A stretch of DNA of 64,000 nt from Sphagnum compactum. Its lineage: Eukaryota. The first letter of the stretch is position 1. Every line of letters starts with the position of its first letter. The position numbers were made by a program, and so were the translations under genes. Positions 1-64,000 of this stretch are shown here, in pieces. The stretch spans positions 22,062,213 to 22,126,212 of the forward strand of contig OZ234493.1 of assembly GCA_965153455.1 (NCBI GenBank), given 5' to 3'. The notes beneath the pieces are model-generated. The model was given only the letters and a program-made list of their open reading frames with translations, searched no databases and had not been told where the DNA came from.

Positions 1-3000
1 TTATAAAGTGTAATATGTTTGTGTGCAAAAGGTGGGTGTTTTCAAAAAATGAAATTCTTGAAAGATATTTTTGAAACAGTCATCATCATTTTTTCAAATT
101 TTTTGTTGTGAAACCCATCAAGTATGATGAAGGTTTTTTAAATAGAAAAAATTCATCAATTCTTACATTTAATAACACCATCAAATTAAGGGAGTTCCCA
201 AAGTAAGGACCCTTCAATTTACTTTGAAAAGTCCTTTACTTCAGGTAGGTCTTTACTTCAAAAACTCCCTAATTCTAAGGTGTTACCCTACACAAAAAAT
301 TGCTTTTGGTCAATATAGACACTTCAACAAGCGAAAATTCCCATTAGGCTTTGCAAAGCAAATTTTATACCGAAGGTTAAAAGCTACAGTAAAAAGCAAT
401 GTTGGATGGTTATCAAAAATGGTGTAGCCAAAAAGAAAAGGTCAACCAAACCTCATAATTCCACTACATATAATGGTGATGATAGAACAAAATACCAAAT
501 TGGTCAAAAACTATGCTTTGCCATGAAACCACCTATTCACAACTACATTACATATACTAGGGCTTAGGTGAATCAAACCTTTTTGGATTCAATTTCATTG
601 AGCATCCATGTATCTCCTAATAGCATTACTTCTTCCTACATCCCATCAAAATCCCATAAGTTTTTACAAGAAAGAAAATTCAACCCAATCCCACACCTAA
701 TGAATAAAAAATCAACAATTTCCCAAATGGAAACCAAGTGCAAACCCCAAATTCAAAGCGCCAACCAAGATACTCACTTCATCCCATCCCAGAATCTACT
801 TCCCAAACCCAAGCTTGGTCACTCTTGAGACAATGCCACTAAGAAATCATTCATGAACCCCCTAAATTTTGCGTCATTTTCACCGACAACTTGTAACTAA
901 CATTCTACCATAGACTCTATATCTCCAACACAATGGAATCTCAAAAAACAAAGCCATGCACATAAAACATTCATTTCCAAATGCATTCTACATCAAAACA
1001 ACTCTACTCAGAATCCAAAACAATGTTCATTGAAAAAAAAACTTAGCTCTTGCCAAGATTAAAGGAAAACAAAAAAAGTTGTTCCACTAATGAATCGTCC
1101 TCCTTCAAATAGTTGAAGTTCCAAATCACCATAAAATCTTGCCAACCAATTGGAACCAAGACTCTACGATCCACCATGAAAAGCAAAAAACAAACATGAT
1201 AAACTTGTAAGCTCATATTTTAAAACATGGAGACCAAGATGCCCACATTCTTCTTCCTTCATGATTGTAAACACTTGTAAACATAACATAGAAAATAAAT
1301 ACTATTTGTAGCAAAGCATGATCAACATGAACGGTTATAGTGGTTTATCAAATATTGGATTAAAGCAACACCTTTTGAACTTTTTACCTAAGATTTCCTT
1401 TTAGGTCACAATGGAACCTAATAACTGGTTATTTTCGATTACATATAATTACAAGTTTTTCCAAAAAATCAAATTTCGAATTTTGATATAAAATTGCAAG
1501 GTTTTAAAAAGTTGAAAATTGGTTTTAATATATAATTGCAAATCTCCAAAAAATTCTAAGAACTGTGAGATTAATAGCCTACTATAACTATTAGTCTTTG
1601 GTAAATTATTTTGTGAAAACTTCTAGTTTTTTGAGGATTTTTCAAAAAACTTGAATTGAATGTTCTCTAATTTTTAAAAAAGAAAATACAAAAAAATGGG
1701 ATTGGAGGTTCTTTGATTTCCATTCAAAAAAAAACACTAGAACCTAAGTTATATAAAAAAGAATCATATAACCACCAAACATTAATACAAAGGTCACACA
1801 TTTACTAGGTTGATTATCTTGAACTTTTGGTCTTTGAGTTTTATAAGTAATCAGAGAGGAACTAGGATAGTACAAATTAACTTCAACCATAATTATTTTA
1901 TTTGTAGAAATGTGGATTTTTTTAAAAAGTATTATTTTCAAAGATTTTTTTTATGAAATAAAATAAAAAATCTTCTAGAATACTTTTAAAAATTTATTTT
2001 CAACATGCAATCTTTATTTAATACATAGATAAATAAGATGTATGTTTTTAAAAATTATGGTGGTGTCTTTCTCCCATTTTATGATTTTGTGTATTTTGTC
2101 TATTGCATTTGCATTTCAAAACTTTTTGATCATATCAAGACTTTGGCAGGTATGGAATTTGGACTTTGGAGCTCACTTTTCATTAATTCTCAATTGATCT
2201 AATTCTAAGTTTGTCAAAGATCAATGAATTCAAATTGATTTCTTTTTGGTTTGAAATTCTTGGGTTTTAAGGATTGTGCATCCAACACCTACCATGGTTT
2301 TTCCTTAGTTTTGCAATCTTGACATTTTGGCAAAAGAATTCCAAGAAATTTGCAAAATTAATCAAATTTACACTAGAAAAAAAATTCAAAAATTTTCGAA
2401 CTATTGTTTTCAAAAAAATTAAAAAATTGTTGGAAAAAATCCATTTATTACTTACATTGCATCGTCCATTGGAAACCCATTATGATTTAATTGTGGTTGG
2501 AACTAGTGTTGGGTGGGTATTAAAACTGAAACCTAATAACCAATGATTTCAAAGATGTATAATGATGATTTTCAAAAAAAATCAAATAACCAGTTAATAA
2601 TGAAACACAATTTTCAAAAATTTGAGAATCAATTATGATATACAACCACCTGTCTCAAAAAAAATTTAAAATTGATCAAATAACATTCTACAAAATTGTC
2701 AATTATTTATTGAAAACCATTATTTTTTTAAGCTTTTAAAAGTTACATTATTGGAGGTTTTTTGATTCTGAAAGTTTAAAAAAAAAATTGGAATGGGAAT
2801 TATAAAAAATTAGATAACTACCCAACATTATTTAGAACCACAAACTAAGTCATCAAGGTTCCACCTTAATTACCTATCTTGTAAACCCTCCTATTTACAC
2901 CGCACATTACATAGGCAACTACTTATGTAGGTGGGCAAGTACCATAGGTAAGTAGGTAGAATTTCCACCCAATGTCATTGATAAAAGATGTTTTAACTTA

Positions 3001-6000
3001 AGTGGGAAAATTAGTGCATCGGATGGAAAGGTTTTTGACAAATTCATATGGCCTTTGAAGGCATTAAAATTTTATATTAACCACAAACAATAGTGTGTCA
3101 TTGGAGAATATGCATCTTAAAATGAACATTGTGACTTTTACCCACCTAGCCATGAGAAAAAAATGGAAATCGATGTAGACTTAATTCAAATCTTCTAGTA
3201 TGTATGCTTGCAATGTACAAGTGTGGATGGGTGACATTAAACTTAACATAGGGAAATAGGTAGGAGGTTTAATGTTTGTGTTATGGATCTTTGCAATTGA
3301 ATTACTTGCAACATGTGAGTTGTGCGGTGCTTGGGACAAAGGTAGATGGAGAGTTGGAATGTATGAAAACTAATCATATATGTGAGAGATAGTTAGGTGA
3401 AAAAGTCAAATTGGTTCCATCTTTTGATTAAACAATATTTTGAATTGGAACCTTTTTTTCATCCCTAAATGTTTCCAATTGCATTATGCATATTCCCATT
3501 CAAATACGTAATTGTTCCCATTTATGATTCTCAATTCCTCTTAATTAGTTCATTATTGTGTTCCCCATGTGTTTTCATCATTTATCCCATATTCTTTGCT
3601 TAATGTTCATGTATTTCATTCCTCAAGCTCCCATTTGTTCTTTGTATTTGCTTACAATGGCATTATTTTTTAATATTCTTTTCTTAAAATTGTACCATTT
3701 TAACTTGTATAAGTAAGTCAAATTAAAAATGTTATAACATTATCTATCTATAATTATGAAAATTGAATACATTTTTGGCTAATTCAAAAAGATTATCACA
3801 AAAAGAAAACTTGAACTTTGGATGGATTCATAATTAATTAATGTGAATCACAATATCAATGAATGTTGAACTTCCTATATCCAAGTTATTAATGATCATT
3901 GTATGACAAATTATACATCCTTTCAAATGAAATAATAATGTTATGCCCTACTTTGGTATATGCATCTTTAATCATTTTTGCATCATAATCACTTTATTCT
4001 ATGTATTGTATTACAAATTAAGCATCTTCAACACATGCCTATAAAAAATGAATTACTTTTGAAATTTTGATGCCAAAAATAAAATAAACTTGAATATTCA
4101 AAAATATATTCTATTTTTCTTTGAACGAAAACACTCATTTTGGAATTTGAAAACTTTGTGAGCAAAAAAATAAGGGTCTCGTATATTGGTTGTAAGATAA
4201 AAATTATAAATCAATTAGTTATATAATGGGATCATGTTTATTATCAAAGCCCAGATACACTTAATATTGGGTATGCATTGATTTTAAGTATTAAAAAACC
4301 ATTAGGAAAAATATAACATACATGTACAAGGGACTTAGGTATTACTTGTTAATAAGTCCATTTAATTTTTTGTAATTCAAAGTTTGCAAAAGTTTATAAT
4401 GTCACTTTAGGTTTTGAATTTGATTTCAATTTTGGGGGAAAAAAAATGTCACAAAAAGGTTGGGGAAGTTTCTTGGATGAAATAATGAATGTTGTTAAGG
4501 ATTCCTCCTTGGCAATGTGATGTTAAGTTGAGTATATAAAAAGAATCATGATCTTATTTATGTTAAATGGTTGTTTGCCTTGTATACGTGTGCATGTGGA
4601 TAGATTGTGCATCTTTCATTACTCTTCATAGCTTCAACTAAAACTAGAAATAGAAACAAATGTATGATATAAAAATTCAATTCAAACATATTAAAATTTA
4701 AATTAAGTTTAGGGTGGTTTAAATATGTGAATATTAAAATTTAGATGATAATAGGGTGGAAAAATTAAATGCACCCTCACATAATACTCCTTAAACAATA
4801 TCCTATCTAATGCAAAATGTAAAATTTTAACATAGAATCAAAGATATTTTCCTTAGGATTTTCCCTCATAATTTTTTTCCTTTAATACTTTTGAAAATTA
4901 AAAAATTTCTATAAATGATATATTAGTGTGAAAGCTACAAAGATACTATGGTATAGACCATTAACCTTCAGAATGATTGGTGAAACATTATAAAATGTAT
5001 TCATGCACAAATTTTTGAACTTTTTACATTACAAATTTCATCACACAAATTGTATTTGTATTGAAAAATTGATGATAAAATCCCTTCAAATATATAAAAA
5101 TATTTAAATAGTTAATGGATGTTAAATTCTTTTTTTCATCTAGGCCTATTAGGCATTTAGATTACATTTCCATGACATTATTTCAAAGTTTATTTGATTA
5201 TGCAAGCCAATAGTTTCTAAAAGTTCATTAATTCATCTCATGAATGATACTTTATTTTATTCAATGTTTTCACTTCATAATCTAGCATGTTAAGCACATA
5301 TAAAGTTAGCATGATCGATTATCATTTGTGTTTAATGATTTTAATACAAGTATATTTCAGAAATAGATATATCAACATTTACTTATTTTTCAATTAATAC
5401 TTAATAATACTTGGGCTCCTCATTGTTCTACATTATTAGCAACAATCAATCTAACATAAGGTTGGAATATTGATATATTTTCATTTATTTTAATAAGTTT
5501 ACAATATCAAAACAAAATTCAATGATCATATAGATTTTCCGTGAAATCATTTATGCCTCCATTCATTTATATTCCAAAATTCAATTTATGACAATCTTTA
5601 ATCTACAATGTTTGAGGTGGGTGTTATAAGGTGGATTTTCAACTTGCAATTTTAAGTTCCTAAATTTAGTCAATACCATGTGAAATAATATGTGGAAATA
5701 TATTATGTTAGAAATCGTGTCATAATAATGTGTTTACCCATCATGATGGTAAAATTATTTTTTAATCATGTCGATGACATTATTGTTTAAAAAAAAGACA
5801 GTGTCATGACAATTTCATATTATGTTTTTTATTATATCATGGTAATTTTCATGTTTATGTTTATTCATAATGTTTTGGCAATTTGTGAAATGATCTAATC
5901 AAATTTGTTATGTGGAAATTTGTGTGTTTTTGTTCATTGATCATATTTTGACAATTTTTGAACTTATAGAATCAAATTTGTCATGAATTTTTTTGTGTAA

Positions 6001-7059
6001 ATGTGCATTGTTCAATATTCATGTTGCATTTCACAATTTGTGTTGTTGTGTCATTTTAATTGTTTTGCAAGATAATTATTTTTTTGTTCAATATCATGTG
6101 ACCTAAATTGAATTCAAGTATGTGTTGGGAGGACCAAAAAAATTCAATTTCTACATGTGATGATTCAAAAGTGATGATATGAAAAGGCAAATATAAAAAG
6201 ACATTCATGTGAAATCATCTTTAGAAATTGTCATTGAAAATGGACAATTTAGAGAACCTAAAGTTGCTCCCCTTAAGCCAACTCTTGTGTATCATTATCA
6301 TTAGAATTATGGATTAGTTCGAAATAGGCCCATGAGATAATAATCTTAAATTATAATGGAGTTCATATTTACCTAGTTTTCACTTTGTTGCTAATTATTT
6401 ACATGTATAAAATGTCCATCACCTGTGTGAAATTTTCTTTTGTGTTACAATACCCCAAGATTTCATTGACCACTACGCAAAAGCAACAATGTTACTAACA
6501 AATATATGTACTATCTTTGCAGAGTCACCAACGCATTTATGACACCATTTTGCATAGAAACATACATTATGAGCCATCTTCCAACTTGAGTTTAACCTTT
6601 TTTTTTTTTTCCTAAGGCAACTTCCTTTTCCTTTACTAACATTTTTTTATTTCCCAAGAGTCATCACCTTTTTTTTCAACATTTTCACCACCATGGTTTA
6701 GAATTTCCTAATATCTTATGAACTATTCGTTGACAAAGAAATATAATTGTGCCATCCGTTTTTCTCCAGTTTTTAAAAAAAAAAAAACATGAACACACCT
6801 TCAACTAATTGAAGTTTATGGCAAAAATGTACTAAATTATAAACATGTTCAAATCACATTAACATATGAGTGCTTTAGAATGCATCTACCAATTGAAAGA
6901 GCCTTAATGTTCACACAAACATTTCATGTTTTGTTATGTGTTATGATTAGAACTCAACATTATTATTTAAACATTTCCATCTATTACATTATAATGGAAC
7001 TTGTATACATTAATTTGAGCTTTGCGTTGTTACACACTACCAATGACAATCAACTGTTT

Positions 7060-7385
7060 TATTTTTTCTTATGTTTTCATTTGGTTTTCAATTATTCATC
7101 ATTATTTATGTCAATGTCAAACTTAATTTAAATTAATATACAATTCATGGACTTGAAAAAACACATGTTAATTTGTTTTTTCATATCCATGTTGGTGAAT
7201 AGGGGAAAATAGTGAGGTAGTTATAAAATGGAGGTATTTATTAGGAAAGGTGGGAAATAATTATTAAGAAGTTCATAGGAAGAGGAAGCAATTATTAAAA
7301 AAAGATTGAAATAGTTAGGCTTGACAATGAGGTAGCTATTTTGAAATTGTTTTTGGAATGGTCCATGGACAACCATATGAAGGAT
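7060..7385. repeat. Dispersed AT-rich repeat (probable non-autonomous TE remnant); related copies at ~30985-31285 and, inverted, at ~61660-61795 and ~62435-62500
   Basis: Shared blocks such as ggttttcaa-ttattcatcattattt/catgtcaatgtcaaa, catgttaatttgttttttcatatccatgt and gtccatggacaacc align by eye between copies. Confidence 0.7.
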
Positions 7386-8669
7386 TCCGAAAAATCCCCA
7401 TATACCAGTTTTGATTACTTATCATTTGAACATTTCCATCTATTATACTATAATGGTTGTATATATTAATTTGGATGAATTACAACCATTAAATAATGTG
7501 AAATTAAGTTTGGACATATAAACATGCACATGATACAAAGGGAGGAGGGGGGAACAAAAAGAGGAAGTATACCCCTTCTTTATTACAACAAGGTTTTTGA
7601 AATATTGGGAAGTTTTTTAAGTTATAGGAGGAACCTCTAGTTCTAGGTCTTAAAATTTTCAAGGGATTGGTTTTAGTTTAGTTTTGACTTTTATTTTACA
7701 AAAATCAAATATATGTTTGGTTCTAATTTTTTAATTTAGGGGGAGATTTTGGTTTTGATCCCTTTAAAATTTCAAATTAACTTGGTTCAAAATTTCTAAT
7801 TAACTTGGTTCCAATTTTAGATCCATAACCTCTAGTTTTGGGTAACCTTTGGTTTTAGTTTCAATATGCAAAACACAAAAATCTTCAATGTGAAAAATTT
7901 GAGCTTTTATTCCAAGAAAAGAAAAGGTTATTACAAAGGTTTGAAAATGTCAAATTAGCTTATTTTTACATTCTAAACTACACTAGATGTTCGAAGGTCC
8001 AAAGAAATTAAATAAACAATAATGCGAAAACCTAAACTATTATTCTTGGATAGACCCCCAACTTTTATTGTGGAAAATGTCCCCAATTTTTTATCTATTA
8101 GTTGTTTTGGTTGGTAGCCAAATTTGGCAAGGTCCTTTTTTGGACATTGTTATTGTTATACCACCTACCTCACCAAATGAAGAAAAACCTTGTTCTAGAT
8201 ATGGGAAAGAGTAGTTAGCAAGACAATTTGCAATAATATAACAAAATGCACATTTTAATTTCAAACATTGTGATAGTTCACTTGTTGAATGATTTCAAAT
8301 TTTTTTTGATGTACAAGGTCTGAATCTAGGTGAAAACACATTATGGCGATCCCCTTTTAGCCTTTTTTGATATAATATTATAGTATATACCTTCTGATCT
8401 AATGCATTTAATTTTGGGTTTAAGTTTTGTTGTTCATGCTTTAAGATTGAATATCCAAAAAATTCATTGACACCATTAACTTAACATCATGGCAAGCCCA
8501 ATACGGTCTATTATAGAAAACCAAGAGAACCAAATCAGAACAAGGTGATTTCACATCATATTTTGTTAAACAAAGGGGGAAATACTAATGTTGAAAGTGT
8601 GATTAGCCCCTTCAAAAGAAAGATTGCCTTAATCCCCTTCAGACCACTACCTTCAACATTAATCTTAGT

Positions 8670-8745
8670 TAACCATTTTCCCATTTTAATACTTATGGGC
8701 ATGATACAGATCATTGTTTCACATTACACCCAAAACCATGGAATA
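8670..8745 (+). mobile_element. Possible decayed Ty1/copia gag zinc-knuckle fragment
   Basis: One frame reads NTYGHDTDHCFTLHPKP, resembling the GHxxxxCFxLHP second half of copia gag CCHC knuckles. No LTRs or pol were recognised. Confidence 0.3.
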
Positions 8746-9499
8746 AATTACAATTACAAATTGTTAATGTTAACAAAGGACATGATTCCGAGAAAGACCA
8801 TAAAAGGAAAGGTGCCATCAACAAGGGTTTAACACCCAAGTCAACACTAAGTCAACCCAATAGCCTTGAAGCGAGATTCACACATTTTTAATCTTTCATT
8901 ATGAATATGGCATTTCAAGTGAAATTGGGTACACTAGTTTCATAACCAATGAAAGGCAAATCATCACCATTTGATCATAATGATGATTGGGTTATTTTGG
9001 TAAAGCACAATTTGTAGGTTTTGTGGTAAACCATGATGTTATGCTAGATCTTCTTTCGAGGAAATCAGGACCCGCATGTACATGGTAGTGGAAACCATGA
9101 TAGGGTTTCAAGTCATGTCAAAATGTTTTTGACGATTGCACCATTGATAAGAATGAAGCTCAAGTGTAAGAACCACATGGTGTTATGAAGAATTATGAAG
9201 CTCAGGTGTAAGAACCACATGGTGTCGATGAACAATTAGATCTTCAATGTGGTGAGGCTCAACATCAGGCTTCAGACAGACTGTCTTGCTTGCTGTGCAG
9301 AATCTGTCAATCAACACATTGTTTTCCACAGAGCAGACTGAAAAGGAGTTCTGAGGGGTGGGGGCTACCTGAAGGACATGAAGACCTGTACAAATCTCTG
9401 GTCCTTGTTGGTGGACCCAAATCCCCCAAATGAAAAGATAAAGAGCTGCAAGACAACAATCTCAGGTACACACGAAGGCCCTCTCTTAGTAGCAACAAG

Positions 9500-10080
9500 T
9501 TGTTGAATGTCAAGTTTTGCAGCAAGAGTTGAGCATCTCTGTCAATGAGCTTAGGTCTTCCAGTCAGAGATTGAGCCTGCAAGCCCAAATTGCTGCACGA
9601 GGGCTCGAGCTCCTCCAGTTACATGCCCACACCATATGTCGCTGATCAACATGAGCAAGACAACGATACTCTTGACACAGTGTTTTGTTGATTGCTGTTG
9701 GAAACCCATCTTGTGAGAGTGTTTCTAACTGACTAAGTTCCTCAAACTTTTTGTCATTTTCCTCATGCCTAGCATCTCTACAGCAACCACAAGTATGAGC
9801 TGATTTTGGCAGATTCTCTATATCTTTTGCTGAGAAAAAAGGCTATAGCTGACCTCTAATCAAGTGCAGGAGATGAGCATTGAGGGCTATTCATTCATGA
9901 CAGAAATGAATGGGGATCTCACTGCGACAACATGCTGCTGCCACCATCAAGTTGTCATCACCAAGTATGACCTTGAAAGGGGGAAATACCAGCAGTGCTT
10001 ATGTCTGTGAATGTAAGCAGCCATTGCAACAGATGGCACAAGCAAACAATCGAGATCCTAACTTTGAAGTAGTTCACATT
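9500..10080 (-). pseudogene. Decayed RBR/IBR-type E3 ligase-like fragment
   Basis: One minus frame reads FACAICC...LGDDNLMVAAACCRSEIPIHFCHE*IALNAHLLHLIRGQL*PFF...KSAHTCGCCRDARHEENDKKFEELSQLE...RHMVWAC. This resembles RING1 (..D.SL.P.RCC..IP) and IBR/RING2 segments with in-frame stops and deletions. Confidence 0.4.
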
Positions 10081-10199
10081 CAGTCTACAGAGACTACATG
10101 AAAGGTCCCAAAACCAAACAGCACAGTTCACTATGAATTAGTGTGCCACTGGTTATGCAAACTATGACTTCAATTTGTGCTAAAAACTCTGAGCCTCAC

Positions 10200-10620
10200 T
10201 TGTGCAGAGAGATTGGTTATCCAGTCCACAAGATTCCATTCAGCTTCAGAACTGTTGAAGCTCTTCTCTGTCAATGTGTGTAATGTATTCAACATTCATA
10301 AGCATTCTCAATAACCAATGTTAGCAAAAATCACACTAGATTCCACCCATCAGAGTGTTTCAGTGGCAAAATGTTCACCATTCACCACACTAGAGATGAA
10401 GATTTCCACAATACTTAGGATCAAGGAAACAATTGGCGCCATTAGGTGCAGAGGAGGGACATTATTAGGGCCATCTTCAAGTAAGCATACCAGGCCAAAG
10501 TCTGTGACCCTTGCTACCAGATTGCCATTGAAATCCTTGTGTACAAGAGTTCTGGTGTGGAGATCTGTAACTCTGCATTCACACCACCCCCAATAGCCCA
10601 TAAATTGATGAATGCTGGAA
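10200..10620 (-). pseudogene. Receptor-like kinase (RLK/Pelle) domain pseudogene fragment
   Basis: LVHKDF-NGNLVARVTDFGLVCLLEDG (subdomains VIb-VII with a deletion), frameshifted SAPNGANCFLDPKY (VIII), then LHTLTEKS and EWNLVDW (IX-X) near 10290-10220. Stops and frameshifts are present. Confidence 0.7.
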
Positions 10621-10811
10621 CCCAGTAGATCCCTGAGTCAGAAATTCCTTGTCAATTCTTTGGTGACACAAGAACTTGCAATTATGGGACATATTGCACA
10701 CACTCTAAGTGGCTTCTATACTGGCAGAATTCAACTCTGTTGCAGTTACATTACTGAGCCTGAAAACCACCACAGAATGAATGTTCATACCTTTTGGCTG
10801 CATCAAGGGCA

Positions 10812-11260
10812 ATTGCCACAATAAACGTCACATATTGTACATTGTAATGGACATTGTAATGCAATATACGCCACAATAAACGTCTCACATATTGTAATGG
10901 TCGTTGTAGTGTAATATATGCCACAATAAACCCCACATATTGTACATTGTAATGGTTGTTGTAATGTTATATATGCCACAATAAACGTCACACTATTGTA
11001 TATTGTAATGGTCGTTGTAATGTAATATATATGCCACAATAAACGTCACATAGTGTACATTGTAATGGTCGTTGTAATGTAATATATATGCCACAATAAA
11101 CACCACATATTGTACATTGTAATGTAATATATGTCACAATAAACATCACATATTGTACATTGTAATGTAATATACGCCACATATTGTGCATTGTAATGGT
11201 CATTTTAATGTAACATATGCCACAATAAACGTCACATATTGTATATTGTAATGGATGAAA
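10812..11260. repeat. Minisatellite, ~60-62 bp unit, about 7-8 copies
   Basis: Unit gccacaataaacgtcacatattgtacattgtaatggtcgttgtaatgtaatatat recurs in tandem, with internal deletions in later copies. Confidence 0.95.
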
Positions 11261-11502
11261 CCACAAAGTTGACCTCACACACGTCATGAGCAGCGACTTT
11301 TTGTGTGAGAGAACTCACATTTCTCCTGAAGTGATAATCGCATCCTTAGAATGCCATGCCATGATAGATAGATAGATAGATAGATGCCATACAAGCTTAG
11401 GTTCAATTTCATGCCTAAAATTAGACCCACTTTACACACTATGAGTCAAGGCCAATGTTCCATCATTTATATATATCTTGATTGCAATGTTGTAGCATTT
11501 AT

Positions 11503-11625
11503 TGGCCTTGCCTACCAAGGCAAGAAAGAAGGATATGTGTGTTGAGATTCATTACCTAGAGAGTATTATAATAGCTTAAGGGATTTTGGCCCCTACTAGG
11601 TAATAATAATAATAATAATAGGTCT
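11503..11625. repeat. Dispersed repeat; inverted copy at ~60481-60575
   Basis: tagcttaagggattttggcccctactaggtaataata is the reverse complement of tattattacctagtaggggccaaaatcccttaagcta at ~60483; flanking ggccttgcctacc also matches. Confidence 0.8.
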
Positions 11626-12074
11626 ATTTTTTATTTTAGTTTTTATATGAGGATTTTTGAAAGATCGATATTTTGGCTTATGTTGAAACTTGAGAGATTA
11701 GTTACAGAGTTGTAATATATCTTGAAGGATTTTTGGTTTCTTGGAGAAGGGTTTTTTTTTTGAAGATTAATAATATTTTTGCATGGTGAAATATTTGAGT
11801 GTTTCCATATTTCTTCTTTTTTTGAGTTGTTTCTAAACAATATAAAATATAAATATCCCCGTCCTGGAAAAAACCAAAATCAAGGTCTTTGAGTCCAAAT
11901 TTTTTAAAAAATAAATTAAAAAGAAATAAATTCAAACTACTAAATCCAGCAATTTCATTGGCCATAACATTTTTTTTTTCTAGCACACCTACACACACAA
12001 GCCTATTGAACACCCTCCGTATATATACTAATACAAATACTAAAACCCTTGTATGTATGTGTACAGATAGACAG

Positions 12075-12300
12075 GGTTTAAAAAAAGGGTCCATTTTTTA
12101 TTTTGCTAGTAGTGCAAATTGGACTAATTTGGCTAATTTTTTTGGGAAAAATTCTCCAAATTTTTTATATCAAAGAAATTGAAAAAAAAGGGGTCCATTT
12201 AAAAAAAAAATTTGCTAGTGTAAATTGGACTAATTTTGCTAAATGTTTTTGGAAAGATTCGCCAAATTTTTGATATCACAAAATTGGAAAAAAAGAGAAA
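12075..12300. repeat. Two tandem copies of a short AT-rich dispersed repeat; related copy at ~30620-30740
   Basis: tttgctagt(a)gtg(c)aaattggactaattt(t/g)gctaa...caaattttt(t/g)atatca..aaattg(g)aaaaaaa occurs twice here and again near 30670. Confidence 0.7.
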
Positions 12301-12906
12301 AAGAAAAACTCTGGTAGGTGGGGAAGCTGGGGGGGGCGGGAGAACAAGACGTTTGCGTATTTTAATACATAAATACATACGTGTACAAAATCACGATACG
12401 TACATACGTACATACGCTCCTTCTGGATGTCACTCTTCTATCGTGAGCTTTGCTTTTCATGCTTGCTCTCTGCTGAGGCTTCTTCAAGGCTGCGCTGCGG
12501 AGCTGCCGCATTTGCATTTGGGTAAGTCGCAGCAACTTCATGTCTGTATTTTAGAGATCTTTGGAGCAAATGTGTTTGAGTTTTGTGTAGTTTTGAGCAC
12601 TGGGTTTTGACTCCCATTTTTCCTTCCCATTTTGAAGATTTTTCCGAAAATGTGTGTGCAGGGATCGGAGTTTGATGTGTATGGATTGCTGGTGTTGTTC
12701 GCGGTGTTGTTGAGTTCAGAGTAAGGTGAAACTTGTTTCAAAAAAAATTTCTTGTATTTTTTTTTCTGGTTGTGATTTTTTTAATTTGGGTGGAAGCAAT
12801 GCAAGCATCTTTGACTGAGGGGGTGGGATGTTTGCGTGATTGGGGTGGGGGAAGGGAATAGTGGAGTAGAAGAAAAGAAGAAGCAGCAGCAGAGAGGGCA
12901 GCCCAA

Positions 12907-15768
12907 ATGGCTCGTCGAACTGGATCGGTGCCATTGAGGCGTGTATCAGAAGTAGCACCTTTTAGCCCAACTTCTGCGACGCCCAAGACCAGAACTTCTC
13001 CTTGGGTCTCGTTTTGCTTGCTTCTCATGGTGGGTCCATCTTGCCTTCCTTTATTTCAGCTTCTTTCGGCAGTTAATCACATAAACTGAGGGAATGTGAG
13101 CAAATGCATATTTTAGGGTACATTGTATCTGAGAAAGGGGAAGAAGAAGAAGAGAGTAAGTGGTGGAAAGCAGAGTGGAAAGAAGCTCTTGTGTGCTGTG
13201 GGTTGCAGCTTTAGCAATAATAGTTTTGCTGATAAAGAAACCCTCAACATCATCCCGGGATTTTTTTCCTGTTGGTGGGGTTTAGGGTGCTCTGGCATTG
13301 ATTGGATACTCATATGGAAATTCAGGTGCATTGCCCCTTTACTTTCCACACCTGACTTGAACACACAACAGACTTGTCTTTTAGCTTGTGTCTGAGATCA
13401 CCTACCAGCTGCCCTTCTCCTTTGCCATGTAGACGTCACACTACAAGATCTGGGAACAGCTTTCTTTCCTTCTCATGTATGAAATTGAGAATGGTGGGCT
13501 TGAATTCAGACTTGTTGGTGTTTTTTAGGGTTGGACCTCCTCTTGGTTCTATTCACGGATTTGGTTGTGGATCTGAAATCTATCAAACTATATTCTTACA
13601 TCTCTTCTTAATTCTCTTCAGAAATCATGAAAGTATGGAGAAGTTTGGAATACTTATGAACATATTGAAGTCAGTTTTGTGAAGCGATATTTGGGTATGT
13701 AAGTTGCAATCCAACTTTGCATAGCACACGTTATAGAGATACTGGATGTCATGTCTCTTTTAGGGTTTCTGGAAAGAGTACTAATAGGTGTGGTTTGTTC
13801 TTTGGGTGTGAAGTGTTTCAACACACAGAGAGCACAGGGATAAATGCTGGCCACAACAGTGCACGGTTGCTAGCTGCCAGATCAGGGGATGACATTGCTG
13901 ATTCTGGCACAATACTCTCTACTTGGGATGGTACAACTCTGATGCTTCTGGTAGATTTTTCTATGGGCAATGCAATTATTCTATTGAATATTCTGGACTC
14001 TTGAGTTCAGTTGAACAAGGATGCATCCAAGCGCAGTCAGGCATGAACCAACAAATTGCAAATGTAGGTTGATTGGAAATTGATGAGAAATCTCGAAATT
14101 TGTAATGTCACAATGTCTCCAAAATGGATAAGATCCATCTAGACATTAGAGAAATCTGTAGAGTGAAGGAACCACAGTATGAGTACCCTGAGTTTGGTCA
14201 TAAAGGGGGGTAAGATTAGAGAAAAAATAGTAAAAAAGTACATTGCATTTAACAGGGAGTGAAGATGGTGAAACTCAGATTACACTGAATTTTGTGGTAA
14301 TCTGTGTTTCGTTCTATCTTTCTCTTTTTCCTGAGTGCCTTCACTGCTGCTGTGCTTATTGCTGCCATAATTACTTGAATCTCGTGCATTAGATATTGTG
14401 GTACTGAGTTTCTCCCCTGATTCAATAAAATTCCTTCACTTTGCAGATAGCAACGTTTGAGATTGAAATAGGGGGTCGGGGTTGAAAGGAGGACCCAAAA
14501 GCAGGGTCATGTTACGGATTTCTCTATTATCCTGCATATATCTACATATCTGCACACTAAGGCTGTCTTTAGTACGACCCTTCAGTACACATAATCCCTG
14601 TGGATTGATTGAAGGATCAACTTCTGTCTCATAAGAGTGTCATGAGGTGTGTCTAATGTGATTGTGCTTGTCATACGATGGTGGTGCTGACTATGAAGTG
14701 CAAATTCATGTACCTGGGTTGCAGGGTTGAGGGCTTCTTCACGGCCAGAGTGCTCAGCACCAGTGTGTGATGTTATACCTATCTTATTGGATATGTATGG
14801 CAAGACTATGCATCGGCTGCTGCATATTGGACCTGGAACATGTGGCGTTGTCTCAAAGTTGCTTAAGGAGGGGGGTTCTGAAGCATGGGGCATCCAGCCA
14901 TTCAAAATGAAAGAGCCTGTTCACAAAACATGCCACAATCTTCTGCACAAGGGATTTATCCGAATAGCTGATGCCAATAGACCTCTACCTTACAGATCCC
15001 GCTCCTTCTCCTTTGTTTTGGTGACAGATACATTGGATGTGATGAAAGTGCGCGAATTGAACACAACCTTGAATGAGCTCTCTCGCTTGTCTGCACACAG
15101 CCTTGTTGTTATTGTCAGTGAGGCCCTGGAACCCTGCTGTTTCTTGATCCTACAGACAAATGCAATTGTGTACTTGTTTGTTCTGAGCATAGTAGTAAGA
15201 GAAGCTTGAATGAAGTGAAAATCATTTGTTGGGAATGCATGTCAACATTGTGTACGGTACATTACCCTAGGTCTGATTGTAGTACTGAAGATGGTGTGGG
15301 CTAATAGTGAAGGACAACTATTTGGAACTTTGTCCTTGCAGGCAAGCATCGTCATTTGCAGGCAGTCAAAATGATTGCAAAGCCTGGGAAGATCATAAAA
15401 CCTGTAAGTGCAATACCCACAACATTTTTCATTCAGTTATGGGCACACTGATGCTATAATAGTGAGTGGGTGATGAGCTTTATCTGTCAAGCTACAAACT
15501 GGTTTCCCTTCATGAGGTGACATGAGGGTGAATGTGTATTTTGCAGTTGAAGCCACGCACAAGAGCCTGGTGGCTTCTTCGCTTCCAATTGCTGGGATTG
15601 AAGGAGGATGAAGAAAAGAGCAAGCACTTTGATGCTGCACTACAGGAGATGGGAAAGAAGTTCAGCTTTTACATCTTCCAATTGATTGTTCCATCTTTCA
15701 GCACTGGGTACTGCCAAACTGTCCTATTTTTTGCTTATTTATTTACTTTTACTTTCTCACTTGGTTGA
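12907..15768 (+). CDS. CGR: Cotton Golgi-related (CGR2/CGR3-like) probable pectin methyltransferase, type II Golgi protein; multi-exon
   Basis: Exon 12907-13029 MARRTGSVPLRRVSE..RTSPWVSFCLLLM; exon ~14725-15117 IPILLDMYGKTMHRLLHIGPGTCGVVSKLL..EAWG..LPYRSRSFSFVLVTDTLD; exons 15342-15403 and 15547-onward (RTRAWWLLRF) match CGR motifs, with GT-AG borders. Small exons between 13030 and 14724 and the exact 3' end (possible extra splice near 15707 to 15788) are unresolved. Confidence 0.85.
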
Positions 15769-17038
15769 ACTGCCCTTTGTGTTACAGCTTGTTGAGTTCT
15801 GTCCTCTCATCTGGAGTCTACACTTACAGGGATTCATATTACCGGGCTAGCTAGAAGTAGACAGGCATGCTAGAAAGTAGGGTAGATTAGCAATAAGTGG
15901 AACAAAGGACAATCGTCAAGACAAAAGTTTCCATTGAATCCTTTCTGTGTTTCTCATGACCTCTCGTTGTTCTGATTTCCTTCCATTCAAGCCCCCTTCT
16001 TGTGGAAGAACTGATATATGTAACAAGAGCCTGACATTCTGCATGTCTGTCAAATAATCAGGTAGCCTGGCTCAGGGGAGCTGAGATGTCAGAGCATCTC
16101 CCCCTGCTGCAATTACTCCAGCTTCTGTTTTCTATGGATGACTTGGTGTTTAAGCTCCAAAGACTGAGTGCCCAAAGCTAAGATGGCCATCTGTTTGCTT
16201 CCCAGATGGTAAAATTTGATGGAAGTGGTTTCATCAACATTGGACATGCAACCATAGTGAAGTTGAAATTTCCGTAAATATAGGTCCAGGAAGAGCATCT
16301 AATTTCAAATAGAAACACTCTGTGCTATGCAGCCTGGCTAGGAGATTTAGAGCTACTCTTGTAAGGAAGGTAGTTTGCTGGTGGTAGGCGGGAAGTACAG
16401 CAGTCTGCACAAATCAAGGATGTGATGCAGCACTGAAGATGTAATGCTGAGCCCATTAATTTGGCTGTTTTTTACCAAATTTTGTCAAGGTGCAACATTG
16501 TGCCACATCTTCAGGTAAGCCAGTTCTGATTGTACATTGGTTCTTGATATCACTGCAAAAACACGTGTGCTCCTGCAGAGTTGAAATGCCATAGAATTTT
16601 GTGTGACTCTGAAGCACTCTCAAGAGGATCAGATTTACACCTTGTTCATGGCAATCCGTGAGAGGAAGAATTTGTGCACTGCAGTGTGTTATTCTGAATA
16701 TAACAGTAATGAGCAGTGTGATGCTCTTTGCAAAATTCATATGGAGCACATAACACTCAAGAGCAAGCACAGGTCACAGAAATGAACCAAGGTAGAATGG
16801 ACACAAAAGAGGGACAAATTGGTGCAACAGTATGTGCTTTGCAAGATTAGAGAAACTTCACTAACAATTGTTACAACTTTCTAAGTAGCTCTTTGTGGAT
16901 CGACAGCCCTTGCACCTCCTGATGAGAAACAACCAAAGGCCATCTTTTGAGCTAAAAGAATTTGAAGGCCACATGCAGCTTGGGTCAATTAACTATTTGC
17001 CCCTGGAGACACATCTGAAAGTAAGTGTATCAAGGGTT

Positions 17039-20000
17039 TTAGGGCTTAAGGTTTTGGGCTTTCTCAGATTTCATACCAAGTTCTTCATCAACGATTCCAG
17101 TCTTGAAACCTTTGTCACTCAAAAGAGAATACACTCGCTTTTCCTTGCCACCAGGCTTTGATGATGCATTACCATACCAAATCATGCCACAAATTGCCAG
17201 TAGCATTCCAAGGACAACCTGGATGCTCAAACCCTGCTTGCCAAACAGGAAGAACCCCATTATGAGCACCAATACTGTCTTCATGTGCCCAAGCACCTGG
17301 AAGGAGACTGCACTAAATCGCCCAATGCAGATGAACTGGCTCAAGTTTGTACCGACCGCAATCAAGCATGACAAGACGATGAAAAACTGCACATTTTGTC
17401 CACCACACAAAAGCTCAGTTCAGCAATTGAAGGGTTCTCAACACAATGCGCAATATCATATCCATGGATTCAGGTACAGACATTCCACACTACTACTTCA
17501 GGGCAAGAAATGCTGCAAATTTGAGCATTCAGAAACCGTCAAGAGAAATATTGATGACAGATAGCTGAGTAGTAGCATAAGGAAGTTGATCTCTCAATGC
17601 ATGAGATCCAAGAGATGGGTGCTTACCACAGAGGGGAGGCTATAGTCAAAAAGGTCGACTCTCAGGCCTGATAACCAATAGTCAACAAAGGGCCCCAACA
17701 GAACGAGTGAGGCAGCTTGTACAGGAGCTGTGTGCCCAAGAAGGTCGAATGAGCCCAACGAGTACTTCTTTTGTAGATGGTGAACATACTACAGTCACAT
17801 TCAAGCCCCACAAATCATGTCAGGGAACAATTTCTCTGGTCTTTTGCAATGAAAATGATGAGAAGCAAGCAGTAATCCAGCAGTCCAGAGACACCAGGAA
17901 ATTGTGTCACCTTTGCAGTTGGTAAGCAGATATGTTTTAGCATCATGGGACTTACATATTGTTGCAATGCAGTGCTCCAGACAGCAACAACTGCTGCAAT
18001 GAAGCCTTTTGTATTAACACTCACGTCACTAACTGTGCAGATCGCAACACCCACCAATACCACCATTATGCTCAGCTTTGTGTCTCTTGAGTACCCAATC
18101 TTATCAAACACCACCTCAAACAAGCATGACACTGGTATCATGCTCAGCTTGGCAATCTGCACAATTCCAACAAAAACTCATGAAAACAATAATTTCAAAT
18201 ACGGCTGCATCCCAACCAAAGGCATTCAGCCACAAATAACTGACAGTGGCAGTGATGCGACTGAAAAATTGGGAATGCACTTTTGGATTATGAAAATCTT
18301 GTGATTGTCATGTCTGCACTTTGCACCAGGCATTCCAAGCTATGGCAGCTTCTGTGGTTCATTTAAACTGCTGGAATAAAGAAAATCCAGCATGATTAGC
18401 TTGTAATAAATTCAAAGGAAAAACTTCATCAACTAGAAAGCCTGTGGAGAAAGATGCCATTAAAAAAGAGAGCTCCACAACACAGCAAACTCTCATCTTC
18501 TCTAGGGCCTTCACGATGGTCTCACTTATCTTTGTCTACATCTTTGCTGTGTTGTGGAATGGGCAAACTTTGTACCCTTCAACACCCTTGAACTTGCCTT
18601 GTAAATGGTCCTATTTTTCAGGATCTAGAAACTGACAAAAAGATAGCAGCAAGATTGAGTAGGTTTACCTGATAGAAGCCGACAGAATTCCACATCAGGC
18701 TAACATTCATGCCTACGATGGAAAAATTTGCACATAGAGCAAACTTCACAAGGTCAAGAAGTGGCAGATGTGATGGTTGAATGTATCCCATACACCTCAG
18801 CACAAGCGTCATGAGTGTTGTCATTGAAAAGTGCAGACCTGTCAATGTTGTTGCTGCAATAAATTCCACCAATATTAAACCACATCAGTTGCAACTCATC
18901 AAATCAAATCCTGTACTGGAACAAAGCACTGTTTGTAATCTTCTTAAGAAAACCAACTTTCTTTCTTGGGAACTGTATAATCCATGTTGAGGATCACAAC
19001 ATCCGTCATTGGCCATCTCAAAAAATTGCTTCCAATACTTCACTTTTATAACTTTGCTTACAACCTATCCATTTCCTCAAACTGCTCTTCATAGACATAC
19101 CTAATTGCTCTATGAGGAGGACTACCTCAATTAGGTGGTATGCTGGCTTACAACATAAAGCAAATCTAAAAATAAAATGTATTTTCTCTGACCAAGTCGT
19201 CTGTTTTCTTCTTCCTTTTTCCACACTGATGTATTAAGACTTGGATGCAATGCAAAGGAGTGTTTCATCATGACCACATTGGAAAATGTGACAAATTACA
19301 TAAGTACATCAGTGGTCATGCAAGTCTATACGCAGAGGAGTGATTGTGGGTGTGCTTGGAAGTAAAGACACAACAATTAGAAGTTGTTTTGTGAAGGTTG
19401 TTTGCTTCCATTTCTCTCTTGATCAAGACAGAGATGCTGAACAGAGCAATGCAATCAAAAGGGAACTTGACAGATCTTTGAGAAAAGAAAGAAGCGGTTC
19501 CCTCAACAGTTGCAAGAGTTTTTTTGTTTGGTCTCAGTTCCTTTCATTCTAGAGTCACACTAAAAATCAAAATGCAGCTTCATAGTGAGGAAGCATGACA
19601 ATCTGACCATAGCAAACCGTCAGGTAGGGATAGGAAATGAGGCTTGATCTGAAGAAGCACAAGCTGCCAAAAACTAAAACAATATTTGGAAAATCTTGAG
19701 ATCCTCAGATAGAACAATCATATTGAACAACACCTGCTTCTACTTGCTGCATACAGACAGACACCTTGAGAATCTTCAAAGATGCAAACAAAACGAGGCA
19801 TGGAAAACAAGTTTGCAGGTTCTTCACCACTATGACACATTCCAGCAAGTTGGCAAGGAGAAAGAGAAAAAGAAAACCCCCGAGTCTTCTAGTGAGGTGC
19901 AGCTGTGAATTCTGAGGAATGCCAATATTTTGAGATCAGGGAGTAAAGACTTAATCCCATCTGAGGGAGAAAAGAAAAACACAAAAAGATTTGTAGAACA

Positions 20001-20286
20001 GCAGCAAGTTCATGTCCTCAAGCAAAGACAAGGACAGGAAAGCATGAGTCAATGATCTGAAGAGACACACACAGGGGAGAAGAAGAAGAAGGAGAAGGAG
20101 AAGAGGGAGTCAACAGAAAGGGTACAAACCGAAGCTGAAGCCATAGTTCGCCATGAGCTGCTTGTTAACCATGATGATCCCCACCGAGGTTGTAACATTG
20201 AACAACCATGCTCCGACATCAAGAGCAGCCTTCCTGTCTGCCTTGCTTGTCGGATTCCGATCTGGTTTTCCAATCGAAGGTGCCAT
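17039..20286 (-). CDS. URGT: UDP-rhamnose/UDP-galactose transporter (URGT family nucleotide-sugar transporter), 5 coding exons
   Basis: Exons 20286-20130, 18853-18669, 18156-17956, 17788-17627 and 17386-17039 join in frame at GT-AG sites. Motifs: [74 protein letters not shown]. Confidence 0.93.
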
Positions 20287-20759
20287 CTCCCTCCCCACAA
20301 CACAAAATGCAACTCACGCTGTCCAAGTTACCCAACCTTTTCTTCTCACTACCATGGACCGACTACTACCCTAACCTCTATCCTTCATCAAAACAAAAAA
20401 AACACACACACACACACACACAGACCCTTCTGCTAAGTATTTGATGTCTTCCTCTTCCCACCAAGTAGAGACGCGTGAGCTTGGAGACGCCAAATGAAAG
20501 CTTTATCCCTTTTTTTTTTCCTAACAAGACTTGTCACGCCGAGACTTTAGTTCTCTCCTTGCAATCCACCCTCAAAGATCAAAACTTGGACCTCCTCCCC
20601 ACCGCCACTTCACAGCTGCTACCCTTTTTTGTGTGTTTGTTTTGGCAATGCACTTACATACAAAGCTCTTGATCTATGTCCTCTGAAGCCGGATCTGGCA
20701 CCTGATCTGCGAACACTAAAAGCTTCGAAAAGCGACAGCTTGGAGAAAACAGTGCTCAC

Positions 20760-21285
20760 AAGAAGAAGCAGCAGCAGCAGCCGAAGAAGACCAACAGCAA
20801 CAACAACAACAACAAATGAGGGAAATGAAGCAGCAAACAATAGAGGAAGAAACAAAATGGGTGGTATACGTGTATGTGTGTGGGGAAGAAGAGAGTGCGA
20901 GAAGGAAGGAAAATGCAGTGAGGAGAATGGAGAAGTTGTGAGCTCTATTTGTTGGAAGAAGGACACGAGAGAACACAAATGGGGAAGGAAACAACTGGGG
21001 GAGGTGGGGACAGACAGACAGACAGACAGACAGCACACAGTAGCAGCAGCAACAACAACAACAACTGGAGAAGAGAGAGAACAACAACAACAACAACAAA
21101 CTCTTCTTAGTAGGAGGAGTGAAGGAGAAAGCTCTTCCAGGAAACTGATGCAAAGCTCCTTCTGGTGGAGGACATTGCACAACAACAACAACAAGCTCAA
21201 AACCCAAAACCAGCAACTTTTTTGTTCACCACCACAAGGCCTATTCTCCTCTTTTGTTCTCTCTCTCTCTCTCTCTCTCTCTTTC
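20760..21285. repeat. Microsatellite-rich putative 5' leader/promoter of the URGT gene ((CAA)n, (GCA)n, (GACA)n, (CT)n)
   Basis: Simple repeats are directly visible; a minus-strand donor-like site (gtaagtg) near 20657 suggests a 5'UTR intron. Confidence 0.6.
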
Positions 21286-23788
21286 TTCATTTGCTATTTG
21301 TTCTTCATTTATTTATTGAAGGAGAAGAGAACCCAAAAACCCATTTCCAATTTTGATTTGGTCCCCATATTTTGAGGATTGTTCAAAATTGTTTGTTTTG
21401 TTTGTTTGTTTACTATCAAATATTGTTTGTTTTGTTTCTTTGTTTACTATCAAGTACCTACCTACCTACATATGTGCCCTACAATAATACCTTGTAGGTA
21501 GGTACGTACCTTGCTAATTTTTAGCACATTGAAATGGGGGACGCTTCACTTAATATCATACTACAACAACTTACAAGCCCAGCTTCAACACATATCTGTC
21601 CAATAAGTAAAATTATTTTTGAAAATTATTTTTCCATGTGAAAAAAAAAACCTATTATTCTTGAATATTCTTTATTTTCCTTCCTTCACAAATTTTTTGT
21701 TTCTTTGAAACTTTTTTTTAAAAAAAAAATTTACATTCAACATATCTACAAATAATGTAATTAGTGTCAAAGCTGCCAAGGTACTTACTTACTTCCCTAT
21801 GGTATTCAACTCTAGAGATTCATAATGGCATATATGATGATGCAAAAGGCCCCTTAGAACTAAGAAATGGTATGGCTCTTATTATGGGCCAGAAGTGAGA
21901 GATTTTCTTTTTGGGGTAAAAGTTGTCAATTTTTTTTTTAATATTTGGTTTTTTATTTGTGTAGCCAAAAAACATTAAAAAAAAGGATGATTAAAGATTT
22001 GTATACTTCAGATATCTGATTTTTATAACCAGATTTGGCTAAACCTTCCTACTACTACTCATGGTCACCACTTTGGCTACCAACAAATACAAACAATAAT
22101 TTCAAGAGCTGCAGTGTACTTAAAAAAACCTTTGACTGACTTCCTTTCCAAAGGTGACTATCGAAGCATGAAACCATGAGTGGAGTGAGTAATGAATCCA
22201 TGAAAGGAGAAAAGTTTTCTTGTAATTATTTATTTTAAAATAATATTTTATATATTTACATATAAGTTGCTATTAAAGAATAATATTTTCTTTATTTATT
22301 TTTAAGTTGTTATTAAAGATGGGTAAAAGATGGGATAGAGAGAGAGTATGACACAATATTTTTGTGTACATATCCAAATCTTCTTCTTTTTTCCTTCTCA
22401 ATTTTGCAATGGAGCCAAAGTGGCTATCATCCGGAAGAAGATTTACCCGAATTTGGCTATAAACAAGATATGAAAGTAAACAAATCTAAGCATCCTTCTA
22501 TATTCTTGGCTACCTATTGCAACCTATTATTATAAAAATCTGGCAATTTTCTTTGTAGTGTAGATGAAACTTAAAGCTGAAATTAAGCTTTGGGAAGCAT
22601 TTTGGGGCAATTTCAGTATGCAATTAAATCAAATGCGATTTTTTGCTTGCTATCATTGTTGTGGAATTGTGAAATTTTACTTTCATTTTTGCTATTTGGT
22701 TGATTTGTAGTACTTTGGCAATTGGACTTGAATGATTCACAAGACAGTAGGTATAAGCAAGGGAAATATGTTCCCACATTATTAGCCTTAATCTCTCTCT
22801 AAAGGCAGTTTTGGACCAACCTACAGTTTCATCCCCTGTTTTTTCCCTGTGTTCAAACTTTCATCTTGACTTTTTTTCACTCATGACCTGTTTTTGGTGA
22901 AATTTAGGGTTCTCATGCCTAGTTTCAACCACTTACACATAACTTTCTTCTCTCCAGATTCCATTGTCTTATGCCATATAAATCAACCATAAGACATGTT
23001 CAGACTTCAGACTCCTTGGCCTAAAATTCTGCATGGGTTTGTTTCTACTGCACACTCTATGAGGATTCAGATACATTAGGTGAAGGACAACCTCTAATGA
23101 GTTGGATTTATAGGTGACTTGAACCAATTCCAATGTGGTGTGGTGGAATGATACAGTTTTTTCTAGGTTGTAATCACTCAACCCGTTGATCAGAATTCCA
23201 TGATTCCAATTATAGTTTGTAGGTCGACAAGTCAAGCTTCATTTTGGAATGGATAGTTCCTTTGTGATGCACCCAAGATAATGGGCACGGCAAGCCATTC
23301 ATTCCATGGCATTAAGGTCTGTGGTAGGAGATGCAACAACTTTTTCAAAAATAGTCATGTTCAACAGACACATTTTGATCGCTATTATGAGTGTATGATC
23401 ATTATCAGAGGATTATGTCGTATAATGTGATCAAGAAAATGACATAATTCACACCGGACCCCCTCCTCCAAAACAACCTTAATCTTGGTGGATATGGAGG
23501 GAGATCTAAAGTGGGAGCTTTGGCAGAGGAAATACCTTGAAGAATTGGTGGTGAACGGATTCAAACCCATTGTAACCCTTGTTTTGTTAATCATTAAAGC
23601 ATCAAGGAACAATAGCAGCATTGAAACTCCCTTACTCAAAATGTATCATAGATATCAGTAAATAAACATTGTCATGGTGATATATAGGTATCTCAACTTG
23701 TCATTTGGGTCTTCAGATCTGCAAACAGTGATTCAAACTGCCAAACCTGGAAGGGGCTCCTGAGTCCTTGCCCTAGTCACACTATTAT

Positions 23789-24180
23789 GGCCAGAGGGAA
23801 CTAGCACCCAGGGCACCATGAAGGATGGATGGTATCTAGACATGAAACATTTTTCCTTTATACACATGACCAATAGATCACACACACACACACACACACA
23901 CAAACACTACTGTGATGAGCTATGTATTAACCATCCACAACCACCTACTCGCCTAGTAGCCACTGTATGCCTTACCTACTTATCATATGATCACTAGCAT
24001 TCCCTCTCTACTTACTTATGGTACTTACAGACTGAGTAGTAGTTACCTAGGCAGTGCTGTGGGGAAGTAGGAGCATGTACAGGATAGATTACCAGGGTGG
24101 ACCTTTGATCCATCCACAACTGAGTCATAAATGGGTTTCCAATGGACTGTGCACCAGCGGGTGCTGAATCACATAATCCC
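23789..24180. mobile_element. Diverged copy of the GGCCACAGTGAACCA-ended MITE
   Basis: Left end ggccagagggaactagcaccc..caccatgaaggatggatggt and right part catccacaact..gggtgctgaatcac align with the 30102-30485 element. Confidence 0.6.
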
Positions 24181-24191
24181 ACTTAGCATAT

Positions 24192-24291
24192 TCAAGCTCT
24201 TCTGAATAGTTTGCTTTGCACTGACCACGTGGCTCAAGCTCTTCTGAATAGTTTGCTTTGCACTGAGCACCCAGCTCAAGCTCTTCTGAAT
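24192..24291. repeat. 42-bp tandem repeat, ~2.4 copies
   Basis: tcaagctcttctgaat starts at 24192, 24234 and 24276. Confidence 0.9.
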
Positions 24292-26251
24292 GTTAGGGGT
24301 TGGGAGTAAGGACTTTCTGACATTCAAAAAAACTAATTAACCTTTCATGCAACAGTTCCTGGATGAGCATTGAACAAAAATATGTAATTTATATTTTTTG
24401 TGTGAGTCAATTTCACACTGAAAAGATATGTTGGTATTTGGTGAGCAACCAGTGTGGTATGATTAGTACTGTTGCACTTACCAAACCCATTGATGAATCA
24501 CACAAAAAAGTGCTGGCATATCTGACAAATTGAAGTAGTAGATTTGTACATAATTATCGCAGCACACTGTACACACTACCCACACACTGCACATTAGTAG
24601 TAGTAGCAGCTGCTACTTCTGAGCAGCTGAATCAATCTTAATCCAGTCTTGTACTGGAAGTTGTTGAGTGGGGAACATCTCCACCAGTAAGCAGTAAAAT
24701 AGCCTGTACAGTATATTTTAGATGAAGTATAGCAAATCATGTATCCCACCCATGTGGACGTGAGTATCGTTGTGCTCATGCTAGTTATCAGTCTAAAAGC
24801 ACTTTGCTTAGTTCCTGAATCTTGACGTTTAGATGAAGATGATGATGTTCTAGACATGCTTTACAATGTTGTTCCAGACTTTCTTAATGCTATGCTATTA
24901 CTGTCAAAAGCTTAGCCATTGTCAGTTTTTGCCTAATCCATGATCTTAAATGTGGGTGGAGTTGGACATTTAATTACCATAGTTATCTAATCTTGAATCA
25001 TTTACTTAGATCGTGATTCTTGATATTCAGATGATACGCTTTTTGACATATTATAGTAGACTTTCTCCAATGCTAGGCTACTCCCATCAAACTGCCCACT
25101 TGTGAATTGCGATTCTTCAATAAATCTGTTATTTTGCAAGCAGATCCCCTCCATGAGCAGAAGTCAAATTGTTTGATCCAATCCCACCAGACATTATCTC
25201 TGGAAAAGAAATTGAATTTCATATGCTTGCTTTTCGGTGTAAGTAAGCTGAACATGAGGTCTTGAGAAAGGGATAAGCATATGTTCCCAAATAGATACAT
25301 CCCTCAGTTTCGCACTATTTAAGGGCCTGAACTTCATCCAAAGTACAGTTTCCAGACCATTATACTGCAACTGGTGGAGCTGCTCTAGAGTCTGTTTGAA
25401 TCCTTGACAATTGCCAATCACACTGGAAGAAGGAAGTATGGTGTAACAGTCAGAGGATGAAGAAAAGTAAGGTTATGAAGGATTTCCTATTGATTACATG
25501 ACTTTGTATGACATCTACACTAAATCTTTACACCAAGCCCACATGCAGTGTCCCTGGATTCATTTAAGACAACTAGTGATGAAATCCTGAACCCCATGCA
25601 AGATATTGAAACCAACCTGTGCTTGAAAACGTCAGCAATAATTTACAATAATAAGGTCAGTGCAGCCCCCTAACACACCCACACCCGAATTAATGTGCAT
25701 TCTGGACACATGAAATAAAACAGAGAACTAAGAACTTGTCCTGGTCTGCTTATCCAGCAGTGTCAAGTGTGAAGGCTGCAATTGCAAGAGCAGTGAACTG
25801 TACTTAAGTAAAACATTATGAGAAACAAGCATGCCCTTTCTAGGATTGGCCCAGAATAAGTAATTTTGGAGTCTCTAGATGAAAGTGACATGGGGAAATT
25901 GCTGACCCTGATGTGTATGACAAGATGGTTATCTATGGAAGAATATGAAAACCAAAAGCTTGCAATGTGTATATTCTGAAAGGGATGTAAGCAGAGTGGT
26001 ACATAGGAGACACTGCCCATGCCCGGGCTTAAAACTACAGCTCAATTTACAGTATTAACCTTGATGAGAACACAATCAACAAGGTTCATTCACAAAGCGT
26101 CAAACCAAACTCTCTTATAAGTGGAACTTTTCAATGTCAGAGCACCACATTTGAAGAGAAAAGCACCTTGAAATGTTTAATTATTGGCACATTGTATAAT
26201 AAAAATGATTGCTGTTGCCTTCAATTTTAAGTTAACACCATGCACCTGGGG

Positions 26252-29200
26252 CTAGGTCGAAGGTGAGAGTAAGGAGATGAGGTGCAGCATGTAAGCTATC
26301 AAGCATCCCAACAAAGCTCCTGCAGCCACCTGCCACAGAAATTCCTCCACTGCATCAGAAGATCTCCTATAGGGTCCAGTAAAGGATTCATATGCCTTCT
26401 TAGCATACCAAACTCTCTAGACTCCTACAAAAACCTATGACAAATCAGGACTCTAAAAAGAATCAGATCCATTAAAAGAGCAACTTTCAGTTGCACAGCT
26501 CCATGTTGCCAATACCAAAATGCACCACAGGAATGGTCATGTAGTTGGACTATTTAGTTGGGAATGTAGACATCTTTTGCTTGAAACAGCTATCACATTG
26601 GATGAGATGTTCTCATGGGAGCACAATGTGAGAACAACTGGATATTAAGCTTCAATCTCATCACCATGTTTAACAAGCGAACTGTTTGAATTTTCCAACT
26701 TGGTCGTTCATTGGTAGTCTACCCTGCTCTTCCCCCTATGTGGCAAGTGCTGTATTGGGCTTTTGTAAAAATTTCCAGTCCCTTCATCAAGGCTAGAAAA
26801 CACCATGAAAGGAAAAGGATACCTGGGGAGGTGTATGCCCCAGAAACTCTCTAAGAGGCCGAATATCAGCAAGTGGGTGCTCCGGTGGAAGCTCGAAAAC
26901 TATTTGATTTAGAACCTGCACCCATTTCATTGTGCATCCCCCCCCACTCATTATTCCCTGAGACAATTCTATTGCATAAATTCACAGGCAGATTGCCAAT
27001 TGAGTTCACAGAGAAACTCAGCACACTGTTACCTCAATACAAGATGATTTGTCCAATCTTAATTGTTTGGCCTCAACAGGGAGGTGTGTAATCTCTGTTG
27101 TCCATCAGAGACCCCATCTAATGGCAGGTTCAGATCTTTGTTTACACCACAAGCAGAGCTACTATGGGAAATAACAGCTTCTAGACATTTCCCAGCTCCC
27201 ATCAAAGCTAATGATTACATGCATGGTCACAAGCCATTGTCTGTGCTGACAGACACCTCAAAATTGACTGGCACATAAAATGGAAATTAAGAGAACACTG
27301 CTGGTGACATTGTACAATGCATCCCTAGGGTTCAGTGATACAAACAAAGATTGAGTTGCTGTAGAGCACAGTTAAATGGTCTATTATGTGAATGTTGAGC
27401 TTTGACCCACTTCATCTTGAAACAGTAGTTGAAAATTTTGGACCAGGATATGTCCAAAAGCATGCTCAAATGTCATTTTAAGCAAAATCATTCTATGAAC
27501 CTGTCAGGACTTGGCATTGTGCCCAGGTTCCTCATGGAACCAACATGATAAAGCTGGGTCAACTTGATTCAAAAACTCACAAATCTCAATCAATTAGAAG
27601 AACAAAGAGGCACAAGGATGTGGTGATAACCTCAGCTTGTCGACCAGCCTGCAGCCTGACACCTGATGCATCATACATAACCTGCATAAAAAATTCCCAC
27701 ACCCACAAAGCCCACCTTCACAATTCCTTCCTACCTGGCCTTGTAGAAAACCTCTTCCTCCATTCTTCTCCTCTTTCTTTCTTGATAGCATAGTGATTTC
27801 TCTGAGTTTCTGAGGATGCAACTCTCAAATTGTTTGGTGCAATGGTCTTTTAAGCTGGCCACACTACATTCATAAATTCTCTTTCACGTCTCATCTTGCC
27901 TTGTGCGACTTTAAATGTTGAACCCCTTCTTGCTACTTCATATTATCCACCTATAAGGAGGCATTAATGTATTGCAGATGCAGATAAGACTGAGCATCTG
28001 CAATCCATATCTTTTGACCTCACACACAGGAAGCTACAAAAGTTTTGACAAACTTTCTTACAATGCTGGCAAGAACCAATGCGATTGCAAAAAGGGGTGA
28101 CGCAGGACCCTCGCGAAGGCCAATGGCACAAGCAAGGCCCATTACAGTGGCAGAGTGAGAGGATGGCATGCCCCCTGACCCATACAACCTCTTCACATCC
28201 CAACGTTTCTCCTTATACCTGCCCACCTACCACCTTCTTCAGCAGCATTTCCACAACCTTGCATATCCTCACCAAACAGAACTACAGGCATGAGTTCTTC
28301 ATCCATGAACCTAAATCCACCAACATGGTCCAAGGCTCTACAACATTCCACTGAGATAACAGGTAGTAGGAAGTAACTTTGACACTTCAATACAAATTCA
28401 GGCTGTAAAGCTGAGGACTCTTTTTGGTCTTGTGCTTGGAGGTTTGGCCAAACTCCTCTTGCAAAGAAAGCTTTGGTAAAGAATTCCTCCTCACAAAGAA
28501 TGTACCATTCCGCAAAGTGCAGAACCCTGGCAGTCAACAAGCTTGTGAACTATAACAAACCTACTTCCCCCCTTAGATTTAATCCAAAATGTCATCATAC
28601 TCAAACATTGGCATTCCTCATCACCAGAATTCATCCGCCAGCCATGTGCAGGAACCCTAGGAGTTGACTCAAGGGATGTTTGATACAACCATTTCTGTTT
28701 ATGCTACAACTATCACAAAGTCCAAGGAGAGATAGACAATGAGCTTGGTCTGTATTCCTACCAAACACACCTCTTTGTAAACACAATGCATACTAAACAG
28801 TAAAACCTCTGAGATTACTGGCTAATCATCAAATGTGGCCATGGCAACTTGGCTGTATACACCTGCCTGCAAGGGTTTGGAAGTGGGAGCCCTAGGTTAC
28901 AGTTTCATCAGAACACCAAAATATTGCAAAATAGCTCCGCTCTTCACTTGCTTCTGGATGGATGCAGGAAACTCACTCCTTCAAAGAGGAAAGACCATCC
29001 CACATAAATACATACATACAAAGAGAGAGGGGGTGGAGGAGGAGTCCGGAGGGGATCTCTTCTACGAATCTCTTTAGTTTGTCGCGACCAGGGGATGAGA
29101 AGCACAAGGGAGGCGAGAAAAGAGATCAAGGGAGTACCAAGTGGTCAAGACCTTGAGCGACTGGGCCACAGCAAAGGCCACAAATGCCGCAACCAGGGGT

Positions 29201-29289
29201 AGATTCGTGACTGCTTCGTACTGCGACTTTACCATTGTTGCATTCGCTGCTGTGGCTGCGCGTGCAATCTCTGTCGCTGTTGATCCCAT
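26252..29289 (-). CDS. DUF212 family (acid phosphatase/vanadium-dependent haloperoxidase-related, YuiD-like) membrane protein, 5 coding exons
   Basis: Exons 29289-29138, 28218-28062, 27681-27631, 26915-26823 and 26329-26252 give NLPLVAAFVAFAVAQSLK..GSGGMPSSHSA..VMYDASGVRLQAGRQAEVLNQ..LRESLGHTPPQVAAGALLG, the hallmark DUF212 motifs. Confidence 0.93.
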
Positions 29290-30101
29290 TTCTCTGCGCT
29301 CTCAGATCCCCTTTCCAGTACTAAATATTTGAGCAAACCGGTAGTTGAATCTTGAACCGCCACCTCGCACCTGGAGGAACAATAGTGCCAAGTGGGGTTC
29401 CCGAACATTCCCCCCACCTAGAGCTCGATCTCCTCTAACAGCAGCAGCTATTAACGACGCCACGGAGAGAGAAACAGTGTTAAGTCAGTTTCCCCGAAGT
29501 GTGTTCATCCCAATATGACAGGCTAGAGAGGGAACCAGCGAGAGCAAACGACCGCAGCGAAAACAAAAACACAAACACAAAAGCATCATCATTCTTGCGC
29601 TCGTTTCCGCCGGAGCAACAAACAAACAAACAAACAAACCCCATTCTTTCTTGATGATGAGAATCGCTACGAAATCAAACAAACGAAACTCTCTAATAAT
29701 ACGGCAGTACAAAAAACAGATTTCTCTCAGCGAAAAGCCCACAGTAGAAGCAAACCAAAAAAACCATGTCGACCATGACCGAATCTCCTTTTCTTTCTTT
29801 GTCCAAAAAGCACCAAACAAGGTGATGGAAAAAAGCAACATACGTACCTCTCTCTTGTCGTTTCACTCTCTCTCTCTTTCGCTTTCTCTCTCAGCACTTG
29901 GATCTGATTCCCGGAGACAACATTGCCATCAACTTGGACATGGCAGGCACGCTTGGGCAGATGCGAATTCGCCGTTGCGCAACGCGACGATCGATGGAGA
30001 AGGGAATTGCAGCGACGCGGAGACAGAGAGAGAAGGAGAGGGAGGGAGTCGGGGGAGAGAGGGGGGCACAATAAGACGAGGAGTAAGTAGCGCAACAGGA
30101 G

Positions 30102-30485
30102 GGCCACAGTGAACCATGAAGGATGAATGATAAGTGGTCAGAAAACAGTTTTCTGTTGGGTTCCAGTACATTAGCTAACCATGGTGGTTGGTTAGCTCAG
30201 TTGGGGTTTTATTTTATTTTCCTACCTACCTACTAACAACTCACAAGCAGGTTGTTATCAGGTAGGTAGTAAAAACAGCCCTTACCTATGTATAAACCAC
30301 CTACTTACCTAGTGGTTACCTATTTTCTTACCTATCTATCTATCTATGTTTGAGAGCTATTTCTTACATAATTGGTTACCCAGGTGAAACTAAATATTAA
30401 CCCAGTTGAGGTTCATCCACAACTAAGGAATGACGGGCATCCGGTGGATGGATGGTGTGCTGGTGGGTGCTGGTTCACTGTGGCC
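30102..30485. mobile_element. MITE with perfect 15-bp terminal inverted repeats (ggccacagtgaacca / tggttcactgtggcc)
   Basis: TIRs are directly visible, the ~384 bp element is non-coding, and related copies occur at 23789-24180 and 33537-33642. A clean TSD was not established. Confidence 0.8.
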
Positions 30486-32756
30486 ATTATATAATATTCC
30501 TAGGTACCCCCCCAAAGTGCCATATTTTCAATCCTCAGATTGCGCGTTGCCAATAGTTTCCACCATATTTTAAGGGTTAGCAACAAGTGATTTTTTTTTC
30601 CCCCACAAATTTTGTTGTTTTTTAAACCCAAAAGTGGAATTTTTGATGGATTTTTTTTTGTCTTTAAAGTGTAAATTCGACTAATTTTTCTATTTTTTTG
30701 AAAAAAACCTTCAAAATTCTTACATCACAAAAAATGGGGAGGCAAATTTTTAAAATAAAAATAAAAATCTCATGGTTGGGAACTTGGTTCTCAAAGGGCA
30801 TTATTTACATTACACCCAACATAATGTAGCTAACATACATAGCTAACAGATATTCAACACGACCTTGGCTTACGGGCTTTACAGACAGTGCCTTGCGTGA
30901 ACCATTGTCGTTACCATGGTAAAAATCCCAAAATCCATTTAAATTATTTCAGCAATGTGCTACTACACATTACCAGTGTGATGATCAATTATTTTATTTT
31001 TTTTCTTAGGTTTTCATATGGTTTTCAATAATTCATCATTATTCATGTCAATGTCAAATTTACTTTAAATTAATATATGTTTGATGGACATGAAAAGACA
31101 CATGTTGATTTGTTTTTTCATATCCATGTCCCAGGATAGGAAAAAAGAGTGTGATAGTTACAAAATGGAGATAATTATTAAGAAATTTAATAGAAAAAAA
31201 GGTTATTAAAAAATGAAATAGTTAAACTTGAAAATAAAATAATTATTTTTGAAATAGTCTTTGGAGTTGTCCATGGACAACCGTGCAAAGAATTCCAAAA
31301 CATCCCCCCATTTGATTGAACCATGACCCCCAAAGAAACTATGTTCTTTTTGGCCTCTTTTAGACTTTTGAGGAGGTCTTGATTCTTCAAGTATTCTCAA
31401 CATTCACAGCAATGTCCATGGAAAGAGATTAAAAAAATCAACAAAGGAAGGAAAAGTGAACCAAACAAAAGAAAAGTAGTAGCTGTGGAGGTGCTCAGGA
31501 AAAACTAAAGACAAAGAAAAATTTCCAAAATTGGTGGAAAAACTAGTTTGAGTCCCAGTTATTTCGTTTTGTAAAATTTTCATTCCCAGTTACGTGTTTG
31601 ATGCCCTATTATGCCAAAACTGGCCGCCCTCTAATCGAAGGACTTTACACATAAGTCTATTATCTTTGACTTTTGGAGTGGTATGAAGCATTGACAAATA
31701 ATTGAATTGGATCGAATGTAGTGTTCACCATGTTTTTGTTAGTTTATTTTATTTCAGTGAAATTTTATTGCTTGTGTTTCAAATTGGTGTTTTTTTTAAT
31801 CATTAATATTTGTGATTTAACATCCTAGACATGTTTTCCACACACACGATAAAAAGAAATGAAGGGCTATGAATTGGACAATCTTTCATCATGAAGGGCA
31901 AAACAAATTAGAGGCCTTCCTTAATAAAGGTTCACCCACCCTTCAATGTTGAACACGGCTGAAAGGCCTCACTAAAATAGGTGAAGGTACAAACAAGGGT
32001 GCTGGTACACCATGGCCTACAAACCGTATGACTATAGTTTATTAATTTCAACACAACAATTTCCGTGTACATTGAGGGTTAGACGGATGTAAATTGTAAG
32101 TTCCTTAACCCTAAGGGCTATCATCCCTAGGTTATAGGGAGCTTATGACAATGATACTTGGAATGATGGAAGCCTTAGGGTTTAGGCTACCTTGTATGAA
32201 AGCTTGTTGAAGCTAGAAGGATGGTAAGAAAAAAAGCTGTCAAAGCGCTTGATGAGTGTCATGCCCGTCCCTACGAATAGGGCTCAAGACTCAGCAAAAT
32301 TCTGCCTCACTAATTACACTAAAGAATAATGGCAAATCAGAAAGGCACTTTTAGGACAATTTAAGGGATATTCTCCCAAGGGGCCTTAACCTTGACCCCC
32401 CCCCCCCCCCCCCCCAAGAACAACAAAATAGTTTGCCTTGTATAGTTTTTATGAGATTCAAGTTTCAAAATATTCATACATTTTAGCATATGTTCTTCTG
32501 ATTGATTAATTTGCATATTGGTGCATTCAGGTTGCATTTTGATACATTTCATATGATTTTTTAAATTTTGATTTGACATTTAGATACTTTTAGATTTCAT
32601 AATTGCCATTTTGAAATTTTCGGTCAATAATGTTGATCCTTTCTGCATAATTTTAATTTTTAGTTTCGTACCATTTTTGTTTACAGCCTTCTGTCTGGTT
32701 CCATGTTTGCAATATAGAGGATTGTTGTTTGCAGTCATCATATGTTGCCATCCTTA

Positions 32757-33200
32757 GAGCATCTCCACCGGTGCTCAGTATGTGACTCCAGACAGTAAAA
32801 TTTATGGTGAAAAAGTCAAAATGTGCCGGTTTAGCTCAGGGAATTGGTTTTTCTGGACCAAATGTGTGCAGCTTGCCGTGGTGGTGAAAGGTGCAACACA
32901 TGTTGAAATGTTGGCCTTTTTATTATCTTGTCTTTAAAGTTGAAATAACCAATTTTGATCAATTTCAAACTTAATAGAAAATAAGGTCAAAAAAAACTTT
33001 TTAACCTAAAAGATTCAAGAAAAGTGGGGCAATTTTGAAATGAAATTGCCCGTCTTTCAAATGACACAGGCAATTTCGTGTTCAAAATTGCCTCACTTTT
33101 GTTTCCGGAGGAATGAATATGCTTTATAACATGGTCTCCAAAATACATGAAATTGTTTTGAGCAGTGCTTTCAGACCCAGTGAGGGTCACTGGATTAAAT
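32757..33200. mobile_element. Possible Tourist/PIF-Harbinger-type MITE remnant
   Basis: TTA followed by GAGCATCTCCA (a typical Tourist-like terminus) at 32754-32767. No matching right TIR was found, so the extent is a guess. Confidence 0.35.
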
Positions 33201-33536
33201 ACATGTAACTAGACAGCTGACCTGGAGGTAACTAGGGTTCATTAACCTAATGAATAAGTAAGTAATCTAGGATGAGAGAGATCATTCAAGGAATGAAATA
33301 ATAAATGAAGGAGAGGGCTAGCCCTCCCTAAGAATGATCTAGCTGCTCTTAATGAATGGGCCTGTTAATAAGGGATGAATGTTCAATATTTACTTTAACA
33401 GATGTGAATGAGAAGCGAGGATTCAATAATGTCTGCCAAATTCCAGTTGCATCTACAGAATTTACATGGAATAAATTTAAGTGAAAAATAATGAATAATT
33501 CAAATTATGATGATTTGCATGGTCATCAAGCAAGCC

Positions 33537-33642
33537 GGCCACATTGAACCAGCACCCACCAGCACACCATGAAGGATGGATGGTAAATGGACAGGAAAAG
33601 AGTTTTCTGTTGGGTTCCAGTTCCATAACTAACCATGGTGGG
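33537..33642. mobile_element. Truncated left end of the GGCCACAGTGAACCA MITE
   Basis: ggccacattgaaccagcacccaccagcacaccatgaaggatggatgg..agttttctgttgggttccagt..ctaaccatggtgg matches the start of the 30102 element and the complement of its right end. Confidence 0.75.
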
Positions 33643-34572
33643 TGGTCCATTTCTTGTGAACTTCATGGCACACTAGTGTAGCCTGTGCCATTTGTGAACT
33701 GGTTACCAAACTAACTTTTCCTTTCAAAACCATTTTTTGTAATATAATTGAATCTCCAACGACAAAAACTACGGTGGTTTGTGGGATCTCAATGTGACAA
33801 ACAAAACAAAACAAACAAACAACTTTCCTTCATAGATAGATTTCCTCTTTTAACTATTGCTGGTTTGAACTTGCAAGAAGGGGCGGAGCCACTTCTGTGA
33901 TACCTGAATCTATTCATCCATTGCTCCACATGATTCCTCAGAGTTCCTGGAGCGTCCCTTGTATGCACAGGTGCATACTAATCTTCATGCTTCTGCCAGA
34001 TAATGGGTGCATCATGATGCATCTAGAAATCTTCCCCTCCACAGACATTCAAATCTCACATGATGTTACTTCACTAGGTTTGGCCCAGGATACTGCTGCG
34101 GTTATCAATGTTATTCAGTTTGCAGGCCCACTGTTCAGGGGTGGTATTTTGATGCACTAGATTTCAGTTATACAGTTTACTAGCCGTGACAAGTTACAAC
34201 CAGGCTCAAAGCACAGTTTAACAGATGACAATGATGTCAGATTCTTTTAAGAATACATCCAAAGTACCTGAGATGGTGCAAAACTTGAGAAGGTTCACCT
34301 TCTGATGAACTCAATCACAAAATAGCCACAATGTTATATTTGCAATACGGAATCCACATTGCCTGCATAAGTATAATGAGCACAATGGTGACAACAGCCA
34401 AAACATAATTCAAAGTCACGTGGTACTAGTTTTCAGCATTCAGCGAACTGATCTTGCCCTCTTGGACTCAAACAAACATACTCTCCTACAGTTGACAATT
34501 ATCAGCACCCCCAAGAATAAACAACAGTCGCAAATCTTGCAGCACTCCTGCAAATGCAACTCTGCTCCACCA

Positions 34573-35079
34573 TTACTGTGAAGAGGTCCCACAAATATAA
34601 CAATAGACTACTTGTCCAAATTTAACTAACAAGGCCTTAAAGAGGGCCTCCAATAGGAAGGGCGCAACCCCAACTTGCCATGCAGTGCGCCAGCCAATTA
34701 TCACAGCCAGGCGCATGCCACCGACTGCAAGAACTGTAAGACTGGCAGCACTCAACCAAAATAGCCCCATGATGTCTTTCCCACTGGCATGACCAGCCAA
34801 CCAAGCAGCCAACAAAAAGCCCCACAAATAACCTGAGGACTTCTCTGTCAACAGTATGTGGTGGCCACTGCTGCCCCCAGCAAAAATAGGCAAGCCGCAG
34901 GCACCACCCAGAAGGTAGAGTAGCACAGCACCCATCCCCAGGTGTGAACCAAGGACAACTGATAGGGCCAGGACCGCAAGTGACTGAAGAGTGATGGGAA
35001 CTGGATTACCAGGCCTGTATATGCACACCTGGGCTGCAGCTGCTAATGCCATGGCACCAAGAACACAGCGCAAGACCAT
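34573..35079 (-). other. bioY: BioY-like (ECF biotin S-component) domain within the final LAF3 exon
   Basis: [78 protein letters not shown] matches the BioY pattern (PVPxTLQ, YLxxGxxGLPxFAGG, GYLxGF, GVxPF..K) with about six hydrophobic segments. Confidence 0.85.
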
Positions 35080-38000
35080 GGCCTTCCAATACAAAGCTTC
35101 TTTGGCACCCTGCTTTATGGATGACTTCATTGATGGGACCATGCTTGTATTGTGCATCAAAAGACCTCCAATGTATGTCGCCAGTACAGATTGTGCATCA
35201 GATTCAGTGACATGATCATGGGAAAGCACAACAAAATCAGCATACTTCCCTGGAGATAAAGATCCCACATAAGTATCCATGAAACTTGCATAAGCAGCTC
35301 CCACAGTATACCTGCAAGAATCATCTGTATGTGTTAGAAGTAATAAATCATTTCAGGAAGAAGACTTTGCAAGTTCATGGAAATCCCAGAGGATTTAGAA
35401 GAGCACACTTGCAACACAATGTAACAAGCAAAAATAATATGGCCAAAAAGCAGTAAGTATAGGGCAAACGTGCAGATGAAACATGATCAATCACACCAAT
35501 CTGCAGAGCATGGCTCTGAAATGTGTGTGCCCTGCATTTCTGGTTCTCATCTCAAAGAGGTTGAGAAGTGGGAGAGGCAATATGACATTTTGCTCTCTTT
35601 TCACGTTGTGGTTTCTTCAATATTCACACCAAATCTGCAAGATAATGGCCATAAAACATATGTACTCTACATTTCTGGTTCTCCTCTCCGAGCTTGAGAA
35701 TTGGGAGAGGTGATATGACATCTTGATAGCTTTCTTTTCAAGTTGCGGTTTCTTAAATATTTCTTCATCCACAGACATATGCAACTGACCTTATTGATCT
35801 GCAAGCAACTCAGGTGAACCTAGCAAGTGCTTCTCTTGTAAAGCCATATGACTTGGTTGATGGCACAGGAGTCAAGGAGAGATTTCCTTGCGATAAGCTG
35901 TTCTGCAATGTGATATGTCCTCACACATGCACAGCCACAACTTCAGCATGAACAAATAAAACATAAGCCCAACTTGCAACTCATAAGAATACTCAACTCA
36001 CCCTGTCAAAGCAGCTTCACTTGAGATAATTTCAAATGGAATCCACGGTGACTGCCAGCCATTGGGGGTCCTTCTTGTTGCTGCTTGGATGCCTCTTAAG
36101 GGATCAAGTGGGGACACCTATGCCAGAAATATATATAATATGTTCCATCAAGCATAAGTCTATCAGTCTCATTATCTTCTCTTAACTCAGACGGGTTCCA
36201 ATTCCAGACAATCCTCACAAAGTTGCAAAGAGAGACTGCTATGGTAGAGGCCATGAGGAAGGTGGACACTTGATAATGGCTTTCTAAGGAGCATTGAGTT
36301 TGTCTTCTAATATTGTCAAACAGAATTGCCCCAGAGTAGCCAGTGGGTGCCACCATGCATAATCTTCACCAACCATGATAAGTTTCATGACAATGGCAGT
36401 TTGCAGGATTATGAGGCAAATGTCAAGTTGAACTCACTGGCCAATCTGAACCCAGTGCAAGTTGTGTGCCATTTCCTAGAAGTGAATTGAAAAGGTAAGA
36501 ACTCTGTAATGCTCGCTCCTCTCCTAGCTTCCTTGAAGCATACTCCGCATCATCCAGCAGGTGATATGGCTGCCACCAACATAGAGAACATGAAACCAAG
36601 TTAATTACTATGCAAAGCTAATCATAGCAGGGAATGTCCTTTTGTACTATGTAGCCCTTTTTGCTGAATGTACCTGGTCAAAGCTTCAATATATTGCAGC
36701 TATGAAAGGTGTAGACATAAGATCTGCATATGTTAGCACTTACTTGCACAGAAGCAATCACACTACTTGCTCCAAAATGTCTAGGTGCCCCACCTGAAAG
36801 ATGCTGGGCATGTTCAATCTGTCTCCACCAACCAGCCCAGAGAGACTAGTTACCCCCATTGCAATTTATCAGAAAATGCAACTTCTATGCTGACAGTGAA
36901 TTATAGAATCAAATGCAGACAGTGGACTTTTTGCAGATAGTGCCAAAGATGTGCACCATTCCAATCAGTGGTGCGAGTGTCTGCTGAGACAAGAATTGAC
37001 AGACCAAACTGTCTGCAAAGGACAGGTACTGACACCTCATAACATCCTGCTCAAACAATAGAGGAGTCCCATTCAGATATGTCTTGCAGAGTTGCAATTA
37101 CTCTGAAACGTCGATCTCGGTGCCCATTCTTAGATTTAACAGTGTCAAACATTGCTAAAACTTGATCATTTGCTGCATCTCCAATGGCATGAACTGCAAC
37201 CTGCAAAACCAAGAGACCACACCACACAGGACATTTACCAACATCTTGCATGTGGAGACAGGATGATGTGGCAAGAGAGATTCACTTTGTAACTAAACAA
37301 CCATGATCCAGCCTCATACACAATCAATTTGTTGTACAGGCTGCTCCTACCTGAAGTCCAGCATTGTCTGCTTCTAAGACAGCTTCAAGAAGCCAGTCAG
37401 GATCTGAGACATGAAGCCCATAATTGGTATTATCATCTGCATATGCCTGCCAGAAATGGCATACCCATTAGGAATGCATTATTTGATGTTGAAAAGGAAG
37501 TAGTCTGTATATGTTGTTCTACCAACACAGGAACCCTCCAAGAAATCTGTCAGCCAAACACTTTCTACAATCCCATACCTTTCCTATGTTCATTCTCATT
37601 AGGTCTATAACCTCCTCAGAGTTTTGCTGAAAGTAGCAGTACGTACCTCATGAAACAGAGCAGATCCAGATCCCAGACTCCCATCAGCAAAAGCCTTGAC
37701 ACCGCCAACATGCAACCAATGGCTGACAGGGGATCTCCTCTGCTCGACCAATGCCTGCAGGCATAACCAGATGTACTGTATGCCTTGTCCCTTGACAGAA
37801 ACTTGGTTCACTATGTACAGTAGATTATGACTCCAGGACATGTAATGGGACATTAATAGAATTTCCTGATCAGTGAGACAGCATTCTCCTCATGCAGTAG
37901 ATCCCAGACTAGTCTGATTTTACACTTTGAAAACTTCTCTTCAGGTACAGCTTGGGAGACTCACTGCAACAGCAGGCCAGGTCTCCAGTGGTAGAAATGC

Positions 38001-41000
38001 AGACACCCTCACACACATGGTCCCAGTTGCCTCTGCCCACATGTAGACATCTGACAAAAAGAAAATGCACAAAGAAGATAGGGGTATAGTCTTTGCCCTG
38101 ACCAGTAGGTTCTTGATAAACCCCGAAGAAGTCCTTCAGAGCAATATAATTGTGACTTCTCCTGTATTCTTAGTTGATTCCGACATGAATTTGAGGACAT
38201 ACAAGGATATCTTAACATAACAAAAAGAGTTGGAAACTTGATACCATTAAAATCATCCCAAGCTTGCTGTGCAGGCTCCCCTGGGCTAAAACGCCCAAAA
38301 TCTACCACAGAGGTCACACCTCTGGCCAAGGCGAGTTTGCCTGCTGCAATCAGTGCTGCCCTCCGCTCTTCAAGTGATGGTTTAGGAACAAAACGAGTTA
38401 CAAGGCTCATTGCTGTGTCCACAAACACCCCTGTTGGAACTGCAGAAAATACAAGTTGATCATCATCCAAGAGCAAGGGCAGCTAAAAGCTGATATGGCC
38501 TTGCTAAGCACATTACAATGTCTATGTGAACAAATATAGATGTCCTTCCCAGCAGAAAAAGAAGATAATATGATGACAAAGGTGCACCTTGATTGTCCGA
38601 TCACTATGTTTAATCTCACACTTGCAGTAGGATAGTGTACACAGAAAATGTGCACTCTCTTGCTGCTTAAGATGTCAATGTGCAACCAAAAGTCAGTTTC
38701 AAGAAATGTACCCCCATGGATATCCTTCTGGATGGTGCCCCCTTGTGGCTCAGGTGTATCTTGGGTTATGTTAGCCAATTCCATTGCCACAGAGTTTGCC
38801 AAACACATGTGCCAATCTTGTCGACAAACCCACACCTGCAATGGTCAATGCATTCACCAGTTGGCAGTCACAAGTGACAATCTAGTGAATTCCAAGCCTA
38901 GACTCTGCTGCTTGCCTAACAAAGACCATCAGGAAAAATGATAAGTCTACCAGTGTGTGAGCAATCAGCAAATCGTACTTCAAATGTGTTGCCAATAATC
39001 TGTTGCAACAGTTCTTCAATGTCTACTTCTCACTCCAACTGTTGAATCTATTTTTCCTGAAGGACCATAATCTTTCCTCATGGAAACACCTATAGGCTGC
39101 TGTAGTGTAGCTAAAGAGATCATCAGTAATTATCTGATTGCAACATGCAACTTGTTATAACTTACAGGATGGCTCACTGTCGCACTATCGATCCATGAAG
39201 CTTTTGGGAGTTCCCCACCCCAATTCTCATTGTTCCAGTTTGATCCAAGGATCCAGTGTCTGTTCTTGGTGCCTGCAACATCACATTAAAACTCTTTAAG
39301 TTGTCAACACGTCACAGGCAAATCTTTCTAAAAGGAACTTGATTGTGACCATGACATCATGACTGGTGTCTAGATTTTATGGACAAATCTTTCAAAGATG
39401 CTCATAATCATACATCTCTAAACTTCAGACGCTATTCCATGACCGATAGATCTACAATGAAGCCAACATAAGTTTGAGACCTTGTGCAGCAAGCCTGAGC
39501 TTGGCTGTAAATTGAGCACAACTGTGTACACCTCCAAGATCAACATGTCTCATCTGTCATGGCAATCCCACCAAGAAACCGATATCAAAGAGATATGCAG
39601 TTCTCAAGCTCCATACCAGCTCTGACAGACCAGCAACTTTCATTAAGACTAGAAATTACAGATGCAACACAATTCAGTCTCTCACAAGATGTGTTGTCTC
39701 TCCTTACAAGAATATATTGAAGCTACTGTTTTATGACTTCACCTTTCAATGCTAAGCATGAACAGCTGTGCAGTCAGATGACCTTCTGGGCACAGAAGTA
39801 TGATCACTCACAGGTTATGTCTTCTCACATACCATCAGCCCACCAGAAATGAAATGGACATGTGAGTCGATAAATCCTGGTACCACAAATCTGCCACCCA
39901 AATCCACAACCTTTGTTTTTGTGCCGATGACTGCAAACTGTTTCAAAAGAACAAGTCATGGATAAGAGAAACCGTGTCTAATGAGAAAGTCAATCATTTT
40001 TCAAGGGGCTGTATAACAGCAGTGGTCCCTTGTCTACATGGAGAGCATTCGTGGTGATGAACCAGCCATGAGGTTGGTAAATCAGAAACAATGTCAAGCC
40101 TTCAAATTGCAGGTTACTGACCTGAATTTGACTGGAGTTGCCAATCTTGGAAACTTGGCCATGAACAACTGCCATGAATTCTGCCCAGGGTTGCCTAGGG
40201 TTTCCTGTCCAAATTGTAGCATTCACATACACAATATCTGCAGTCTCGTCTTCCTCCCATCGCAAGGCCTTCTTCAGATCTTCCTTCAGGCCCAGATAAG
40301 TATCTGGGTTCAACAACCCTGCACATACAATTTCTAGCAGAATGAATTTGACAACTTTGTTGATTACATCTTCGACATGTCACCTGTGCGAGAAGGTGAA
40401 GTGGCGATGTTTTGCAGAGGGCTGTATGTCTCTGGCAAGTGTGAGTGACATTCATAGCTCAGTAGGTAGCCCACAGCCATAGCAATATGCTTAGGGTTTG
40501 GAGCTGGCCATCTTCTGCTAGAGAAGCTGTCTAGAATTGAGGATTATGTTTGAAGGGGGATAATACGTCCCTCATTTTTGGGTGATGACAGAGCCTGCAA
40601 CATTCGAGCTGTCCATGATCCAAGACTGCCACGAATTCAGCGAGACATGAGAAGGACCTTCATCGCTTCTCAGTAACAAGCTCATGACCCATGAGCACAT
40701 GGTGATATCTATTTTTCTTGAATCGAACGGAGGACATTTTTCTTCCGACACGCTAAACAAATCCCCTAATCCGATTTTTAAATTCTTTTCCTTTAATCTG
40801 GGCTCCTTGCTATATAATTCAGCTCCTTGTGAATAATGTCTCTTAAACAATCAGTTCACCAAAAGCATTTTGCTTTTATCCCCTGCTCTTGTCTTCTTCA
40901 ACCAAATCGGACTTTTTGTCCTTGAAGCCCGAAATCACAAGCTTCCGTATGTAAAGAAAGCAGGAAGAGGCATTCACCTACGGAAACGGACGAAATGACA

Positions 41001-41053
41001 ATCAACACTGGCAGCAGCAGCCCCTGGAGCATGAGCAGGCCGCAGCGACCCAT
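34573..41053 (-). CDS. LAF3: LAF3-like (YtcJ-type, Amidohydro_3) amidohydrolase with N-terminal hydrophobic anchor and a fused C-terminal BioY-like membrane domain; 15 exons
   Basis: ATG at 41053 ([22 protein letters not shown]). Exons encode [85 protein letters not shown] and [32 protein letters not shown]. The last exon (35311-34573) continues in frame for about 190 more residues. Confidence 0.92.
35535..35762. repeat. Diverged ~90-bp direct duplication in the last LAF3 intron
   Basis: catttctggttctc..ttgagaa.tgggagagg..atatgacat..tcttttca.gttg.ggtttctt.aatatt occurs at ~35535 and ~35670. Confidence 0.8.
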
Positions 41054-42019
41054 GGTGAGAAGCCCCACGAAAGATATGTTAAAAGACTGACGGCAGAGTG
41101 CATTCCAATCACTTCTGCAGTCGAACTTCAGATTGCAACTCAGTGGACTTGTTCAAGGAGAAGACAATCTCAATCACAGGCACAAAAAAAAGACCGTAGA
41201 ATTCTTTGCGCGCCAGCGCACTAAGACGTCAGCCTAACCACGGAAAGGCTGCCTAGCAACACACTGCAACAGCGTCTCAGCTCCTCTCACCGGCCCCTGC
41301 TATTGACTAGGTAACTGGCGAGAGAGAGCAGGTTACCGGACATAACCGTTATGTATGAGCGCCTCGAGTGTAGGTTAGGGAAGAGTTATGAGGTTCAGCC
41401 AACTAACAACCAAGAACTTGCAAAAAGATCTTTTTTAGCTTTCAAAATGTCAGAAGGTAGCAAAATATGTAATATAACCAGGGACCTCTTGCCCAATTAG
41501 CGAGCTGTCACGTTATCGAGATGCTCCTTCAAACAATCAGTGCAAAGACTTCCATCTCCATTTGGCCGAACAACTCTCTGGTCATCTCCCTCACTAATTT
41601 GCCCGGGTCTCTCCAACCCAAAGAAGAAGCTTATGTGAATGGAATTGAACTATTTGTAAAAATGTTGAAATTTTCATAAAATAATTTTTATCGAAGAGAA
41701 ATTTTTTTTTGTGAAGGAAAATAGAGAGTCTATGGGAATATTCAAGAATATTTTTTAATTTTTCGACTATGGAATGTTCAAATTTAAAATTAATTATTTG
41801 ACAGACATGTGTTGAAGCTGGCCTTTGTGCTACGCTATGTAAGGTGTCTTCGTGCTCAGAGATTCCCTTGTCTGAGGGCATTAGCCCCACCGTAAGATGC
41901 TGCAAAAAGAATATTTTTCTTCCTCTATGGCCAAGATCTGTTCTCCGAAACGGCGAAAATATGGCTAAAACCAGAGGATGCGAAGATAGCGCGGCGAAAC
42001 CACTGCAATCCGCGCTGCT

Positions 42020-42180
42020 TCCATCTAACGGCTCTTATCCCAGAAGTTGCCGACATCGACGGCTGCTGTCGGCCCTTGAGATTGTGGCTCAGCATCTGGA
42101 TAAGGTCCCCATCCTAGTGGCCGGCCTCTCGAAAAAGAGGCTCCACATCCCATTTAGATGGCCCCCAAATATCCGATGTG
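42020..42180. promoter_or_regulatory. Light-responsive promoter module upstream of Lhca3
   Basis: I-box-like CTTATCC (42034) and GGATAAGG (42098), GATTGTGGCT (reverse AGCCACAATC, SORLIP1 core; 42080), inverted GCCGAC/GTCGGC pair (42049, 42068) and TCTAACGG (42024) cluster ~300-400 bp before the ATG. Confidence 0.55.
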
Positions 42181-42433
42181 TCGTTTTCTGATTGGTCTGA
42201 AAGTTTAGCCTCTGGAATTTGGGCTTCACTTTTTTGGCCTTTGTTTTTGGCATTCAGGAGGAGTTATGGCTATGGTGGTCAATGCTGCATCTGTGTGAGA
42301 AGAGAAGCTCCCTTTCACAGTCTGTTTGACAACTCCGAGCTTCGCAAGCTTGTAGTTTGCGTGTTGCGTTTCTTCGAGAGGGGTGGTGTGGTCGTAACGA
42401 GCTTGATTTTGCAGCTGGAGGATTGATTTAGAG

Positions 42434-44987
42434 ATGGCGGCCGTTGCTGCGACGGTGCAAGTGCAGTCCCTTGGCACAGTCTGTGTGCAGGGCTCGTCAT
42501 CTAGACTGCTGGGAGGCAAGCCTTTGTGCCTTGCTCCACTCCCCTCTGCCTCAACCCGAGGTGTTTCTCTGGTCGTGCGCGCCGGCTCTGGCTTGCCTTC
42601 TCCCACTAAGGTAAACTCCTTTTGCCCCCCGCCCCTGCAACCCGCCCTTCGCTTCTATTTCGATTCTGTTTGGCAGTCTGAATCCAGATGGAATTCTTGA
42701 GAGTGCCAATCTGCGCGATTTCCACATTTTCAGATATTTTTCTCGTAGCTTTAGCTCAAGATTATTGAACTTTGAACCCGAGCACGACCTCAGTTTAGAA
42801 CTAGGTAGAGGTCCCCTGATTTTGGGTCGGGTTTTCGGTTCTTTTCGCTTGTCTTTCTTCAATTTCTCTTCTCAAGTTTGTAGCTACTAAATCTGCTAAT
42901 TGATAGTGAAGTGAGCTTTAGATTAGACCATTGGTGAGCGGTACTAATGGACTTGCCTATTTCTCATTTTGGAGATTTGGTATGCTCGTTTGCCTTTGGC
43001 GGTACGCTGTTTCAAGGAACATTATTCCCGGTTCTCTCGCTTTGGGTTTTCTTGGTAAACTGTTGTTCCATGTTCAGTTCAAGGAGGCTGGATTCTTGGT
43101 ATGGCGGATATTGCAGTTTCCACCTCTCATGATTTGGAGAATTTGTTGTATTTGTTTTTCACACGAAGTTGGAGATTGTTGGCTTGAAGTTGTCTCTCTG
43201 AGTCTATACAGTACAGTAGAGGTGTCTAGTTCTCTGGTTGTGGCGTTCTCTGATTCGCAATTTTGAAAGAATTTCTCATTTGTTTGTGTCAGTTGTGAAG
43301 CCAGGGAATGTTCGCTTCACTGTTGGCTCCGTGTGGTTTCTGGGTGCCTTCTAGTAGCAGATGTGTCCAATTCAGGGTGTAGCAATATATGTTCATTGCA
43401 ACACTGAAGAATCAACATTCCAGATAGCCTGGCAAAGGCTTGCTGTGTTTTCAGGTGTTGGGTATGTCTGTAGGTGGAATGAGTTGTGGGGGTGAAATTG
43501 TCTTGTTACAGGATTCAAACAGGGCATTGATCTTCGCTTCCAAACAGAGTCTCTCTTATCTTGATGGCAGGTACAGATTACCACTTCCTCTTAAGGCCCT
43601 TTTATGTGACACTTCCAAAGATTCCAAAGATATGTATATCATTGTTCCAATTAGGTGGCAAAATCCTCAGATTTGTCTTCTTCGGTAGATTTCCTGACAC
43701 ATAACTTCTTCCTCATGCTAGTCAGTCTTTAAGTAGTTTATGGGTACCCCACTGTAGCCATTTTTGCCAACTTCCACCTCTTCACCATGTGTAAGTCAGA
43801 TTTTTTTTCATTGTCTTGTCCAGTCTCTTGTGTGTCCCTTTTTCAATCTAAGTTATCCTTAGCAAGAAGGTTTCTAGATAATTTTTCTATTTTCAAACAT
43901 GCCTGTTATCTCTGACTTCATGTATCAAGACCAAGACTCAATTATGAGCTGAATTGTTGTGTTCAAAGCTAGAATATCCAGGAGAACACAAAAAGGAAAA
44001 AAACCAATAAGAACCAAACAAAAAAAAGGCAGGAGAGAGGATAAACTTTAACAGGATACGTTTAAGAGAATGATCTTTTCAGGAAAAATTGGCCATTCAG
44101 GATCAAGAAGCCCTTGAAATAAACAATTTTGAAGAATCCAAAAGCAGAAATCTGCTATTTTCCCTCTTTGTGGATGTGTTGTCAGATCTGAAATCTCTTT
44201 GACCTTATGAGTAGGTCATCTCTCAGTTATATTGTGGCTGACTTCTATCATGAGCATTGAGAAGTTCTCAATACTCATGAAGATATGTTCTTGTTCCAAT
44301 TGAAGTGAGACAATGACTATCTTGACATTCTTTAATCTAACAAGCTGTTTTTGCATTTTCAGTTTGCCAGGAGACTATGGTTTTGATCCACTGGGTTTGT
44401 CCGACCCAGATGGTGCTGGAGGTTTCATTGATCCCAGCTGGCTGTCATATGCGGAAATCATCAATGGCCGGTTTGCCATGCTTGGAGCTGCTGGTGCAAT
44501 TGCCCCAGAGATCCTGGGGAAATTAGGATTGATTCCACAAGAGACTGCACTGCCATGGTTCAAGACAGGAGTGATACCACCAGCGGGGACTTATGACTAC
44601 TGGGCAGATCCTTTCACATTATTTGCGTTTGAGATTGCCCTCATGGGATTTGCAGAGCACCGCAGAGCTCAGGATTACTACAAGCCTGGATCCATGGGCA
44701 AACAGTACTTCTTGGGTTTTGAGAAATTCTTGGGAGGCTCTGGAAACCCTGCCTATCCTGGTGGCCCTATCTTCAACCCTTTCGGCTTTGGCAAGAATGA
44801 GAGTGAGCTTAAGGACTTGAAAATCAAAGAGGTGAAGAATGGGCGGCTGGCCATGCTTGCAATTCTGGGCTATTTCATTCAGGCCATATTCACTGGTGTT
44901 GGGCCTTTCCAGAATCTGTTGGATCACCTTGCTGACCCTGTGCACAACAACGTCCTTACCAACTTTAAATTCCCATACTTATACTAG
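42434..44987 (+). CDS. LHCA3: Photosystem I chlorophyll a/b-binding protein 3, chloroplastic; exons 42434-42610, 43512-43570, 44363-44987
   Basis: Transit peptide, then [83 protein letters not shown]. Splice phases are consistent. Confidence 0.97.
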
Positions 44988-45524
44988 TTTTGTGTAATTT
45001 GCTGGAATTTGACGAAATATCTCATGAATGAAGACTGCATGTTCTGACTGTAATGTGTACTGCACCCACCCAAATGTAAATTTCTTCCTATGTCAACACC
45101 CACAATGAATGTCTTATGCCATTTGTATTAATATTTCTTATTTGCTGGACATTGAGTTGCTGTGTGTTGATCGGCAATGCTTACAAGTTACAGTGTGACA
45201 GAATTAGGTGGTCTTCAACCTAGCACAAACTATCGGAAATTTTTACTGAAGACTTATGTTACAGCTACTGTCGACCCAGGATTAGGATTAATACCTACAT
45301 CAAATGTGTTGGGTAGGGTTGATCACCGTAGGTGTGTAGGGGGGATCTTGGTTCTCATGCAACAGGCAGCAGGCAGGAGTACTTGACTGCTGTTTAGTTG
45401 CATCAGGATTAGTCACTTGTCTCCACAAGACATCTGGAAATGTGTCAAGAGAGGCAGGCATTTTGGAAATCTGTTACTGGAAATGTGTCAAAGAGAGACC
45501 TGTGCATTTTGTGAAAAATGTGGA

Positions 45525-46180
45525 GAGTCAGACAGGCTGAAAATGTGTCAAGAGAGCTCCACTCAGCCAGGAAGTCATCAAGAAAATTATCATCTGAGGC
45601 CTGCACAACCTGCAATCAAAACTTGAAAGACAAACAGTCTGGAAACATGTCAAGAGAGCTTTGTTCAGTGAGGAAGTCATCAAGAAAATTATCACCTGAG
45701 GCTTGCACAGCCTGCAATCAAACTTGAAAGGCAATCAAAAATTTGTTGAAAGTCAGACAGTCTGAAAATCTGTCAACAGAGCTTTGCTGAGCCAGGAAGT
45801 CATCAAGAAAATTATCATCTGAGGCCTGCACAACCTGCAATCAAAACTTGAAAGACAAACAGTCTGGAAACATGTCAAGAGAGCTTTGTTCAGTGAGGAA
45901 GTCATCAAGAAAATTATCACCTGAGGCTTGCACAGCTTGCAATCAAACTTGAAAGGCAATCAAAAATTTGTTGAAAGTCAGACAGTCTGAAAATCTGTCA
46001 ACAGAGCTTTGCTGAGCCAGGAAGTCATCAAGAAAATTATCATCTGAGGCTTGCACAACCTGCATTTAAACTTGAAAGGCAATCTCTACTGTCTGAAAAT
46101 GTGTTAAGAGAGCTTTGCTTAGCCAGGAAGTGATCAAGAAAATTATCATCTGAGGCTTGCCCAACATGCAATCAAACTTC
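45525..46180. repeat. Tandem repeat of six ~102-123 bp monomers with a 225-bp higher-order period
   Basis: Anchor gaagt(c/g)atcaagaaaattatca starts at 45571, 45673, 45796, 45898, 46021 and 46127 (spacings 102, 123, 102, 123, 106). Confidence 0.95.
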
Positions 46181-47284
46181 TTCTGCAAAATCTCCTCTGT
46201 GCACGGCCTTTTCCCAGGTGTCGTTCCTTGAATGGCTAGAATATTTCTACGAAACGAATGGATTTTTGTGTATTTTCTATCTTCGCTCAATCTCCAATCC
46301 CTTAGATAGACATGCAGCTCCAGATTCTGTATACGCGCAAAAACCGACTTCTCGAGAATAGAATATAACGTTTTTTTTAGCAAAAACTGCGCAAAATGTC
46401 AAAACTCATGAGAATCTGGACGTCTGGACAACCTGAGGTCGAAAGTCATCCGCCGGCTGGACAAAGAGGGCATGACGAGTGACGGATTTTTCCTTTGGTT
46501 AACTTACCACCAGTTTTCCTTGCATCACCTCTGCGTGGTGCTACCATTGTTGTTCCGTCGCTGGTGTCTACACGAAACTCCGTTCGATTCTGGTTTCGTC
46601 ATCATGATTACTTTGGAGGCAAGGTGTTTGTTGCTCAATTTTTTCCGCTCTTCGGAGTTTTGACGAGAATTGTCGGGACGAGTTGAAGTCTTGTAAGGAA
46701 AGTTGGAAACCTGCGACCAAGTGCAGAAACGAGCCACTCCAAGGTACTCCTCTTCTTTGATCCACCGTTTATCAACCTCATAACACAACTGGTGCACAAG
46801 AAACTTCTAATTTTTTCGGCTTCGTGGATTTGTTCTCTCGAAACATATTTAACAGAGGGCTTGATAAAGGATGCAACGGAATTTGGGACCTGCTCGTGAC
46901 TGATCAGGTATACTGAAGTCATGACCGGGTGCCCAGCACCATCGGATCACTTGTGGCCCTCTCTCCCACATCCTCGTGCACACCCTTTGGTGTGCGTTTT
47001 TGCGAAACTTCAGAGATGAAATTTGTGTTTTTCTTATTACTTCGTTGTTCTAGTGAGCTATTCTACACGTTCATGAAACCCTCTTTCCTACATACGACCT
47101 CGTTGATCTCACGGCTGATCAGTGGAATACTTGGTTCGAATAGTCAATTGTTGAGAAATGCACAGATGCGTTACATTCCGAACTGGTTGCTGAAAAGCGT
47201 TGCATCATGTATTGCGCAAATGCGCATGGATGCAGCTATGGCTTATGTTGATGTTCAGTTTCCGTATCTGTGTAGGCAACAGGC

Positions 47285-49452
47285 ATGGAACAGTTCAGAG
47301 ATCGTGTGAAAGAAGTCGCGATCATTGTTACGGCGGTTCGTGAGGGTGCGACAGTCAGCATGATTAATGGAAAGCAATGTGAGAGTTTGGCAAGTGTGTA
47401 CGACGGGATTGATGGTTATCTTAAATCATTGGTGGAGATGGATGCTGCAAATGACGTACGCTTATTGCCATTGCTGGATGAGATTATTCGTGTCCTTGAG
47501 AGGGGAAAGGTCCTAGTCTTGCAATATGGAAGTGCACAATGGTTCGAACTGGCAGTGACCAGGGGAGATAACCGGGAGGCCTTTAAGGAGATCCATTTGT
47601 TGCTTGAGACTAACATGAAAACATTGCAAAATCACATTTCACCTGACTTATACCGGCCAACGAACTTGTGGTATGACATATCAGACGCAAAACAGAAAAG
47701 ATGGGGAATTGCAAAGGCCGATCATGACAAGATACTGGAAAAATTGCAGATGTTTTATAAGAATTTGCCAACAGCAATTGATAAGCTCAAGGGAACACCC
47801 CAGATGTACAACCTCCCTATCAATATGCTAATAGATTCGCGGGAAGTTAAATGTGGGAAAAAGATTGGAAAGGGGGCTTATGGGTTGGTGCGTGAGGCAT
47901 ACTGGCTTGGATGCAACTTTGCTGTCAAAATCATAAGAACAAGGGATATCGATGCATTGAGGAAAGAGGTGGGGATCCTTGCAGAACTTAGCCATCCACA
48001 CATTGTGCAGCTAGTGGGCTTCTCTAGAGGTGATCCGACTAGCATGATTCTAATGGAGTTAATGGATGGGGATTTGCGTCATCTCCTTAAAGATCGAGTT
48101 AAATCTACTCCACAAACTCCACCATTTCCACCAAAAGTAGCCGTAGACATCATCTCTCAAATTGCAGCAGGCATGGCATACCTACACAAACAGGGAGTTT
48201 TCCATGGAGACCTCAAAGCCTCAAATGTGCTTGTCAACCATCGTGGTTGCCACATTGAAGCTAAGATTGCAGACTTTGGGGTGTCACAAACTGTACAGCT
48301 CACCAAGCGTTTTGATACAAGCAAACATAATGATGGAGATATTGCTTCAGGCTCTTCTGTTTATTCAAATTCATCATTTTCTGGAATCGTTGGGACAACT
48401 GGTTGGAGGGCACCAGAGGTGTCTGATATCCAAGTGAGTATCTAGAAATCTAATTCATAGTCAATTGTTCTGGGGAAGGGATTTGGGGGTCGCAAACTAA
48501 GGTTGAAGTTTCTAGACATGAGAAAAAGTTTCTTTCAAAATGAAAGATTCTGATTCTATTGAATCCAAAATGTGATTGAGAGCCTCTTCCCTTCTATAGA
48601 TGTGCCTAATTTCCTTTCAAGCAAATGGAATGTCAAGGTTATTTCAACCAATGCTGCTTCATTTTGGTAATAAGTACTAACCTCAGCGCAGGGCCTATTC
48701 CATTTCGTGAAATCCTTTGCATAGGGTGGGCCCATATGGCAGGACCTCCCACCTGCGCAGGCTCACCTCACTTATTACACTGGGTAATGCCCTGGCAACA
48801 GGGCATTACCCTACACCTTATACTGGCTCAGCTTGTATTTGGATGAGGTGTTTGCAAGTGGCCTTTCATACAAAGACATTCTTGATGGATAGGAGTAGAA
48901 TCATATTGATTGTATTGATCTGTAACAGGATGATTATCTTGTTGACCACCCAGACCATAACAGTAGTTTTATGATAGATCAGATCCATTGTTGTTCGTAA
49001 ACAAGGGCTAATCCTATTTTGTTTAGCTTTGCAACTCAGATTGAACAATGCAACATCTCATGTTGGGTGTTTTCTTGGGTCAATTGTGTTCATGCTAGAC
49101 AAAAGAAGGGGAGACGTCGTCGATAAAACCAACATATACAGGAAAAGCAGATGTATTCAGCTTTGCAATGACTTGTTATGAAGTGGTCTCAGGGAAACTT
49201 CCATATAGCAGTGACATACCACGACAGTCAATCAATGAAATGGTCAGGGAAGGTGTGAGGCCTGAATTGCCTGAAGATATAAACACAAGGTTATCCAGCC
49301 TCATCCAGAAGTGTTGGCAAACTGAAGCTCCAGAGAGGCCTACATTTGAAGAGATTTGCTCCGATCTACAAGAGATGAAGGCCTTGGAAACTCAAGCTCA
49401 AGGGAGGCAGAAATTTCAAAAGAGGAAGGAAAGTAGGTGTACTATCAGCTAA
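47285..49452 (+). CDS. Ser/Thr(Tyr)-like (TKL-type) protein kinase with N-terminal MLKL-NTD-like helical domain; exons ~47285-48418 and ~49099-49452
   Basis: N-terminal amphipathic region with INGKQCESLA; kinase motifs GKGAYG, AVK, HGDLKASN, DFG, GTTGWRAPE, then YTGKADVFSFAMTCYE..CWQTEAPERPTF. Donor GT at 48419, acceptor AG before 49099; an intervening micro-exon is not excluded. Confidence 0.88.
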
Positions 49453-51939
49453 TTTAGTCTAGCTTCTTAACTACATATACTTATTAGAGTTAGTGGAAAG
49501 ATATCCATTTAAAGGTACATATTGGTTTTAGAAGAATTGCCTCATTCACGTGACTTTCATGTTTTGTAGACTTGGCTGGATTTCCAAATTTGAAAGTTGG
49601 AGTATAGTCAATGTTTAGGCAGGCAAGTGATTACACTATTAGAAACATCATAATCCAATGGTAAGTATGATCTTTTAAGAGCATTGTGTAGGTTGACTAC
49701 TCAAATGTTTTTAATGGCTTTTATCAACCTATGAATATTACAAAACATTTTTGTGTAGAACCTTGTAATTTCATTGAGAGTAGAAACTCAAATCTAAATG
49801 TGAATTCACCATTTCTTCATTTCCTGCATATAATTTTATCATTTTCATCTAATCAAGCTCCCACTATTTAACAAAAGAAAATATGATATGAATTATGATG
49901 AGTTAATGTTTGAATATTTTTCATTGTGTGTTACTTATTATTTGGGGTAATCCATTATGTGATGTACACCTAGTTGTGAATTGGTTGTAAATGTCCCGTT
50001 ACTATTCATTAGCAACTATACCCAAAACAAAAATAGTGCTCGGGATTCCTTGTTTGGATGGGGCAACAGAATTGGGAACTTTTGACAAATATATTTTGCC
50101 CCAACATTGTAAGCCTTTTTGTTTATGTACCAGTTCAAGTCTTGAAAGAATTTCCGTGGAAACATGAAGTCATAGTATGAGTTTGATAGGGCATAAAGCT
50201 TTACATCTTGATTTGTTAAAATTTTAGCCTTTTATGAGAGTCTTATTTCAAGAGTTTGCGTAGTAAAACCTTCCATGTGGATCTAATTTAATGATCTTTA
50301 TGAAACTTCTTAAAATGCTTAAGCATGATGTATTTTGCATTCTTTTTCGACAAATTAACAACCAACCCCCTTTTAACATGACACATATTATTTAGAGATT
50401 ATTTAAGTTTCTAGGGAAAATATGGGAATGTGATATCTGCAGGTGGACTGGTGGCAATAACCCGTGAGGTGGCAATTGGAATATTTCCCAATTTCATATA
50501 GACTTGGTGAAATAGGCTATCAAATTGTTTGCAAAAGATCGGGAAATTTGTTCCTTACAACATCTTTGTTTTATTTTGTGGACAAGGTCACCAAAAGATT
50601 GATGAATTCATCAATTAACCTACAATGAATATTAAGAAGGTTAAAGAATTGTTGCAGCAAGAAAGTTGGATAGATTAGTTTCTACATTCTTTTTTAACAC
50701 TGTTTTCATCTAGTTATATTGTCCCTGGTGTATTACAGGCTAGTAGACCATGGCATGTTCATTTGAATAATAAACATGTGAAATAAAAAATTGTACTCAT
50801 ATTCTCAATTTTTTCCATTGACACAAATTACTTGTTATATATGTATTTTCAATTGAACATAGATGTTCAGATGATTTGAACATTTTGCTTCTACTTGTTT
50901 TCCATATGTTGGGCTAGTTGATATGCATTACTAAACCCACGAAATAACAATTCATTTGTTCATAAATGGAGTGTGAATTATTTTGAATGTGTTTTGAATT
51001 GATCAAGTATGGTTGTGATGTTACAAAAGTGGTGCGATTTCAATTTTGTTCTTATGATATTTCATCCATCATGTGTATATATCTAAGACATATGTGGTAA
51101 TCAACTAAATGAATGTATATGTGTCATCTAAGTTTTTATCATGTATCAATATTGACCTAGAACATAAACACTTGCAGTGGACTATATTTAAATGATAGGA
51201 TGACTATAAAAAAGTATGGCAATATGTTGGATGGCAAAAGACCTATCAAGGAATTAAGGTGTGTTTGACATGTGTTAGTGGAGGTAATAGTAAGGGTCGA
51301 TGTGCAATGAAAGAAAGGATAGAATGAAGAACAAGAATTTGATGAAGATTAGTTGTGTGAGGAAAATAATGTACACACAAACATCGTAGCAGATGATGTC
51401 TCTGAATGGGACTTAATTGATCCATTTCAACCTAAAGAAGTTTATCAACATTTGTTCATGGATTCAACTTAAACGCATGTGAAACCAATGGCGCAAGTGC
51501 TTATGGTGTTTTACGACATAAATTTGGTAATTCAAGAATTCATGGTTGGGTGTACATGTGGATTGAATAGTAATTTGCCTATGGAAAATATTCAAGAATT
51601 TGAAGTTCAAGCATTGATGTCTCCTACAATTGGATTGCACCAATCAAGTCATAATATGTGAACCAATGTGTACAATCAATTTGGAGGCTTGTTTTACAAC
51701 CCATATTCAATGCAGTAATTTCATCCTAGTGCCAACAAGTTGAACTTTGACATTCATAGAATGCATTTGATCGCCATGCCATGCCAATTATACCAAATTG
51801 GATGGTACCCTAGGATGTTCAAGTACCATAATAGATAGGAAGAAGCAAGAATGCACATGAGAATATATTGATATGAGGAAACTGAAACAAACACATGAAC
51901 ACTAACAAACATTTGTAATTTGAAATGGATTTTTTTATT

Positions 51940-52600
51940 AAATGAAGTTTGGCCAAGTGTTGGATTATATCATTTTGGAATTGAAAGTGCAAGTTTTCAT
52001 TTTCCATATCTTTTGTGCCTCTTTTGAATTCTTCAAATGTTAAGCCTCTTTTTGGGGTGGCACATTTTATGGCTCGGGTTGTGGTACATCATTTTGTAGG
52101 TCACATTCAACTATCATGTCATGGAAGATGATACACACATACATAATATGTGTGATGGTCATAGTGTCCCCATTGCCTCACCAAGTTTTGAATGATTGCA
52201 ATTTGAGACTACAAAATGACAAAACACCTCTCTACATTTTTTTGTACAACCTTTTGTTTAATGGCAAGAAAAACACATATTTCATCTTGAGGTTCATGAA
52301 CAGTTTCACAAAACAAGACCAAGGAAAATAAATCTCAAATGTAAATGAATAGTACATGGGGTACAATTTTCTATTCACCTCATAAACTAACATCCGTCAA
52401 GCTATGGTGCATTTCTAAAGAGGAAAGAGGTCAAGGACACCAATGCAATTAGATTGTTGGACAAAATAGTTGTCAAAATCACATTTTGAATCAACAATGT
52501 GCAAAAAAATTGGCCTTGACATTCGAACCTTTGCCAAAAGTGCTCCTCACTATAAACATGGTTAGGGACAAAATAATCGCACCACAACCCCCTAAAAGTT
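51940..52600 (-). mobile_element. PIF/Harbinger DDE transposase pseudogene fragment
   Basis: WCDYFVPNHVYSEEHF..(fs)RMSRPIFLHIV..DNYFVQ..*KCTIA*RML, then VERCFVIL*SQIAII, IMYVCIIFHDMIVE and LHFQFQNDIIQHL. These are typical plant PIF/Harbinger motifs, with stops, frameshifts and an internal deletion. Confidence 0.85.
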
Positions 52601-54649
52601 TAACCCTTTCTACATCCTTTTTACCAATATTGGAAACTAAAACTTTTGGGCCAATTCCTATTCATCAACAAAATGGATCACAAAATTAATATGTGAATTC
52701 AAATTAATTCACACTCTTAAAAGCATTATAATAATCTAATGTGAGACTAAACAAGCGTAATTTGAAGGTGGGTCCAAATTTCACTCACTAAAAAACACTC
52801 AAACATGACACTCACATATGTGCCTTAATTTAATTAACATTCACCATGATAAGTTAGGTACTCATTCATCAAATTTAAAAACATAACCCCAAGGGTGATG
52901 GGTCAATGGTATAGCCCAAATTTGGTGTGGGAAATGGAAACTTAAGTTTGGCTAATTGATGTGTAAAGTAACACCCAAGGAGTAGGGCATTCTTCAAGTA
53001 AGTGCCCCGCATTACATTGCATAATGGACTAGGATGATTTTTTTTTCCTTTTTTTTTCAACATGTGTTTTGTTTTTGGAAATAACATACAATTTTCAAAA
53101 TATAAATTCCTCTTGATAAAATGCCCTTCATATACATTAAAAGATTATGCTAGTGTTTTACAAATTAAAAGTTATACTTTCAACTTCAAAAATTGAAACA
53201 ATGAAAGCATAACCTTTTTAATATGAGGATTATACACATGAAATCTTAGCTACTACAATAAAGATGTGCATAAAGTTGCCCAAAATTGGGACAAGAACCT
53301 TAACTTTGGGCAAAATGTGAAACTAGTTGTTAAACTTGGCATGAAGTTGGTGCAAATGAAAAAAAACAAAGGGGGTGAAACTCATAATTACACCAAAATT
53401 GGTGCATTCCAAGTCGGATGATTTAGGTTATATGTCCTCAAACTTCATGTAACAAAAAAAATCTTGGAAAATTTTAGAAAGGTGTGGTTGCAACTTTTGG
53501 TTTCATTTGTTTGTTTCAAAATAATTCCATGTGATAGAAGCAATGTCAAAGAGTTTCAAATAACGTTTGTATTGTTTCAAGGTCTATTTCAAAAGAACTT
53601 CAAGTTACATTTCATGTTTTTAATGTTGGAGAGTTTCAAAAAGTGGGTTGCAACTTTTATTTTCAAGTTTTGTTCCAAAAAAAATGGTGTGAATGGGGGA
53701 GGAAAGAGAGGGCATGGAAAAAAGGGTAGAGCCTTTAATAAGATTAAGAGTTTCAAAGACAATTACATGTTTGTTATAACATCAATAGAAGGAGAGTAAC
53801 ATGCGTTTGTTGCAAAAATATTCAAAGTTCAAAAGGTTGAATGGTGCCATCGAGGTTTCACAAAAAGAGGGCAGTTGTGGAACATGCATTGTGACAAGAG
53901 AAGGTGGCATGGAATAGAGGTCATCTACAAATGAAGATCTACCACTCTCTTTTTCTCTCAAAAATTTATTTTGGTTTTGCCTTGTTTTGCCATCATTCTA
54001 TCTATTTGCTTCTTTATCTTTTTTGTCTTTTTCTTTTGTTTACCCTGCATTTTTTTTAAAAATTCTTCTTTATTTGGCATTTTTTCCTTCGGCTAGTAAT
54101 TTTTCTTTATTTTATTTGCTCTCTATCTACCACACTCTCTTTACTTCAATTGGTTTCTTGTTGTCTGTCAATTTCATACCTTTCGTTTTTTTCAAATTTG
54201 CCTTTTTTTTCCTTTCATTCTTGTTTTTTCTCTTTCTACTTGTTTTTATCTGTTTTTCTTTCATTTTTTTGTTTTCTCTATCTACCACTCTTTCCCTCTC
54301 CCTTGCCTTGCCTCTTTAGCAATTCATAAAAGGTTTTGTGTTTGATGGAATCTCATAATAGAAAAATAAACCCTATTTTTTAGCTACATTGTGAACAATG
54401 AACTTTTTAAAAGGCTCCTTAAGATCTAAAGCAAATGGTGCTAGATCAATAATTGGAAAAAAAACAAAAAAGGTAAAACAATGCTTTCAAGTAGAAGCTT
54501 CGGCCTCCTTGCAATGAAACAATGTCATGAAAATTGTCTCCTTAAAAAGGGTGACTAAAGATTCATAAGGCAAACAAACATTAGTTATGAAGGAAACAAC
54601 TTGAATTGTGTAGAAATCAATTCAATGTTTGAAGAACACATTGGAGCCA

Positions 54650-55680
54650 AACCACGCACTCCTAGAGACCAGAAATGAGGAGACAACTCATTTTCAGTAG
54701 GAAGAAGGCCGTCATGTCTCACTCTTCAGCGAGCATGCAATGAACTCTTGACAGTAATGCAAAATACCAGTCATGGAGAATGTTGCCTGTAACTTGTGAT
54801 CTCAATGATGCTGTCTTGCTCTGTGAAAGATACCCCTGCAGGTAAACAGAAATTGACATCTGCTCTCCAAAGAGAAAAAAGTAATAGAGACATTGCTTTA
54901 GCCACAGCTAATATGGAGTGTTGAAAAACACTTGCAGCAATTCACATATGAGTGCTTTGGTTTTGAATACCAATGCGAGTCTGGGAGAAACATTGCTTGA
55001 GAAAACAAAGAAATGTGATAGATATGTGAACATACTGCAAGACAGAATGCAAGAATGGTGCTGCATAGCTGACCCCCATTTTTTGCTACCAACTTTCACA
55101 ACCAGATCTGCATTGTCAGCAGCAGCCTACTCACATGAAATGGACTGCTGCAAACCTTTTGTTGCAGGAAATTTGCCTCCATGCTTACTTGCTTGCAGTG
55201 AGCAGAGTTAATCACATTACACCACCTTGTATGCGTCAATAATCTTCTTGTTCTTCTTTTTATCATAATGCTAATGGAGGTACATGCTGTCTGCCAAGAA
55301 CTGCAAGGTCTAAGGCATCAAACAATCTTAGAAATTATGTCTTCAATATCAAATGTGAAGTTTGCACAATGCATATGTCTTCATTTCTCTATCTCTCAGT
55401 TAGCGCAACACGCGAGACATGAGATCAGATCCGTAGGGTTTACTTCATCGCAGAACTCCGCGCATCGTAATCTCCGCTCGCATCTCCTTCTTTCACGAAT
55501 CAAACCTCAGAAAAATAGAAATCAATCCGAGTTTCTGAAAACGACTTCGCGATCGTCATCAAGGCACGATTGCGGGTGGGAGGAAAGAAAGATTGATCGC
55601 AGCTCCAAGAGAGAACGTCTGGCAATCAATGGGGTTCCGTCCATTCAGACAGACGCACAGACAGACTTACTGAATTAATA
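54650..55680 (-). other. Unidentified gene-like or pseudogene locus (GC-richer 5' block and splice-site-bounded segments)
   Basis: CpG-rich block at 55400-55670; minus-strand acceptors ccttgcag (~55301), tcttgcag (~55034) and cctgcag (~54836); one segment reads FLADSMYLH*HYDKKKNKKIIDAYK. No family recognised. Confidence 0.3.
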
Positions 55681-57129
55681 TATAAGATGTCAATCTCCTA
55701 TCTTTCCATATGTTTGCCATTTTCTTTTTCTATTTGTCCGTTCTTTTCATTTTTGTTCATTTTTTTCAATTTTCCCTCTACGTGCCATTTGCTCTTTTTG
55801 TGTTTTATTTACATACTCACTCTCTTTCTTTCATTTGTTTTGTTTTTAAAAAAAAATCTTTTTGTCAATCACCTTCTTTGTCATTATGTGTTTCCCTTGA
55901 TGGTGTTCTGCTTAAAGGTATGGCAAAGTTTAGTTTGGACCCATTGCCCTTAACAAGAAAGTAAATATGAGGTGGTGGGCACCAACATAAGCCAAAGGAT
56001 TATCCAAAAGAGAATGCCCTGAGGTGCATGGTGAAGTTCCTACACTTGAGTTGCATGGCAACCTTTTTCAATCATTGGTCACAACAAGCATGTATTATGT
56101 AGCGAAGACAAGGAAAATCTAACATAATTAATTCCTAACGCAATGTGAAAAATAATGTACCAAGATTACAAGTTAAAATCCTTAGATTCCAAATTTTAAT
56201 AGGAGATAATCAAAGACAAAATACAAAATACATGGTCCAGAGCTTACTACAAGACATTAATTTCCTATAGTTGGGCATTTGTTATTGAAACTTGGTTCAA
56301 TTTGAACACAATTCAAAAACAATTTGTGTTTAGGGGGTTTATCCCCATGGTGTGGCACTAGATTCATCTAAAAAGTTAAATACTTTCAACCATGGAATCA
56401 TCGCATATGTACAATGTTTATAGAAACCATGCCCAATTGTTTGGTTTTTTTAATATTTGAAAGCTAGAGTGGTTCATTTTTTAATCCATTTCAGGGTTTT
56501 TCATAGTGCATTTTTTACATTGCAAAAATTATTTTAAAAATAACTCATCTTTTCCACAAATCAAGGACATTTAACCATGTATTCAAAATGAGTTCCTCCA
56601 ATATATTTAAAGTTCATTGATTCATCCCAAATGGCATTTCCACAATAATGTTTTTTTTTTGGTGTTTTTTCAATTTTTCTAGTGTAGTTTTTATAATATA
56701 AAAAATTGATTAAAAAAACCAACCATATGGGATAAACATTCTAGTTGCAATTTATCGCAACCTAACATTAACCTAAATCACTACGAAACCATAAACATGA
56801 AATGTGGGCAAAAAATCCAATAAAATTTGATGGCCGGAACCATCACATGGAAGACAAAAGGGAAGTCCAAAGAAAGGCCAAAAGATGCATAGTTCATAGG
56901 AACCAAAGAAGGGAGAGAATTAATCCCTCTCATGGTAGGAAGTTATTTCACCCACTGCACCTCTAATGTTGCCTACTTGTAAATTGTGAGGTTTAATAGT
57001 AATAAGAGGTTTAGAACAAACATCTCCCACCAACGCAATCTTCCTCTTTATAGTAGAAGCTAATCATGCTGAATAACAATATTAACACGATGCTTGAAAA
57101 ATTGAATGCAAAAAGACAAGGATAAATGA

Positions 57130-59100
57130 CCTCCCAATCGTCTATCGTGGAAAAGATGAACACACTCCCTAATGAAACAATCCATATCACGCCCAGGTGC
57201 GTTATGCACCTCCATGGCCATCAAAATAAATTGGTGCCCCTCATGAAACCTTATATACTTGTGAATCTTAATAATGGCGTTAAATTTCGTAGTTGCACCT
57301 TTTGGTCAATTAATGACACTTGTAGCCACTATTTTCCATGTCGAGTTGGTAACCACCACAATGGCAACAAAGACTTGGTCCTCATGAGTCATGTAAAAAT
57401 CGATTTGTAATGAAACTCCCAACGTAAAGGTGTATCACCGCTCTTTCCATATAGCATGCCCACTCTTTCAAGCAAGGGCATACATGATGTTTTTAATGGC
57501 ATCATGTGTGGCTATCCGTTGGCCTTCGAATAGACAACTTGTTAGATGTGTGTTAGATGCGTCTAACCCATGTCCACACTCACGCATGAAAAGACTAGAT
57601 GTCGAGGGTTGAATCAAACCGAAACAAAAATGCAACTTTGAGGTGAAAGTAGAGTGTGTGATGTGGAACGAATGGATAGATGGCCTAGCAATCAACCATA
57701 GCCCCGCTTCCTTGACCAAACAAGGGCAAATGTGAACTCTAGATGATGAAGAAAGTGGAGCCATTTTCCAAAATACACTTAAAGGAGGTGTCATGATGGA
57801 TGTCCATAAAAAATGCTTGCAGACTTAGGGCGCCAATAACTACCAAACTCTCAAAAGAAGGGTGCATCTCTTTAGCTACAGGAAGAAGGCTATCCCAAGT
57901 TGCAGGAAGGCATGATTAAAGGAAGTGTGGGCCTCTTTCAACTTAGGAAACATACTCCTTTAGAACAAGTCTATCAAAAATACGAAACATGGAGCACAAA
58001 TATGGAACCACCAAACCCCAACTCCTTATAAATGTAGATGCAGTACAATCCTCCATAGATTAAAAGCTTATACCATCAAAAGAGATCAGGAATTGAGCTT
58101 GACACCTCGTTAAAGGGCCTTTAATAAACTCCCATGACCTTAAACCCATAATGTCCCCACATATCTGCATAATTCTCCTATCAAAACTCACCAAAAGAGA
58201 TGGGAACCCTCGAAGAGGTCCTTTATTTGCCCTAACCCATTATCAAACGTTCCTAAAAACCATTGTGCAAGCCCTCAATTGTGTATTTTGATCCCTAGCG
58301 GACAATACCCACATTGTGGGCCCTATAAGCAAAATTATCCCTACCTTTGACCACCTTTCCACTTAATTAGCCTAAGTTGGGCTTAGGGTCAAGGTGTGAA
58401 AATGCAAGCTTTAAAATCCATCAGGGATCTCTTCAAACATAAAGATTTTTTAGGGTTACACTTTGGTCACAAATGGCTTATGCATTTTAGTGTGCTCATG
58501 GGTTCTTAGGACTTTGTCACACATTTTTTTAATGAGATTTTATTTCAAGATGTGGCACATATTGATGATCTTCCTCTCTTCGAATATGACTTTATAATGG
58601 TGACCCCCTTCTCATGTTGCCCATGTTGGAAACAAAAAGAAAAATGAGCATCATAAAACAACCTAGTAGAAGGAACAATGCTCACCAAAGGTCCCTTGAC
58701 ATCTTGGAATTCTCTAAAAAATAAATTAAAAAAATGATATTAAAAATATTTTCGACATCGACTTACATCATGACCTAATCAGGGTGTAGGTTGAAGAGGG
58801 GTTTGATGCCAAAGGGATGGTCTCATAGCCTCTAGGGATCAATACTCCAAATTGGTGGGGGGATAGGTGCTTTTGAAATGGCCCTCGAAGCTGTAGGACA
58901 ATGGAATGACTTATAAGTCAAAGGAACGCCTTGCTTATGGCAATAGGACGAAGACCTCTAATGTCCTTTGTCATTGCCAATAATCTATTTACATAGCCAA
59001 ATACCTAACTAATTACCTATTCACTTTTCCCACCCCCAGCCCCCCAATCCAACCCCCAACATTAGGGCCACCAACGTAGGGGTATCACACAGGGATATCA
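57130..59100 (-). mobile_element. Decayed CRE-clade-like non-LTR retrotransposon (RT plus C-terminal Cys/His region), with an internal inverted segment
   Basis: Minus strand: RLLAMTKDIRGLRPIAI (~58985-58935), HLSPHQFGV, FYDAH..QHGQHE (~58660-58610), CQAQFLISFDGI..RSWG (~58105-58015) and AGLWLIARP..ECGHGLD..HLTSC..GQRIATHDAIK (57715-57495). Plus strand: GPLFALTH..LADNTHIVGP..VGLRVK (58215-58395). Confidence 0.8.
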
Positions 59101-62100
59101 CCACAGGCAACAATAAAAGTAAGTTAAAATAGTTTTGAAAACCTTGGGGATGGGTCCTCTATTATGAAGCATCCTGAGAGATGTTCATAAACCATTATAG
59201 ATAGCCCACTTGAAAACAAATGGGGAGTAATGGCTAAAACCTGTGCAAACAAAGTCTTATTCAAGACAAAAGTGTGCTCAAGCTAACAATGCAAAATAAG
59301 TGGAAGGACATGGTCTAATGGAAGGGGGTGTAGTCAACATAAAGTTACAATGGTGTCATGGGTTGAAGAGCTATAATAGTGCGACTATATTCTTTGGCTC
59401 TACCTAAAAGTTAGACATTGACGAAGTTATACTTTAGGCTATTCTAAGTTATTTAAAATTATATTTTAGGTTATTTTACCCTAAGTTATTATAGCCTAAA
59501 AAAAAAAAAAATTTAGAACACTAGCAAATATAATATTTTGCAACCATCGATTTTGTGACTACATGTTGCTTTGTGTCATTTGCAACTATTTTTAAAACTA
59601 CTAACTACCTTTGAATTTCTATGACTATATTATGATTACATTACAATTATTGTGAGCTTCACCTTCCATGTGAATGACTTTAATGTGTATTTTCTTTCAA
59701 AAACATGGTAATATATTTATGGATAAGGTTTTAAATATTTGAAAAGCTTAGTTTTAAAGTTCTATTAAGGTGATAACATATGTTAAAATTGTGTAAATGA
59801 ACTAAGGGTATATTAAGGTTATTACTACTGTATTAAAAATATATTAATAATGGTTAAACTAAATGTGTCAAATATTAACCAAATTTTAATCAAGCTTGAA
59901 AAAAAATAGTTTACTGTAAACCAAAATTTAAACCTTCTGTAAACATGGACAAAAATAGGTAGATAAATAATTAATAAAATAAGCCTAAAGTAAGTAGGTA
60001 GGTGGATTCTACTTTGACCCTAAACTATGAATGGGGCAAAGTTCAGACTGGGGAAAAAATCGCAGCAGTACTTTTTATACTGACTGCATTTAATTCTTTA
60101 GCACCATGCCCCCAAACGACTTTAATCGGTTGCCAGATCTTTTTGTAGTGGATCAATTTTTAAACATGAACTCAAGGGGATCTTGTTGGGCTACTTCCCT
60201 CTATATTTCACTTTAAATTGACATAAGTACCTCAACATAACCATTAGCACTTTATATTATACTTCACAGTATGGGCTCACACAAAAATGATTAGTGAATT
60301 TCCATTGGAAAAGTCTTTGGATGAGTTTGGGAAGCTCTTGGAATTTTCATGGTTACGGACCCTTGCTCTAGTATGAAAGAATCCAAAATCCTTCAAGATG
60401 TCATAACTCTATGATAACTAATCTCAAGTTTCAACACAAGCCAAAATATCATCTTTCAAAAATCCTCATATAAAAATATACCTATTATTACCTAGTAGGG
60501 GCCAAAATCCCTTAAGCTACTCTCCTCTATAATGAATCTCGACGCAATATCCTTGCTTGGGTAGGCAAGGCCAACAACAAATGGCAGTAGGATGGCTCCA
60601 ATTCCAGTTCAAACCAAAGGTTAGAACCAGTGTTGGCCAGGACAACCAACTCGGTTTTCAACCCAATTATTAATAATCTACTAGTCAGTTATTTATTTAT
60701 ATTAAATACCTATCAATAACCTATTTAGATAACCCAGTTATTGTCAAGGTAGGTTATCGATCCTAAAACATTAAACATGTTTACGGAAAAAAAAACCAAG
60801 GGAAAAAAAGTGTTGAAAAAACCCCTAGATAATTGAAAAAATAATTTGTGGTTCTGAAATCATTCTCAATCCAAGTATTTGAGAACCAACCCTTATGCAT
60901 AACTGACAATTATTACCAAAAAAAATAACAGAATACATTCATAATCAGAGTTACTACTTTGACAATGAAATTGATAACTGATAGTTTTTTTTTTCCCAAA
61001 AAACATTGATATTGATAATTGACGGTTATGAAAAAAGAAATAACCCGCCCAACACTAGTCAGAATGTTAGAACTCCCAACTTTGAGTTATTGACATTGGG
61101 CGGGATAGAATTGAAAAAATATGGAATAAAAGGATGCTGCTGGTGTTTGAGGTGTTGCATACATGAAAAAAAATTAGAGGATTCTTCCTTTGGATTGCTT
61201 GGATCCTTTTACTTCTTATTTATAAATTGTTATAATCATTGTGACTGACTTTTTTGTGATTTTTTGACATCAAAAATGTGATTTTGATCTATGCAAGTAT
61301 TTATATGAAATGAATGTCAGATTGAAATTGGAATTGGGAACTGGCCTCAAGCTAGAATCAGCCCCAGAACCAGCCCCAAAACCCATATTATGCAAGTTTT
61401 CAGCTCTTCAGTTTTTTAAGAAAATGTTTTAAAACATTTATGGTTTGTACATTATACCTAAGTAGGGGTTTTTTCAACAAACTACAGCCAATGGACAACC
61501 GCTAAGCGCAGTGTTCCCTTGAGCTTAGTGATTGCCATTGGCTGACTAATAATTCAAGTGACGAATTTTCTTGCTTAGTGAGCTGGTATAGGGAGGATTT
61601 TGCATAATTTTTCGTACAATTGTCTATTGATAATTTCAGCTAACTGGAATGTGAAGGATGGTATGAAAACCTTACTACCTCACTCTTTCTTTTAATAATT
61701 ACCTCCCTCCTCTCCTCATAATTAGGTTGACCTTTTTCTATACTCATCAAAATAAATATATAAAATATATTAACATGTGCTTTTTTCATGTCCATAATAT
61801 TTATATTTACATTATTTATAAATTAAAAATTTATTGCCCCAAGCTAACGGATGTGCATGGGTAGATTTTGGGTGCACTCATTCAATTGATGGGTTGTTTT
61901 GAAAACTCCCCCATATATTTGTCGGGTTTCTTCTCAAAATATGAATGTTGGGTAATTGATTTAGTCATGCCTCTATATCATTTTAATTTTTTAATTTTTT
62001 GGGTTGTCACTGACCTGTTTGTATCATGAGGTTTCATATCACTATGAAATGTAAAAATAATAATTCATATGACTAATTTTTTAAATGACTTTTTATAAAC

Positions 62101-63306
62101 ACGTAAATAATTATATTTTAATTTAAAAATACTATTAAAATGAAATTCTTACAAAATCGATTAAATAAAACATGTCAATTTAAAAATAAATTATAAAAAA
62201 TTGGTTTTTGAGATATAATTTGATTTTATTTAAAAAACTTTTATAAGGCTTTGATGAAGATTTATAAAAAGAATTATAATGCAAGATTTAATTTTTAATT
62301 GATTAATTTGTTTGTATTGTTGTTGCCTTTTATTTTATAAAAATTTATTATTGCCCTAAGATAGTGTACATGCATGTATGATTTTAGCTTTTACCAAGCA
62401 TGTATGGGGGCAACCACAACTAATTCTCTAATAATAATAATGATGATGAATTATTGAAAACCATATGAGAACATAAGAAGAGGGAAAATAAAATAAAATA
62501 GAATTTCATCATCATTGGTCCTGAGCTGACCCATACAAGGAGGGTATGGCACGCAGAAGGAAAATATTAAACAGGCCAAAGGAAATGAATGCAGTCAGTA
62601 CAAAAGTATTGCTTCGATTTGTTCCTTCAGTCTGCCCATTTGCTCTGGCCTGTTTAGTATTTTCCCACGCAGAAAGGTACAAGATTTTTCCCTGACGCTT
62701 ACCGACATTTTCCTCTCCTCTCCTTTCCCGTACCCCTCTCTCAAAGCTACCATAGTTGTTCCGTTTGCTAGTGGCCAGACGATCTTGGTTTCGTAATCAC
62801 GAGTGCTTGCGGGCAAGGTTTTGTTGCTCAAGTTGTTCTGCTTTTGAGAGTTAACGATAGTACCTGGAACAAAGTGGAAGTCTTGTAATGAAAATTGGAA
62901 TTCGACTGAGACCAATTGCCGAAATCAGCTACTCCCAGGTACTCTTCCTCTTTCATCAACCGTTTGTTAAGTTTATAATACAACTGGTGTGCACAAGAGA
63001 CTTCGTAGTTTTTGGGATTCCTGGATTTGTTCAGGCGAAAGAGAGGGCTTGATAACGGTTGCAACGGAATTTAACACCGGCTCGTGACTGATCGGGTTTA
63101 CAGAAGTCACGACCATTTACTGCCCGGCACAAATGTATTGAACTTATAGCCGCCACACCCTTAACTGTGCCGTTTTTGAAAACTTCAAAGTTTGAAACCT
63201 CAACTGTTGAGAAATGCACAGATGTGTTAGGTTGTGGAATGGTTGCTGAAAAGAGTTAAAGATCATGTATTGATGTTCAGATTTTGAAATTGGGTGGGCA
63301 ACAGGC

Positions 63307-64000
63307 ATGGAACAATTTCGAGATCATGTGAAAGAGGTCGAGAACAATGTTAAGGAAGTTGGTGACGGTGCGACAGCCAGCAAGATTAATCGTCATCAAT
63401 GTAAGCGCTTGGCGAGTGCATACGAGGAAATCAGTGTACTTTTCAAGGAGTTGATGATGTTGGATAATGCAAATCATGTGCTCTTATTGCCCTTGTTGGA
63501 TGAGTTCATTCGTGTCCTTGAGAGGGGAAAAGTCCTAGTCTTGCAATATGCAAGTGCGCAATGGTATGAATTGGCGGTGACCAGGGGAAATAACGAGGAG
63601 GCCTTTAACGAGCTCCACTTGTCACTTGATACTAACATCAAAGCATTGCAAAAGCAAGTTTCACAAAGTTCGAAAGAGGTACAATTCCCCGGATGGACTC
63701 ATGACACATCGCAAGCTGCAACATTTCGAAGGGATGCCGAGGAGGATTTTAATGAAATGCTGGAAATGTTGCAAGATTTAGTAAAGAATCTGCCAATGGC
63801 AATCGATAAGCTCAAGGGAACACCATCAGGGGACGAACTCCCTCTCAATCTGCGAATAGAGAGACGGAAAATTACGCTTGGGCAACAGATTGGGAAGGGG
63901 GCTTATGGGTTGGTGCACGAGGCATACTGGCTTGGATGCAAAATCGCTGTCAAAATCATAGAAACAAGTGAGATCAGTGTGTTGCAGCAGGAGGTGAATA
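63307..64000 (+). CDS. Second MLKL-NTD-like kinase paralog, truncated by window end
   Basis: Open frame MEQFRDHVKEV..INRHQCKRLA..LLPLLDEFIRVLERGKVLVLQYASAQWYELAVTRG..IGKGAYGLVHEAYWLGCKIAVK, colinear with the 47285 gene. Confidence 0.9.
   Translation, partial: MEQFRDHVKEVENNVKEVGDGATASKINRHQCKRLASAYEEISVLFKELMMLDNANHVLLLPLLDEFIRVLERGKVLVLQYASAQWYELAVTRGNNEEAFNELHLSLDTNIKALQKQVSQSSKEVQFPGWTHDTSQAATFRRDAEEDFNEMLEMLQDLVKNLPMAIDKLKGTPSGDELPLNLRIERRKITLGQQIGKGAYGLVHEAYWLGCKIAVKIIETSEISVLQQEVN

Follow-up and report, generated by a model that had tools for sequence, protein, structure and literature searches.

A LAF3-type amidohydrolase gene of Sphagnum compactum continues in frame into a bacterial-type BioY domain

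Introduction

Arabidopsis LAF3 (LONG AFTER FAR-RED 3) takes part in phytochrome A signalling and has a perinuclear location; to our knowledge, the substrate of LAF3 has never been identified. BioY and the other S-components of ECF transporters are regarded as prokaryotic. According to a study of "solitary" BioYs, all of those tested (8/8) carried biotin into E. coli; the assay described there uses a bioH yigM mutant (PMC4049904). In the green lineage, the chloroplast bioY of Mesostigma viride is the only BioY reported in the literature consulted (PMC1781420, PMC6828968), and the plastid ECF module of plants, ABCI10/ABCI12, is described as having no known S-component (PMC6828968).

Here, we analyse a gene in a 64,000-nt stretch of Sphagnum compactum DNA (the window; contig OZ234493.1, positions 22,062,213 to 22,126,212), in which a LAF3-type reading frame runs on into a BioY domain. 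The reading that we prefer, with a probability of about 0.6, is that LAF3 and BioY form one genuine chimeric gene in the nucleus of a Sphagnum-type moss, in which a bacterial bioY of horizontal origin was captured and plays the role of a solitary-type BioY.

Results

The gene, hereafter LAF3-BioY, lies on the minus strand (41053..34573) and has 15 coding exons and a product of 775 aa. The exon model was built from tblastn searches with plant LAF3 proteins and from RNA splice joints. All introns are GT-AG and the single stop is terminal; with 15 of the 25 RNA joints listed, introns 6 and 7 and the canonical donor of intron 11 (37102) were set by protein homology and GT-AG sites. The features, in positions of the window, are as follows.

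41053-40978, 40318-40122, 39937-39833, 39553-39481, 39272-39166, minus strand: exons 1-5
38835-38712, 38439-38245, 38050-37965, 37754-37647, 37446-37351, minus strand: exons 6-10
37200-37102, 36818-36744, 36569-36438, 36117-36002, 35311-34573, minus strand: exons 11-15
40978..41053, minus strand: exon 1, with the start codon and a hydrophobic N-terminus (from sequence and hydropathy)
37036..37101, minus strand: 66-nt extension of exon 11 through the alternative donor 37036, with an in-frame stop
35164..35311, minus strand: C-terminal end of the amidohydrolase (YTVGAAY ... VLATYIGG), from the Pfam Amidohydro_3 tail and alignment to plant LAF3
35149..35200, minus strand: 11-nt direct repeat TGATGCACAAT, two copies (35200-35190 and 35159-35149)
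35131..35163, minus strand: 11-residue join without a stop, at the position of the usual short LAF3 tail
34576..35130, minus strand: complete BioY domain of 185 aa and six helices, with its own Met (MKSSIKQ); Pfam match at 35004..34624
34573..34575, minus strand: TAA stop of the fused frame
34294..34572, minus strand: 3' untranslated region, from RNA depth

The upstream half is a plant LAF3-type amidohydrolase, as the original prediction had proposed. In blastp, seven plant proteins, of which several bear the name LAF3, matched the spliced model over residues ~52-580 (about 530) with 48.5-56.5% identity. The motifs DSHVH, HAIGD, EHAQH and GSDWP, which we take to be metal-ligand and catalytic motifs, are all present (4/4) and aligned with the plant homologues, in agreement with the earlier statement that they are intact. 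The N-terminus looks like a signal peptide or signal-anchor, and the first intron (40319->40980) is spanned by seven reads of X24, a poly(A) stranded RNA run. At the other end, the last exon alone carries the final 49 residues of Amidohydro_3 (E 1.3e-5, under the Pfam cut-off for that fragment). It had also been expected that LAF3 proteins end shortly after VLxTYxxG, and five aligned plant LAF3 proteins do stop 6-13 residues past ATYxGG (6-11 in the ungapped sequences). When the last exon was used as the query, all 27 matches to plant LAF3 (27/27) covered only its first 20-27% and had no BioY domain.

The confirmed observation is that the amidohydrolase frame continues into BioY without a stop or an intron. 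On the minus strand, the stop-to-stop frame 35352..34573 spans 259 aa, of which the exon after the AG acceptor (35311..34573) accounts for 245 aa and encodes the previously noted motif GVAPF..K. BioY's own Met codon lies at 35130..35128, 11 residues past the usual end of LAF3. A linker of ~25 aa had been predicted between the two domains; a linker is indeed present, but the join comprises only 11 residues and the rest is the native N-terminal tail of BioY. GC3 is 0.51 in the BioY part vs 0.40 in the amidohydrolase part.

The predicted prokaryote-type BioY is complete. Pfam BioY (PF02632) matched residues 103-229 of the last exon over profile positions 3-131 of 140 (E 3.2e-25, 89.1 bits vs a cut-off of 25), and the domain was predicted by AlphaFold (AF2) with a pLDDT of 95.8 and a pTM of 0.90. 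In a Foldseek search with this model, the top matches were 4dve_A and 4dve_C (E 4e-6, TM 0.73/0.69), followed by FolT, PanT, RibU and ThiT; the two chains of 4DVE, a BioY, were the only PDB matches at E<=0.001. Since a phmmer search of the domain against PDB sequences returned no matches, the link to 4DVE runs through the fold and the Pfam profile only. A search of NCBIfam gave no match to a BioY model. In an alignment of 50 sequences, the moss domain has the consensus residue at 8/8 invariant and 14/14 nearly invariant (>=90%) columns. Helix 1 contains AxxxA, which is used for docking on the ECF T unit (PMC11109136); this helix is so rich in Ala that the motif weighs little.

Transcripts cross the fusion. 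From X24, 537 reads aligned, nearly all on the strand of the gene. The joint between exons 14 and 15 (36002->35311) is supported by 17 of these reads, and its acceptor is also used in the X1, X2 and X3 contigs. Among the 15 of 25 joints listed, nine other canonical joints have 3-16 reads each, eight of them 9-16. X24 depth runs across the last exon (39, 29, 21) and on into the 3' UTR, with 9.5 in 34294-34540 and 0 in 34047-34293; neither AATAAA nor ATTAAA was found in this 3' UTR. In addition, a spliced metatranscriptome contig, L004, covers exons 7-15 with 98.3% identity in the last exon and ends inside BioY, at 34852. Its ORF (L004:886-1683) contains both of the domains that had been expected from a profile scan: Amidohydro_3 (PF07969; 79.2 bits vs a cut-off of 29.7, E 5.9e-22), in a scan that covered the part from exons 12-15, and BioY (45.7 bits, above the cut-off, E 7.9e-12). 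The spliced reads, the contigs and this ORF thus bear out the proposal that an intronless BioY block is transcribed in frame with the rest of the gene.

Many of the LAF3-BioY transcripts appear to be unproductive. An X1/X2 contig retains intron 11, where the X24 depth is about 8, and the only intron-11 joint among the 15 of 25 listed uses donor 37036, which brings in the stop; the canonical donor 37102 is absent from those listed. The joint 36818->37036 occurs in three X24 reads, in X3 contigs and in L004. Because L004 uses this donor and also retains intron 6, it is not a productive full-length mRNA. Loose read ends in X24 at 36080, 36113, 37159 and 37202 seem to come from a diverged LAF3 paralogue that is expressed in the same sample.

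The depth profile bears on a different explanation, in which a separate bioY gene is nested in the last exon. Its product, ~185 aa from the retained Met, would come from a transcript with its start in intron 14 (35312..36001) or in the last exon itself, and the open frame shared with LAF3 would be incidental. The bacterial start codon is kept (MKSSIKQ), and a Sphagnum troendelagicum protein, P0030, is annotated from the same Met as a separate 163-aa "Biotin transporter". X24 depth is 10-14 in the intron before the last exon vs roughly 2-8 in bins made up largely of other introns, and the depth of 21-39 in the last exon is above that of most upstream bins. However, a 3' bias due to poly(A) selection could account for this gradient, the X24 analysis reported no pile-up of read starts or ends over the gene, and the exon 14-15 joint has at least as many reads as the other joints; therefore, spliced LAF3 mRNA explains much of the depth in the last exon. 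Neither the window nor any of four related contigs (L001-L004, see below) has a stop or frameshift that splits the halves, and P0030 itself belongs to a decayed lineage. We therefore regard a separate BioY gene as unlikely and favour the single chimeric gene.

The fused frame recurs in four independent metagenome contigs (L001-L004), which are 97-98% identical to the window in the last exon and keep the whole covered frame. None has a stop in the covered codons and L001-L003 also have no gapped codons; L004 is covered as far as 34852. In the introns and the 3' flank of L001-L003, by comparison, there are 0-44 gap positions. The 11-residue join (35131..35163) has no indel or stop in any of the four.

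These contigs also bear on the suspicion that an assembly artefact, or bacterial contamination, joined foreign sequence to plant DNA. The bacterial affinity of the domain, and nothing more, speaks for it. The join is present in the four intact contigs and, decayed, in up to four more, of which L007 begins just inside BioY and L008 ends ~130 nt into it; it is also present in spliced RNA contigs and reads. BioY is physically integrated, since its exon also holds host coding sequence and it stands behind 14 spliceosomal introns and lies under spliced RNA, and the surroundings consist of plant introns and plant genes, the adjoining ones encoding a chlorophyll a/b-binding protein (E 1e-43) and a protein kinase. 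An artefact or contamination is thereby refuted.

Judged by substitution patterns, both halves are under purifying selection in the intact lineage. Compared with the window, dN/dS of the intact copies is about 0.03-0.09 in the amidohydrolase and 0.11-0.17 in BioY. Variable sites in the amidohydrolase are 19 synonymous vs 4 non-synonymous (p 7e-9); in BioY they are 11 vs 5 (binomial p 2.8e-4), in a test with just 16 variable sites from closely related, non-independent sequences.

In a second lineage of copies, which are 84-89% identical, exon 13 is missing and the frame is broken by stops and frameshifts. We interpret it from these lesions as a pseudogene, including the Sphagnum troendelagicum copy; P0030, the sole named relative, is frameshifted near its end. 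A 41-nt deletion bracketed by the 11-nt repeat TGATGCACAAT occurs in L005, L006 and L008, and appears in six X24 reads as a non-canonical "skip". This skip (35148->35190) was considered as a small intron and rejected, as it is non-canonical, flanked by the repeat and found at the DNA level in L005 and L008. Likewise, P0029 (275 aa, PF07969+PF02632) was rejected as an annotated fusion, since its N-terminus is read-through intron in a prokaryote-style call on moss DNA. The original prediction had foreseen neither this decayed lineage nor the retention of intron 11 and its stop-bearing donor, BioY's own Met or the topology problem of the signal-anchor.

Because a whole lineage of copies has decayed, LAF3-BioY is dispensable in at least some genomes. 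Another reading makes BioY a neutral relic, a piece of bacterial DNA that hit the LAF3 stop codon by chance and is tolerated there, with BioY idle and the enzyme either working or redundant. That the locus can be lost, that unproductive splicing is common and that protein searches found no fused relative elsewhere would all suit such a relic, and the present copy may be a spare if a LAF3 paralogue is, as it appears, expressed in X24. Against this stand the low dN/dS and the excess of synonymous sites in BioY given above, the absence of indels in 555 nt over four contigs whose flanks and introns have indels, the retention of all 22 conserved columns (22/22) in a domain that differs by about 50% from its nearest relative, and the very confident fold prediction. 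In the broken copies, moreover, the two halves drift in step, with a dN/dS of 0.5-0.7. A neutral relic is thus rather improbable, and a chimeric gene maintained in the intact lineage remains the preferred reading.

With respect to the origin of the domain, an exhaustive protein search returned 5802 matches, the best 150 of which are all <=257 aa. The closest ones outside Sphagnum are P0059 (50% identity) and P0060 (52%), at 108-117 bits; both are unnamed stand-alone metagenome proteins, which could perhaps be eukaryotic themselves. The next named relative is a Deltaproteobacteria MAG. A BioY phylogeny, as the original prediction had suggested building, placed the moss BioY together with P0059 and P0060 (SH-aLRT 97), mostly apart from cyanobacterial BioYs. 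Of the Atlas neighbours listed, all those with a known taxon (100%) belong to Bacteria, and a contig search with P0060 gave only partial relatives of 35-60% in Actinomycetota, Alphaproteobacteria and one cyanobacterium. No BioY relative was found in non-Sphagnum plants among 1.84 billion representatives.

The domain had been proposed to be "horizontally or endosymbiotically acquired". An origin outside the plant lineage fits these results, and the endosymbiotic route is less favoured. By that route, BioY would descend from a cyanobacterial bioY in the chloroplast of the streptophyte ancestor, transferred from there to the nucleus; the chloroplast DNA of Mesostigma carries a bioY, and the plastid genome of the streptophyte ancestor has been inferred to have had one as well (PMC1781420, PMC6828968). 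Among the sampled genomes of the cyanobacterial phylum, 62/201 have a BioY match. However, identity among the matches listed is at most 39-40% (best-scoring 37%, 43.7 bits), vs 50-52% and 108-117 bits for the metagenome BioYs. In the tree, which does not include the Mesostigma protein, 10 of the 12 distinct cyanobacterial-phylum sequences are split from the moss by branches with a support of 99, and the other two are not grouped with it; as stated above, the 1.84 billion representatives yielded no relative in other plants. As sampled cyanobacterial BioYs are more distant than the unnamed metagenome BioYs, horizontal transfer is favoured; on the sequence comparisons, we rate a transfer from bacteria above descent from the plastid, which we consider very unlikely.

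The claim that this architecture is undescribed appears to hold. No fused amidohydrolase-BioY relative was found in the protein searches, and no published description of a LAF3-BioY fusion in literature searches, which covered the main texts of papers. A Bathycoccus paper that came up as a "BioY" report was rejected, the word being a misprint of a company name.

Discussion

Taken together, the results show a bacterial bioY frame, complete with its own start codon, that lies at the exact end of LAF3, with the host stop lost. A single spliced mRNA therefore codes, one after the other, for an apparent signal-anchor, the metal-dependent amidohydrolase, the join of 11 residues and BioY with its six helices. 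The donor may have been an unsampled, probably high-GC bacterium, and the transfer would predate the split between the intact and the decayed lineage. The BioY part may still bind biotin or a close analogue, and may work like the solitary bacterial BioYs, as a membrane biotin-binding and transport module without a dedicated ATPase.

Through the fusion, enzyme and transporter would be anchored together in a single membrane. The enzyme would then release biotin from an amide conjugate beside the transporter, which is the least supported step of the scheme; the coupling of amide hydrolysis (for example of biocytin or biotinyl amides) to biotin binding or uptake that the original prediction put forward is likewise speculative. 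A more specific version would be a membrane-tethered, biotinidase-like salvage machine, in which the enzyme would act on biocytin or biotinyl peptides, either in peat water or within a secretory or vacuolar compartment, and the fused BioY would capture the freed biotin and carry it across the membrane. We consider this version doubtful. If true, it would provide the first biochemical substrate for the LAF3 enzyme family and be new to plants.

Topology has to be considered here. With its Arg3, the hydrophobic segment at the N-terminus points to a lumenal or outer position of the enzyme. The orientation of BioY in bacterial membranes makes this a conflict, as a lumenal enzyme would put the N-terminus of BioY opposite to that orientation.

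If our reading holds, LAF3-BioY is a rare case of a land plant with a bacterial membrane module welded onto one of its own enzymes, and would give a land plant a nuclear, expressed and selectively maintained BioY on a host enzyme. It would also be a clean and datable case of a bacterial ORF that became a new protein domain through loss of a host stop codon, with the intact and decayed lineages as a natural experiment. Furthermore, it hints, in a way open to experiment, that a biotin-related amide may be a substrate of LAF3-type amidohydrolases. As LAF3-BioY appears to be confined to Sphagnum-type mosses, it does not solve the general question of the plant ECF module.

Several known systems share traits with this gene. 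Plant LAF3 proteins (Amidohydro_3 / YtcJ-like) are alike in sequence (48-57% identity), motifs, N-terminal hydrophobic segment and multi-exon structure, but keep their stop, whereas the moss gene has lost it and gained 185 BioY residues. Modular use of an S-component-type membrane domain within a larger protein is also described for the 5TMR sensor kinases of bacteria (PMC11109136). According to that source, these are sequence-distant receptors with a mostly N-terminal membrane fold; the moss domain is a bona fide BioY, C-terminal on a hydrolase, in a eukaryote. Lateral gain of a bacterial bioY by a eukaryotic nucleus is likewise described for the pelagophyte alga Pelagomonas calceolata (bioRxiv 10.1101/2024.10.30.620910); the preprint text available to us presents it as a transporter gene and mentions no fusion, and it concerns a marine alga rather than a land plant. 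The bioY of Mesostigma viride is chloroplast-encoded, whereas the moss BioY is nuclear and fused to LAF3, follows a secretory-type signal that is not an obvious transit peptide, and stands apart from sampled cyanobacterial BioYs. A further likeness is to the solitary bacterial BioYs (PF02632; 4DVE, Lactococcus lactis), with which the moss domain shares the profile, the six-helix S-component fold and the conserved residues; like the stand-alone BioYs of 170-220 aa, it is of similar length and has no dedicated BioMN genes attached. It differs from them in being encoded in a plant nucleus after 14 spliced exons, fused to a soluble enzyme with a signal-anchor, and ~50% identical to its nearest relative.

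A LAF3-type amidohydrolase that runs in frame into BioY

On the minus strand, a frame of 259 codons is open at 35352..34573, and it contains the final exon of the gene:

35311..34573, minus strand: last exon, with an AG acceptor at its start and a TAA stop at its end

The translation leads from YTVGAAY to the amidohydrolase end VLATYIGG and, through a short join, into a BioY domain that begins at its own Met and closes with GTSSQ before the TAA. Pfam matched both the final ~50 positions of Amidohydro_3 and BioY (PF02632, profile positions 3-131 of 140, E 3.2e-25, 89.1 bits with a cut-off of 25 bits). The in-frame fusion claimed in the original prediction is thus borne out far above chance, and the normal amidohydrolase end does continue into BioY with neither stop nor intron. 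The linker, put there at ~25 aa, is real as a short join, but it amounts to 11 residues between ATYxGG and the Met of BioY. Five aligned plant LAF3 proteins carry a tail of 6-13 residues after ATYxGG (6-11 in the ungapped sequences). The simplest history is a bacterial bioY ORF landing at the LAF3 stop codon.

Structure prediction agreed with the profile match. AlphaFold2, run with a 50-sequence alignment, gave the domain a pLDDT of 95.8 and a pTM of 0.90. At E<=0.001 Foldseek matched two chains of 4DVE (Lactococcus BioY, TM 0.73) and nothing else; other ECF S-components ranked next. The 50-sequence alignment has 22 residue columns listed as invariant or nearly so, and the domain matches the consensus in every one.

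The whole gene and its neighbourhood

Searching with plant LAF3 proteins (tblastn) revealed an exon series from ~40244 down to 35161. The resulting gene model, based on splice-site choice and RNA joints, has 15 coding exons on the minus strand, beginning with an ATG at 41053 and closing with the stop codon at 34573, with GT-AG borders at all introns and a product of 775 aa; for introns 6 and 7 and for the canonical donor of intron 11 (37102), the assignment follows from homology and GT-AG sites only. This confirmed the predicted 15-exon gene with an intronless BioY block. Over residues ~52-580, the product shares 48.5-56.5% identity with seven plant LAF3 proteins; it starts with a hydrophobic signal-type segment like other LAF3 proteins and keeps the metal-ligand motifs DSHVH, HAIGD, EHAQH and GSDWP intact, as had been read from the unspliced sequence. 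Two frames lie nearby:

44307-44984, plus strand: chlorophyll a/b-binding protein (Pfam E 1e-43)
47279-48442, plus strand: protein kinase domain (E 7e-34)

Given these neighbours, the locus is plant nuclear DNA. Positions 1-8000 of the window are strongly AT-rich (GC 0.25-0.30 vs 0.35-0.47 elsewhere). Intron 14, which separates exons 14 and 15, holds two tandem copies of a ~137-nt unit (35491-35761, ~76-79% alike), detected via secondary blastn matches of five related metagenome loci (L001-L003, L005 and L008).

Transcription and splicing

The RNA runs containing the last exon are labelled as plant or moss metagenome. X24, a stranded poly(A) run, contributed 537 reads on the gene, nearly all on its own strand. 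The joint from exon 14 to the last exon was covered at the predicted acceptor by 17 reads and recurred in contigs of three further samples (X1, X2 and X3); nine other canonical joints listed had 3-16 reads, eight of them 9-16. X24 depth was 39, 29 and 21 across the last exon and 9.5 in 34294-34540, then fell to 0. Among the reads on the gene, molecule ends were not reported to pile up anywhere. The metatranscriptome contig L004 (1683 nt) has exons 7-15 spliced with intron 6 kept, extends into BioY as far as 34852 (98.3% identity), and encodes an ORF with both Amidohydro_3 and BioY above the Pfam cut-offs. Transcripts ending before BioY had been named as a possible objection; X24 depth and L004 both run on into the domain.

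Intron 11 (36819-37101) is poorly removed, being kept in an X1/X2 contig and covered at a depth of ~8 in X24. Among the 15 of 25 joints listed, the sole one for intron 11 uses donor 37036 and extends exon 11 by 66 nt, including an in-frame stop; within this extension, other samples carry a 2-nt deletion at 37077. A non-canonical joint, 39553->39813 (one extra G), had five X24 reads vs three for the canonical 39553->39833; the non-canonical one could reflect an allele, a mapping effect or a second donor for exon 3. For some X24 reads, the match to exons 14 and 11 is limited to their best-conserved 34-44 nt (36080-36113 and 37159-37202); beyond it they continue into diverged sequence coding for similar peptides, e.g., LSTFETVVSK in place of the 10-residue stretch in the window. 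The loose ends at 36080, 36113, 37159 and 37202 suggest that a further, diverged LAF3 paralogue was expressed in the sample.

An intact and a decayed lineage

One scan of metagenome contigs recovered eight related loci. In four of them (L001-L004) the last exon is 97-98% identical to the window without indels, and the covered codons contain no stops; L001-L003 have no gapped codons, and 0-44 gap positions in introns and 3' flank. Against the window, dN/dS (Nei-Gojobori) was low in both halves of this lineage: the amidohydrolase had 0.03-0.09 and BioY 0.11-0.17. With every variable site counted a single time, there were 19 synonymous and 4 non-synonymous sites in the amidohydrolase (p 7e-9) and 11 and 5 in BioY (p 2.8e-4), in small numbers from related sequences. 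At the sequence level, both halves look constrained. The plant enzyme and the bacterial transporter domain form a real, expressed and conserved chimera.

In the remaining loci (L005-L008), last-exon identity is 84-89%, the frame is broken, and dN/dS against the window is 0.5-0.7 in both halves. A 386-nt genomic deletion in this lineage (36167-36552) takes out exon 13 including GSDWP, and L005 and L008 contain three in-frame stops each. Last-exon deletions of 24, 41, 1, 6 and 13 nt occur in L005/L006, with other lesions in L007 and L008; the 41-nt (35149-35189) and 13-nt deletions are shared, and further frameshifts are private. Seven frameshifted database proteins (P0030-P0035 and P0058) belong here, among them P0030, annotated as "Biotin transporter" in S. 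troendelagicum; the sole named close relative is a Sphagnum troendelagicum protein. L006 is a spliced transcript of a decayed copy, and the 41-nt deletion turned up in six X24 reads, so that intact and decayed forms, which may be paralogues, homeologues or two species, were both present in the X24 sample. This second lineage of copies is an expressed pseudogene.

Origin of the BioY domain

An exhaustive search of 1.84 billion representatives gave 5802 matches. After Sphagnum-type fragments, the best were two metagenome BioY proteins, P0059 (50% identity) and P0060 (52%). Four of the ten top clusters looked up are named, all four as BioY and one from a Deltaproteobacteria MAG; the ESM Atlas neighbours listed were all bacterial BioY clusters. 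BioY matches occurred in 62 of 201 sampled genomes of the cyanobacterial phylum, the top-scoring at 37% identity and 43.7 bits and none above 39-40%. A "quick" maximum-likelihood tree was built from 135 rows; its long branches make only the broad picture reliable. In it, moss BioY grouped with P0059 and P0060 (SH-aLRT 97) and was parted from ten cyanobacterial rows and an alphaproteobacterial/actinobacterial group with support of 99-100. GC3 was 0.51 in BioY vs 0.40 in the amidohydrolase, which we take as a slight remaining trace of a donor richer in GC.

None of the 150 matches listed of the 5802 was fused (all <=257 aa). Word-based searches of proteins of 430-2000 aa, weak evidence of absence, returned 27 matches to the last exon, all plain LAF3, and none to the BioY part alone.

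Proposed working and comparison with known systems

One mRNA with one constrained frame encodes a signal-anchor, an amidohydrolase and BioY. The bacterial BioY N-terminus lies on the cytoplasmic side; if the N-terminal segment places the enzyme on the lumenal or outer side, that of moss BioY would lie opposite. Speculatively, the amidohydrolase would act on a biotin amide. Since solitary BioYs need no ATPase module to move biotin (8 of 8 tested; PMC4049904), the moss domain most likely, by analogy, binds and transports biotin while tethered to the enzyme.

As predicted, the architecture seems undescribed: no account of a LAF3-BioY fusion was found in main-text literature on BioY in Sphagnum, plants, moss, algae, eukaryotes or HGT, nor in that on Sphagnum HGT or LAF3 amidohydrolases. 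In PMC6828968 and PMC1781420, BioY of the green lineage is known only from the chloroplast DNA of Mesostigma, and the ECF module of plant plastids has no known S-component. A preprint reports a BioY gained laterally by a pelagophyte alga (bioRxiv 10.1101/2024.10.30.620910), and bacterial S-component-fold domains fused to signalling domains are described in PMC11109136. Both the architecture and the presence of BioY in a land plant are new; LAF3-BioY seems restricted to peat mosses, with a putative transporter/enzyme function.
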